From Podarcis melisellensis (lineage: Eukaryota): a stretch of DNA of 64,000 bases. Numbering within the stretch: position 1 is the first letter of the stretch; each line of letters opens with the position of its first letter. Shown here in pieces: positions 1-64,000 of this stretch. The DNA is taken from assembly GCA_964234715.1 (NCBI GenBank), contig OZ174278.1; one strand, given 5' to 3'. The translations under genes were made by a program, and so were the position numbers. Under the pieces are notes generated by a model. That model ran no database searches. It was not told the origin of the DNA and was given only the letters and a program-made list of their open reading frames with translations.

Positions 1-94
1 ATCACAAATTTTGTGTGGACAAAGCACCACCCGTACCTCCCTTTCAAACTCACTTCAGCGGTAAGTATAAGTAGAACCTCTTTGTGTTTAATTA

Positions 95-445
95 CAGTGG
101 TGCCCCGCAAGACGAATGCCTCGCAAGACGAAAAACCCGCTAGACGAAAGGGTCTTCCGTTTTGGAGGCGCTTCGCAAAACGAATTCCCCTATGGGGTTG
201 CTTCGCAAGACGAAAAAAATCTTGCATCCCCCCGCGGGTTTTTTCCGCTTTTTTCGCCCTTAAGCCGCTAAGCCGCTTATCAGCTGTTCCGCTGATAAGC
301 CGCTTAACAGCTGATCGCTGGAAGCCGCTTGACAGCTGTAGCGCTAATCCGCTAAGCTGTCAATGGGCTTGCTTCGCAAGACGAAAAAACCACTATACGA
401 AGAGCCTCACGGAACGGATTAATTTCGTCTTGCGAGGCACCACTG
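95..445. mobile_element. Non-autonomous Tigger/pogo-like (Tc1/mariner) element, short member of the CAGTGGTGCC-CGCAAGACGA family
   Basis: TIR CAGTGGTGCCCCGCAAGACGAA / TTCGTCTTGCGAGGCACCACTG; TA on both sides; repeated subterminal CGCAAGACGA. Confidence 0.88.
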
Positions 446-519
446 TATTTTCTCCCATTTACCACATTGACAGCACAAATGAAAGCTTGAATGTGACTTG
501 GCAGAACATGTGGTTTGGC

Positions 520-630
520 AGAACACTGCTTCAACCTTGGAAAGCCACCGTCAGTCAGTGCAGGCAATATTGAACTAGTTGGATCAATTGTCTAACTTCG
601 CATGAGGCAGTCTCCTATGTTCCTATGTCA
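520..630 (+). mobile_element. 3' fragment of a squamate tRNA-derived SINE (Squam3-like); similar relic ~47005-47155
   Basis: ...ccttggaaagcc...cagtcagtg...gaggcagtctcctatgttcctatgt tail pattern; family name from memory. Confidence 0.45.
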
Positions 631-650
631 TTCTGCAGTGAAGAGTTTTA

Positions 651-876
651 CAGTTGTACCTTGGTTGGTGAATGGAATCCGTTCCGGAAGTCCGCCTTTG
701 ACTACCAAGGCGCGGCTTCCGATTGGCTGAAGGAGCTTCCTGCACTCAATTGGAAGCCGTGTCAGACATTCAGCTTCCCAAAAAGTTCACAAACCGGAAC
801 ACTCACTTCTGGGTTTGCAGCATTTGGGTGCCAAAATGGACGAGTGCCAAGGCGTTTGACAACCAAGGTGCGACTG
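651..876. mobile_element. 226-bp Tigger-like MITE
   Basis: TIR CAGTTGTACCTTGGTTG / CAACCAAGGTGCGACTG; TA flanks; same length and related internal sequence (reversed) at 23158-23383. Confidence 0.8.
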
Positions 877-1173
877 TAGTTTGATATGAGAGCATTTCTA
901 CATTTCCACATATCACAGAAATCTAGAAGACAACTAAATTAAGTAGCATTGTAGTCATCAAGGTTTGAAAACAATTTTTGTTTTTCAAAATGGTGTCTGT
1001 CCTAATTTCCCTGCCCTATGGAAAGCTTCTGTATATTTTAACAACATTTGTTGCAAGCCATACATTGTTTTCATGATAAATATTGTTCTAGCCAAAGCAC
1101 TTACAGCACATAAAGCCATTTAGCTAAGCTCCATATTGTATATTTCTCATTGACCTGGTTGTTTCCTTTGCAG

Positions 1174-1235
1174 TTATTTCCAAACCAAATGATTGCATTT
1201 TCCCATATGACTTCAAAGAAGTAGTTAAGAAGAAG
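1174..1235 (+). CDS. POLA1: POLA1 exon (~human exon 17): (V)ISKPNDCIFPYDFKEVVKKK
   Basis: tttgcag acceptor, gtaact donor; 62 nt; similar to human [21 protein letters not shown]. Confidence 0.93.
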
Positions 1236-2384
1236 GTAACTTTGTGTTTCTTGTACATTGGTTTGCATTCTGTAGTCTCCATCTTTGGAAAAGCTTTGAA
1301 CATGCACAAAGCTTTCATGCACTTTGGCCTGGTTTGGAAGTAATCTTATCTTGGCTAGCCAAGATATGTACGAGCTTTGTGCCTGATCTCCTTGACTTTG
1401 CACCATATTTTCCTCCCCCAGTATCTATGATTGAACATATCCTGGGTTAATCATAATCTTCGGTGACAACCCAAGTGGAAAAGTATGGCTACCAAGTTGG
1501 GAACAAACAGAATCTGTAGCCATGATTTGAAATTGCATTAAAATTCTAGGTTATTCCAAACTTGATAACTTTAGTTTCATACTAAAGTTTCATACAGATG
1601 TAACAAGAAATTTTGGTTAATTAACACAGAAATATTTAAATCATGGCTGACTGAGGAGAAATAAGTTATTATGAGGACAAAGCTTTCAGATACAAGCGTT
1701 GTGAATATTTCAGCTTAATTTTTTTTAAAAAATATATACTTAATTAATTAAAATTTTCCATACTTGGTACAGATACAACATCCAATATTGCAAACTCTCA
1801 CAACTGAGACACAATGCATAATGTAAAGTAAAATAAAGCAGGCATAGGCTATGTTATAATCAAACCAGTGATCAGAAATGCTTAGGAATTACATCTACAA
1901 GGGTCCTTGCAGAATTGGAGCATATTTCAGCTTAAACTGAGAGATGTTATGAATTGGGTCTTTATGAAATAATATTATTATTATTTATTTCATGTCTTAC
2001 TGACCGTTCACCGCAAGCTCCTAGGGTAGGTTAAAGCCATTTAAAAACACAATTTTAAGAACAATTTAAACAGTAAAAACAATTTGCCTCCAAATTGCAT
2101 CGTAATGGATTAAGGAAAATGTGTAGGAAAAAAAGGCTATCAACTTCTCACTAATTTAGCTGTCCTTTTCTATTGTAGTGGGCCGGGAAGGGTTTCTGTA
2201 TAATCTTTGTATAGTATATAAAGATTTCCAGTAAGTTTAAAGAATAATAACAATTCTAAAACTTTGTTATTTGTGCTTAAATGTTCTCGGTTTCATTTAA
2301 ACATGCATAATTAAGCATAGGATTGATGTGCAAAACTTTTAATTTTTTGAACATTTGGATTATTTAAATTTTGTGTTTATTTAG

Positions 2385-2474
2385 AATGCTAAAATAGAGA
2401 TTGCCACAACAGAGAGGACACTACTGGGATTTTTTCTGGCAAAGGTTCATAAAATTGATCCAGATGTTATTGTC
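2385..2474 (+). CDS. POLA1: POLA1 exon (~18): [30 protein letters not shown]
   Basis: ttag/gtaagt; 90 nt; in frame with neighbours. Confidence 0.96.
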
Positions 2475-2713
2475 GTAAGTGGCTTTTTATATCTGCTTCT
2501 GAGATCCTTTTACACATTATTTTTTGCTACGTTACTTTAAGGTGATGGAATGTTGATTAATATTTTACCATAATGTGTTACTAATGGAGACTTACAGCAA
2601 TGGAGGACTCCAGTGGAGTGGCTGGGAAAGATTTTTAGATGCGGTATTGGCAAACGGCACTGTTTTGACCAAATGAGAAGAGATTTTCAGAAATGAAAGG
2701 AAGACTAGGCAAC

Positions 2714-2757
<44 letters not shown>
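2714..2757. repeat. (GTTA)11 microsatellite
   Basis: Direct reading. Confidence 0.95.
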
Positions 2758-3141
2758 AGAGTTGTGGTCTCTTGAGGGTTATCTGCTGGGAGCTCTGTGT
2801 TGGTGGTGGATAGAGCCAGAGTAATCTGGAATATTGACTGTCTTGCTTCAGTTTCCCCCGTAGCTACCTCAGTTCCTAATCTGGTTCAGGGCTATTTAGA
2901 GGTAGAGCACAGTTTGGTTACTTTCAAATAAGTATATAGACCAATACAGCTACTAAATGTGGGAAGCAGTTGGAAGTAATTTCTTTCTAACTTTACTGTG
3001 TTTTCTCCCTCCCTCCCTTCCCCTTCCCCTATGGCAGCCTATTAATTTTATCTCAGATAATTGGGAGAAATTGTGCACTTTCAAGACGTGTCAGGGCACC
3101 GCATGTTGCTCACCTCTGAATGATAGAAAGTAAGAGGCAGA

Positions 3142-3142
<1 letters not shown>

Positions 3143-3178
<36 letters not shown>

Positions 3179-3600
3179 TTTTATTTATATCCCGCCCTCC
3201 CCAACCGAAGCTGGGCTCAGGGCGGCTAACAACAATAAAATAGCGCAACATTCTAAAAACATTTCATTATAAAAATTAATTAAAATCAAATTGATGGCAA
3301 CCATTAAGCTAAAGTTCTGTAAAGATTGCCAGAGGAGGGAGTCAGGCTGTGCCCTGACCAAAGGCCTGGTGGAACAGCTCTGTCTTGCAGGCCCTGCGGA
3401 AAGATGTCAAGTCCTGCAGGGCCCTAGTCTCTTGTGACAGAGCGTTCCACCAGATTGGAGCCGCAGCCGAAAAAGCCCTGGCTCTAGTTGAGGCCAGCCT
3501 AACCTCTCTGTGGACTGGGACCTTCAGGATGTTTTTATTTGAAGACCGCAAGTTCCTCTGTGGGACATACGAGGAGAGGCGGTCCCGTAGGTACGAGGGT
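3143..3600 (-). mobile_element. 5'-truncated L2-like LINE 3' end with (ATT)n tail
   Basis: Minus-strand ORF ends ...RPSYLRDRL...RLASTRARAFSAAAPIWWNALS...KTELF (L2 ORF2 C-terminus); (AAT)n tract 3143-3178 on + strand. Confidence 0.8.
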
Positions 3601-3902
3601 CTTAATGATGATGCTATGTCTGAAGGAAAAGGACAGAGTAGACAGGACCTGCGTAGCAGAAACCTAGGAATGATAGGTAGTGGAGTTGAGGACAGACCTA
3701 GTGAGAGTGGAGTTGGTGACATGTGTTTTGTGAATGTCTTTTGTGTTGCTTCATTCACATGAGCATTAATAATGTGATACATCAGAGGAAGGACTTCAAA
3801 TAGTATGGACCCTTGCCATCTCTGTTCTTTTAAGCTGAATACACAAGAGTAGGTATATACTGTATAACTGCTTGTTTTTGTTTCCTTTTCTTTCTTTTTA
3901 AG

Positions 3903-4019
3903 GGACACAATATTTATGGGTTTGATCTGGAACTTCTTCTCCAGAGAATTAACTTCTGCAAAGTTCCACATTGGTCTAAGATAGGTCGACTGAGGAGATC
4001 AAACATGCCAAAGCTTGGG
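3903..4019 (+). CDS. POLA1: POLA1 exon (~19): [39 protein letters not shown]
   Basis: Pyrimidine tract + aag acceptor, gtaaaa donor; 117 nt; exonuclease-like domain GHN motif. Confidence 0.96.
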
Positions 4020-4820
4020 GTAAAATGTTGCTTATGTTGCATTGCTGTATTGAATGTGATTAAAAATGAATTATTTTAGTTGCTGTACTTTGAATGTCTT
4101 GCTTGATTGTTTTGACTATAGTCACGTATCATGACAACATTCCAATTTAGATTTTTGTAATGTTGTTAAGAGTCGTATTTCAGCCATGAGACAAAGCTAA
4201 GCAAATTTAGTTTACTTGTCTCAACTAGATGGAGTTATTGACAGATTAATGACTAACAGAGGTGTTTTTGTGTATGGTAAATTGTGGGGAAAATGTATGT
4301 TGGCTTGACTGGCAAATCATTCCTTTGAGAATAGTTAAGGTTTTCTAGTTCTGCTGTATAAAGCTCTCTACATGTGGCATAGTTAATTGTTATCTACTCA
4401 GAAAGGATTTTACTCAGACTACCCCCCCCCCTTTCACATTGCTACAACATACTCTAGTACTGTGCTGGTAAAGAAACTAACCAGCTCGCTTTTTTCTATA
4501 GTTATTGTTTAGGAATTTTAATGCATCTGCATGATGATTGCACTATACCATTAATCTTGGCAAAACCAAATTCTTGTGGCATTGACACTGTTCAGTGGTA
4601 TATGTGCCAACAGTGTGTGCATATTCTTATACATGTATACATGCGCAGGTGTGCTGTCCCACACACATTATAAGGAATATATATCTCTATTTAACAAGTG
4701 TCATCTATTTCCCAATGTGTTTTGTTTTCACAATATGGAAAATGTTTTTGGACTTGTGGCACCCTATTGAATGAAAGCCTTCTGTTTTCCTTTATCCTGT
4801 TACTTTATGATTTTTGATTT

Positions 4821-4887
4821 ATGCCCTGATTTACGCCCTGGTCTTGATGATGCCCTGATTTATGCCCTGGTCTTGATGATGCCCTGG
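4821..4887. repeat. ~29-bp tandem repeat, ~2.3 copies
   Basis: atgccctgatttaYgccctggtcttgatg repeated. Confidence 0.75.
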
Positions 4888-5248
4888 CATTCTTGAACTT
4901 TTTTTTAAGAACAGAAAAAGTTCTCATTCAAAATAAGATAGGTAAAGAGCCAACACTGGTATGGCTTAGATAGGGGGAAAAAATATTCTCTTGTGTTAAT
5001 GAAGCAGAGACCTATAAAGTCAGAACTATGAATTTGTTAGTTGTAAGTCCCCTCATTGGATGAGCTTTACTCTCGTGTTTGCGACGATTAAAGTCCTTTG
5101 CAACCATTACAAGGTTGTTGAGGTGCATCTGCACACAAGAGAGAAGCAACTTCTGTGTGATGTAAAAACTGTGTTATAATTAGTCCACAACAGAAATATA
5201 GCAATGATACAGAATCTGAAGATGTATTTTTCTTTCATGGCAATTAAG

Positions 5249-5424
5249 GGTCGTAGTGGATTTGCTGAAAAGAATGCAACATGTGGCCGAATGATTTGTG
5301 ATGTAGAAATTTCAGCAAAGGAGCTGATTCGTTGCAAAAGTTACCATTTGTCAGAGCTTGTGGGTCAAATTTTGAAAATGGAAAGAGTGGCGATTCCATC
5401 TGAAGAGTTACGAAATATGTACAG
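5249..5424 (+). CDS. POLA1: POLA1 exon (~20): [38 protein letters not shown]...RNMY(S)
   Basis: aag/gtatgc; 176 nt; inside ORF 5204..5491. Confidence 0.96.
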
Positions 5425-5468
5425 GTATGCTGCTAAATACATTTCTTGTTATAGCAATCCCATTAGCA

Positions 5469-5735
5469 ATAAGAACATCAGAGCCTACTAGATCAGTTCA
5501 TCTTGTCCAGCATCCTTTTCTCACAGTGGCCATGCAGATTGCCTGTTGGAAACACATAAGTAGGATATAAGCCCAAGAGCACTCTCTCCTGTGGTTTCCA
5601 ACAACTGGTATTCAGGATAATTATTGCCTCCCAACTGTGGAGGCAGAGCATAGCTTTAATGGCTGGTGGTCATTGATAACCCTCTGCTCCATGTATTTTT
5701 CTAATCCTCTTTTAAAGCCATCTAGGTTGGTGGCC
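5469..5735 (-). mobile_element. CR1-like LINE 3' relic
   Basis: aagaacat...gtccagcatcc...ctcacagtggcc pattern typical of squamate CR1 3' ends; related text at ~19100-19230. Confidence 0.55.
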
Positions 5736-6194
5736 TAGCTGAAACAGTGGTGGAATTTATTCACTTATAGAATAGAGACAGAGAATTAAACACTGCCCTG
5801 GGAACTACAGATCATTTATTGGCTAGGAGTCCATCATCTATAACCCCACAGCAGTTTTCATACAACTATGAAACCAATATGAATAAAATGCTTGAGGTAA
5901 AACATCATCAATAAAATAAAAACAACAGTAGATACAATGATACAAGTATTGACTAGTGACTAACAGCAGTCCAGTTTTGGCTTCCAAAAGCACAAGAAAA
6001 CAGATAAATAAAGCCATATAGCAGAAGCCCATCTGTGTTGTGGTCATCCATGGGAGTTCCATAACTAGGGTGCCATTACAGAGAGGTCTCTGCTCTTAGT
6101 CCCCATCAGATAAGTTACATTTTTCAGCAGGACTGCAAGTAGGAACCTCCTCCACAACCTTAAGGCACAGAGTTGTGGGCATGGGAAGAGACAC

Positions 6195-6290
6195 TTGGTT
6201 TCTAGACCCTTTACCATCTTGGTTGCCCTCTGCACACATTCCAGCTTGTCAATATCCTTGTTAAAGTGTGGCTCCCAGAACTGTATTCCA
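6195..6290 (-). mobile_element. CR1 ORF2 fragment
   Basis: Translation QFWEPHFNKDIDKLECVQRATKMVKGLE resembles CR1 QFWSPHxKKDIxKLERVQRRATKM. Confidence 0.75.
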
Positions 6291-6658
6291 AGGCAGAATA
6301 GAGCGGGACGCATCCCTGGTGGTCTAAAGAGAAGGCCTTGTGACATCTCTTGCAACAAACAGAGCCTGGCTCTGTTTGAATCTAAGCCCTGATGGATACT
6401 TCTGTGCAGTCATGATATTACTACAGTTCTTGAAATCATGACTTACCGGAATATTGTACAGGTGCTGCTGCTACTCCTATTTTTTCTTTCATACTCTTTC
6501 CAGTTAAAATGGGAGTTCCATTTTGTTTTAAATTTGCACTGTAAGCTATCATTTGTGAGCTCTGGCTTTATGGGCATTGTGATAACGATTTGAATCTGCA
6601 TGCCTTTAGAACATGTGGCGGAATTTATTAAAATTTCCTCTTCCTCTTCTTCTTTTAG

Positions 6659-6788
6659 TGATTCCCGTCATTTACTTTACATGCTGGAGAACACCTGGAC
6701 TGATGCCAAGTACATTTTACAAATAATGTGTGAGCTCAATGTTCTTCCACTAGCCTTACAGATTACCAATATTGCTGGCAATGTTATG
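6659..6788 (+). CDS. POLA1: POLA1 exon (~21): [43 protein letters not shown]
   Basis: ttttag/gtaaat; 130 nt. Confidence 0.96.
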
Positions 6789-7113
6789 GTAAATTTCATT
6801 TCTTAGCAAATTTACATCTCCGTTATTATATCTGATTTGAATATACAATCTTATTCACAAAACTGGTTCCTTTACAAAAGGATATATATATATTAAGCCT
6901 CATGACGGGAGGTTCATAATAGAGATGTGTTGATCAAGTCAAAAGGAGCAGATTGATGTTACAGATTCCAAGCAGAGCAAAGACAAAACACCTTAAAGCC
7001 CAATAATACAATTTCTGAAAAATATTTAAAGCAAATGCTATTAATGCAATACCATTGTTGGCGTTTTGATTTCTGTTTCAACCTGTAACTAATTGGCTTT
7101 TATTTCCTTACAG

Positions 7114-7233
7114 TCGAGGACGCTGATGGGTGGGCGAGCAGAGCGTAATGAATACTTGCTCCTGCATGCATTCTATGAAAAAGATTATATTGTGCCAGAT
7201 AAGCAGCTCTTTAAAAAGTATCAGCAGAAGCAG
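7114..7233 (+). CDS. POLA1: POLA1 exon (~22): [40 protein letters not shown]
   Basis: tacag/gtgagt; 120 nt. Confidence 0.97.
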
Positions 7234-7858
7234 GTGAGTAATTTTTTCCAGCTCCTCTACATTTCTTACTTTTGGCTTATAGCAGGCACATTTACTGTTA
7301 TGTGCACAAGCTGTGATGATCAAACTCTTGTGACACCCCTCAACTCTTCTCATCTATGCCAGGGGGTGACAGTCGGAGTTGTCTAGTTTTAGACAGACCA
7401 GACTTTCCCAGTAAGCCTGAACTTTGTGAACTCTGGTTAGTTGAAAACCTTGGCTTGTTTGAACTAATCATAACTCTAAATGAGCCAGATAGCCAGAATT
7501 GTCCATGTTCAAACTCAACATGTTAATTTAAAACTGACAGTAGAAGTTTCTGACCTCCCTCTTCCCCTCATTTTAATGCACCAGAGAAGTAATTAAGCAC
7601 TAAGCTTGTCCCTCATGTTCATAATTCTAAGCTATTGTTCAGTATTAGGTCTGAACCAGAATACTGTTTTGTTCTTCCACAGCATCAGAAAGTTGGTATT
7701 CTGGAGAGGTGTTTGCTTTTGGGTTGTTGCTGCACATCTATATATGTGGTGCTGTACATAGAATGACAGACCCTGGGCCTGTCTAGCCTAGCATGGTCCA
7801 CACTAAGTCTCCATATAATTAGAACTTCAGTTTTGGCTTATTCTTATGTCTCCTACAG

Positions 7859-7958
7859 CTGGAAGATGATGAAGATATTGAAGGTGATCAGAACAAATCA
7901 AAGATAGGTCGGAAAAAAGCAGCATATTCTGGAGGTTTAGTTTTGGATCCCAAAGTGG
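7859..7958 (+). CDS. POLA1: POLA1 exon (~23): [33 protein letters not shown](G)
   Basis: tacag/gtaaga; 100 nt; YxGG motif. Confidence 0.96.
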
Positions 7959-9352
7959 GTAAGAACTGCAGCTTCACTACTTGAAATGGTAGATCAAATA
8001 AGAAAGGTGATGAAGATACACTAAACTACTTTTAAAATAAGTCATACAATCCTTTCTAAAGTCTTCCTATACTACTTGTTCCTTTTTTTCCCTAGCGAAG
8101 CACAAAAATGACGATAGTGCTGCACATTATGCTGCACATTGTGAAAATACCATAGCTGTTTCTATTTTGAGAATGCAGGAACAAACATTAGCTTTAATTT
8201 AGAGAATAGTATATCTCCTCTTGAATGTGAAGGAGGAAAATGTGTACTTTATGGCAGTTAGATCTAACTGAGATGTGTGGCAGTAGTTCCCCCCCCCGCT
8301 TATATTGGAGCATGTGGGAAGAGAACAATTGTGTTTGAATTTGTATTAAATATCAAATACGTAAAGTGTATATAATATGCAGAATGATGATGAATAATTG
8401 GGACTTTCAATTAAGGTATGTCTTTGATAAAGGACTGGATGGGGTGTAACATGCTGGTGCATAATCCAGACAAAATAGAATTCCTGTTTATATGGGGTTT
8501 GGGTTTACAACTTTTCTTGGATGAGGCTTCACCGCCCCAAAAAGATGAGTATCTTTCAGGTTTGTGTGTACGCCTTCAATTGGCACTCTTGTAGGATGTG
8601 AAAGTAGTGTTGGTGGCATAAAGTGCTTTTCTTTGAGCTTCAACTAGTTCACCAGCTATGACCCTTTGCCCTTATGGTGCATCTCCATCTGTAAGACATA
8701 TGTTTCTACTCATACCTGGACAACATCCTGGGCACCCAGGACCTATAAACCACCCTGATGTGTCTATAACATGCGTTCTTAATCAGCTGGCTCAAGAACC
8801 ACCTGCAGGCAACACATCAGGTGTCTTGGTCCAGATAGAGTCCAGAAGATTCAGTAGACGATCAGGCCCTTCCAACTGCTCAAAACAGTGAACCTGCTGC
8901 AACTTGTCCACGTCCTCAACATGATGTCCTGAACTTAGATCCTCCTACCTTGGGCCTAAATTTCCTCTCAAGCCTACTCCAATGGCTACTGTTGCTCTTC
9001 AAAGAGAAATTAGGCCACCATAAGATTGACCTTACGCTGGACATTTAGGAGGCTTTCTGCTGGTAGACAAACTCTCACAACCTCGAGTTCCTCTTGAAGT
9101 TTCCACATAGATAATTAAAATGATGGGCACTAGTCTCCATGGCTGGGGAAAATACTGCCTAGCACAGATGACCTGGGGAATGACAGAAATAGGCCACAGC
9201 GTAAATTGGCTGGCTTGCAACATTTAAAAACACCATTATAGAATACAGAGTAATAAAAATAATAACAATAATGAAAATACAGGACCGTCTCTCCTGGTAC
9301 GCCCTGCGGAAGACCTTACAGTCCACAAACAAGAATACAGTAGTACCTCTGA

Positions 9353-12032
9353 CCCTGGATGGAGAATTGGCTACCTATTCCTGTGTGCCTATTACAAATA
9401 ACCAGCTTCAGATGAGGCCCACTGCCTTAAAATGGACCGACAATTTGGCTCAACGGATAAATGAACTCCTTCGGTCTGACCAACTGCAAGAGACAAGGGA
9501 CTCCCTTGTCCAGGCAGTTGAGCCACTGCCAATGTATGACAAATTAGTAGATCTGCTAAAACCTTCGTTGACTAAGGCCTCGGTAATGAATAGTAACCAT
9601 TTCTCTCATAAAAAGTGGTTTGACGAGGAATGTAGACTCTTCAAGAACAACCTATATAATGAATTCTTGGCATATAGGGCATCAAATGACCCCGCACCTA
9701 GCAGTCACCTTATGAACCTCAAGAGAAGGTATAAAGCACTATTAAAGGAAAAGAAGCTTGCGGCAGAAAGAAATGATTGGAACAACCTTCTAAAAGCTGC
9801 AGAAAATAGAAATCCCTCCTCCTTTTGGCACCAAATTTCTCAATACCTGGGTAGACCGTGGTCAAGGATAGAACCCCAAATTTCAGCTGACACCTGGGAA
9901 AGCTTCTTCTCCGATTTATATGCAGCTCACGCTGCCAGTGGAGAAAGGATAGAATTGGCCCCCTTGCCTGAGTGGGATCCTGTTACCTGCTCTGAAGTGG
10001 AAACACTTATAGGCCAATTTGAGGCGGGCAAGGCACCCGGAGACGATCTTATCTCCATAGATGTTATTAAAGCCAATAAGGATTGGTGGTGTCCACCCTT
10101 AGCAGCTCTTTTTACTTATATAAACAAAACAGCACAATTTCCTCCAAGCTGGAACTCTGCACTGATTGTGTTAATCCACAAGAAAGGGCCACGCACAGAC
10201 CCGGCCAATTTTAGACCAATTAGCCTGCTAAATGTTATTGGGAAGATCTATTCAAGATTTTTACTTAACAAATTAACGACCTGGATGGAAAGCAACAACA
10301 TCATCGCAGAGGAACAGGCGGGTTTCCGCCCTGGAAGATCAACAACAGACCAAATCTTGATCCTAAATCACTTGGCCACCAAGTATGCTGACAATGGCCT
10401 AAAAGCCCTCCACGTCGCCTTTATAGACTTTAAGCAGGCCTTTGATCTAATTTCCAGGAACCAGCTATGGGCAAAATTGGCAGCGACATCTATCGACCGC
10501 CGCCTTCTCCTGCTGATTATTAATTTGCATACAAATACCTTCCTGAGGATTAGGCTAGATAGCAAGGGGCTAGTCTCCAATCCGGTTGCCACCACTAGGG
10601 GGGTAAGACAGGGCTGTTTGCTTGCCCCTGCCCTGTTTAATTTCTATATTAATTCGCTAGTGGTGCATATGGCAAATACTGATTTCCATCCACCAAAATT
10701 GGCAGGACGAGCCTTGAATGTCCTGCTGTATGCAGACGATGCCGCCCTATTAGCTACGTCCCCCATCGGATTAAGGAGGATGCTTCGAGCTCTTCATGAA
10801 TATGCTACCCAACATGAGCTCCAACTAAATTATGCCAAGACCAAAATAATGGTCTTTGCCGCTCGACCGAAACCTAATTTATGGTCAATTAATGGTATTC
10901 CTTTAGAGCAGGTCAGCTGCTTCAAATACCTGGGTCAGGTTGTTAGATCAAATAGGTCCTTCTTGGCGCACAGAGAATACATAGCCTCGAACGCATCGAA
11001 AGCAGCCTTGGTGATTAGAACCCTGTACTCTAAGAAACAGGCACAAACTGTCAAAGTTGCCCTGCGACTCTTTAAAATGAAAGTCCTCCCTCTTCTACTG
11101 GTGGGCATTGCCTTGGGCTCACGTAGGGACTTTGAAAAATTGGAATCTATCCAAACCCAATTCCTCAGGGCCATACTCAAGATCCCCCCCTCCGTGGCAG
11201 GTGCGATCATGAGACTGGAAACCGGTTGCCAAGCCTTTAGGTATGTGGCCCTGAAAGCGAAGTTATGGCTTTGGCTTAAGCTTTGCTTCAGACCGGTGGG
11301 TTTGGCCCCCTTGATTCTGAGGGATAACTTTAAATCTCCATGGGAAGGGGAGATAGTGGAGGAAGTGCAGAAGTGCGGGCTGTCCTCCCTTTATATAGAG
11401 TCCATGACGTATAGCCACGCAAAGGCGATGATTGCCCAAAGATTAAGGGATATTGCGAGACAGGAGGACATAGCCCGTGTAAAACCTGGGCTGTTTCTGG
11501 GGGAGCAGATGTACCGAGCTACTCCGGCTCGCTACCTGGCGGATATCCACTACGTGGAATACCGCAGACTATTTACCGCGGCAAGGCTGAATGTTCTCGA
11601 CTCGGCGGTTCTGAAGGGAAGATATGGAGGAGTCCCATATGACCAGAGGTTATGCCATTGTGTGTTGGGTGAGGTAGAATCCACAGAGCACATTTTAATG
11701 AGCTGTCCCTTCTACAATGATTTAAGACAGTATCTTATAACCCCATACTTACCCCAGCTTAGTCCCCAACAAAGAGGAAAGCAGATAGCATATCTGCTAA
11801 ATAAGCCTTCTAGGAAAACATCCTTGTCAGTGGCTAAATTCCTTTTCCTGGCACTCAAGCGTCGGAAACGTACAATTGAATGCCTTGATGTGGGTTATCT
11901 GTGAGAGGTTTAGTGCTGTGGCCCTACCTTATTCATGTACCCCTATGATGTTTTAGTTCATAATTCTGTATTGTGTTTTATTTCTGTGTTTTTATTTCTG
12001 ACTATCGGTCGAATAAAGAAATTGATTGATTG
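9353..12032 (+). mobile_element. 5'-truncated non-LTR retrotransposon (RTE-X-like; clade tentative) with uninterrupted RT ORF to stop at 11904
   Basis: RT motifs GKAPGDD, FRPISLL, QAGFR, FIDFKQAFD, GVRQG, LLYADD, KYLG; C-terminal CxC..EH...C knuckle; AATAAA 12012-17; (ATTG)n tail; TSD AGTAGTACCTCTGA at 9339-9352 and 12033-12046. Confidence 0.92.
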
Positions 12033-12089
12033 AGTAGTACCTCTGAATGCGAACGGGATCCATTCCCAGTGACTAGCATCATCTACACC

Positions 12090-13475
12090 TTAGTTTTCAA
12101 AGGCCTGTCTGACTTAGGAAGTTCTTAGCCTCATATCTCCACCAAATGTGCCTCTGATGTTGCTGAGAACAAGACAAGGGCTTCATCTGAGGATCTTAGT
12201 GCCCAGACAGGTTTGCATAGGGAGATAAGATCTTTCAGATGGACCCAAGCCATATAAGGCTTTATAGGTCATTATCAGCATTTGAATTGTGCCCAAAAAA
12301 GGACTGGCAGCCAGTGAAGTTGGTTTAACAGGGGACTAATATGCTACCTGTAACTTGGACCAGCTGAAGTTTCCAAACACTTTTGAAAGGTAGCCCTATG
12401 CAGAGTGTGTTGCATCAGTTCAGCCAGACTGTAACTAAGGCATGCTTCACCGTGGCCAGATCAGATATCTCAGGGAATGGGTGTGTGATCCATAATTGTG
12501 CAAATGCATTCCTGGTCACCACTGAAATATGGGCATCCAGGTTCAGGGCTGAACCCAACCAAACTGCAAGTTTGAGACTTCAAGTGGAGTGTAACTCCAC
12601 TGAACACAGATTGAATCCCTGTTCTCTCATCTGCCTTGCAACTGAGCTGGAACACATCTGTCCCTACCTGAGATGATGATGATGATTTTATTATAGATTT
12701 CCTTAGTTTACAAAAGTATGTGCATTGTTGTATACAGAATAAAGTTGGGGAAGAAGAAGGGGGGCGAGGAGTGGTAAACTTATATTCTTATACTTAGGGT
12801 GTATGTGGGGTTTTTATGTCAGCGTCATTTCGGTAGGTTCTCTTTCTGTTTGTTTTTTATATTTCCTTGGTAGTGAGAGAGGTTGGGTGTGGGACCCAGG
12901 GTGTGATTGATTGTGTTTAGTTGGCTGCAATGAGGTTTGTTTGTGTGTGAAAGCTGGGGGGGGGGGGTGTTGTTGGGTCAAGTTAGCTAGATTGATTCAC
13001 ATGCTGTCGTGTCCCTACCTGAGTTAAACTTATCCAGTCCATTACTGAGATCACATACTGATTTAGAACAGAGTTGTGTGTCATCAGCATACTGATGGCA
13101 TCATACCCCACAATTCTGTATGACCTCTCCCAGTGGTCTCATGTATTTGTTCAATAGCATGGAGGACAAGATGGAGTCCTGAAGTATCCCACATGTCAAC
13201 AGCCATGGAGTCGACCAGGAGTCCCCAGCACTACCTTCAGAACTTGTACCTTCAAGTCCTTACTAGTGCCACTGTTAAACAGTGCCCCTAAGTTTCATCC
13301 CTGACAGCGATCCAGAAGGATGCTATTGGGAGGTCCAACAGAACCAACAGGGGCACACACACCCTTGCCCAGTTTCTGGTGTAGATCATTCACCAAGATG
13401 ATCAAAGCAGTCTCTGTTCCATAACTGGGCCTAAAGCCAGATTGAGATGGATCTAGATAATCTGGTTTATCCGTT
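12090..13475 (-). mobile_element. Degraded L2-like LINE, interrupted at 12673-13009
   Basis: Minus-strand peptide YLDPSQSGFRPSYGTETALIILVNDL (L2/CR1 RT) and further decayed RT-like text; boundaries approximate. Confidence 0.65.
12673..13009 (-). mobile_element. 337-bp retroposed insert (probably a LINE 3' UTR) with (CAT)n tail
   Basis: TSD TGTCCCTACCTGAG at 12659-12672 and 13010-13023; (ATG)n then tttatt (antisense AATAAA) at left end. Confidence 0.75.
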
Positions 13476-13531
13476 TCATTTTGTATGCTGAGTACATGCA
13501 TAAAAATCCTTTCTCAGCTGCTGCTAATAAG

Positions 13532-13664
13532 TGGATGCTTGCAGTTTCACATGGTGTCTCCTTTCTGTGGTGACAACTGTGCAGAAGCATCCCAGAGTAA
13601 CATTGAAGCTATCTGTTCATCCCTGGATAGTTAACAGGGTTGGATCGTTCCACTTCTGACATAT
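13532..13664 (+). ncRNA. SCARNA23: Intronic box H/ACA scaRNA, SCARNA23 (ACA12) orthologue; guide for U6 snRNA pseudouridine 40
   Basis: Hairpin 1 closed by GGATGCTT/AAGCATCC; H box AGAGTA (13594-13599); hairpin 2; ACA (13659-13661) plus 3 nt. Pocket strands TCTG (13612-15) and TCGTTCCA (13645-52) are complementary to U6 5'-UGGAACGA-U40-A-CAGA; 14 nt from pocket to ACA. SCARNA23 is hosted in POLA1 in mammals. Confidence 0.9.
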
Positions 13665-13938
13665 CTGCACCATAGACTGGTGATGAAGTGTAGTGTTTTG
13701 AAATAATGCAAGTGTTTTTCAGACCTGAATGCTGACAGAATCACATGGACACACATTGATTTCATAATAAACCAGAGTACTTTTGAAGGAATCTGACTTT
13801 AAATGTCCCCCTCACCAATGACTCTTCACTCGCGTTCTGGTGTTCTTTTACACTGTACTGCAAGTAACTTGTCTCTCACTGTCTCCATAGTAGGTATATA
13901 TTGTAATGTGACTTTTGTGTGTGTATTTTTAATTTCAG

Positions 13939-14063
13939 GTTTTTATGACAAGTTCATCTTGCTCCTCGACTTCAATAGCTTATACCCTTCAATTATCCAA
14001 GAGTTTAACATCTGTTTTACAACAGTTACCAGGGTGTCTTCAAGTGTGCCAAAAAAGACAGAG
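13939..14063 (+). CDS. POLA1: POLA1 exon (~24): [29 protein letters not shown]...KKTE (motif A)
   Basis: ttcag/gtgtgt; 125 nt; DFNSLYPS catalytic motif A. Confidence 0.97.
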
Positions 14064-15501
14064 GTGTGTGTTTAATTTGACAGGAGCTTTTAATGTTTAA
14101 TTGTTAAAAAAGATCTTATGTTTATATTCAAGAATACATTGAAGTCTCCTTAGACATTGCGGCTGTATTTAGTAATTGTAGTGTATTGCATGATACCATG
14201 TTTAATAGTATATTTCATTATAAATTGTGTATAATCGCATGAAATCAGATTGGTTCCACCTTGACATGGAGTTCATTATATCTTCCTTTTTAGCAGCTGC
14301 ATAATATTTTTGTGACATTAAAAAGTGTACATGGACCCTCCTTGTTTTCTTACATGCTTAGCTTATTCCCCATTTTTCCATGTAAAACCGGATCAGTCTT
14401 GCTTGCTGAAACATTTTTTCTACACCCTGTCCTTGTAAAGTTCATTAAATATGTATATAAACTATTTTTTTACATGATTTATCTGCCTATATGCCTATGA
14501 GATGGCAACGATGGCATTGTATCATCCAAGTATTGTTCAGCAGAACTGTTGCAGACAAGGAAGGCTTTGATCTTTTTTGCTATGTGTTCAAAGTGGTTTT
14601 GTATGCTTCTCAGGTGGTATCCAATCTGGGTAACTAGGTTGCAGAACCAGGCTTATCTTAGAATCTGCAGCAGAACAGAGTTAAATGCCTTCAGAACATT
14701 CTTTGGCCAGCCCAGGATAGTGCAGTTGAACCTTACACTCTACTTTGAAGTTTTCACTAGATATTTTGTCAATACCATTTATTTTCTTTATCTGTTTATT
14801 TAGTCATTAAATTTGTGTCCTGTTTTTTCTCCCAAAGGAGAAAAAGTCAAAGGAGTGTACTCAACTTCTGCTAGTCCAATAAAAACAAATCCACATTTTT
14901 TGTGTTAATGGTTACCTGTCTAAAGTTACTTGGGCCACTTTCAGCCTCTGGTCCTCATGCGTGCTTATGGTTTCCTTGCGGCACCAAGATCCTGTGTCCA
15001 TTTAGGTTCCTTTCAGCTCATAGATGGGGCATGCGAACCGGAAGAGACTAGCAGTTTTAGGTTTGAACCAGGAGTTTGTCCTTGGTTGGGTGTGAAATGC
15101 CATCTTTCCCCAAGGGGGTGGTGATTAGGCCCTAAATCACAAAAACACCTTTTGGGTTATTTATATGCCAGTTTTTCACATTCCCTTCTTGGGGAAAGTA
15201 GGTGTCATCTCCCGAATGAGACAATTTGGGCACAAGACAGAGACCCAGCATTAACAGCTGCCAGAGGAGATCTTCTTCTGTGGATCACCTGGGGGAATCC
15301 CTCCAGAGAGTAGCTATCGCTCTGAATGCCGATGGTTCTGGAAGGAATGGTTATCTGACCTAGTTGGGATGTCTTCTCCATTAGGGTCTTTTGAGATATA
15401 ACCCAGTGGCATATCCTTGTTCATATGACAGGGTGGAAGCAGCAATTTCAGGAATTAGGTTATTCTGGTAGTATTAACTTGTCAAACTAATAACTTCACA
15501 G

Positions 15502-15648
15502 GATGGAGAAGAAGAAATTCCAGAATTGCCAGATTCATCGCTAGAAATGGGAATCTTGCCTAAAGAGATCAGGAAGTTAGTTGAACGAAGGCGTCAAGTG
15601 AAACAGTTGATGAAACAGCCAGACTTAAATTCTGACCTCTACTTACAG
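15502..15648 (+). CDS. POLA1: POLA1 exon (~25): [49 protein letters not shown]
   Basis: cacag/gtatct; 147 nt. Confidence 0.96.
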
Positions 15649-16116
15649 GTATCTCTAACAGAATGAAAATGTCCATTGTTGAGAAACTAGACCAAGATTC
15701 TGCTTGTTTGTATACTTATCTTCTCCAAGGCTAATCTTTAAATGTAAGAAATGAGTATATAGGGCAAATTTTTTTTGCTGCTATTTCTAATTTTCTGCTA
15801 GGCTAGTCTATCTTGCTTCTTATAGAAGGGGCTAAAATGAGCAGCTAGATAAAATTTGCCAGTGCAGTTAACAGGACAGGCACCCATCCCCCTTACATGC
15901 ATGCCACTCGCGGATGACTGCATTTAAATGGGTCACTGCTAAATAAGTAAGTAGATTGGACTTCAGTCGACCAGGAGCACTGGGCGGGAAGTCCCTTCTC
16001 CCCACTTCTGCCATTTCACTGGCTCACCTGGAGCCTTTGCCCCTCTACCAGATGGCCACTCGGCATTTTAACATCTCTCTTATAAGTGACTGGGTACATA
16101 TGATTATATTTATATA

Positions 16117-18135
16117 CAGTGGTGCCTCGCAAGACGAAATTAATTCGTTCCGCAAGTCTCTTCGTCTTGCGGTTTTTTCGTCTTGCGATGCACGGTTTCC
16201 CATAGGAATGCATTGAAAATCAATTAATGCGTTCCTAGGGAAACCGCCTTCAGACCAGGTCCGGGGACAGTCTGTCCCCCGACCTCTTCTGAAGGCTGGG
16301 GGGGGGGGACAAGGGCTTTTCTTCCCACTGCCAGCCTTCAGAAGGCTGTTCTGAAGGCTGGCGGTGGGAAGAAAAGCCCTTCTTCCCACCTCCCGCCCCG
16401 CAAGCTCCGGGGACAGGAGGGCTTTGCTGCCGACCGCCAGCATTTTAAAAGCCCCTGCTGTCCCGGGGCGATTTTAAAATGCTGGCGGGCGGGAGCGAAG
16501 TCTCCGCTGCCCCGAGGAGATTTTAAAATGCTGGGGGTCGGCAGCGAACGCTTCGCTCCCGCCCGCCAGCATTTTAAGATCGCCCGGGGCAGCGGAGAAG
16601 TCTCCGCTGTCCCGGGAAGGCAGGCGGGGGGAGCAAAGACTTTTGCCCCCGCCTGCCTTCAGAAGAGGTCCAGGACCTCGTTCCGATGCCCGGCGGCAGG
16701 GTGCGAGGTTCCCGCCCCACCGCCCGGCATCGGGGCATCGTTCCGATGCCGGGCGGCGGGGGGAGAGGTTCCCGCCCCACCGCCCGGCATCGGGGCATCG
16801 TTCCGATGCCGGGCGGCGGGGGGAGAGGTTCCCGCCCCACCGCCCGGCATCGGGGCATCGTTCCGATGCCCGACGGCGGGGGGAGAGGTTCCCGCCCCAC
16901 CGCCCGGCATCGGGGCATCGTTCCGATGCCGGGCGGCGGGGGGAGAGGTTCCCGCCCCACCGCCCGGCATCGGGGCATCGTTCCGATGCCGGGCGGCGGG
17001 GGGAGAGGTTCCCGCCCCACCGCCCGGCATCGGGGCATCGTTCCGATGCCGGGCGGCGGGGGGAGAGGTTCCCGCCCCACCGCCCGGCATCGGGGCATCG
17101 TTCCGATGCCGGGCGGCGGGGGGAGAGGTTCCCGCCCCACCGCCCGGCATCGGGGCATCGTTCCGATGCCGGGCGGCGGGGGGAGAGGTTCCCGCCCCAC
17201 CGCCCGGCATCGGGGCATCGTTCCGATGCCGGGCGGCGGGGGGAGAGGTTCCCGCCCCACCGCCCGGCATCGGGGCATCGTTCCGATGCCGGGCGGCGGG
17301 GGGAGAGGTTCCCGCCCCACCGCCCGGCATCGGGGCATCGTTCCTATGCCGGGCGGCGGGGGGAGAGGTTCCCGCCCCCCCCCGCCCCGCTTCGGAGCAG
17401 CGTTCCGAAGCGGGGCGGCTGGGGCAGGTGTTCCCGCCCCCCCGCCCCGCTTCGGAGCAGCGTTCCGAAGCCGGGCGGTGGGGGCAGGTGTTCCCGCCCC
17501 CCCGCCCCGCTTCGGAGCAGCGTTCCGAAGCGGGGCGGCTGGGGCAGGTGTTCCCGCCCCCCCGCCCCGCTTCGGAGCAGCGTTCCGAAGCCGGGCGGTG
17601 GGGGCAGGTGTTCCCTCCCCCCCGCCCGGCTTCGGAGCACCGGGAGAAACGATCTCCCCGCAGCCCCTTGCTTCAAAAGAGGTCCGGGGGCAGCGGGGAA
17701 GAAGCGCTGCGCTTCCCGCTGCCCCCGGACCTCTTTTGAAGCAAGGGGCTGCGGGGAGATCGCTTTTCCCCGCAAACCCTTGCTTCAAAAGAGGTCCGGG
17801 GGCAGCGCGAAGCGCTTCCCGCTGTCCCCGGACCTCTTTTGAAGCAAGGGGCGGTGGGGAGAAGCGATCTCCCCACAGCCCCTTGCTTCAAAAGAGGTCC
17901 GGGGGCAGCGGGAAGCGCTTCCCGCTGTCCCCGGACCTGGGGCTGCGGGGAGAAGATCGCTTCTCCCTGCTGCCCCTTGCTTCAAAAGAGAAGACCCGCT
18001 GTCCCCTGGGCAAGCTTCGTTTTGCGAAGCAAGCCCATAGGGAAATTCGTCTTGCGAGGCAACTCGAAAACGAAAAAACCTTTCGTTTTGCGAGTTTTTC
18101 GTCTCGCGAGGCGTTCGTCTTGCGGGGTACCACTG
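16117..18135. mobile_element. 2.0-kb non-autonomous Tigger/pogo-like element carrying GC-rich palindromic arrays
   Basis: TIR CAGTGGTGCCTCGCAAGACGAA ... TTCGTCTTGCGGGGTACCACTG; TA flanks; no transposase ORF. Confidence 0.9.
16677..17640. repeat. 60-bp GC/CpG-rich minisatellite (~11.5 near-identical units plus ~4 variant units)
   Basis: Unit TTCCGATGCCGGGCGGCGGGGGGAGAGGTTCCCGCCCCACCGCCCGGCATCGGGGCATCG repeats with exact 60-nt period 16681-17341. Confidence 0.97.
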
Positions 18136-18142
18136 TATTTAA

Positions 18143-18328
<186 letters not shown>

Positions 18329-20596
18329 TGACCTTCCCTTCCCATTTCCTTCTTGTGCACAGCTGAGAAATGGACTGGACAAGCGTTTTGTTTCACTTTG
18401 CCCTTGTGTGAATTCTGCGTGTCATTGCGTGTGAACTAGAGATTGCCGTTTATCACAAAGTCTGGTTGGTTTTGAAACGAGCCAGCTTCGGATCATGGGT
18501 TATGAACCAAAGTTTAATGCTGAGTGCAAATTTGGTTACTGAATGTTTGAGTCAATTGTAACATTTATGAGAATGCATAAAAAGGTAAGAGACCCCTTTT
18601 ACATGTATTCATCATAAGTTTTTCCATCCAGTTTCTGCATTAACCTGCAATAAAAAAGAAAAGTTGCAAATTAAATATGTATTTAAAGAGGTACTTTTGA
18701 ACATTTTCTCCAAAATACGCATGTCTAAATGTGTTTCATATAAAAATATGCTTTTTGTTACTAATATTTCATTACAATGTTCAGTTTTTAAAATAAAACA
18801 CAAACTTCATTTAACAATGCTGCCTCTACATCCAGCAGTCTTTCACTTATCAAACCATGTAAGTGAACAGTTAAATTATAGAATTTTTAAAAATAGTTTT
18901 TAAGCTGACAATTGTATTGCAAGATTCAGAGGCGTACAAAATTTGAAGGATAACCACATTCTAATCTACATAATTAGTTCATATCATTTCATTTTAGAAT
19001 TAACAAAGAAACTGTTAATCAAGCAGCCTTGGTCCTCTTCTACTGTTGCTTCCAAGTAACTACTGCTGAGACGTGTATTGTGTCTGTAAACCTGAATTCT
19101 CCATGTAACTAACTTGAAGCCATTGATAGACTTTACCTGCATGAATTTGTAAGATCATCTTTTAAAGTCATATAAGCTAGTAGCCATTGCCGCATTGGTG
19201 GCAGTGAATTCCATAAATTAACTCTGCACTGTTAATCAGTTTTATTTGATAAGCCCAGGTTGTTAGTATTATGGCACAGGAAAAAACCCTACTCACTTGC
19301 CCCATATATGCATCATTTTATACACTATCTGCGTGTTCTCTTCCTTGCCTTTCTTCTAACTGAAAAGCTCCAAACACTGTAGCTTTGTTGTTGTTGTAAA
19401 GACAGTGCTCCCCTTTCTGCACCTTTTTGCAGCAGTGCAGTATTGCTTATAGAATGTGGAGTGGCCTTTGCCTCCATCCTGAAGTGGGTAGAACTAACCC
19501 ACATGCTCCAAGTGGCCCTTTGCACATTCCCGAATAGAGCTACTGTTGCCATGCATTTATAGACCACAGCAGTGGCTCTTGATGTTGCCTATTTAAAAAA
19601 ACGACCTAGCAAGTTTGGTCAAACCATCTGCCCTAGTTAGTGGTGAAACACATTATATTATCTAGAGAGGGTCAGAAAGTGCTAAATATTTCAGCTGCCA
19701 GATTGAATCTTTAGAAAACCAGAAGGGTATGTTGTGTTTGGTGCAATCTGGACTATTGATTGTGCTCCCAAACCTCTAATAATCTGATATTTATTGTTAT
19801 GTGAGTAATCTCACTTAAATTAGAACATAATGGCTTGCTGTATCCTTTTGGAGCAAAAGTGCAGCATACCCCTGTCTCCTTCAATACACCAGTATGTCTG
19901 AATTATTTACCAAAACTAAACCTTTTCCCTTGCTGAATAACATGCTGGTAAGTCATATTGACTTGGCCTACGGCTGTAGTTGAGTGGTAGAGTATCTGCT
20001 CCAGAGGTCTTAAGAATTATTAAAAGTTGTGCCCATATCAACCTTAACTACCATTAATGCCAGCCACATCCCCACTTAACCAAGGTTTTCAAATCAGTTT
20101 ACAAACTCACGTGCTCTCAGTGGAGTTGCTTGCTCTCAATGGGGTTAAGGCCAGAACAGTGAATTATGTAGACATTCCAGACAGTCTTCTATGTGGATTT
20201 GTGCTGGTTAGGAAAAAGATGAGGGGATAACTACACTTTATGACTTGTGGCTTTGCTTCTACATCATATACAAGGAAGAAGTTTATTTACAAAATTGGTC
20301 AGAAGGCAGTAGACACGTTCAGAAATTAGCTTTTAAGAACCTCCTGGCATAGGAAAATCTTAACTCTAAAAGTTTACATTGTTTTCTTGCAAAATATACT
20401 TCACTGGTCTGAAAGTGTCCAGTTTTGCTATTTTAATGGTTTCCATTGTTCCATTCAAAATTTTGCTTATTACAGCCCTGCTTGACTTTGTACAAACTAT
20501 ATTAGCCTTTAGCAGAAAATCTCAAGCAGAAGAAAGCATGCTGTTGTATTCGTTTTACAGTTGGCATTATTGTATATAGTAGTAGAGTGGTAATTA

Positions 20597-20621
20597 TGCA
20601 GATTCTTCACTAGATGGCGAT
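20597..20621 (+). promoter_or_regulatory. Candidate CTCF site with upstream TGCAG module
   Basis: TGCAGATTCTTCACTAGATGGCGAT resembles core CCACTAGATGGCG plus U motif; motif only. Confidence 0.4.
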
Positions 20622-23157
20622 ATATATCTTGTGTTTATTGAAAAAATTAAACCGTTTCTGGTCACTAAATGTGAGTTCTAATTATGTATAATTTGATATG
20701 ACTTTAGAGATTTACAAAATTTCCTGTATTATTAGAGCTTCACTGAGAATATGGGTTTTGTGCAGTTCAATCCAATAGGAGAAAACGTAAACTCGCAGTG
20801 CATAAGATTAGGGTAACACAAGAATATGGCTTCTGAGAAGGGTTTCTTCATAACTGTCTCCACAACATCTATTTTTCCATATGGATAAATTTTTTGTACC
20901 CCTAGCCTACAGCCTGAAATAACTGGTTGATTCTAGATTGAGTGCTAGATTCTGGCAGCTGGGAGTGGCTAGGTTTGCAGTAGTCTCACCAGGAATTAGC
21001 TTCCTGATTTTATTTTAGCTGTTGTATTTGTGTTGCCTCTTGGACATACAGAGGTGGATGTGCACGTCTGCTTCACCCCACCAAAGCACACCACACAGTC
21101 CTGTTACTTTCACAGCAAACCCCTGCAATTCATTTGCAATGCAACCAGTTCCTTCAACAGAGACTGAACACTTGAAGGGCTCGCTGCAGAGATTTTGAAA
21201 ACCTACATTACACGGCCATTACACTGAAGTGAAGAAACAAACTGATGCAGCCAAAGTGCTTCTCAGGAGTTACCTACTGTAGGATAGGCGCAGCCCTTCC
21301 CATCACCTGCAGTTATTACTTGAAACCACTCAGTGATATACTTCCCATCTTGGAGACAGGGCTTTGCTTGGCTAAAGGTGTGCTAGTTAGAGAGACTGTC
21401 CTAATAACGCAACAAATCCCACTTCCAGTTTTGTCTTCATATCTTCTCTGGCAACAGTGGTTGACGTAGGCAACTTTGGCTCATTTTATCTGTTTATCCT
21501 ACCCAAGTGATGTATGCCATTACAGTGACCTTCTGTGATTTATATAGTTGAAACTGGTTAATGAATAGGCAAAACCAGATGCTAAAAGAGGAGAAAAACC
21601 TGTGGGTCAATAATCTTGTTTGTTCTGTTAGCACACTTAAGGAAAATATGTTTAGGAAATAGATACAGCATGAAGCTTCTGAGTTGAATGTTGTTCACTG
21701 TTGTGGCATGATTTCTTTTAGCTTGAATAGACATTGAATTTTGTTATAGTTGCTACAAACAGTCATTATGGATTATTTAGTGTCATGTAAATTGAGCACC
21801 AGCCAGCGAGTTTTGGGATAAGCCAAGAATGATTGACTCCTGGTAACGGAATCTTGTTTCTTCGATTCATTACACTGCTGCTTGCAGGATTTGTTCTTTC
21901 CATCTTTTTAACCTTACCTTATGTAACAAATTATAGTGGCCACCACAAATTCCCATCTTCTGAACCTCATTTGTACATATCTAGCATCCTAGTGCATCCA
22001 CTTCAAGCTTTGAAGTAGGCAGAGATAACCTGTCCATGGATCCCCTGATCTCTGTAGGAAAAACAGTAGCAGAAGGCAGCTTATGATTTTCATTTGGTAG
22101 GTATTTGTAAGGAGCTGGAGTCAAGCGTAGGTCAGCAATAAAAAACAACAACCAAGGTGTCAGTGAGACCAAAACAGTGCAGACCTAGTGATCCCAGCAA
22201 CTCTTCCCAGTAGGTCTTGCTCCAACAAGGCAATTGTGAGGACTGAAAGTCCCCACCTCCCCACCGCTTCCTAAGTCTCCTCCTCTCCAGGGTCTTTCCC
22301 AAGCAGTCGCAAATGCTCTGCCCTCTTCGTTTATCTGTGTGTTCTAGGAGAACAGGTGGAAGGGGAGTTGGTTGCAGTACAAGAGGGAGACTCCTGGCTT
22401 CTTCAGCAGCCGCCTTCTCTCTCTCCTGACCCCACTCCGCTCCAGCCTCTGCTTCTGCCTCAGAGTCTGAACAGCCCTCTGCCACAGCCTCTTCCTGTTC
22501 ACCCAACCTGTTACCTCTTCCGACATCCACCATGTCCGACACCACCACCTGTTTCTTTTCCCTCTGACCATTCACCATCGTCCTACCACCAATCTCCTGA
22601 TCCTGAGCCTTCTTTCCTTGGGGCTTCCCCAGCTGGTGTCTCCCACCACTTCTCTGCATCCATGACAGAAGCTGGGGGGTGGCAAATTTTTTTTGGGGGG
22701 GTGGGCTTTTGTTTCTCTTCTACTGTTTAAAGTATTGTTTTATAGTTAAGTTGCAAAGTCACTTTTTGTTTGTTAAAATCCGAAATATTTTTTTCCTTTA
22801 AGCTAGGAAGAAAAACAGATCAGGGTGAAGAACGCTTGTAAATATTCTGTTTCAATTCTCATTGTTGTTGTTTTTTAAAGCTACACTAAAAGCCCCTTTT
22901 GAATAACAGTGTTGACAGGTCTTGTGAAGCAGCTACTGCTGGCACTGAGTCAGGATGACAGAGCAATAATTTTAAAAACTGCTTTAGTTACTTAAATACA
23001 ACTCACTTCTAGGAAGACTGCAATAATTTGTTATCTGGTCTAATCAACTCCATCTTTTCATTACTACTTTCCTTGCATGGTTTTTTTTTTAATGTGTGAT
23101 ACACCCAATACGGTATCTGACTATAAGGACCAAGAACCAAGTTTCCACTTCATAGTA

Positions 23158-23383
23158 CAGTCGTGCTTCGGATCCTGAACACCTTGCAAGTCAAATGTTG
23201 CAAGTGACTGTTTCGGTTTGCGAACTATTTTTGGAAGACGAACGTCCGACGGGTCTTCTGTGGCTTCCGATTGACTGTAGGAGCTTCCTGCGGCCAATCA
23301 GAAGCCACACTGGGGTTTCCGAACATTTTGGAAGTCAAACGGACTTCCGGAACAGATTCCGTTCAACTTTCAAGGTACGACTG
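23158..23383. mobile_element. 226-bp Tigger-like MITE (same family as 651-876, opposite orientation)
   Basis: CAGTCGTGCTT...AAGGTACGACTG; TA flanks. Confidence 0.8.
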
Positions 23384-25353
23384 TACTATTAATGTATGAG
23401 TATCCATATGTTGGCATACATTGTATCAGAGGAGAAAGGTCTTTAATACGGATGGGCATAGCATTCATTTCCATACACTGGGTTGGATACAGACCTGCTA
23501 TCCTGCAAACATACAGACTCTGGTTCAGCAGAGGCTCCCACTGTAAGTAGAGATGGAAGCATTTTTTCCCTGATTCCTGCACTCTCCCCAGCATCCTTCT
23601 CCATTGTGCTGCAGTGTCCCCCAATCCTCTGGAGCAGATTTTGAGGGCAATTAGATGGCTGCTGTGGGAATGGGATATTGGCTAATGCCACCCCGCTTGC
23701 ACCAGTGGGAGCATTTCTTGAGTGCAACTCTGTTCAGGGGGAATTTGGGTACAAACCCTTACATTCAGCATTTTAACAGCCCAGTAATCTTTACTGTATT
23801 ACCTGGAAGCAAGTAATTCTAATTATGTAATTGTAAGTCATTATGAGATTGCAACAAAAATGCTTTGCTATTGGGTTGGGGAGCCCTTTTCCTCCCCAGG
23901 CTGCTTCCCCCCTCCCACAATACCGGCTACCAGGTTAACCAGGCAGGCAAGAAGGTAGGTAAACCAAAATGATGGATGGGGTCTATTTCCCTCAGCCAGC
24001 ACTTTTCTGCTTTGCTCTCCTGCTGTAGCTGACTCCGTAGGTCTCACAGAGAGGTTCATGAGCCCAGAAGAAGTAAAGCAGGCAGGCAGGCTGCTCAGAA
24101 TCATGTGGGCAGGAGCAGGGGATGGGTAGAGGACCAAAATGACCATGGAACCTCATTCTTACTGGGGTGTGGGCCTGGAGGGGAGGGGGTAGTTGTAACC
24201 CAGATAGAAGGACAAGGCCTGTGGCTCAGGGTCAATGATCCTTCAAAGGAAAAAAAATGTTTCTCTATTTCTCCTTTATATGATGCAACAAGACTGGGCT
24301 AAAAATGATGTCCCTCTAAAAGCATCAGAGTAACTTTATTGACTTTTCCCCCTAGCTGTGAGCATTGTCTTTTTATTGTTCTAGAAATTTATTTGCTCTG
24401 GTAATATGTTCTAATCTTACACCTCCTTACACTTATTTCCATTTTTTCACTGTTCAGCTCTTTTTCTTCAAACCAGTGTCCACAATATAGAATTTTAAAA
24501 AATTGATCTAAGCTTTAAATTAAAGCACAACAGTCATTTTGTCATGGCCACCAGTGTCGTCGTCTTCTTTTTTTTAAGCATTTGTTGTCCAAGCCCAGAG
24601 TATTTTCCTAGGTCCTGGAAGAAGACAGTTGGCATTATTGTTTGTGAAATGAACTTGCAGTGCTCCATTGTCCCATCTTCATAATGAGGAAATGACTCTT
24701 TGCCAAGACAGGCAGCTTCATTTACTGGGGGAGCATGTAAGGTATGCATGATAGTAGATTATCACATTTATCAAGTATCAGTACTAACTCGGTATTTGTC
24801 CCTGGCCTTTTCTCTGCTAAGTGAAGTCCTATATTTTGTGTCCATCTGTTCTGTCGTTTCTCTCTCTCTCACACACATATATATTGAGAACAGTTGGTAC
24901 TAATAGTTTATTAATAGTCTGTAGTTCATAGAACTTGATGTAATGGCTCTGTGCTTTGTATTTCATTTATTTATGTCATATGATGTGATGCTTCTGACCC
25001 AATGGCATACAGTTTGGGAATATTTCACTTCTAGTGAGGCCTGCCATTTGGCTGCAGGGGTTCTTGTTTGGAGATTAGGCTTTTAATGTGTGAATTCTTC
25101 AATTACTCATTATTTCTTCAGAGCTAATGTTTTTGATAAAGCATTTCAGCTAGAAGCAAACAACAGCACACACACACATGCCTTCTTTTGTTTGGAATGG
25201 ATGGGTGAGGAGCAAGAGGAACAGAGTTACATTTTCTGTACCATCTCTTTAAAAAAATGTTTATGTAAAGAAGGACTAGAAAAAATTTCAAATTCCTGGA
25301 ATCTACTACTAAGATTTTCTGTGATCCAGCATTATGTTCAACAGATTCATATA

Positions 25354-25592
25354 CAGTGGTACCTCGGGTTACATACGCTTCAGGTTATACGCTTCAGGTT
25401 ACACACTCCGCTAACCCAGAAATAGTGCTTCAGGTTAAGAACTTTGCTTCAGGATAGGACAGAAATCAGGCTCTGGCGATGCAGCGGCAGTAGAAGGCCC
25501 CGTTAGCTAAAGTGGTTCTGCAGGTTAAGAACAGTTTCAGGTTAAGAACAGACCTCCGAAACGAATTAAGTACTTAACCTGAGGTACCACTG
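25354..25592. mobile_element. 239-bp Tigger-like MITE
   Basis: TIR CAGTGGTACCTCGGGTTA / TAACCTGAGGTACCACTG; TA flanks; internal CAGGTTA repeats. Confidence 0.85.
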
Positions 25593-28500
25593 TAAGAGCT
25601 TGTACAGATTTTGTAAAAGGACAGATCACCATGTCCATGTCCATGTTTTATGATGGTTGAAGGGACTGCAGATTTTCACTTCAGTTTGTTGTCTTACTGG
25701 GAAAATGGTCTTTGCCAGCGGCTGGCAAACATTGGCTCTTTCTCTCCTGCTACGGTTACTGTTGGTTTCTCACTACTGTGGTAACAGTTGCCTTGTACAC
25801 TACCTTAGAGGTGTGTTTGCTGCTACCTGTTCGGTAGCATATGTAGTAAGGAGACCATGGAGAGCAGTAGATGATACAGTACCTCTTGGCTGCTTAAAGC
25901 AATTCATTCTGGCTGTGGGAATTTTATGGGGTGAAGAGGGCACAGGCAGAATAAAGGGAAACAACCAAGAGTAGAAGCAGCAGCTGCTAAGAGCCTGAAG
26001 CTGGGAATTCTGCCAGCTCCTGGTTCTGTTCGCAGTGGGCAATAATTGTTGAACAAGTTCCTAGTCCCGATGGGACTCAAATGCCCAGCACTACACAACA
26101 CAATTAATTACAATTATTATTTTTAACAACAGTTGTGGTGATGGAGTTGAGCCGTGGATGAAGCGTGTAAAACAAATGGTATAATGCTGTTGGAATGGCA
26201 TCTTATCTGTACTGGTTTTATGTGTACTTAAAGGTTACAAGTTTCATGAACTTGCAGCACTAAATTATGTCTTCTGGTATACAATTTCATGTTTGTGATG
26301 GAGCAGAGAAATTCCACTTGAATTCCAAGTCTCTTCCTGTAGCACAGAGCAGTGTCTGGTCGCTGAATTTTTATTGTGACTAGCTACTCCAGTGTTAACT
26401 GCAGCACTAATTTCTAAACCCTTCAGGGGGGAATGTAGTGCACTTACAACATGAGGACGAGGCAGTGATTTTTAAGAAAAGTATATTGGCTAAAACCAAA
26501 CTGATTTTTATGAACAAGCTACAACAAGTTTTAGCTATTGCATCCCAATATTCATTCATTCCCCTGAGGCTTTATGTAGACTATTACATGCTTATGGCCA
26601 GTGTAGTAGTTTGTGTTGCTCCTAGGTTAACAATTTTTCAGTTCTGCAGAAAGCCATGGGCCTTTTGATGGTTGTTCATATTTTGCACATACATCCTATG
26701 ACTTCACACCTGTGCAACCTAAATGAATGTAACATTGCAGTCTTTGTGTTTATTTCAAGCAAATATCATTACATTCTGGCCGAAAAGAAACAGAAATACG
26801 CAACCCAAAAATGGCTACAATTACTTGACTCAATTCAGAGTAAAAACAACAAAGCGTTCTGGAACTTAGTGTATGGAGGATTGAAAGCCGAAAATCAACT
26901 AACTCTACCACCAATTGCAGAATCCAAATGGTCCCAATACTTTACATCTGTATTTAACAATCTACATAGTGAACTTAAAGGAAATGAAACCACTAAAAAT
27001 AAAATTATTAAACTCCAGGAGTGGCCAAGGGTAGAGGAAGAGGAAATTAGAGAGATAGTAAAAAATTTCAAATCGGGGAAATCTCCTGGGCCAGACGGTC
27101 TACCAATAGAATTATTTAAGACCTATATAGATTGGTGGGCAGAACCCTTAGCCCAACTGTTTACGCTTATAGATAAATATGGGATCATACCTGAGATATG
27201 GCTAAGATCAATAATTATTCCAATCTTTAAAAATGGCGACCCAAAAGAACCAAGGAATTATAGACCGATAAGCCTTCTATCAGTGATAGGGAAAATCTAC
27301 GCTAAGCACCTCTTATCTAAACTCCTTACCTGGATGAAAAATCTAAATTTACCAGGGAAAGAACAAATAGGTTTCTCCAAAGGTTGCTCTACACTAGACC
27401 ACTGTCTTATTCTTATGCATCTGGTTGAAAAATACAGATCCCAAAGGCAATCTAAGATATACGCTGCTTTTGTAGACTTTCGTGGTGCATTCGACTCAAT
27501 TGACCGCCCAAAGTTGTGGAGGAAACTCGCAGAATTAAAAATTGATCAGCGCCTATTGATCCTAATCCAAAATCTACACTCTTCCAATACCTGTCAAGTC
27601 AAACTTAACATCAAAGGTCACCTTTCATCAGACATCCCAATCTCGAAAGGGGTAAAACAAGGGTGCATTCTTGCCCCCTTTCTATTTAATTTATTTTTAT
27701 CAGACTTGCCAGATTACCTTCAGAAAATAGAATCACATGCCCCTAAACTTAATCAGAAACCAGTTCCTCTCTTACTATACGCAGACGATGCTGTCCTACT
27801 ATCCTTAACGAGCTTGGGTCTAAAACGTCTTATATCTTCACTGATCCTCTATTGCGAATGTAACAAACTCTCTATAAACTATGAGAAGACAAAAATTTTG
27901 GTCTTCTCGAATGGTTGGAAATTAGAGAAATGGAAAATAAGAGGGCAAGAAATCCAACAAGTGAAAATCTATAGGTATCTGGGAATCTTATTCCAGAGCA
28001 ATTTAGGGTGGGCAACCCATCGCACAAATGCCATAAAACAGGCAAAGTGCATCTCATCAGCAGTTGCCCGTTTTCATTATCAGAAAGGTAATCAATTTAT
28101 TCCTGCGGCAAATCAGATATTTCAAACAAAAGTGCAATCCCAGATATTCTATGGAATCCCGCTATGGGTCCAAGCATATAACAATGATTTAAAAAAGATT
28201 CACTCTAGCTTTCTGAGACGTATTCTTGGACTCCCAGCTATGATCAAATATGAAACAATGTGTGCAGAAATAGGCATACACACAATGGAATATTGGGCAT
28301 GGTCCACCTCAATAAAGTATTGGTTACGCTGCCACTTCCGCTGCCCTCCATCAAGTCTGCTCGCTGATTTGCTCAAAGACTCCTATAAATCAAGATGGTA
28401 TCAGCACCTCGAAAAAAAGATTGAATCTTTAGGTGTCGAGCTGGAGTCCCTGTACAATTCTAATGAGCAATATATTTCCCATAATATCCTAACTAGACTA

Positions 28501-28970
28501 AAGGATGTCGAGAGACAAAATATTATGGCAGCTGTAAACAAAATTTGCTCCCCCATATTCTATGAATTAAATATCTTAGATAGCAGAGCCAATTACGTCA
28601 CTAAACTAATAATCCCAGCCCAACGTAGGGCTTTTATGCTGGCCCGCTTGAATGTTTTTCCCTCAGCATTTGTCAGGGGAAGATATCAAAACATTCCTAG
28701 AAACAAGAGACTCTGCAGATGCTCTATGAATGTCCCGGACACTGTAGAGCATATTCTCCTTCATTGCCCATTGTACAGTACGCTCCGTCAACGCGTGCTG
28801 TCCCCTCTTTTGGGTGGTCTGGAACCGCAGCAAGGTGAATGTGTGGGATTCTACCTATCCGACGTTGACCAAAGGGTAACGGCGGGGGTAGCCGAGTTTT
28901 TGGCAGCAGTCCTCCAAGGAGCAGGTTAACAAGGAAAACCACTGACTCTATATGTATATATATATATGTA

Positions 28971-30661
28971 CAGTGGTGCCCCGCTAGACGAATGCCTCGC
29001 AAGACGAAAAACCCGCAAGACGAAAGGGTTTTTCGGTTTTTGCGACGCTTCGCTAGACGATTTTCCCTATGGGCTTGCATCGCAAGACGAAAGCCCATAG
29101 GGAAATCTCGGGGACCTTTTTTTAAATGCTGGCGGTGGGGAGCAAAGCCTTCCCCCCCCTCCGGACTTCAGAAGAGGTCCAGGAAGGCCGGCGGGGGCGA
29201 AAGGCTTTGCTCCCCACCGCCAGCATTTTAAAAGCGGTCCGGGATAGCAGGGAAGCGCTTCCCGCTATCCCGGACGGCTTTTGAAGGCAGGCAGGGGGGG
29301 CAAAGACTTTTGCCCCCCCTGCCTGCCTAACCGGGGGCTTTTAAATCGCCCCGGGACTGTCCGGGGCGATTTAAAAGCCCCCGGACGGCTTTTGAAGCCT
29401 CCCCCCCGCCCGGCTTCGGGGCATCATCCCGATGCCGGGCGGTGGGGCAGGAACGCCTCCCCCAGCCGCCCGGCATCGGGGCATCGTCCCGATCCCGGGC
29501 GGTGGGGCAGGAACGCCTCCCCCCCCGCCCGGCTTCGGGGCATCGTCCCGATGCCGGGCGGTGGGGCAGGAACGCCTCCCCCAGCCGCCCGGCATCGGAA
29601 CGATGTCCCGAAGCCGGGCGGCCGGGCGGGAAAGCCTCCCCCCCCGCCCGGCTTCGGGGCATCGTCCCGATGCCGGGCGGTGGGGCAGGAACGCCTCCCC
29701 CAGCCGCCCGGCTTCGGGGCATCGTCCCGATGCCGGGCGGTGGGGCAGGAACGCCTCCCCCAGCCGCCCGGCATCGGAACGATGTCCCGAAGCCGGGCGG
29801 CCGGGCGGGAAAGCCTCCCCCCCCGCCCGGCTTCGGGGCATCGTCCCGATGCCGGGCGGTGGGGCAGGAACGCCTCCCCCAGCCGCCCGGCTTCGGGGCA
29901 TCGTCCCGATGCCGGGCGGTGGGGCAGGAACGCCTCCCCCAGCCGCCCGGCTTCGGGGCATCGTCCCGATGCCGGGCGGTGGGGCAGGAAAGCCTCCCCC
30001 AGCCGCCCGGCATCGGAACGATGTCCCGAAGCCGGGCGGCCGGGCGGGAAAGCCTCCCCCCCCCCGCCCGGCATCGGGGCATCGTCCCGATGCCGGGCGG
30101 TGGGGCAGGAATGCCTCCCCCAGCCGCCCGGCATCGGAACGATGTCCCGAAGCCGGGCGGCCGGGCGGGAAAGCCTCCCCCCCCCGCCCGGCTTCGGGGC
30201 ATCGTCCCGATGCCGGGCGGTGGGGCAGGAAAGCCTCCCCCAGCCGCCCGGCATCGGGGCATCGTCCCGATGCCGGGCGGTGGGGCAGGAACGCCTCCCC
30301 CAGCCGCCCGGCATCGGGGCATCGTCCCGATCCCGGGCGGTGGGGCAGGAAAGCCTCCCCCAGCCGCCCGGCATCGGAACGATGTCCCGAAGCCGGGCGG
30401 CCGGGCGGGAAAGCCTTTGTCCCCCCTGCCTGCCTTCCCAGGGGCTTTTAAATCGCCCCGGACAGCGGAGAAGTCCTCCGCTGTCCCGGGCGATTTTAAA
30501 ATGCCGCCCGCCAGAAGAGGTCGGGGGAAGGCTTTTTCCATAGGAACGCATTAATTGATTTTCAATGCATTCCTATGGAAAACCGTGAATCGCAAGACGA
30601 AAAACTCGCAAGACGAAGAGACTTGCGGAACGAATTAATTTCGTCTTGCGAGGCACCACTG
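28971..30661. mobile_element. 1.7-kb Tigger/pogo-like element (same family as 16117-18135, inverted), nested in LINE 3' UTR
   Basis: CAGTGGTGCCCCGCTAGACGAA ... TTCGTCTTGCGAGGCACCACTG; TA flanks; last ~120 bp are a near-perfect reverse complement of 16117-16237. Confidence 0.92.
29400..30415. repeat. ~60-bp GC-rich palindromic minisatellite with several interspersed unit types
   Basis: CCGCCCGGCWTCGG-loop-CCGAWGCCGGGCGG units with period ~56-62 nt. Confidence 0.95.
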
Positions 30662-33600
30662 TACTTAGCAAACTGCTGCCTTTTTATATATATTTCAAGG
30701 CTTTTATATGTTATTTTCTCTTTTAAGGTTTTATTTCCATAATGCCTAATAAAGGTTTGATAAAGTAAGTAAGTTTATTTCAAGCATTTTGCCTGTCACC
30801 ACAGTTCAAGAGGAAAATCTGCACATGGGGAACAGAAGTTTAGTATGCTAATAAATTCTTTGCTCGGGAATGACAGCAATGTTGATGGCTGCAGTGTAAC
30901 AATGACATACTGGTCCTGGAATGTTGAAATGATCAAAGTAACCTTAGCATGTCTTTGTGCACATATCTCTATGTTATACACCAGTTGTTGGCATGAAAGT
31001 CATTTCTTCCATGCTATTGAATAAATGGCCTAGATCAAAGTTTACCACGGTGCTCTCTCATTTCCAGTTACTTTAAGATCGGTTGTGATAGAATGGCTAG
31101 AATGTTGGGACAGGATGTGAAAAGCCCAGATCACCACTTGGCTATGACGTTCACACAATAGATATGACGTTTGGCAAATCGTTCTAAATTAAGTGTGAAT
31201 AAAGAATGCATAAAATGTAAATAAATGTATAAAATATAAATAAAAGAATGAATAGAAATGAGAGACATGAAAATGGAAAAATAAGGGAGCATGGTGGAAT
31301 TCACAAACAGAACTCTGCAAATGCTCATTCTACTTGTTCGGTGGCCTTGTTCACACATTGTTGTAAGTCATGGTTAATGGCTCTTTCACTGCTCTCCTAG
31401 AAGGAAATGAGCCACAATCCTTCACTGAGCATTTGTTCTTAACCAGAGAGAATGGTTTCTTTTACTCCAAACAAACCATGATCTTAAGCTAAGGACTGGG
31501 GTTTGTTGTTTACACTAGTGGAGAAGTTTCACGCTATTGGAGAAGTGAAGAGGGAGCAATCTAGTCATTCACAGAAGCTGTCAGCCGTGACTTAGGATGA
31601 GAAGCGAGCCTGCCTAATAAAGTTACCATTAAAATTAAATGAATACTATCATTATAAAGATCTAGGTAGTGGCCCCTCATTTCATGTATTGCAAAGAAAA
31701 TGTATGCAAGCATTATATGCATTTATATATTTTATTTGAGGCTTATTGATGTTGTTGCAGTTTCATGTATAGCTTGACAAAGAGGGATGTGACCCATTAG
31801 TCTTGTTAATGTGTTTTTGTAGGAGGCATCTGAGGAATTCTGCTATGAGTATTGTATTTCTTTGTAGCCACAATAAGCGTCCTCTGTTGAATAGTATCAC
31901 TTTTCATGTCGGTCTTTAGAGCATGTGAAAGCATCTTCAAAACTCGTTTTAAAGTGATCTGCAAGTACTAAGTGAATTTTATTCAGAACTTTTGAGTGAT
32001 AAAAAGCAGAAGTTTTCTTTATTTGAATTTTGAGCTAGGGTGTTAATCCTTCTCTGGTTATTTTCCCTTTTCATTTTTTATCATTAGTTGCTTTGTTGTG
32101 ACGAGTGTTTCAGAGTTAGTAATAGTTGCATGTAGCGAGAAGCAGAGTGAACAAGCTGAAATTCTAACAGCTTGTTCCTTGAGTGAGTTTATATAATGGT
32201 GTAAAAAACGACACTTCATGCTAGTTTTAACTACAGTTGGTATGAAACGAAGCAAACTTTCATTTATCTCTGTGTGTTTACCGATATGAAAGCAAGAAGG
32301 TCTTCAGGTTAGAGTGATGGACCAAAGAGGCAGCATGATTTGAGCCTTCACCTGCTGCTTCCAAATATCAAATTCAGTTTTCATCTGCAGGTCTAGCTGA
32401 GAAAACATGGCTAGTCCAAGGTCAACTAATAAGCTTCATGGCTGAATGAGGGATTTGAACTTGGCTCTCTCCCAGATTGGTTCTGTCTCAGGCAATGGTG
32501 CCAGCTTGGGGATGGGGCTCTAGCTGAACTAGGGTCCTCGGCTGGGCACAGAGTCCAGGGCCAACGAATCACATTCCACTAGAACTAGTTCCAGATCCAG
32601 GAAGCACTCAATGGTCGAACAAAGCTCAGGTTCCAATGAGGCAAGTTCAGACAAAGCAGAAGTAAAGTCCGAAAGGCAAACAAGCTATGCTGAATAGTTC
32701 CAAGTGGCGTTTGGGAAGGCTACGTGCCACTTGGAACTGTTCGGTGCTCCAACAATGAACAAACCCAGCCCGAGCCTTCCTTTCCTCACTCCTGATGATG
32801 AGGGAAGCCTCTACTCTTAAAGGGGCCAGCCCGTTTTCAGAGCTGTGGAGTCCAGTGGTGCAGGGGAGGCCATGGTTCTGTTATGGCCTCTCAGCTGGAG
32901 TCCTTTGAGTCTAATGACAGTAATGCAACCTCTTGAAGCCAGAGAGGTGCTGGCATCACAGACTCCTGTGATGCTACAGCTTCTGAGAGGGCATGCCTGT
33001 CAACGGCTGACTCATAGGCTACATTCTCCTCCCAGTCAGATATATTTTCTAACTTCCTGAACTCTTTCCCTGAGGATGAGGAGACAGAGGGCTGAGTCAT
33101 GTACTTCTGCTTTTGTACCAAGTTCATTGGCTTCCAATTCAAAATGTGCAGTTCAACGTTGAAGAGCACAATATGTTAAGGATTGCCTCCGCCAATATGG
33201 TCCTGCTTGCCTCCTGCAATCTGCAGAAGAGGGTCTTTGTGCTTTATCACTAGATGAAATAATTAATTATCAAGCTATGAGGATACAGCACCTTGTGAAT
33301 TTACTTTTTGCTTTTGATCGCTTGTTTAGAATGGCACTAGAAACCTATAAAAGTATTACCAGTCAATCTAGTATTCAAGGCCATTTCAGATAAATTGAAA
33401 AGGGTGTGTGTATTCTGGAGAATACACTTTAGCATTGTGGCATTCCGCCCACCCTCTTGGTTTAAATAAGATTTTGTATTCACCTGCTGTCAGGGACTGG
33501 CAGGATGCTGACAATTGTGCATTGGGAGAAGCAGGGCTAGAGTCTGACTTGGCAAAGAGGGCCAGTGGTTTATGGGGACCTGTGCTAGCCAGGAGACCAG

Positions 33601-36600
33601 TCAGAGGCAGGGGAAACGTCCGAGCTGGTGGGATCAGAGGAAGATGCAGATTTGGCAAGTGAAGGGCCTCCCACCCTCTCCTGCCCCACTATCTCCCAGA
33701 ACCAGAAGGAGATTGAAGAGTGAAGAGCAGAGGAAGCTTCCATGCAAGCATAGTTTCTGCATGCATCCCATCAGGGGGAGGTACATACCTGGTGGAGGGA
33801 GAGTGGCCTCTTGTTGCTGCAACTGCTCCATAGAGCTCAGAACTGGGCATAGCTGCCTAGATGCTAGACCGGTGTGCATGGGCACTCGGAAATGTAGAAA
33901 TAATGGTAAGTGTCAGCTTGACAATGAAGAATTAACTCTTCCGTGTACATTTGGCTGGGGAGTGCCCTTCACACCTGCATATGATGCATGGATTGCAGAA
34001 AAAGAAAATTCACTTGTGTTGGATCCAAGTAAAAATAAGAGTTCTCAGCATGAACACACATTGAATGGATTCAGTTGCAGAAATTGTTGCCACAGTCATT
34101 TCCCCGTCTTAAGAATTCAAAGTAAGATGCTTGAACAACAGGCAGACCATTGTAGAACTGTAAATTGTACACTTGAATATGCAGAATAGGTGGCTTCTGG
34201 GTTGTGCTAATTTAACTTGTGTGCTGAAAACTTTTTCCCCCTTCAGGTTCACCCCTTCACTAATTCTCTCTCTCTCTTGAAACAAGGATCAAATGTGGAT
34301 GCTGAAGTTTTCCACTTAAATTATTCATTCATCTTTTCCAATGGATGACTCTTCTCCAGTGGCATAATCTCATGTGAAGCTGGTGTCGTCCTAAAATATG
34401 TTTGTTTGTTTTTTGATGTTTTAATTGTTTCATCATTTGTGTGTGTGTTTGTCACCCTTGGCTTCTTTGGAAGGAAGGGTGGGATATAAATCATCATCTT
34501 CTTCTTCATAGCTATAGTGTGTCAAATGACACAGATTAATAAGTGTGCACAGGATTGTATGACGGAGGAGAGCCGGACCACGTAAGTTAACCTTACTCTG
34601 GCCCCTTTCAATGCTGTTTTTACACTGAGGGCATGTCTGGTGTGGGAGAGCCTGTCAACTTGCCCAAGCTGTCCTCATGAGCTAGAACTCTGATCATTTG
34701 TGGGGTACAGCACTTCCCTGACTACATTACCCAGAATGCCTCACTTTGAGACAGGAACCCCTTGGCCTTTCCTAGAGTGAGGCAGGAGGCCATGCAGTGT
34801 CTGGTGGAGAGCCTTGCGAGGTGGGTGTGTAAGAAGTGGTGTGGTGGCAGTGGCAAGGCCAGATGGACAATGAAGCAGGCAATTGGGGAGTGGGAGGGAG
34901 GTGACAGTTTTTTGCTCCCTTGAACCCTGAGACAGTTGCATTCTCATTCCCTCCCCCGTTATGTAGCTTCTATCGCTTGAGTTCAAGTGATTGGCGTTAA
35001 ACTGACGCTGGTGTCATGGTCAGTACACTTCCTTCTGCGCTTAACACTTATCTGTCAAACGGCCTACCAGCTATTCAAGAGGAATCTTACCCTCATATGG
35101 GTTCTGTTGGTACTGTTTAATGGTGTAATTCCTTTGATCAGGTACCTGGCTGTGTAAACAAAACAAAGAACAGAAATTATGAACATTTTGAGGACTTTCT
35201 TGTGCTTGTTCTTTGTTTGCTACAAGACTGAAATTGGATTTTGATCTGAGCATATCTTCTCCGGATAATTTCATTTATTGGTGCCTTGAACTGAGGTGAC
35301 TGTATGGCCACACACACACCATACATGGTAGCCTAGTTCACAAGCCAGTGTGTCCTTGAACCTGCCTTTTTGTTTGTCAAATCAAGAATGAGAAGCCTTT
35401 AAACAGCTTAAGTGTCAGCACTTTCTGCAGCTGACAGGAAACTGATCTGCTGCTTGGCCCTTTGCAGTGGGTGCTTATATACTAATGGCATGTCGCTCAG
35501 ACCAGAAATTCCCTTTTGCATAGGTCTCTCTACAGCTGAGATGGTGGTGACTAGGGACAGTGGTGGTGTCTGCCATTTTGCAACCAGTCAGGATTGTCTG
35601 TGGAAAAAGCAATCATGTGCTGCTTGAGTGGCTACTTTTGTCTGGGTGTGACACCTCCCCCCCAAAAAAAATTCCTCTGTCACGGTCAAAGCCTGCTTGA
35701 GAGGAAAAGATTGCACTGCTCTTCAGCTGTCAAAACACTGACTTGCTTCAGGGTTAAAGGTTAATGAAAACTGTAACTTGAGCTGCCTGATGTAGGAAAT
35801 CTAATTAGTAAGGGCAATTAATTCAATCACTTGGGATTTTTGGGATTCCCTCCCTCCATTCAGGATTTTAATAATATGTTTCGGATATACATTTAGTCCT
35901 TTTCTTGCGTTAAATAACTTCCCTGTTTCAGATTAACTGACAGCACTTAAAGCTATGAGTTTTTGAAGTGGAGGAATGCATGAAGTATAAATTTGATGGG
36001 TGTGGCAATTAGGCTATTCGTAGCTTTGCTTTCTTCCTTTTGGGGTGATGTGTATGAAGGTACCTGGTGCAGATAAGAAGATAGTGTGCTGCCCTCATTG
36101 TTAAAGCATAATACAATTATTAAGCACCCGCCACCTGTTAGTATCATTCTTTCTAAAGGTCATTGTGTGGTGCCTTGCTGTCTGACTTTAACAGCCCTAT
36201 ATCAGGTTTGTTGGCTACTGTATTGTGTGGACAAATGTTTGAGAAAAGAATGTGACACCAATAGCCAAAAGAAGTTGGGGGGAGGAGGAGAAATTCACTA
36301 ATTTATCGCTTTATGATTTCTGCTGCGTTGAATTTATTAAGTAACTCAGACTTGGCAAAGATGTTTAGTAAAGTTCTAACAGTAAACTGCAATACTACCA
36401 CCCTTCAATCTAGATTGTTGCTTTTCTGTTGTGTTTCAAGTTCAAATAGTCATTTTGCAATTTGTGTGTAATCACCCATGTTTGTTTTTAAAAATAAAGT
36501 AATTGTAGTACTTTAAAAGGGTCTCAAAAGTCTAGTTCACTAATCTGCTAAGAGAAACATAATCAGAAGCAGAGCTCATTTTATACTAAACTCGTGGTCA

Positions 36601-39600
36601 AAACTGAGGGGGGAAACCCCTATTGAACCCATAGTCAGAAGTACCAAGTTTCATTAACAGTGTATTAAAGGCTGTGGAGAGAGAGGGAAACTATTTAGCC
36701 ATTAACCTAATGGTTTGGATTTATAAACCCTATTGCTATAAGATTCCATTGACGCCTGCTATGTGCTTGTTCTTGTTAATGAAAAAAAATCATTCTTTCT
36801 TAATTGTTACTGAAAAGATACTTAATCGGTTGAAGCAGAGTTTGACCACATTTTAATTAGCTGTGCAAATCAGTCAGGTGATGAGTTTCAATTTTGTACA
36901 TGCTATATCTGCTCTAGTGAGGAGGGGGGACCTTATTTGAGCTAAGTATGGATTTTTGTTGTTGTTGGTATCAGCCGCCAAGAATGCACCACCAGTTTTA
37001 AAGGTTGCTAATTACTTTCCAAGCTCAGTTTTAAATGCTGGTTCTTAACCTTTTTGAAGTCCTAAATGGCCTTTTATTATGCTACTTCAAGTGAGTGTCT
37101 CTTTCCACCTCATCTGGTGAAGGCTTCACTAGATGGGGCCAGTTTTCCATTGCATCATCATCATTTCTACAGCCTTAAGTGGGGACAGACTATCATCCTG
37201 GGATCAGAGACAAATGCTTCACACTGCTACTTTTTATATTTATGTGTTGGCACGTGTGAGGCATCTCCCCCATATGACCTGCTTTTAGACTTCAAGTAGG
37301 GATGTATTTCTTCCTTCAGGCCTATGGACATGGCTGACTTTTAAGAGTTGGCGTCTTCTGCTGCTGAATTGCTGTTTTATTATGCTTTCATGGTTTTTAT
37401 GTGGCACTGCTGTGTTATATTTTAATGAATTGTTTGTGTATTGCCTGAGAACCTTCAATGTGTTATATAGGCAATAAATAATAATTTTATCCACGCTTCT
37501 GATAATAATGGGATAAAATACTACCAATTGCCTGTACATAGAAATTATTCAAGACCTATTAACTTGACTGCAGCTGTTTTTCTAACCTGTGTAGCATGGA
37601 TTATAACTTTTTAAAATGTACTATTAGAAGTTACATGGTCAATATTTCACAGGAAAATGCTTCTGTCCTAATCTTCAGCTGTATAACTTGTTGCCTTTAA
37701 GATAAGAATATCTGAAGTTAGATGTGGGCTCTTTTGACTGGATTTTCACTTTAAGATTTCATTCCATATAGACTAACTTCGACAGTAAATGAATAGCACC
37801 ACATCCTTTATCACACCATCACACCACAACATCCTTATTTACATTGTTCTGTTTAAATGAAATAGTTAATTTCAGTAGAAAGTTTCAAAGAGTTTTCTGT
37901 GACACATACCTTTCCATGATCTTACCTTTTAGTAATGTAAAATCCATAAAAGAGTTAGGAAGTGGTTGAACAATGTTCTGAAATGTAAAAACTTGTAATA
38001 CTTGTTTTGAAATCTGTTTATTAGACCTCCGAATTAAAAAAAAGAAAGAAATCTGTTTTGAATACAAGACGTATAACCGTCCTGCCAAATTGTAGATAAG
38101 AACTGAGGGATTCATAAACATTATTAATGTTTTGGAAAGCCGCTTTTATGCTAAAGTATTTGGAATTCTGTACAAATGAGATAACAGTAGGTCTAAATGA
38201 CAAATTAAGGATTTTTTAAAAATCCCCAGCGTGTCTCTTGCAGTAATGGATTTATGGAGGAAGTATGTTTTAGTTGGATTTGTAATTAAGGTTTTTCCAT
38301 TAAAGGAAATAAAATCTATTCCTGTAGAGCAGTATCTTTCTGTTCAGAGTAGGTGGATTGAAAGAGTAGGAAAACTGAACAATTTTAATCCGATTTCCCT
38401 ATGACAAGCCAGTATTCAGAATGGCTTCCTGTAGTGTAAAGTTCAAAGATTAAACATTGTTTGTTTTGCTAATCTTCAGTATATTCTGACTTTTAGCAAT
38501 TAAGAAGTGAATAAATTATTCCACTTCTCAGGGTAATATACAATACATATAAAGGAACCAAGTGAGTGAGGGTTTTTTACCTGAATAAATGAATCTGGTG
38601 CAAGATAAATATTGAAATGTATGTATATTTCACATGGAGTCCTAAATTACTGGTTATTAGTGGTGACCTAAGCAAGATCAGAGACTAACAGCTTCCTACT
38701 ATAGTTACTTTTTCAATAGCTTCTAAAGAGTTCATCCTTAGCCATAACTCCTGGAGTAAGTTGATAAATGCTATCAAAATTAATTTTGGTTACAGCAGTG
38801 CGTTTTCTAATTTAATTCAGGGACTCAGATTTTCAAAGCAACAATTGGATTCCACCCCACATGTATTTCATTTTAAAATACTATGAACCTTCTCCAACAG
38901 CTTTATATATTTTGGTTAAAGCCTGGCTTTGCCTGTTAGTCACAAGGTACTGGGATGACCGTTATCTGTTAGAGACTGTGGGACATTCTCCATCCTTTGG
39001 GCTTCCCTCTTCCATGCATTAAGGAGGCAGAGACAGCTTGCTGAGAGGTCCTTACCTTCCTGCCACTAAGAGCGAAGCAGGTTTTGCTTGTGCTATTTTG
39101 TGCTCTTTCTCGCACTCTGTCTCTCTCCTCTACTTTCCCTTCCATACCTGCATGGGCTAGCCCAGTTACAGAAACCTTTTCTGGTAAATTGCTGGTTTCA
39201 CTTGGTACCCTTAAGGGAGAAAGGGGGCGTCTCCAGGGGAAGAGGCAGAACAACCAGAGACTTCATTGAACAAGCTCTTCCCTATAGAGCTTTTTCTCAC
39301 AGCCCTTGGCTAAAGTTGTGTCCACCTCACAGTTTACCCCCCGTTCTCAGAAAGGAGCAATGACCGCATCTTCTCTGCCAAAGGGGTCAGAATGGACCAG
39401 TCCGCTCATGCCAGTGTCAATTCATTGTACAATCAAGTTCTCTTCCCTACAAAAGACCACCACGAATTCAATACATTTCTGGTGCACTTACCTGTGGGAA
39501 TCTTTTTTTCATGACAATAATACCTGCTGGAGGTGAAGGCTTAAGGGTGCTTGTGATAAGCATGTGGAAGCAGCCCACCCCAAAAAGGCTTCAGGGCCTC

Positions 39601-40039
39601 TTTACCTACACTAAGGTTTTCTGTCATATAAATGTGTTTATTTGCTAGAGCTACCTACCTCTGGGCCAGCCAAAGATGGGCTAAATACTCTCAACAACAT
39701 TGTTGCTGGATATTGTACAAAACTCTAGAATATCTTGCTCTGACACTGGGAGGCTGATCCAAGATTCAGTATTGGTTTCTGGGCATGTCTTTTCCTGGGT
39801 TAAGATATTCGGCAAAACCTTAGAGGAAGAGTGGCCCTCCATTTGTTATTGAACTACAACTTCTGTATTTGGTGGTTTTATATTCTGATATTATCCTGTG
39901 AATAATGGTGATTATGATGATGATGATACAACTGTCATCAACCCCAGCCAGCATTGGCAATAGACAGATGGTGGCAGCTGTAATCCAGTAACATCAGGAG
40001 AGCTACAGATTAGCCGTCCCTGCCTAGTGACAGTGTTAG

Positions 40040-40350
40040 TCAAGACCAAAACCAGCTTTTTGGCCAGATGTGCAGCTGCTGGTTAAAAATTGGTCCCTGG
40101 TACATGACTTGATGGTGAGCGATATTTTTCCATGGATGTTGTGAGTAGCTCTGCTCTAGGAACCAATACCATTCTCCTGCCTTCTTGAGGATCTTTGTCA
40201 CCAGGTAAAAGGGAGGAATGGCATAGAGTAGACCTCCAGGCCAATCCTGGTTTAGAATGTTTGTTTCTTCTGAATCCATACACATTGGGTATTTTGACTT
40301 GGCTTTGGGAGACTTAAATAGGTACCTAACAACGCCACCACCAAGTTAAA
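40040..40350 (-). mobile_element. DIRS1-like retrotransposon relic
   Basis: Peptide QDWPGGLLYAIPPFYLVTKILKK resembles the W..gllYaFPP..L...vL.K block downstream of RNase H in DIRS1 pol. Confidence 0.55.
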
Positions 40351-40489
40351 TAATTTAAGTTCTGAGTAGCATTGTTGTTGGTGGTTAGCTGGTGAATGAT
40401 TCATGACAGTACCTAAACTTTATCCATGGGGATTGACACTGGGGTCCTACCTTTTTGCTTAATTGCAAATAGTGACAGAAAGGGGCAGG

Positions 40490-40715
40490 ATGAATTGGTT
40501 TGAAGTTTTAGGTTTGACTTGTAAATCTCTAAAACAAGTTGATGAGCTTGTGCTGCAACCTGTAGAAAACTATTTGGTGGCAACAAGAGGGAGAACATTC
40601 TTGGTAAAGACACCTACTGTTTGGAATTGCCTTCCCTCTGAATTAAGGCAGACACATCATTGATGACAATTTGGTATCTGCTAAAACTTACTTATTCTCT
40701 CAGGCCTTTGCTGGA
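40490..40715 (+). mobile_element. L2-like ORF2 3' relic
   Basis: ...TRGRTFLVKTPTVWNCLPSELRQ resembles L2 RAFSV.AP.LWNSLP. Confidence 0.6.
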
Positions 40716-41622
40716 TGTTAATACCAATTGACCGTAATAACATCATACCTAGAGTATCAGAGGAAGGGTAGAGCACTTCATCCATTCTTCATCAGCCTGC
40801 ACACTCACCTGTATAGAATTCTTGATCGCTTATGGCTTCCAGACTAGTGCTTAAATACAAGTATGAGCTAACATGCTTTTATCCACGTTATTTAATATTA
40901 ACCTAGTACATTTCAAAGAAACTTTTAGTATTTATTACATTTCAAAAATAAATTTTTAAAAGTTGATTTTGTTGATTTTATATAGTATAGATTATTTCCC
41001 ATGCTGCATCAGGAACAGGAAAAAGAATTAGGAACTAAAAACTTGCAATGAAACTTGAGTCCAGAATTCAGGCACATTCAGGGATGTGTTGCCATTTTTA
41101 GATGAAGGGCCATGGTAAAATCTAATAACTACAATTTATGATGTAGCGGCTACAATGTATCTTTTAAACTGCATGGATTAGAGAAGAATGAGCCACGATG
41201 GAGCAAAAAGCAGCTTGTTCTGTGAATTATGTTGCAGCGAGGAACAGGTGAATTCAAGTGAAATACAAAATAGTTCATCATAGAAAACAATAAGGAGCAA
41301 TTTTTTGATTCTCTCGCTTTCTTTTGCCCAATCTCATCATAAAACTCCCATTTCATTCCACAGTTCTAAAAACTGCTAATGATTGATATGATCGTAGTGC
41401 TGTCATTCTTAACAAAAAGTCACTTTTGTTCTAGGTATTTTAATAGATTCCCATTAAACATGTATTGCTGACTGAAATATTGGCATGAAGGGCTCTCACT
41501 GGGCTGAGCCCGGGAATTAAGAAGTCAGGAAATCAGCTGCTGCCTTGCAAAAGAGCCTTGTGTGACACAGGATCTCCTGATTGGGGGGATCATTACTGCT
41601 ATTATGACTCTACTTGCGTAGG

Positions 41623-41924
41623 NNNNNNNNNNNNNNNNNNNNNNNNNNNNNNNNNNNNNNNNNNNNNNNNNNNNNNNNNNNNNNNNNNNNNNNNNNNNNN
41701 NNNNNNNNNNNNNNNNNNNNNNNNNNNNNNNNNNNNNNNNNNNNNNNNNNNNNNNNNNNNNNNNNNNNNNNNNNNNNNNNNNNNNNNNNNNNNNNNNNNN
41801 NNNNNNNNNNNNNNNNNNNNNNNNNNNNNNNNNNNNNNNNNNNNNNNNNNNNNNNNNNNNNNNNNNNNNNNNNNNNNNNNNNNNNNNNNNNNNNNNNNNN
41901 NNNNNNNNNNNNNNNNNNNNNNNN
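41623..41924. other. N-run, 302 nt
   Basis: Direct reading. Confidence 1.
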
Positions 41925-42795
41925 GCAGGTGTTTCTGTGAAATATGATAACTGCCAACTGATTTATTAATGAATTTAGCAAGCCTTCATAACCTATTCCC
42001 TAACTGTTGGCACTTAAAAGTGATTTTCTATTGGAATAGGTAATATTAATATTACGCCTGTCACTAGATGAACTTTTACTTGTCTTGTGACCCTCTTGTA
42101 ATTGCCTATATTTGCTGCTGCCCTTGTGAACAATTGAAAATATTCCCCATAATGAATCATTAGTTTCGCTAACAGGACTAACTCTATCAGAAATGTCTTC
42201 CCATTTACCAATCTATGACATTCAGGGGACTAGAAATAATAATACTGTATTAAAAAACCAAAAAATAATATATCAAATTGCCTGGCCAGCTTTTGGGATA
42301 AAAAAGTTATAATTTCATTATAGTCAGTTAATAACTGATATTTTTCTTAAAAGTATAAGCTATTCTCCATGTACAGACATGTTTGTGTGTGTGTGTGTGT
42401 GCATGTGTGTGCATAGTACATATAACAAACTAGTTGGTATTTTGCTGTCTTTTAGAAGTATAAATTTTAGCCTAAGCTTCACACAACCCAAACATTCTGA
42501 CTTCTAGGGGGACAAGGTTGGGTAGTATTGCACCCTGTTCGTCTCTAGGAAAGAAGAAAGTAAATATATCTGTGCTACATTGTTTTAAGCGAGTTCTGTT
42601 TTCATGCTTTGCTTTTTGTAATGTTGTGAGCAGGACACAGTGTTGCATTACCATGGTCAAACATTGATTTGGTAGCTGTATCGCCTTATTTTGTAAATCC
42701 AGAGATCTAAAGCTTACTCCCTGACTGGTATATGGTAATATACTATTTTGTAATATGATCTCATCAGAATCAATCTTTTCTTCTCCTTCTTCCAG

Positions 42796-42828
42796 ATTTT
42801 GATGCATACTAAGGAGCTGGTACAGAAG
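42796..42828 (+). CDS. POLA1: POLA1 33-nt micro-exon (~27): ILMHTKELVQK
   Basis: Strong pyrimidine tract + ccag, gtagta donor; supplies the residues missing between KGRE and MNLEV. Confidence 0.93.
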
Positions 42829-44544
42829 GTAGTAACATTTTTTATTATTATTATATAGCAACCCTTAAATAGAATATCTAGTGACTTATTTTAAAAAAAA
42901 AAATTATGAAAATAGTAGCCCAAATAATCGAAGTCACTTCTTGGGATGTCTAGTTTACAAATGCTATCCTTCCTAGTGGATTATAGCTCCCCCTCCTTTT
43001 GTGGGAAGGGGGAAAGCAGATGTGATCTAATCCCTGCTTGAAGCCTATGTTTGAGTATTTTGGACAAATTAGTAACAGTGCTAATTAGAGTTTAGTCACA
43101 GGCCAGTAACTATGTGTTCTAATGTCCTTTTTTGGGGGACTGATACCCCCACCCCTTTCCTCTCTGTCTTGTAGTCTAGGAATACAATATTTTATTTTCT
43201 ATGGGTAGGCTCAAAGGATCTGTGAGAAGAAATAAAATAACAGCTTGTGGTGTTCTGTGACCACTTGCATATGAGTTGGTGCAAACAGTACTGCAGTCGT
43301 ATTCTATTTGCAGAAGTTATGCAGGTAGAAAGCACCTTTGGGTTCTCCTTTTCACTTTTGTCATGCAGTGTGTTAGCATGAGGTGTAAAACAGGGTTGTA
43401 TTTAACATTGCTGTTTCAGCAGACTTCTGCTTGCTCAGTGAAATTTCCCCCTCCCCCTCTTGCACATCCTCAAAATCTGGTCCAGAGGGTTGGAGGACCC
43501 TCCAGAGCAGATTTTGAGAGCCTGTTAGGCAAAGAGCAGAAGAGGAAGTCTCATTGTGTAAGCAGAATTCTGCACGCGCAGCATTGGATGCAGGCCAGGG
43601 GCAATGGCTTTACAAAATGACGCAAGTCTCTTGTGCCTGCCCTGCAAAGAATCCTACATGGCAAATACAAACCAGTTGTCCCATTAAGATGTAATAGCAG
43701 ACTGTGCTATTAGGAGCTAGCTAATTAAACAGTGTATATGGGAAGGAGGGAACGCTCAAGTACAGGGCTCATTCCATGTACCACGAACCATGGTTTTTGG
43801 TACACGTGAAGCAACCCACTGTAGAAAGACAAATAATATTTTGTGTGAACAGAACCAATGTCAGTACAATGGCTACAAGGAGGACTTGCAATAAAATGTT
43901 GCTGCTCAGATTTCTAGACATTCCATTCCTACTCTTCCCTCCCAGTTTTGGGGTTCCCCTCAACCATTTATCAGAATTCTATATCCACTCAGCATACTCC
44001 GTACTCACTGGGTTGTGTGTTTGTGTTTTACTATTTGTCTTTCTGTAGTGGGTTGCTTCACATGTACCATAAACTATATATGCTTTCTGTAGCAATCATG
44101 TACATATACCGTAAATTTCGCTCCATAACACGCAGATTTTTCCTCCTAGAAAGTAAGGGGAAATGTCTGTGCGTGTTATGGAGCGAATGCCTAGAGATGG
44201 CGGGGGAATCTGCTGCAGTTGTGAGCTGTCGGTGGCTCGCTTTGAAACAGCAAAGCGGGTGTAAGCGGCTCCTGTCAGCGAGCTGAGCTGGGGAGGAGGG
44301 AGAGAAGCAGAGCGGGCTTGGCTGCTTTACCCCGTCCTCTTTAAAACAACCTCTCTCCTCCCCACTGAGCTGCTAAGTAGCTGCAAAGCTTTTCAGCCAG
44401 CCTAGCCGGGAGGAGGGAGAGAAGCAAAGCGGGGTTGGCTTCTTTAAAACAACCCCGTGCTCTCTGTCCCTGCCTGCAGTTTTTTGCTGTCCGATGTTGG
44501 ATTAGCCACTATAGGGGCTGTGTGTGTGTGCTTGAGCTATCGTT

Positions 44545-44603
44545 CTCCTCCTCCTGCTTCCCTTTCACTCTCCCTGCGCTCTCCCTCCGACTTTAGAATT
44601 GAC

Positions 44604-44655
<52 letters not shown>

Positions 44656-44725
44656 GGCTCCTTCTCCTCCTCCTGCTTCCCGTTCACTCTCCCTGCGCTC
44701 TCCCTCCGACTTTAGAATTGACACT

Positions 44726-44764
<39 letters not shown>

Positions 44765-44944
44765 GGGGGGGGCTCCTTCTCCTCCTCCTGCTTCCCGTTC
44801 ACTCTCCCTGCGCTCTCCCTCCGACTTTAGAATTGACACTCTGTGTGTCTGTGTGTGTGAGAGAGGGCTCCTTCTCCTTCTCTTGCTTCCCGTTCACTCC
44901 CTCAGAATGCCTGTGACTTCCAGCGCCCTGCAACTTTAGGGCCA

Positions 44945-45012
<68 letters not shown>

Positions 45013-45015
45013 TGT
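44545..45015. repeat. ~115-120-bp unit x3 with embedded (TG)n(AG)n, followed by (TC)n(TG)n
   Basis: ctccctgcgctctccctccgactttagaattgacactctg occurs three times. Confidence 0.9.
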
Positions 45016-45250
45016 TTTGACCTCACTGCGCTTGTTGGGGGAGAGTGTTGGTCGTAATTTTTCTTGATTTCTCTCAGAGTGGTTACTATCATGGTTTCCT
45101 TGCCGGGGAGGAGGGAGAGACGCAGAGCCTGCTTGTTCTAATGGAGCAACGCCAGAGAGGAGCCTCTCCTGCATTATCAGCAGCATCCTTCTCCACACCC
45201 CCCCACGCGTGCTCCTTGTCCCTTGAGTTCTTTTCCTTCCCTCCCCACTT

Positions 45251-45690
45251 AAAACGTGTTTACAAAGCACGGATCCACATGGATCCTCAGGATTTTTGCA
45301 CTAGGTCACCCCAAATTCACCATCAGATCACATAGCATATCCATGGCTACAGCCTGCACCAAAAAACACCCACACCCACTGTTTCATGGGGCCGCAAAGG
45401 TGCAAAAACGTGGTTACAAAGCATGGATCCACATGGATCCTCAGGATTTTTGCACTAGGTCACCCCAAATTCACCATCAGATCACATAGCATATCCATGG
45501 CTACAGCCTGCACCAAAAAACACACGCACCCACTGTTTCATGGGGCCGCAATGGTGCAAAAACGTGGTTACAAAGCATGGATCCACATGGATCCTCAAGA
45601 TTTTTGCATTGGGCTACCCCAAACTCACCGTCAGATCACATGTCTGTGGCCACAGCATGAACCACAAAAATCATACATCCACTGTTTCGT
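45251..45690. repeat. 154-bp tandem repeat, ~2.8 copies
   Basis: aaaacgtg..ggatccacatggatcctc at 45251, 45405, 45559. Confidence 0.92.
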
Positions 45691-45895
45691 TTAGAATATT
45701 TTTTTCTTGTTTTCCTCCTCTAAAAACTACGTGCGTGTTATGGTCAGGTGCGTGTTATAGAGCGAAAAATACGGTATATGGCAGCTACTTTCTGCTCCTC
45801 TTGTCAAAGATGTTATGTTAGATTTCTGACACGTCAGTTTTCAGTGTCCAAACCATGGTGTGTAATTTATGTTACTTTCCTTATGCCCTCCCTAG

Positions 45896-45994
<99 letters not shown>

Positions 45995-48781
45995 TAATTT
46001 TAAGCTTTGTTGTAGCACCATACATTTCTTTGTTGCAGTTTTATATTGCTAAGAATCCTTGTTTTAGTACAACTAGTGAACAGCAACCTTGTTAGCACCT
46101 GCAAGCTTAATACTTGGTAGTTGATAGAGAATGTTTATGAAAATGCTTCTTTGTAAAAAAAAATTGTATTAACATATGCCAGTGTTTCTCAAATTGTTGA
46201 TCCCTGCTTGTCTTTTTTCCACAATGACATTTCCACCCCTACTTTAAAATTTTTTTCTGCATTTAGCATAATTTGAATTGCTGTAATATGGCCTGTTAAT
46301 GGCTTCCCACAAGGATATATTTTCTTAACATATGCTTTGCAAGGTACATATAAGGTTGATACTTTGTTTAATAAGTAATGTGGTAGTCTTCTTAATTTCA
46401 CATAGCACATCTTGGGATGTCTGTATACCATTTGTGTTAGAAAGGTAACCCAAATGTTGTCATATATGGAATATTCTGTTATGTGGCGATACTATTCTCC
46501 CCATAATTCTTTTGATTAATAGATCCCCCTCACTCTCTCTAGCTGATAGAGACAGACCCTCTGAATACCCTCTAGATCACGTGATCAAATGCTTCTATGC
46601 TAAAGACAGCTGGTGTCTTATTTTATATTATTTATGACTACATTAATTTGGTAACCATGTTTTGTTTATCTGTTTATTTTTAATTAAAATCTTGTGGCTC
46701 CTGGGGGGTATTATTTAACATCAGGATGACACCTTGCACCTGGATTTACACATGATCCAGACCCCCAAGGGAAAGGCAACGCTGCTCACCCAGACAGCTC
46801 ACAGAGCAATAGGTTGTGCAGAGCTCCTGGTAGCTCAGTATTCCAAGCTTTGATCTTTTCACAGGCTGAGGCATTTAGCAAGCACCGGACCACAGCTGGT
46901 GTGGCTGACCTGCCTGTTTGACAGAGTTGGGACATCCTGTTAGACAAGCAGCAAGGCAAGGGAAAGAGCTGCAGAGAGACTTTCTAGACAACTGCAGCAA
47001 ACCCTTGCATGCCAAAGGTTCCAGGTTCAATTCCTGGTGTCTCTGTGTGGGGCTAAGGCAGCAACTTAGAGGTGTTGCCATGCTATTCCATGGAGACAGG
47101 ACTGAGCTGGATGGGCCCATGTTCTGACTTCCACATGAAGCAGCTTTCTGTGTTTCTAATGCTGGCTAGTAGGGACAGGTGCAACAGTGCCAGGTGAAAG
47201 GAGAACTTTGGCGTCATCCCAACTCCTTCCCCTCCTGCTCCTTATAGGACTGGGAAGGGTGAATGCTATGGGACTGCCATCCTCCCAAGTACACAGAAAC
47301 TCTGGGCTGCTGAAAATGCCAGCTCTTAGGAAGAGACTGAGACCACATCCTCTTGATGCACTCGAGGCAAAAATCCCACAAGGAGATGCTTTCTCATTAA
47401 ACCCAGTTTTGTGTCAAACAACGGGGGTTAACTCTTATCAATCCCATCAGTCTTGCCAAACCTCATTGGAGATCCCAGTTCATGTGGTGGGTACTTGTCC
47501 TTGTTGTTCTTAACAGGTGGGGAGGGGGTTGTGCCTTTGGGGGCAGATGGTAGATCCTAGGCACACTCCTCTGAGCAAGCCCAAGCCCAAGCATAAGCAG
47601 GGGCTGTAGGTTCTTAACTCAAAGCTCCTCTTCAAACAGCCTTTCTTCTCCCTGGTCCTCATCCTCTGTTGCTGCCACACTGGAAGCACCATGGGTCCAA
47701 TCACACAAAACCATGATTTTAAGACCATCTTTGGGAGCATTGGCAAAGGTGGTTTCCAAAACCACCCCTTTGGGATTGCTTCTGTGGCTTGGACTCGGGG
47801 CTTTTAAACAACTAAATTCTTGACTCTGCCAGCCAGGAATATATTTTCCTTTTATTTTCTCCACACTGTTAGCAAAGGTGTACTTTACAACCTATTTCAG
47901 AACCCTAACCCCTATGCTTCCCAAAGAGGCCGCAACAGTTTTATTTCAAGGGCCTTCTAAGCCTAAGGTTACCTTTCCTGGATTTTAAAAAAAGACATGG
48001 AAGGCAGGGTGGGTAAATCCATCTTTCTGGATTTACTTAACAAATATATTTAATTTTTGCTGATTAATACCATGTAGCTACTGAAGGTGCCAGTGGTAGG
48101 TGCCCCGAGAGCCACATTTATTTCTACTACAGTCATTCCTGCAGAAAACCCTTTTATAGCTTAGTTATATTCAATGTGAGACTTTAATATATATAGTATA
48201 AGGTTGGGAGAGAAGAGAGAGCTGAATGAGTTTCCATCGTAGTACCGCCAGCACCAGTATGCCTGCTCATACCACCTAGGCTGCCTGAGAAAGTTCTCGG
48301 CAAACATCCCCTCAAAATTCCACAATGCACAAGAGATCATCTGCTCTTCCTGTTCAGTTCCTGCTTGCACACATTTCATCGGATGCCAGGATTGGACACC
48401 CAGCCCTCCCTGCCCTTCTGAACAGAGGAGCGGTGCAGTGAGCTGCCCTTTGTGAGAGAACGTGTTGGTGGCTGGTGTGGGTGCCTTTTTTTTGCATATG
48501 TGCCTTTTGATGGGGAGGGCATACCCACATTTATTTTGTGGTCTTGTCTCTTGAGGCCCTTTTCAATGTGGCAGCCATTTTTGTTTTGTCTCTCACACAG
48601 TAGACCTTTGGTGACTGGCACTCACAGCACTTTCTCCAAATGCCAACCCATGGTCAGTAGTATGGAATTCATTTTTTTTCACAACTGCTGCACACTGTGG
48701 CAACATTTTCATTGTCACTGTTAATAGCCATACTGGCAGATACGCTTGAGGTAGTGGAACATGGGACTATTAGCAGTGTTC

Positions 48782-48782
<1 letters not shown>

Positions 48783-48826
<44 letters not shown>

Positions 48827-48843
48827 TGAGAGAGAGAGAGAGA
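48783..48843. repeat. (TG)n(AG)n compound microsatellite
   Basis: Direct reading. Confidence 0.95.
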
Positions 48844-49010
48844 TATGTTATTGTTGTTTTAAAGATTCTGTGGTAAATAGGACTAAGAGTACTTTAATCT
48901 CGGTACAAAGTCTGGGGTTTGCTATCACTATAAAATCGTGGCAAATGACACTCACATATATAGTGCTACCTCAGTTTCCAAAGTATTTTTCTCTGTGGTA
49001 AAGAAAGTGA

Positions 49011-49244
<234 letters not shown>

Positions 49245-50486
49245 TAAGTTACTTTCTTAGATCACTCACCATGGCTGCTGTGTAGATCCACTAGCTGTTT
49301 ACCCAAAGCAAGTGACAACTCTGTATCATAATTCTGTCCCAAAGGCTATCATCTTAAGCACACTTATTTAGAAGCAAGGTTTACTGAAATAGCAGGATTT
49401 ACTTTTAAATAAACATGTTTTAGATCAAAGGTGGTGCTTTACAGAAGGTTATTCCAAGACGGGTGGATTCAGCTACCACGCAAACTGATTCAGTCAAATT
49501 GGAACCGATTTAAATGCTTGACCTCATAGTAAATTAAGAGGCAGCATGATGGAGCGGTTAATGTCAGATGAAATGGGAAAGGACCTATGTGCACTGTCCT
49601 GATTTCCTTGGGGGGAAATGCAGGATATAATCTAACAAAATATGAATAGATAATGTGTGTTTGTCATCTTTTCTGGTCTAAGTTTTCTTCCTGCGTTTTC
49701 CTGTTAGGCAGAAATGACTCTGGGAAAAGTGATGTGTTTGTGTCTGTGTGTGTGTTTGCAAATATGTGGTGTGTGTGCGCGCATGCACACACCTCCCCCC
49801 CCCCATCTTGGATTTTGCTGTTATCTACAATTCACAGCTGCTTTTAAATAGAAAAATGTTGGTTTGCATCCAGTGGTGGCGCTTGGCTGATGGTAAGGCT
49901 TCCTTTGGCAGGATAGGGAGGAAAGCAATTTTCAGCGATTCCCAGATCTCCGTGTAGCCTCTGCACCTCTCCTCCTCCAAAATCTGTTATGGAGGGTTGT
50001 GTTTTTCAGGGGCAGAGGTTACTGAATTAAGCCTCTGATGGAAGCCTTACCATAAGTCGAGCAACGTAATTGGATATAACACACTGTTAATGAAATAAAG
50101 GTTTTAGAGGGGCCAGGAGGGAGGCGCACTTTATCAAATTCACCCTTTTCTAAGGAGGAAAGCAATAGTGTTTTGCTGTCTTAGCACCTACAAATGGGGA
50201 CTGCTATTTGATTCGGAAATCCCCTAGCTTTTGAGTTCACACTACTCATAGCACCTTTAATTAGAATTGCCTTACCAAAAGTAGCAGGGAGCTTTCTTAC
50301 ACAGGTCATCCTGACGTCTGGGTACAAGAGGGAAAGCTCAGTGGTAGGGAATTAAGGAGGGACTGTTAGTTCTGCCGCCATCCAGGTGATGTTTGCAGCA
50401 TTACTCATCAGTATTCCCTCCATGACAGAAGATATGGGGAGCCTGCCCCCACCCCCTCTTAGCTCCTTGGTAATCTGTGGTGTGGT

Positions 50487-50633
50487 CAGTGGCGTAGCGT
50501 GGGTTGTCAGCACCCAGGGCAAGGCAAGTAATTTGCACCCCCTAACCCGTGGATTTGCGCCCCCTAACCCTAACCCCCAGATGTTGCGCCCGGTGCAGCC
50601 AGCCCCCCCTGCACCCCCCACGCTACGCCACTG
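50487..50633. mobile_element. 147-bp hAT-type MITE
   Basis: TIR CAGTGGCGTAGCGTGGG / CCCACGCTACGCCACTG; 8-bp TSD GGTGTGGT (50479-86, 50634-41). Confidence 0.9.
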
Positions 50634-50850
50634 GGTGTGGTAAAGTGGTTAGAGTGTTGGACTAAGACCTGGGAGACTCAGGGTTCAAATCCCCACTCAC
50701 TGCATCCAGCTCACTGCATGACCTTGGCCATTCTCTTAGCCTAACCTACCTCACAGGAATTGTGAGGATAAAATGGGGTGGAGGACAACTATGTACACGA
50801 CTGTGAACTCCTTGGAGGAAAGGTGGGGTATAAATGTGAAAATAAATAAA
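50634..50850 (+). mobile_element. MIR-like tRNA-derived SINE
   Basis: A-box-like GTGGTTAGAG, B-box GGTTCAAATCC, core cctaacctacctcacagg, tail gggtataaatg...aataaataaa. Confidence 0.7.
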
Positions 50851-51165
50851 CAACCACTGGAAACTGGTTAACCTTTTGTGGCATATTTGAATAAATTTAC
50901 ACTTGCGTTTTGGAAAATGCTTAATAGGAAAATAAATGTTAGCTTAATTATTACTAATGTTTGGATTGATTGTGTGCACCCCATGGAAATAGTTTAAAGT
51001 TGTGGTGGTAACCTGGTATTCCACCTGAAGAAATTGTTTATATCTACACAAAAAGTAATTGGAAAATGTTCTTCCCGTAATTTCTGAGGAACATAGTGTC
51101 CTGCAGGTGCGTACTGTGTGTTTCTCAGAAACGTGTTTTCTCACATGCCTAAACTTTTCTTACAG

Positions 51166-51298
51166 CTATATAATTGGTCAGATTCTTTCTGACCAACCCC
51201 GAGATGCAATTGTAGAAAACATTCAGAGGAGGTTAATCCAAATTGGAGAAAATGTGGCAAATGGCAGCGTTCCAGTAAAACAATTTGAAATCAACAAG
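51166..51298 (+). CDS. POLA1: POLA1 exon (~30): [44 protein letters not shown]
   Basis: tacag/gtaaat; 133 nt. Confidence 0.96.
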
Positions 51299-51677
51299 GT
51301 AAATAGTTTTGGTTTTTATAACTGTTACGCCTGAATTTGTTTGAATGTATTCCATTCTCTCCTGGTGTCCATTTTTTGTGTTCATGGTAGCTGATCTTTT
51401 AGCAATTGCAGAGAGCATTTCTTAAAAACATTTTAAAATTCTGACAGGAACAAAGAAAGTAAAAAAGAAAAAAAAGAATCTAAGTTTTAATCAGAGAGGA
51501 AGGCAAGATTTGTCTAGTGTAAGCCGAACTTGTACATATATCTTTCCCTCAGATCTGTCTTTTTGCTCCCCCCCCAACCTCCCCCTCCAAACTGAACTAA
51601 GGCAGGGAGTGCCAAACTTTCTCAGCATGTTGCTTTTCATAAACCCATATTTCAAGCATAAGTAGTTTAAATAAGAG

Positions 51678-51810
51678 TTAGGGAACCTGTTGCCCTCCAG
51701 ATGTTGTTGGACTACAGCTGCCATCATCCCTGACCGCTGTTTATGGTGGCTTGGGCTGATGGGATTTGGAGTCCCAACAGCTTTGGGAAGGCGACAGGTT
51801 TCCCACCCTT
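51678..51810. mobile_element. Palindromic squamate MITE-like repeat (related relic ~39930-40025)
   Basis: gggaacctgt...ggactaca...catcatccc...gctgatggga...gtcccaaca...acaggtttccc imperfect inverted structure. Confidence 0.55.
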
Positions 51811-52520
51811 TATTTCAGTCAATATATTTCTGAGCAGGTCAAGCATTTTTCTCAACCCCTGTAGGTGGGGCATGTTTGAACAGAAAGAGGAACAGGTATG
51901 TATACAGTTGCTTAAACATTACAAACAGGATCTGAAAGCAGTACTTTCCTTTGTTGTAAATCCCCAACATTTGATATTTGGTCTGACCATGGAGATTCTG
52001 TTTTGCTGTAATGACTGATGGAGAGGTCTTGATAGATGGACTGTTCATGAATCGGCGCCATCCATTTTAAAGGCACCCTCTTTGACTTGGTCATTCCCTT
52101 TCTATCCTGTAGTATATATTTTAAGTTGACTTTAATTCCTCTCCTTCCAAGTTTCCTGAAGGAATCTGACTTTACCCATTCTCCCTATCCATTTATTTTA
52201 ATCAATGACATCATTTATCTCTTCTGAGGGAGTGAGCCATTATTTGAGCCAAGATAGAAGGGATGGATCTGCTCCTTAGCTTCTTAACATCATTCTGAGT
52301 CTCTGTCTGCATTGCTATCCTTCATGAGATTTGTTGCCCAAGATGGCAACTGGGAAGAAAATGCCCAGGTAAAAATAAATAATCTCATTTTACAAGCCAG
52401 TTTTTTATGGAAAGCAACAGATACAGAACCTAATATTTATGCTATTTCATACGTTGATGAATTTTGCAGTAGTTTCACCAGCAATTTCCCCTCTGTATTC
52501 TTTTTCTTTGATATATATAG

Positions 52521-52679
<159 letters not shown>

Positions 52680-52806
52680 TAATAAAATGTTTATCGGTGT
52701 GGTAAATACTGTTAGCGATACGTTGTGTGCCCAGTACGAACTTAGAAAGGTATACGTAACTAAAGAAAACCAATAAACCTTTCTTTTTTGTTTCTTCTTT
52801 GTATAG

Positions 52807-52981
52807 GATGGATCAAATCTGAGTGCTAGCCAGAGAGCATATGCTCCAGAACAACTGAAAAAACAACCGAATCTTGCTATTGACACTCAGTACTATCTGT
52901 CGCAACAGATCCATCCAGTAGTGGCTCGTATTTGTGAACCCATAGATGGAATTGATTCTGTCCTTATTGCAGCATGGCTAG
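52807..52981 (+). CDS. POLA1: POLA1 exon (~32): [17 protein letters not shown]...[30 protein letters not shown](G)
   Basis: atag/gttagt; 175 nt. Confidence 0.97.
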
Positions 52982-53014
52982 GTTAGTATTGAAGTTCAGT
53001 ATTTACTTTGCAAT

Positions 53015-53344
53015 TAAAGGTAAAGGGACCCCTGACCGTTGGGTCCAGTCGCGGACGACTCTGGGGTTGCACGCTCATCTCGCTCTATAGGTCGAGGGAT
53101 CCAGTGTACAGCTTCTAGGTCATGTGGCCAGCATGACTAAGCCGCTTCTGGCGAACCAAAGCAGCGCATGGAAATGCTGTTTACCTTCCCACCTTCTACT
53201 TGCACTTTGACGTGCTTTCAAACTGCTAGGTTGGTAGGAGCTGGGACCGAGGAATGGGAGCTCATCCCATCGCAGGGATTTGAACCGCCAATCTTCTAAT
53301 CAGCAAGTCCTAGGCTCTGTGGTTTAACCCACAGCGCCACCCGC
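53015..53344 (-). mobile_element. Sauria SINE, near full length
   Basis: Minus strand: GCGGGTGGCGCTGTGGGTTAAACC (A box), GGCGGTTCAAATCCC (B box), Bov-B-like 3' end with ACCTTT tail. Confidence 0.88.
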
Positions 53345-53672
53345 TTACCACTTATTAGTAATTAGCGTATGGTAGAGCATTGCAACCCTGCCTCCTCCCG
53401 CTGTGCACGATGTGCTGTAGGGGACTTGTATTAAGCCAAGGTACCCCTCGGCTCTGCCAACTGAGCTGGCTAGCCACTGGCAACCCCCCCCCCCTTGTGG
53501 TATCCCAACCAGCAGACAGCCCCAAACAGAATGTTCATATGGTGGGGCTAAACTATCCCAAAATCCACTGGATACCCAGCTGGTCTCATTGCAGATGGTG
53601 GCATTGGACCAGTCCTGACCCAATTGCTGTGCCAACTTAGAATCAAGCCCTGTTGTCCACAGCTACCACCAC

Positions 53673-53726
53673 AGTCGTCCGCGACTGCACCTAACGGTCA
53701 GGGGTTCATTTACCTTTACCTTTACC
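53673..53726 (+). mobile_element. Sauria SINE/Bov-B-type 3' tail fragment
   Basis: agtcgtccgcgactg..cYaacggtcagggg..(TTTACC)n; reverse complement of 53015-53060. Confidence 0.7.
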
Positions 53727-54575
53727 ACCACCTTCAGCAGAGTTAACTACTATTTGAATCAATGTTTTCATATGCTTTAAGCTTATCTTAGACTCTCCAA
53801 CTGCTAGTGATAGTGTTGGCCCAATGCACGGCTGTTTGTTTGTTTGCTTACTTAATTTGTCTTTCCACCAAATGATGCTCGAGGCAGCCAAAAGTAAATT
53901 ATAAAATACGAAACAATAATACATTGTTTTTGTCATGATCCAAGTGCAGCTTTGTACTTCCCATAGGCAGTGGTAGCAAGGCCTGTTTGTATCACTTATT
54001 CTCGAGGTAAACTCTGTTCAGCAAATTTTAGGCTGTTAATTTTTCATTATTCCAACCCACCCGCACACATCCTCAGGAAAGGCAGTGCATAAATTAAAGG
54101 GGGAAATAATTAATAGCAATTATAAATAATAATGTTAGAAAATTCTTCTGACCAAGATTAGGATTCAGCATTTCAAGAATACACAGCCACAGTTTGGCGC
54201 ATCATTGTAAATCAGAATTAATGATTTACTGTAAGCTCACTGATCTTGCCTGCTTTGCTCTTCCCCACCGGTGAGCAGAGAAAACAAACGATCCTTGGCA
54301 TAGCCTTATCATGTTTTGTTTCATTGTTTTGTATGGCTCAGTACGACTGTAATCCACGGCATAACTTTATTGACCTTTCAGTTTTAGCCAACTAAAAATA
54401 ATCAACGTGTAATCCTATGCATGTCTACTCAGAAGTAAGCCCCATTTAATATAGTGGGGTGAAACTATTGTTAGTGAAAAATGCTTGCAGAGTTAAATCT
54501 TTGTGGTCTAAGTGTTAACCAAACAGGGCTATAAAGTACTACACAACTGTTTTTCAAAAAGAGATTCAGGTTGGA

Positions 54576-54593
54576 AGCCTCTAGGTGGCAGCA
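54576..54593 (+). promoter_or_regulatory. Candidate CTCF site
   Basis: GCCTCTAGGTGGCAGCA matches CTCF core; motif only. Confidence 0.45.
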
Positions 54594-57142
54594 CTAGACA
54601 CTATTTCCCTTTTATTTTTCAAAAGCTTTAATGAGTTATGCAGCAGGGTGATTAACTTTTAAACTTGCATAGCTCTCAAGTAAGACTGGGGAAGAGTGGT
54701 CCCCCCCCCCCCGTATTAGCTTGTTTATTAAAATAACTAATTTTGAAATAATCACCCTGCAAATGGAAACTTTAGTCTTTACAAAATATTTCCTTTAAAC
54801 ATAAAAATTACATTTAACCTGAGTATTATTACTTATTAACAGAAATTTAAATTTTTACACTTTTCCCCAAGGCCTGATCATATGAAAGCTTATTAGACTA
54901 TTCTTGCTGTTAATAGAACGTAATGGCTTTTAAAGTAAGAGATGAGTTTGTGATCTAAGATTCTTCTACCTTTCTACTTAATTTGGGGAATCCTAAGTGA
55001 ATTAATTATTAAAAGCCTGTATATGAAAAAATAATTCACAATTAATTTTGACAGATTAACTCATAAGCAAGAGAGATCAGTTCAAACAAGTCTTGGGGTT
55101 TCTCTTTTCTTTCTTTTTTTAAGGACTCTGATGGTAAGATGTATTGCTTCCATGAAATTTACTGATCGTTAGTTTTGTTTTATTTTTATTTCTGTAACTT
55201 AATGCTGAAAGTGGATTCCTTGAACCAAGTAATTGTCTGTGGAACAAAATACAATATTATTAATCCAGGTATTTACTTAGGTGTCCTTAAAATTATACTT
55301 CTTTATTTGCTTGGTTTGCTGTGAGCTTGAATCAGGACCACAGCTGGTTATGTTGTTTCCAGACAAAATAATTATTAATGCTAAAATGAAGGTTGGTGCA
55401 AATTGCTATTGATGAGCTCCATTGACATCAGTAGAGTTCTGATTCACACAAACTGTATCTGAACTTCTCATAAACGAAGACAGATGGCTTACCTATACCT
55501 CTTTGTTTCTGTATCTCCAATTCCAATATATATATTTTCTAATATTATTCAGTAAGGCTATCCATGCTACAGCATGAAAGGAGGGGGATTCTATTCAATA
55601 TTACTACTTAAATATATTTTAAGAGTCCCCCCTTTCTAATTAATTCTAACACGATGCAAAATATTACGATAGAAAATGGTATTCAGTAAGTTTTCCTTTA
55701 GCTCCCCTACATTACAAATAAACTCCTTTTGTAAGCTTGCTCTCTTAGGAAGATAATCAGAATTTATTTTCAATTGCTAAAAATGCTATTTTTCAAGCAT
55801 CCCAGTTATAAAATATTTTAATGATAATGACTTTCTAAAACATTAAGTAGATGAAATGGGCATTCGTTTCAGACTTCAATCCATCAACCACTTCAGAATA
55901 GTATCAGAAGTAATAATGGTACTTTTAGACTGCTCCAACGAAGGTAGTATGTGGCTTGAAGTCATAGTGAATGTATGAAGTAGTAGTAGTAGAACACTGA
56001 GCACTCTTTTTTTAAAGAGCAAGTTGTTTAAATATTGTTTCACCAATATTTTTAAAATTTAAACTGGAATTAATTTTGTCAAAACCCTATAATCCCTATC
56101 TAAATTCATTAAGCTAAAATAGATGCCCTGTTGGTCAAGGGTGTGCCCTGTGTCAGTGTTAATATTCCTTACGCTGTAAAAAGCATTCCTTACTTTTAAT
56201 TCTTCATTAGTAATGATAAATTCAACTCTCTTCCTATTACAAATGGAAGTTTTAAATAAAATAAGTAAGCAAGCCCTCATGACGTGAGCATTCTTGCAAT
56301 ACTTTTTTTTTGTCGCTCCTGAAGGTGACGTACCTATTGCTTAACAATTATAATGACACTCAACCAAATTCTTATTCTGTATCCTGGTCTGTTAAATTAG
56401 TTACCTTTATCTTTGATCCTGACCGGCTGTTTAAAATGCATCTCTAAATACAAAACACATTAGTACAATAATAAATTGTTGCTCATATTTCCCAAACTTT
56501 ATGTGTTCTGGTAACCAAAAGTGCTTTTTTTGTCTTCAATTCACACTTTTTAAATACTGCTGCTGAATTTTAACAACTGCATTAGATTGAAACCTACATG
56601 CTGTTAACCACTGAGCCAAAATGAAATCGACCACTGCATTGAAGTCTGAGTTGGCAGTTGTGTACAGTCTTGAAGGAGTGGGTAATAGCAGTACAACCAG
56701 GTTTCTTTTAATGGAGTTTTTATATTCTCCCTTTCATTTTAATGATGCCATTCTGGTTTAAAGACTTTCCTAATAAAGATGCACAATTTTATTCAAATAT
56801 TCTCTGTGTAACTTAAGAAAATAGCAATAAAGCTGTTCTCTAGGAGTAGCATCTTCGTAAACAAAATGTTCTATTGCATACTCCCCATGGTAGATAATGC
56901 ATTGTGCTTGTTTTATTTATAAAGCAATTTTGTGTGAAAAGATAAGTAATTTCTTCATGTTACTCAGCTCTTCATCTTAAGTTTAAAATGGGAAAACGTA
57001 TTCTTTTCTCTTTTTTTAAAACACCTTTTCCTTAGGATTTAGTCTTCCTTTGGATTTTACAGTTTGTAATTCCTATTCGAAGCTGTATCAACTTAGATGA
57101 ATTGCTTTCTTCGGACTTTGAATTTATATTTCTTATTACCAG

Positions 57143-57324
57143 GGCTGGATCCCTCACAGTTCAGAGTCTCTCACCATTATCATAAAGATGAGGAGAATGA
57201 TGTTTTGTTTGGAGGGCCAGTTCAGCTCACTGATGAAGAGAAATATAAAGACTGTGAAAGATTCAAGTTTGCTTGCCCAAAGTGTGGGACAGAGAACATT
57301 TATGACAATGTCTTTGATGGTTCG
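57143..57324 (+). CDS. POLA1: POLA1 exon (~33): LDPSQFRV...[33 protein letters not shown]
   Basis: ccag/gttagt; 182 nt; first CxxC of CTD zinc finger. Confidence 0.97.
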
Positions 57325-58500
57325 GTTAGTATTCTGATATTTATATTTTGAGAACAAATTCTCTATATAGGAGATGGTATAAGGAGGAAAAGAGCCAGTT
57401 ATTTTTCTAAGTTTCCATAAGGGGCATTTGTATGTTAATGCCAAATCCAGTTTTCCATACTATTCTCATGTGCTTTTTCAAAGTGTTACACAAATGTAGC
57501 ATCTTAGAACTGCTTACTTAATAAGGCCTATTCAGTGTCATTTGCCTACCCTAAATCAAGCTAATTGGAAGAGAACATTTTTTTTAAGTTTCTGTTTTTT
57601 ATTTTTACTTCCCTCTTCCCTTTTATATAGAAGTTTCTTCTATGTTATCTTTCCTGCTGTCTTCACACATCAGACATAAAAAGTCATCGGGTACATTCCT
57701 GTCAAGGAGTGCTGCCAGAAAATCTATCTGTGACCTTGGATCAGAACTTGAATCAGAGCCAACTATTTAACTCTATTGCAATGTTATGCATGTACCAGTT
57801 ATTGGCAAATTAGTAGGCTGTGGAGAAGTGAAAACCTTGAGAGTTAAAGCAAATAAATTCTGTATCTAAATTAAAAGCAATTATTTTAAGTTAATTTGGA
57901 CAAACAGCAGATGTTCTGTGTTCCTTGAATCAAAACAAAGCAGTTCTTGGAAGCAAGCGAGAGGAAAAGGCAGGCACAGATCAGTAATACTTGGTAAATC
58001 CTTGACTTTGTTTCATTACAGCTGTAAATAAGATAGTTAATTGCATGGGGGCTTGACAACTTACAGATGGGCTAAGTGTAAGAAGAGCGGATGTCAAGCT
58101 CTGCAATCTCTTCCACCTGGAATTGCTTAATGTTGTTAGTGCGGGAGTGGTTGCTTGGATCACAAAAGTACAGATTTTTAAGCAGTAATAGAAAGGGGGG
58201 TGGTATGAAACTTGACTGCTCTTCAGTGCATTTCTTCATAATGAGAAATGTATTAGTTTGCTTTTATCTGTGTAGACAGACTGAAAATTCTGTTCGGCTA
58301 AAAAAGGTTGTAAATCTTCCAGTGAGACATTATTTCTGCTGCGGCATGTCAGATCCTGACTGTGCAGTCAGAACCACAAGAAGAATACTAGGACAGGAAT
58401 ACCACTTTGCCTTAGAATGTATGTCTTTGAACTTTATACTTGCACAGGACCTTTTGCAAAGCTGTTGTTTATACTGATTTTTGGTCTTTTAAATCTGTAG

Positions 58501-58632
58501 GGCCCGATGATCGAAGCCAGCTTGCGACAGTGTAGCCAAAAAGACTGCCGTGAATCTCCTCTAATGTACCTAATGCAAATTAACAACAAGCTAAACCTGG
58601 ATATAAGAAGTCATATTAAAAAGTACTACAGT
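58501..58632 (+). CDS. POLA1: POLA1 exon (~34): GPMIEASLRQCSQKDCRESPLMYLMQINNKLNLDIRSHIKKYYS
   Basis: tgtag/gtgagt; 132 nt; CxxxxC completing first Zn site. Confidence 0.94.
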
Positions 58633-59417
58633 GTGAGTAACTGTGTTCTTTAAGTTTATATTTAGTTCCTCATATGAGCAGCACCCCCTCTTGTCCTGAT
58701 CCTGGCCCAGTTCAGACACCAACATCCTATAAAACCATGGTTGATCCTATAAAACCATGGTTTACTGAACCAGTAACTGTGTGCTGGCATACTCTCACCT
58801 CTTCCTTCTTCTCGTGTTTCTTACTTGAGTTGAAGATATTTTGGTTTCTTAAACTGGTTTCTCATGTCTGAACCAGGTAACTGCTTAAGCAACTTCCTTC
58901 AGATATGGTTGTATGTACCAATTTCTTTAGATCTAAACATTTGCAAATCATATGAGAGAATTTGCTTGGCCTTGTTATCAGACTGTGTTTGTACTAATTC
59001 AGAAGGGCTGGGGAAAAGAATCCTTTAACTTCAGTGTTCGCATTGTGTAGGCTTTCTAATGTGCATTTCTGTGAGAGTTGTAAATTCAGATCAGGGATTG
59101 CTTCTTTTGAAGGTAAGTACCTTACATTTAAGCAACTCAAAATCATATAATTAAGATTTTTTTTTAGGGTTTTCTGAGGACTACTCACATGGATGGCTCT
59201 GAACTGATTTCACAGGCCTTTGTTCTTTCCGTGATTAAAGTTTAATCATGCAAACCAAATATTATTTTAAGCAGCGGAATTTGGTTTGTATTTAAAGAAC
59301 AATGTAAATCTAGTGAGAACACCAAAATGTGATAAAGTGTTTTAAATTAGGACATTTCCTAACTTTTTAGAAATGTTTGTTCATATTATTTTTCAGAATG
59401 AGGCAACAATTTGTATA

Positions 59418-59608
59418 CAGTGGTGTTTTGGTTTGCATACGTCTTGGTTTGCATATGTTTTGGATTACAAACACGTCAAACCTGGAAGTGCATGTCCTGG
59501 TTTGCAACCTTTTTTTTGGATTACAACCCATTTTCAAAAAAAATTTTGGAGGCCCCATTACAAACGGATCTCCGGAATGGATGATGGTTGTAAACCAATG
59601 TACCATTA
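59418..59608. mobile_element. Decayed Tigger-like MITE
   Basis: TA-CAGTGGTGTTTTGGTTTGCA ... TGTAAACCAATGTACCATTA-TA imperfect TIRs. Confidence 0.6.
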
Positions 59609-61594
59609 TATTAGATGCTACCACGTGGTGTCAGAGCTCCACACATTTTAATGGCCTTATCATTTGTATAAATGTCAACATGATAATTTGAAAAGATTTT
59701 TGCAAATCACTCCAATGAAAGCAAGTTTGGTTCAACACACATTGAGACCTTTGGTTAAATATTGGTTGCACTTTGTTGGATTATCCACACATACACCCTT
59801 CTTCCATCTCAGCTCTTATTCCTAGCCGCTATGTAAAGATTTTTACCTTCCTCTTCTTCCATAGAAGCTTACAAGCATTCTTGTTGACAGTTTCACTATG
59901 GTTCCAGGTAACTTCTGATTTAGTCTCTCTAACACAGTGCTGAAAGTTGTGCACGGAAATATTTTCGAAAACTGGGATCAAGAAAGATTGAAATGCTGGT
60001 AGGGTGAAAGAGGAGCAACCAATTACTCTTTGCTGATGGAAAACACCTGGGTGCAAACAGTGGCTATCTATACCTACTCCGTATCTTTTAGGAGCAGCAG
60101 TATGAAAATGGAGAGAGAGGGTGACTACTGCAGAGGAACTAGGCATTAGGGATAGCTTCACATTTCAGCTGCCTCCACATGTTCTATCTCTGGAAAAGAA
60201 GAAGCATGGAAATGTGGAGTGCAGAAATACTCTTATCAGCGGCACTCACTTTTAAAAAATGTGTATTCCTGAGTTACAACTCCTGTAAATATTGTGCAGC
60301 TTCACAGTAGCTCCAACAGTAGGTTTGGGACTTGGCTTGCTGAAAATTTTCTTACTAGTTTCATTAATATATTTTTGGAGTCTCCCCCACCTTTCTTAAA
60401 ACTTAAAATGGTGTGGCTTTTTAAACTTTGCTTATAGGGCAACTGGGTGCACTGGAAAGCACAGTGCCAGTGAGATACCAGCCATGTGCCAAGGTTTAGT
60501 TTCATAAGCAGCTGTTCTTGCCAATAGATAGGGTCCTCTGCCCCACTCGCAATCAACTTAGTGTATAGGGCCCAGAAAATCCCCATTGCTCAGGGTGATG
60601 ATGATAGGAGTCATAGTACATAACACCTGTGGGTGTACACGCAGACACTTATTTCTACCTCATTTTTCCTCTTTGTTCCAAGGAGCTCGACATACATGGT
60701 TCTCCACTCTCCCCCAACCCAACACCTTTTCATTATTACAATAACCCTGTCTTGTTATGATCCCTGTACTACAGCATTTCATATCGGCTATAAATAATTC
60801 GTCCTAACAAACCCTGACTCCCCTCCAGGGAGCTCTCAGCCGCAGCGTTTGCACACGCCGCCATCTTGGTAGCATCTATAGTAGCACGGTTGAGGGAAGT
60901 TATCATCTGAATTGGAGCCTTCTAAATGTTGTGCCTATATTTGAGGTGACTTGATTCTTTGAAACTGCTTGGTGATACTTCTTTACTTCTTCATAGTGTT
61001 TATATCATCAATACCACATAGGAGTTCTGTTCAGACCAAAGTTTGGAACCTCCTAGAGCTAGGTGATTAAAACACATTAGGTGAGATGTCTGTTCCTATA
61101 TCTCAGGTTGCACACTCAAAGGAGTGTGACATCTCCATCCGGAAAGATGCATTAGTGGGTGGTAGGTATAAAAAGGTTGACTACCCTTGCATTAGGGTGA
61201 GCCATACCATGATGTTGATTGAAAACTGCAAGATTGTATTTGCTTGGGAAATGATCTGTGATCTAGTAACATTTTTGCTGTTTTAGCAAACATATTCCCC
61301 TTAAACAATAGCACGTCTTACTATTTTTTTCCTCCCCCCTTTTTTTTTTACTATTTGGCTTCTCCAGTAATAAATTCCTTAAATATTCCCCCCACCATTC
61401 CAAATAATTTTAACTTTTCATTTTTTTATCTGTACACATATTGAGCTTTTTAAAAAAGGACGACATCCTAAGATTTTATTCTTTCTTTTGGTTGCATTAT
61501 TCTTTTGAAAGATTGATCTAGGTTTTAAACAATTTCTGCAGAAGAACAAATAGAAAAAAGAAAGAAATACTAGCTAATCTAAATTGGGGAATGA

Positions 61595-62013
61595 NNNNNN
61601 NNNNNNNNNNNNNNNNNNNNNNNNNNNNNNNNNNNNNNNNNNNNNNNNNNNNNNNNNNNNNNNNNNNNNNNNNNNNNNNNNNNNNNNNNNNNNNNNNNNN
61701 NNNNNNNNNNNNNNNNNNNNNNNNNNNNNNNNNNNNNNNNNNNNNNNNNNNNNNNNNNNNNNNNNNNNNNNNNNNNNNNNNNNNNNNNNNNNNNNNNNNN
61801 NNNNNNNNNNNNNNNNNNNNNNNNNNNNNNNNNNNNNNNNNNNNNNNNNNNNNNNNNNNNNNNNNNNNNNNNNNNNNNNNNNNNNNNNNNNNNNNNNNNN
61901 NNNNNNNNNNNNNNNNNNNNNNNNNNNNNNNNNNNNNNNNNNNNNNNNNNNNNNNNNNNNNNNNNNNNNNNNNNNNNNNNNNNNNNNNNNNNNNNNNNNN
62001 NNNNNNNNNNNNN
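61595..62013. other. N-run, 419 nt
   Basis: Direct reading. Confidence 1.
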
Positions 62014-64000
62014 TTTCAATGAAATATGTATGGTTTTAGAGGAGTTTGTTCTGAAGTGCGTGGCTATAAGTGGGTGATCTGTATCCGGCATGTACACTTT
62101 ATAGCTTCTATAACTGATTCTCATGACAGAGTGGCATACGGTCCCCATTTAAAAATGTATACGTTATATAGGCATTAATTTCTTTTAAAAAATTAAATAT
62201 AGCCACCAACTTCAGTCCATAACAGCTGGAAAAGTACAAAGGCTAAGGTATAACTTCTCAAATCTCCTTACTGCTCCTTGAGAGATTAATCCTTTAAGAA
62301 AAACATTATTTTTGTTAACAAAAAGTATTCAATCTGTACCATAAAGTACTTGCTCTTGAGATTGACTACAAATACCCGTCTTGTTTTGTAGTGTTTGTGT
62401 GCATTGTCACACAGCTATGCTGTTTTTACCAGATAATGTATTCACCCCATCTCAAGAACCTTTGTGTCGACTTTGGTGATGATATATCGAGATGTGTTTG
62501 AATCCATACAGAACAGACGGACAAACACCTTTCCAAAACATACACTAGATAGAACTGATAAAGGGAGCCAGTGTGACACAGAGTGTTCGACTAGACCTGG
62601 AATACCAGGGTTCAGGTCTCCTCTCAGTCCTGAAGCTGAATGGATGATCTCAGGTCCTTTTGAAGTATATAGTTTTGTGTGGGTCAGGTACTTGTAACCT
62701 CAGGTGTAAGCTTCAGCATGATTTCTTCAGATGCATAGAGACTCCCATGTGTTTGTTCCAGTAAACAGACAGGTCTGGGACTTCGGTTCACCTCTCCGTC
62801 ACTGTCAGACATCCAGCTCAAGGTAGTGGTGACATTGGAACTAACCACAGGTTAGGATCCTATATCCGTATCGCTGAAAGAATGCATCTGTTTAGGTCAT
62901 GCCCCTTAACAGCTATGGTTTTCTGGCATTTGGGAGTTTGAGTGAACATGGAAAGCCCTTAATACAGCCCATTAAATTGAAATGGTGTTGGTTTTTTTGT
63001 GTTGATTGAATATAATGCAATGTTTCTAAATAAAAGTTCGTATTTCTATCAGTTGTAATGTAGGGTGACCTGTCACTGAATAGCGATTGTCAGCAACAAA
63101 ATGGGAGGTCAGAAAATAGCTACGAAAGAAAGTGGGGAAAGGGAACATAAAGATGCTTTTCTTAAGGTGATATAGGAAATTCATATGAGCTTTGAGTGTA
63201 CTACTATATCTTGAAGCTGAATGTGGAAGTGAATGAAATAGTTAGTATTGTGGGTTTATATGTTTAGTGTAGCCCACATTGCACATTGTTAAATAGCCTG
63301 ATCTCAGATTAATCTTTCAGCTGGCACAGATTGAATTCATTCATCATAAAGTTACATCTTCCACGTGACTTCTGCTTTCCACAAAAGGAAATGATGACCA
63401 ATGTCTTCATATTTCCAAAAACTAGACACTGATACACCTTGCTATTTCCCATATTTTGAATGCATTATACTTAAAGGCAGCCTCCTTCCACGTTCCAGTT
63501 TTTTCTCTTAGATAAAATCTCACAAAGCCTTGATATGACTGTTGGTGCCCACCAATCCAGGTGCATTGTGCACTGTTAACTCTCGGCTTCTAGACTTCAT
63601 GGTGTATCATTGGGAACTGGTATAGTGTGGTGCCTAACAGCCATCTGTCATGGATGCTTCAGCTGAGATTCCTGCATTGCAGTGTGTTAAAATTCTATGA
63701 TCTTTGAGCCAAATCTCATCCAAATACCACCAACGTAATAGGTGACCTTAGGCAATCCTGTCTACTGCAGTACATGAGTATTTAATACTGTCTTCTATGT
63801 TTTTGTAAGGATTACTAAGGTAATATATATGAAACAATTTGAACACAATATTCTATAGATATGTGTGGCCATGCTTTCTGACCCACTCCCTTTACAGTTA
63901 CTATTTGTGTAGCAGGGTAGAGCTGACTGGGAATAAGTTCTTAGTGCCCTATTTTCTGGGGAAAAAACACCAAATCACATTATTTATTTACATGATCAAG

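What the first reader, a model, noticed from the sequence alone, without database searches (positions are those of the whole stretch)
16117..18135. Tigger-like transposon family that carries expandable palindromic GC-rich minisatellites
Seen: three copies (95-445, 16117-18135, 28971-30661) share TIRs and subterminal CGCAAGACGA repeats but range from 0.35 to 2.0 kb. All have hairpin-built interiors. Each 60-bp unit contains CCGATGCCGGGCGG and its exact reverse complement CCGCCCGGCATCGG, so the array is a chain of alternating inverted arms. A third module (17650-17990) has ~70-80-nt near-perfect hairpins. CpGs are undecayed and G-runs are dense. Inference: a young non-autonomous family that disperses CpG-island-like, cruciform/G4-prone VNTRs into AT-rich introns; possibly undescribed.
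Basis: partly seen in the sequence, partly recalled or inferred. Interest (0 to 1): 0.7.

Follow-up and report, generated by a model that had tools for sequence, protein, structure and literature searches.

The report
Lizard MITE family carrying hairpin minisatellites
Three copies of a very abundant, non-coding cut-and-paste jumping gene of wall-lizard-type genomes sit in introns of the DNA polymerase alpha gene, and two of them carry long CpG-rich arrays of a 60-base hairpin repeat; this is a well-documented example of a known kind of element (repeat-carrying miniature transposons), not a new system.

Summary
Three TA-flanked elements (95-445, 16117-18135 inverted, 28971-30661) share a 22-bp terminal inverted repeat. 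They also share a ~123-bp left end with five CGCAAGACGA motifs and a ~76-bp right end.

Two copies have interiors made almost entirely of GC-rich palindromes, plus homologous 60-bp arrays of 16 and 17 units. CpG o/e is 0.92-1.28 against 0.28 in the rest of the window.

Raw reads from two related lizards put the family at about 10^4 copies per genome. About three quarters are short, like copy 1; only some 5-25% carry the hairpin modules. Insertions lie at TA in AT-rich DNA.

A related species appears to have an empty site at 16116, and nine array units are identical, so copy 2 is young. Array length differs among copies: 0, about 5 (in a Podarcis muralis ARHGAP20 gene model), 16 and 17. Units occur in two flipped states.

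The G4 claim is weak. The Tigger assignment, polymorphism at a single locus and methylation could not be tested.

Closest known are tandem-repeat-containing MITEs (clam DTC84, Xenopus miDNA4). This scan has already noted the same kind of element elsewhere in this genome. My verdict is a new member of a known kind, of moderate-to-low interest.

The parts
95..445 (+). Copy 1: short (351 bp) family member, flanked by TA at 93-94 and 446-447. Left end 95-~216, interior with 27-bp AAGCCGCT-type repeats 270-338, right end ~370-445.
   Evidence: Loose-end consensus shows this interior type is the majority of the family.
16117..18135 (-). Copy 2: 2019-bp member, inverted relative to copies 1 and 3, flanked by TA at 16115-16116 and 18136-18137.
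16117..16251 (-). Right-type end of copy 2. It comprises the TIR, two further CGCAAGACGA motifs and the CCATAGGAA...TTCCTAGGG palindrome. The first 76 bp are common to the whole family.
16246..16677. Chain of GC-rich palindromic modules (arms 25-50 nt, 82-90% complementary).
   Evidence: DNA fold -192 kcal/mol, z -19.6.
16678..17384 (.). 60-bp array, main subarray of about 11.8 units; 9 units are 100% identical. All inner 21-mers are in the 'flipped' state in element orientation.
17385..17639 (.). Second 60-bp subarray (~4.2 units, CCGAAGC-type) with a 120-bp two-variant alternation.
17642..17990 (.). 103-bp period module made of two alternating near-perfect palindromes (2.2 copies). A single copy of the same palindrome occurs in copy 3 at ~29227-29285.
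   Evidence: Fold z -25.4.
18013..18135 (-). Left-type end of copy 2: TIR plus five CGCAAGACGA-like motifs, three of them at 16-bp spacing.
28971..30661 (+). Copy 3: 1691-bp member, flanked by TA at 28969-28970 and 30662-30663. It sits in the AT-rich tail 42 bp after a LINE reverse-transcriptase ORF.
29395..30416 (.). 60-bp array of copy 3: 17 units, 12 in one state and 5 in the reverse-complement state, in the pattern A3B-A2B-A3B-A1B-A3B with a 179-bp higher-order period.
29096..29394 (.). Hairpin modules of copy 3 on the left side (arms 20-58 nt, 88-100% complementary).
   Evidence: Fold z -18.7.
30417..30582 (.). Hairpin modules of copy 3 on the right side, collinear with 16199-16664 of copy 2 (reverse complement).
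18179..18301 (+). Host exon of the DNA polymerase alpha catalytic subunit (POLA1, residues ~943-983). The end of copy 2 lies 43 nt upstream of its 3' splice site.
   Evidence: Pfam DNA_pol_B E 1.8e-16; PDB POLA1 chains E ~1e-20; sequence.

Best explanation
These are three independent insertions of one very abundant non-autonomous DNA transposon family of lacertid lizards. The family belongs to the Tc1/mariner superfamily and is plausibly pogo/Tigger-type. All three lie in introns of POLA1.

**Shown**
- The mobile 'shell' is a 22-bp TIR plus ~123 bp on the left and ~76 bp on the right, studded with CGCAAGACGA motifs.
- It inserts at TA in AT-rich DNA and is present at about 10^4 copies.
- Most copies are ~350-bp MITEs like copy 1.
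- A minority lineage carries a patchwork of GC-rich palindromic modules. Within it, a 60-bp unit made of two alternating inverted arms sits at a homologous position in copies 2 and 3.
- Arrays differ in unit number and unit type among copies. They contain two reverse-complement ('flip/flop') states of the inner hairpin.

**Inferred**
- The motifs are binding sites for a transposase supplied in trans.
- The palindromes arose and were shuffled by fold-back or template-switch synthesis during gap repair or replication.
- The arrays grow, shrink and homogenise by slippage or unequal exchange at the hairpins. Flipped variants spread by duplication of multi-unit blocks rather than by repeated flipping.
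- The cargo is a passenger by-product, not a device. CpGs are intact because the copies are young, or possibly unmethylated.
For: **Shell and target**
- TIR and motif statistics. TA flanks with unrelated flanking DNA. End alignments.
- No Pfam domain in any internal ORF. No transposase in the window; the only large ORFs are LINE reverse transcriptases.

**Copy number and family structure**
- In raw WGS reads of organism A, single-copy flank depth is about 1.5x, against ~16,900 at the terminus and ~13,200 at 16160-16212. Organism E gives ~18,300 at the terminus.
- Depth falls to ~3,400 at 16213-16265 and to ~500-2,200 over the hairpin modules.
- Loose ends at 16192-16196 (4.0k + 2.7k reads) carry the copy-1-type interior.
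- Loose ends before 16113-16115 are AT-rich with 0.31-0.34 agreement, which means thousands of different flanks, all joined at TA.

**Youth of copy 2**
- The organism B contig matches the flank with 1 mismatch in 1034 and enters the TIR.
- The organism D contig (32 mismatches in 831) stops matching exactly at 16116 yet continues for 1194 more letters. That indicates a probable empty site.
- Nine units are identical.

**Common origin of the arrays**
- They are 82-84% identical in the same element orientation and have collinear flanking modules.

**Flip states**
- The reverse complement of the A state differs from the B state at 2 of 21 positions, against 7 of 21 for the direct comparison.
- The copy 2 unit differs from the reverse complement of the A' state at 1 of 21 positions.
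- All five B units in copy 3 are identical and are followed by the same variant loop.

**Another copy elsewhere**
- A copy with about 5 units is translated into the C-terminal ~200 residues of the Podarcis muralis ARHGAP20 model A0A670HXA1. That tail ends at the TIR.

**Precedent**
- Arrays of variable length inside MITEs, with palindromes as hotspots, are described in PMC3879986. Xenopus miDNA4 and Xstir are described in PMC12628747 and PMC9659126.
Against: - No autonomous partner or transposase was examined, so both trans-mobilisation and the pogo/Tigger assignment are inferences.
- The empty site in organism D is inferred from where a contig's match ends. The contig's own letters beyond 16116 were not seen.
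Unit counts therefore rest on the assembly, and polymorphism at a single locus is unproven.
- CpG retention at o/e ~0.9-1.3 could reflect protection from methylation (a function-like property) rather than youth alone.
- Earlier notes of this scan, unchecked here, say similar palindromic arrays ride in hAT and other shells. That would point to a host-level process rather than one specific to this family.
Confidence: 0.85

Rival explanations
1. The CpG-rich hairpin arrays are functional cargo. They would act as dispersed unmethylated CpG-island-like elements (promoter, insulator, replication or recombination signals) that are retained by selection, and the MITE would be their vehicle.
For: CpG o/e is 0.92-1.28 against 0.28 background, and GC is 69% over 1.7-2.0 kb. 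Hairpin-module depth relative to TIR depth is about 1.7-fold higher in organism E than in organism A. A copy is incorporated into a P. muralis gene model.
Against: About 75% of the family lacks the cargo. Unit number, unit type and module order all differ freely between copies. Identical units and a probable empty orthologous site show that youth alone can explain the intact CpGs. No methylation, chromatin or expression data were available.
Confidence: 0.07
2. The shell is a Tc1/mariner-superfamily MITE but not of the pogo/Tigger lineage. It might, for example, be a Tc1-like element with repeated subterminal binding sites. In that case the reader's 'Tigger-like' label is wrong while everything else stands.
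For: Only the TA target, the CAGT terminus and the 22-bp TIR are shown, and these are shared across the superfamily. Repeated subterminal motifs at 16-bp spacing also occur in Tc1-type IR/DR ends (my own knowledge).
Against: From memory, not tested: Tigger1 and plant Lemi1/Emigrant ends share the CAG-N6-CCTC layout seen here. Tigger1 also follows its terminus with a duplicated ~15-bp motif.
Confidence: 0.3
3. The array is a pre-existing host or other-transposon minisatellite that the MITE captured, as proposed for Xenopus miDNA4. It would not be a repeat born inside the element from its own hairpin modules.
For: The capture model is described in PMC12628747. Earlier scan notes (s1-508132, s1-501860, unchecked) report similar palindromic arrays in unrelated shells.
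Against: In this window every match to the interior modules and arrays lies inside the three elements. The array sits at the same position next to the same GGCAGGC...GCCTGCC palindrome in both copies, and its last unit grades into that palindrome. The 103-bp module is single in copy 3 and amplified in copy 2, which shows in-element tandemisation.
Confidence: 0.2
4. The array lengths, with nine identical units, are an assembly artefact of a collapsed or over-expanded repeat.
For: The arrays were not checked with reads. Short-read contigs break inside the element (table 8).
Against: Two independent copies have similar unit numbers but different, internally ordered variant patterns. A third copy in another assembly has a short array in register with the same end.
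Confidence: 0.05

Closest known systems
Tandem-repeat-containing MITEs of bivalves (DTC84 of Donax trunculus; pearl/CvA-type elements), PMC3879986
   Same: Both have conserved terminal 'cassettes' with short inverted repeats around a central array whose copy number varies between copies. Both have ordered unit variants, a palindrome in each unit proposed as the hotspot for length change, and high copy number.
   Different: DTC84 has an AA target, up to five core repeats and a microsatellite. Here the target is TA, the TIR is Tc1/mariner-type, arrays reach 16-17 units of 60 bp, the unit is itself two inverted arms with flip/flop states, and the rest of the interior is also palindromic and CpG-rich.
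Xenopus tropicalis miDNA4 (Tc1/mariner MITE carrying a satellite) and Xenopus Xstir/Xmix, as summarised in PMC12628747 and PMC9659126
   Same: This is a vertebrate Tc1/mariner-superfamily MITE whose internal satellite occurs as one or many monomers. Arrays are homogenised within copies, and the MITE disperses the repeat.
   Different: The unit sequence is unrelated. The frog repeat is described as flanked by AT-rich microhomologies. Nothing in what I read reports GC-rich hairpin chains or flipped unit states. The original paper was not in the library and was not read.
Foldback elements (for example Drosophila Tetris or Galileo; listed in PMC9659126)
   Same: The interior is rich in inverted repeats, with tandem subrepeats that can seed satellites.
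   Different: Foldback elements have long TIRs built of subrepeats that make up most of the element. Here the TIR is only 22 bp, and no long-range inverted symmetry exists beyond local palindromes.
pogo/Tigger DNA transposons and their MITEs (human MER2/Tigger, plant Emigrant/Lemi1)
   Same: They share the TA target, the short CAG... TIR and repeated subterminal motifs. The detailed resemblance is recalled from memory only.
   Different: No transposase or autonomous copy with these ends was available, so membership is untested.

Membership tests
Tc1/mariner superfamily (including pogo) | TA target-site duplication | tested here: met
   TA flanks both ends of all three copies, while the third flanking base differs. 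In raw reads, more than 8,000 alignments per run begin exactly at the TA, with heterogeneous AT-rich DNA before it.
Tc1/mariner superfamily (including pogo) | Short terminal inverted repeats beginning CAGT/CAG | tested here: met
   A 22-bp TIR, 91-95% identical between the ends of each copy.
Tc1/mariner superfamily (including pogo) | Mobilised by a DDE/D transposase of that superfamily | not testable with these tools
   No transposase lies in the window.
pogo/Tigger | Ends matching an autonomous element that encodes CENP-B-like HTH domains plus a pogo-type DDD catalytic domain | not testable with these tools
MITE / non-autonomous DNA transposon | No coding capacity | tested here: met
   The long ORFs through the arrays and through copy 1 have no Pfam match. 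They are open only because the sequence is GC-rich and periodic.
MITE / non-autonomous DNA transposon | High copy number with conserved ends | tested here: met
   Depth is about 13,000-17,000 at the end, against ~1.5 in single-copy flank, in organism A. Depth at the end is similar in organism E.
MITE / non-autonomous DNA transposon | Small size (usually under 800 bp) | tested here: inconclusive
   Copy 1 (351 bp) and the majority type fit. Copies 2 and 3 (2019 and 1691 bp) exceed the usual size because of their cargo.
Tandem-repeat-containing MITEs (DTC84 / miDNA4 kind) | Central tandem array between conserved TIR-bearing cassettes, with unit number varying among copies | tested here: met
   Unit counts are 0, about 5, 16 and 17 in four copies with the same ends. 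The arrays are homologous and lie at the same position.
Tandem-repeat-containing MITEs (DTC84 / miDNA4 kind) | Length polymorphism of the array at a given locus | not tested
It needs long reads across 16117-18135 and 28971-30661.
Foldback elements | Long, subrepeat-built TIRs forming most of the element | tested here: not met
   The terminal inverted match is 22 bp. There is no long-range inverted pair in copy 2 and only one 45-bp pair in copy 3.

The most novel reading that the evidence does not exclude
The hairpin chains and flip/flop 60-bp arrays are not mere debris. They would be the signature of a specific, recurrent palindrome-building process in lacertid genomes: fold-back priming or template switching during repair of transposon excision gaps. 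That process would act on several transposon superfamilies and seed hundreds to thousands of methylation-resistant, cruciform-forming CpG islands near exons, one of them 43 nt from a POLA1 splice site. It would have measurable effects on chromatin, replication or splicing.
Probability: 0.12. Interest if true: 0.6.

Novelty: new member of a known kind. Interest (0 to 1): 0.33.

Why it matters
The family shows, in an amniote, how a cut-and-paste transposon at about 10^4 copies can spread CpG-island-like, hairpin-forming minisatellites into gene introns, within tens of bases of splice sites of an essential gene. It offers a clean system, with many young copies and ordered unit variants in flip/flop states, for studying how palindromic tandem repeats are born and turn over. 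It also matters for annotation: the arrays are open in all six frames, and one copy has already been translated into a UniProt gene model (ARHGAP20 of Podarcis muralis). It does not reveal a new kind of mobile element.

Tried and rejected
1. **Exact-pattern scans for the TIR.** The scan of metagenome contigs gave 0 hits. A degenerate version gave 7 metagenome and 3 bacterial-genome loci, all single chance hits without the subterminal motif. This led nowhere.
2. **Full-text search for the TIR and its complement.** No paper contains them. A 10-mer search returned only unrelated primers. Searches for lacertid or Podarcis literature on such elements found nothing specific.
3. **Transposase partner in the window.** None was found. 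The two large ORFs are LINE reverse transcriptases.
4. **Rfam scan.** Nothing matches in the elements.
6. **A second protein search restricted to the end-encoded peptide.** It returned the same single hit.
7. **Foldback-element reading.** Rejected, because the TIR is only 22 bp.
8. **G4-prone reading.** Downgraded: 7 canonical motifs in copy 2 and 0 in copy 3.
9. **Laying reads on the arrays.** I worked beside them, on 15100-16677.

The N runs at 41623-41924 and 61595-62013 were left alone.
Full report
**1.

The sequence at the three stated places shows elements bounded by CAGTGGTGCCYCGCAAGACGA and its reverse complement.
- There are six matches with 0-1 mismatch, exactly at 95, 445, 16117, 18135, 28971 and 30661; none are expected in shuffles.
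- The 10-mer CGCAAGACGA (up to 1 mismatch) occurs 23 times, all inside the three elements, against 0.8 expected.
- Each element is flanked by TA on both sides, and the flanks are otherwise unrelated, so these are three separate insertions.

Copy 2 is inverted relative to copies 1 and 3.
- Once it is reverse-complemented, a left end of about 123 bp aligns in all three. This end carries five motif copies, three of them at 16-bp spacing. A right end of about 76 bp also aligns in all three.
- Copies 2 and 3 share 135 bp at 95% on the right and 121 bp at 86% on the left.
- The true terminal inverted repeat is only 22 bp.
- The left end has CCCCG and the right end has CCTCG in all three copies, so that difference is a family feature, not decay.

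**2. Interiors.**

Tandem Repeats Finder gives two 60-bp arrays.
- 16678-17639 has 16 units at 96% matches.
- 29395-30416 has 17 units at 87%, with a 179-bp higher-order period.

Outside the arrays the interiors of copies 2 and 3 are chains of palindromes.
- Arms are 20-58 nt at 82-100% complementarity.
- The 103-bp-period module at 17642-17938 has arms of 56-120 nt at 88-96%.

Folded as single-stranded DNA, these stretches beat every shuffle.
- The interiors give z = -19.6, -25.4 and -18.7.
- Three array units give z = -8.4.
- The interior of copy 1 is much weaker at z = -5.0.

CpG o/e is 1.28, 0.92 and 0.93 in the three copies against 0.28 in the rest of the window. GC is 69% against 40%.

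The G4 part of the claim is weak. G and C runs are dense on both strands, but canonical four-run motifs number 7 in copy 2 and none in copy 3.

**3. Anatomy of the arrays.**

I cut the arrays at the anchors CCGCCCGG and CCGGGCGG. Every unit is: arm, 21-nt inner segment, inverted arm, ~23-nt loop.

The inner 21-mer exists in two states that are reverse complements of each other.
- In copy 3, state B differs from the reverse complement of state A at 2 of 21 positions, but from A itself at 7 of 21.
- Copy 3 reads A3B-A2B-A3B-A1B-A3B.
- All five B units are identical and are followed by the same variant loop. That fits one flip spread by duplication of multi-unit blocks, in line with the 179-bp period.

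Copy 2's main subarray, in element orientation, is entirely in the flipped state.
- It is 1 mismatch from the reverse complement of A'.
- It shares the GGAAC variant with copy 3's B units, so the flip predates the split of the two copies' lineages.
- Nine of its units are 100% identical.
- A second subarray of about 4 units alternates two variants with a 120-bp period.

The two arrays have a common origin.
- They are 82-84% identical in the same element orientation, against 78-80% in the opposite orientation.
- They lie at the same place relative to collinear flanking modules.
- By contrast, the 103-bp module is amplified in copy 2 but single in copy 3.

Nothing outside the three elements in the window matches any interior module.

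**4. The family, from reads.**

The stretch is held by runs of five coded organisms in at least seven studies. I laid 15100-16677, which is flank plus the element up to the array; the array itself was left out because the tool turns away long repeats. I used two raw WGS runs and two contig sets.

*Copy number in organism A.*
- The single-copy flank has a mean depth of about 1.5.
- The terminal bin has ~16,900 and the next bin ~13,200, which indicates on the order of 10^4 copies.
- Organism E gives ~18,300 at the terminus.

*Depth inward.*
- It falls to ~3,400 at 16213-16265, ~2,200 at 16266-16318, ~500-1,050 at 16319-16530, and ~1,100 next to the array.
- The module-to-terminus ratio is about 1.7-fold higher in organism E.

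*Where copies diverge.*
- Thousands of reads leave the alignment at 16192-16196 into a consensus that is the reverse complement of copy 1's interior. A third interior type is also seen.
- So roughly three quarters of the family are short copy-1-like MITEs, and the hairpin and array cargo belongs to a minority lineage.

*Target.* Reads entering from the left begin at the TA, and the DNA before it is AT-rich and heterogeneous (agreement 0.31-0.34). That means many AT-rich TA targets.

*Module shuffling.* 'Opposite strand', 'skip' and 'go back' joints at the palindromes show that modules are inverted, deleted and duplicated among copies.

**5. Age of copy 2.**

A contig of organism B matches the flank with 1 mismatch in 1034 and runs 17 nt into the TIR. 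Organism B is therefore probably the source species, with the insertion present.

A contig of organism D matches the flank at about 96% and stops matching exactly at 16116, yet has 1194 further letters. The simplest reading is an empty site, which would make the insertion younger than that split. I did not see those letters, so this is an inference.

Identical array units and intact CpGs agree with youth.

**6. Another copy elsewhere.**

I translated the ORF that runs through the array and the end and searched the protein collection. It found one protein, the Podarcis muralis ARHGAP20 model A0A670HXA1.
- Its C-terminal ~200 residues are a translated copy of this element.
- That tail contains about five 20-residue array units, then the 103-bp-module region, then the left-type end. 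It finishes at the TIR-encoded ...VLRGTTV.
- This places the family in Podarcis and gives a fourth array length (0, about 5, 16, 17).
- It also shows that these frame-open arrays contaminate gene models or are exonised.

**7. Context.**

The exon at 18179-18301 encodes residues ~943-983 of the DNA polymerase alpha catalytic subunit.
- Copy 2 ends 43 nt upstream of that exon's 3' splice site.
- Copy 1 starts 32 nt after what looks like a splice donor at 61.
- Copy 3 sits in the AT-rich tail just after a LINE reverse-transcriptase ORF.
- None of the internal ORFs has a Pfam domain.

**8. What it is and how it works.**

*Shown.* This is a TA-targeting, short-TIR, non-coding family of about 10^4 copies, with conserved ends and variable cargo. 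That makes it a non-autonomous Tc1/mariner-superfamily element.

*Inferred.*
- The repeated CGCAAGACGA motifs are transposase-binding sites used in trans.
- The palindromic modules arise and are shuffled by fold-back or template-switch synthesis during repair or replication.
- The arrays change length by slippage or unequal exchange at hairpins, with block duplication spreading variants.

It could not be tested.

**9. Comparison and novelty.**

Arrays of variable length inside MITEs, with a palindrome per unit as the presumed hotspot, are described for clam DTC84 (PMC3879986). A Tc1/mariner MITE carrying a variable satellite is known in Xenopus (miDNA4), as is Xstir (PMC12628747, PMC9659126).

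This family has the defining features of that kind that I could test. What stands out is the all-palindrome, CpG-island-like interior and the flip/flop unit states.

No paper in the library contains the TIR. Repbase and Dfam could not be searched.

Earlier notes of this scan describe the same kind of element at other places in this genome, so the scan has found this before on other DNA.

My verdict is a new member of a known kind, with interest about 0.33.

Noticed in passing
window:13532-13664 (+): Rfam SCARNA24 (RF00422) matches at 90.9 bits, full length, E 3.5e-13. It is a small Cajal-body RNA gene in a POLA1 intron, on the same strand as the host exon.
   Followed up: no
window:9271-11904 (+) and 26656-28929 (+): Two long open reading frames (877 and 757 aa) have reverse-transcriptase domains (RVT_1, E 1e-36 and 5e-32). 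They are LINE-type retrotransposons with largely open ORF2. Copy 3 of the MITE is inserted 42 bp after the second ORF, in its (TA)n-rich tail.
   Followed up: partly
P0001 (UniRef A0A670HXA1_PODMU), residues ~520-720: The Podarcis muralis ARHGAP20 gene model ends in about 200 residues that are a translated copy of this transposon (array units, palindrome module, end and TIR). This is either a mis-annotated or an exonised terminal exon.
   Followed up: partly
window:18136-18179 and 61-94: Copy 2 ends only 43 nt upstream of the 3' splice site of an essential POLA1 exon. Copy 1 begins 32 nt after an apparent splice donor. A 2-kb GC-rich hairpin-laden insertion so close to the branch-point region is evidently tolerated.
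   Followed up: no
window:651-672 (+): There is a single CAGTTGTACCTTGGTTGGTGAA terminus preceded by TA. It looks like the end of a different Tc1/mariner-type element. No inverted partner lies within 3 mismatches in the window.
   Followed up: partly
window:44543-44859 and 45251-45641: There are two further tandem repeats. One has a 119-bp unit x2.7 containing (TG)n(AG)n runs. The other has a 154-bp unit x2.5 at 94%. Neither is related to the finding.
   Followed up: no
window:15100-15788: Raw reads of organism E give zero depth across this ~690-bp flank, although they cover 15789-16053 and the transposon at full depth. The stretch is probably absent or strongly diverged in that species.
   Followed up: no
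window:16196 (loose ends): A third interior type of the family departs at 16196. Its consensus begins GTCGGGAAAGTTTTGG, with agreement 0.95-0.96, in about 1,700-1,900 reads per run. It is represented by none of the three copies in the window and could be another subfamily or the autonomous element.
   Followed up: no
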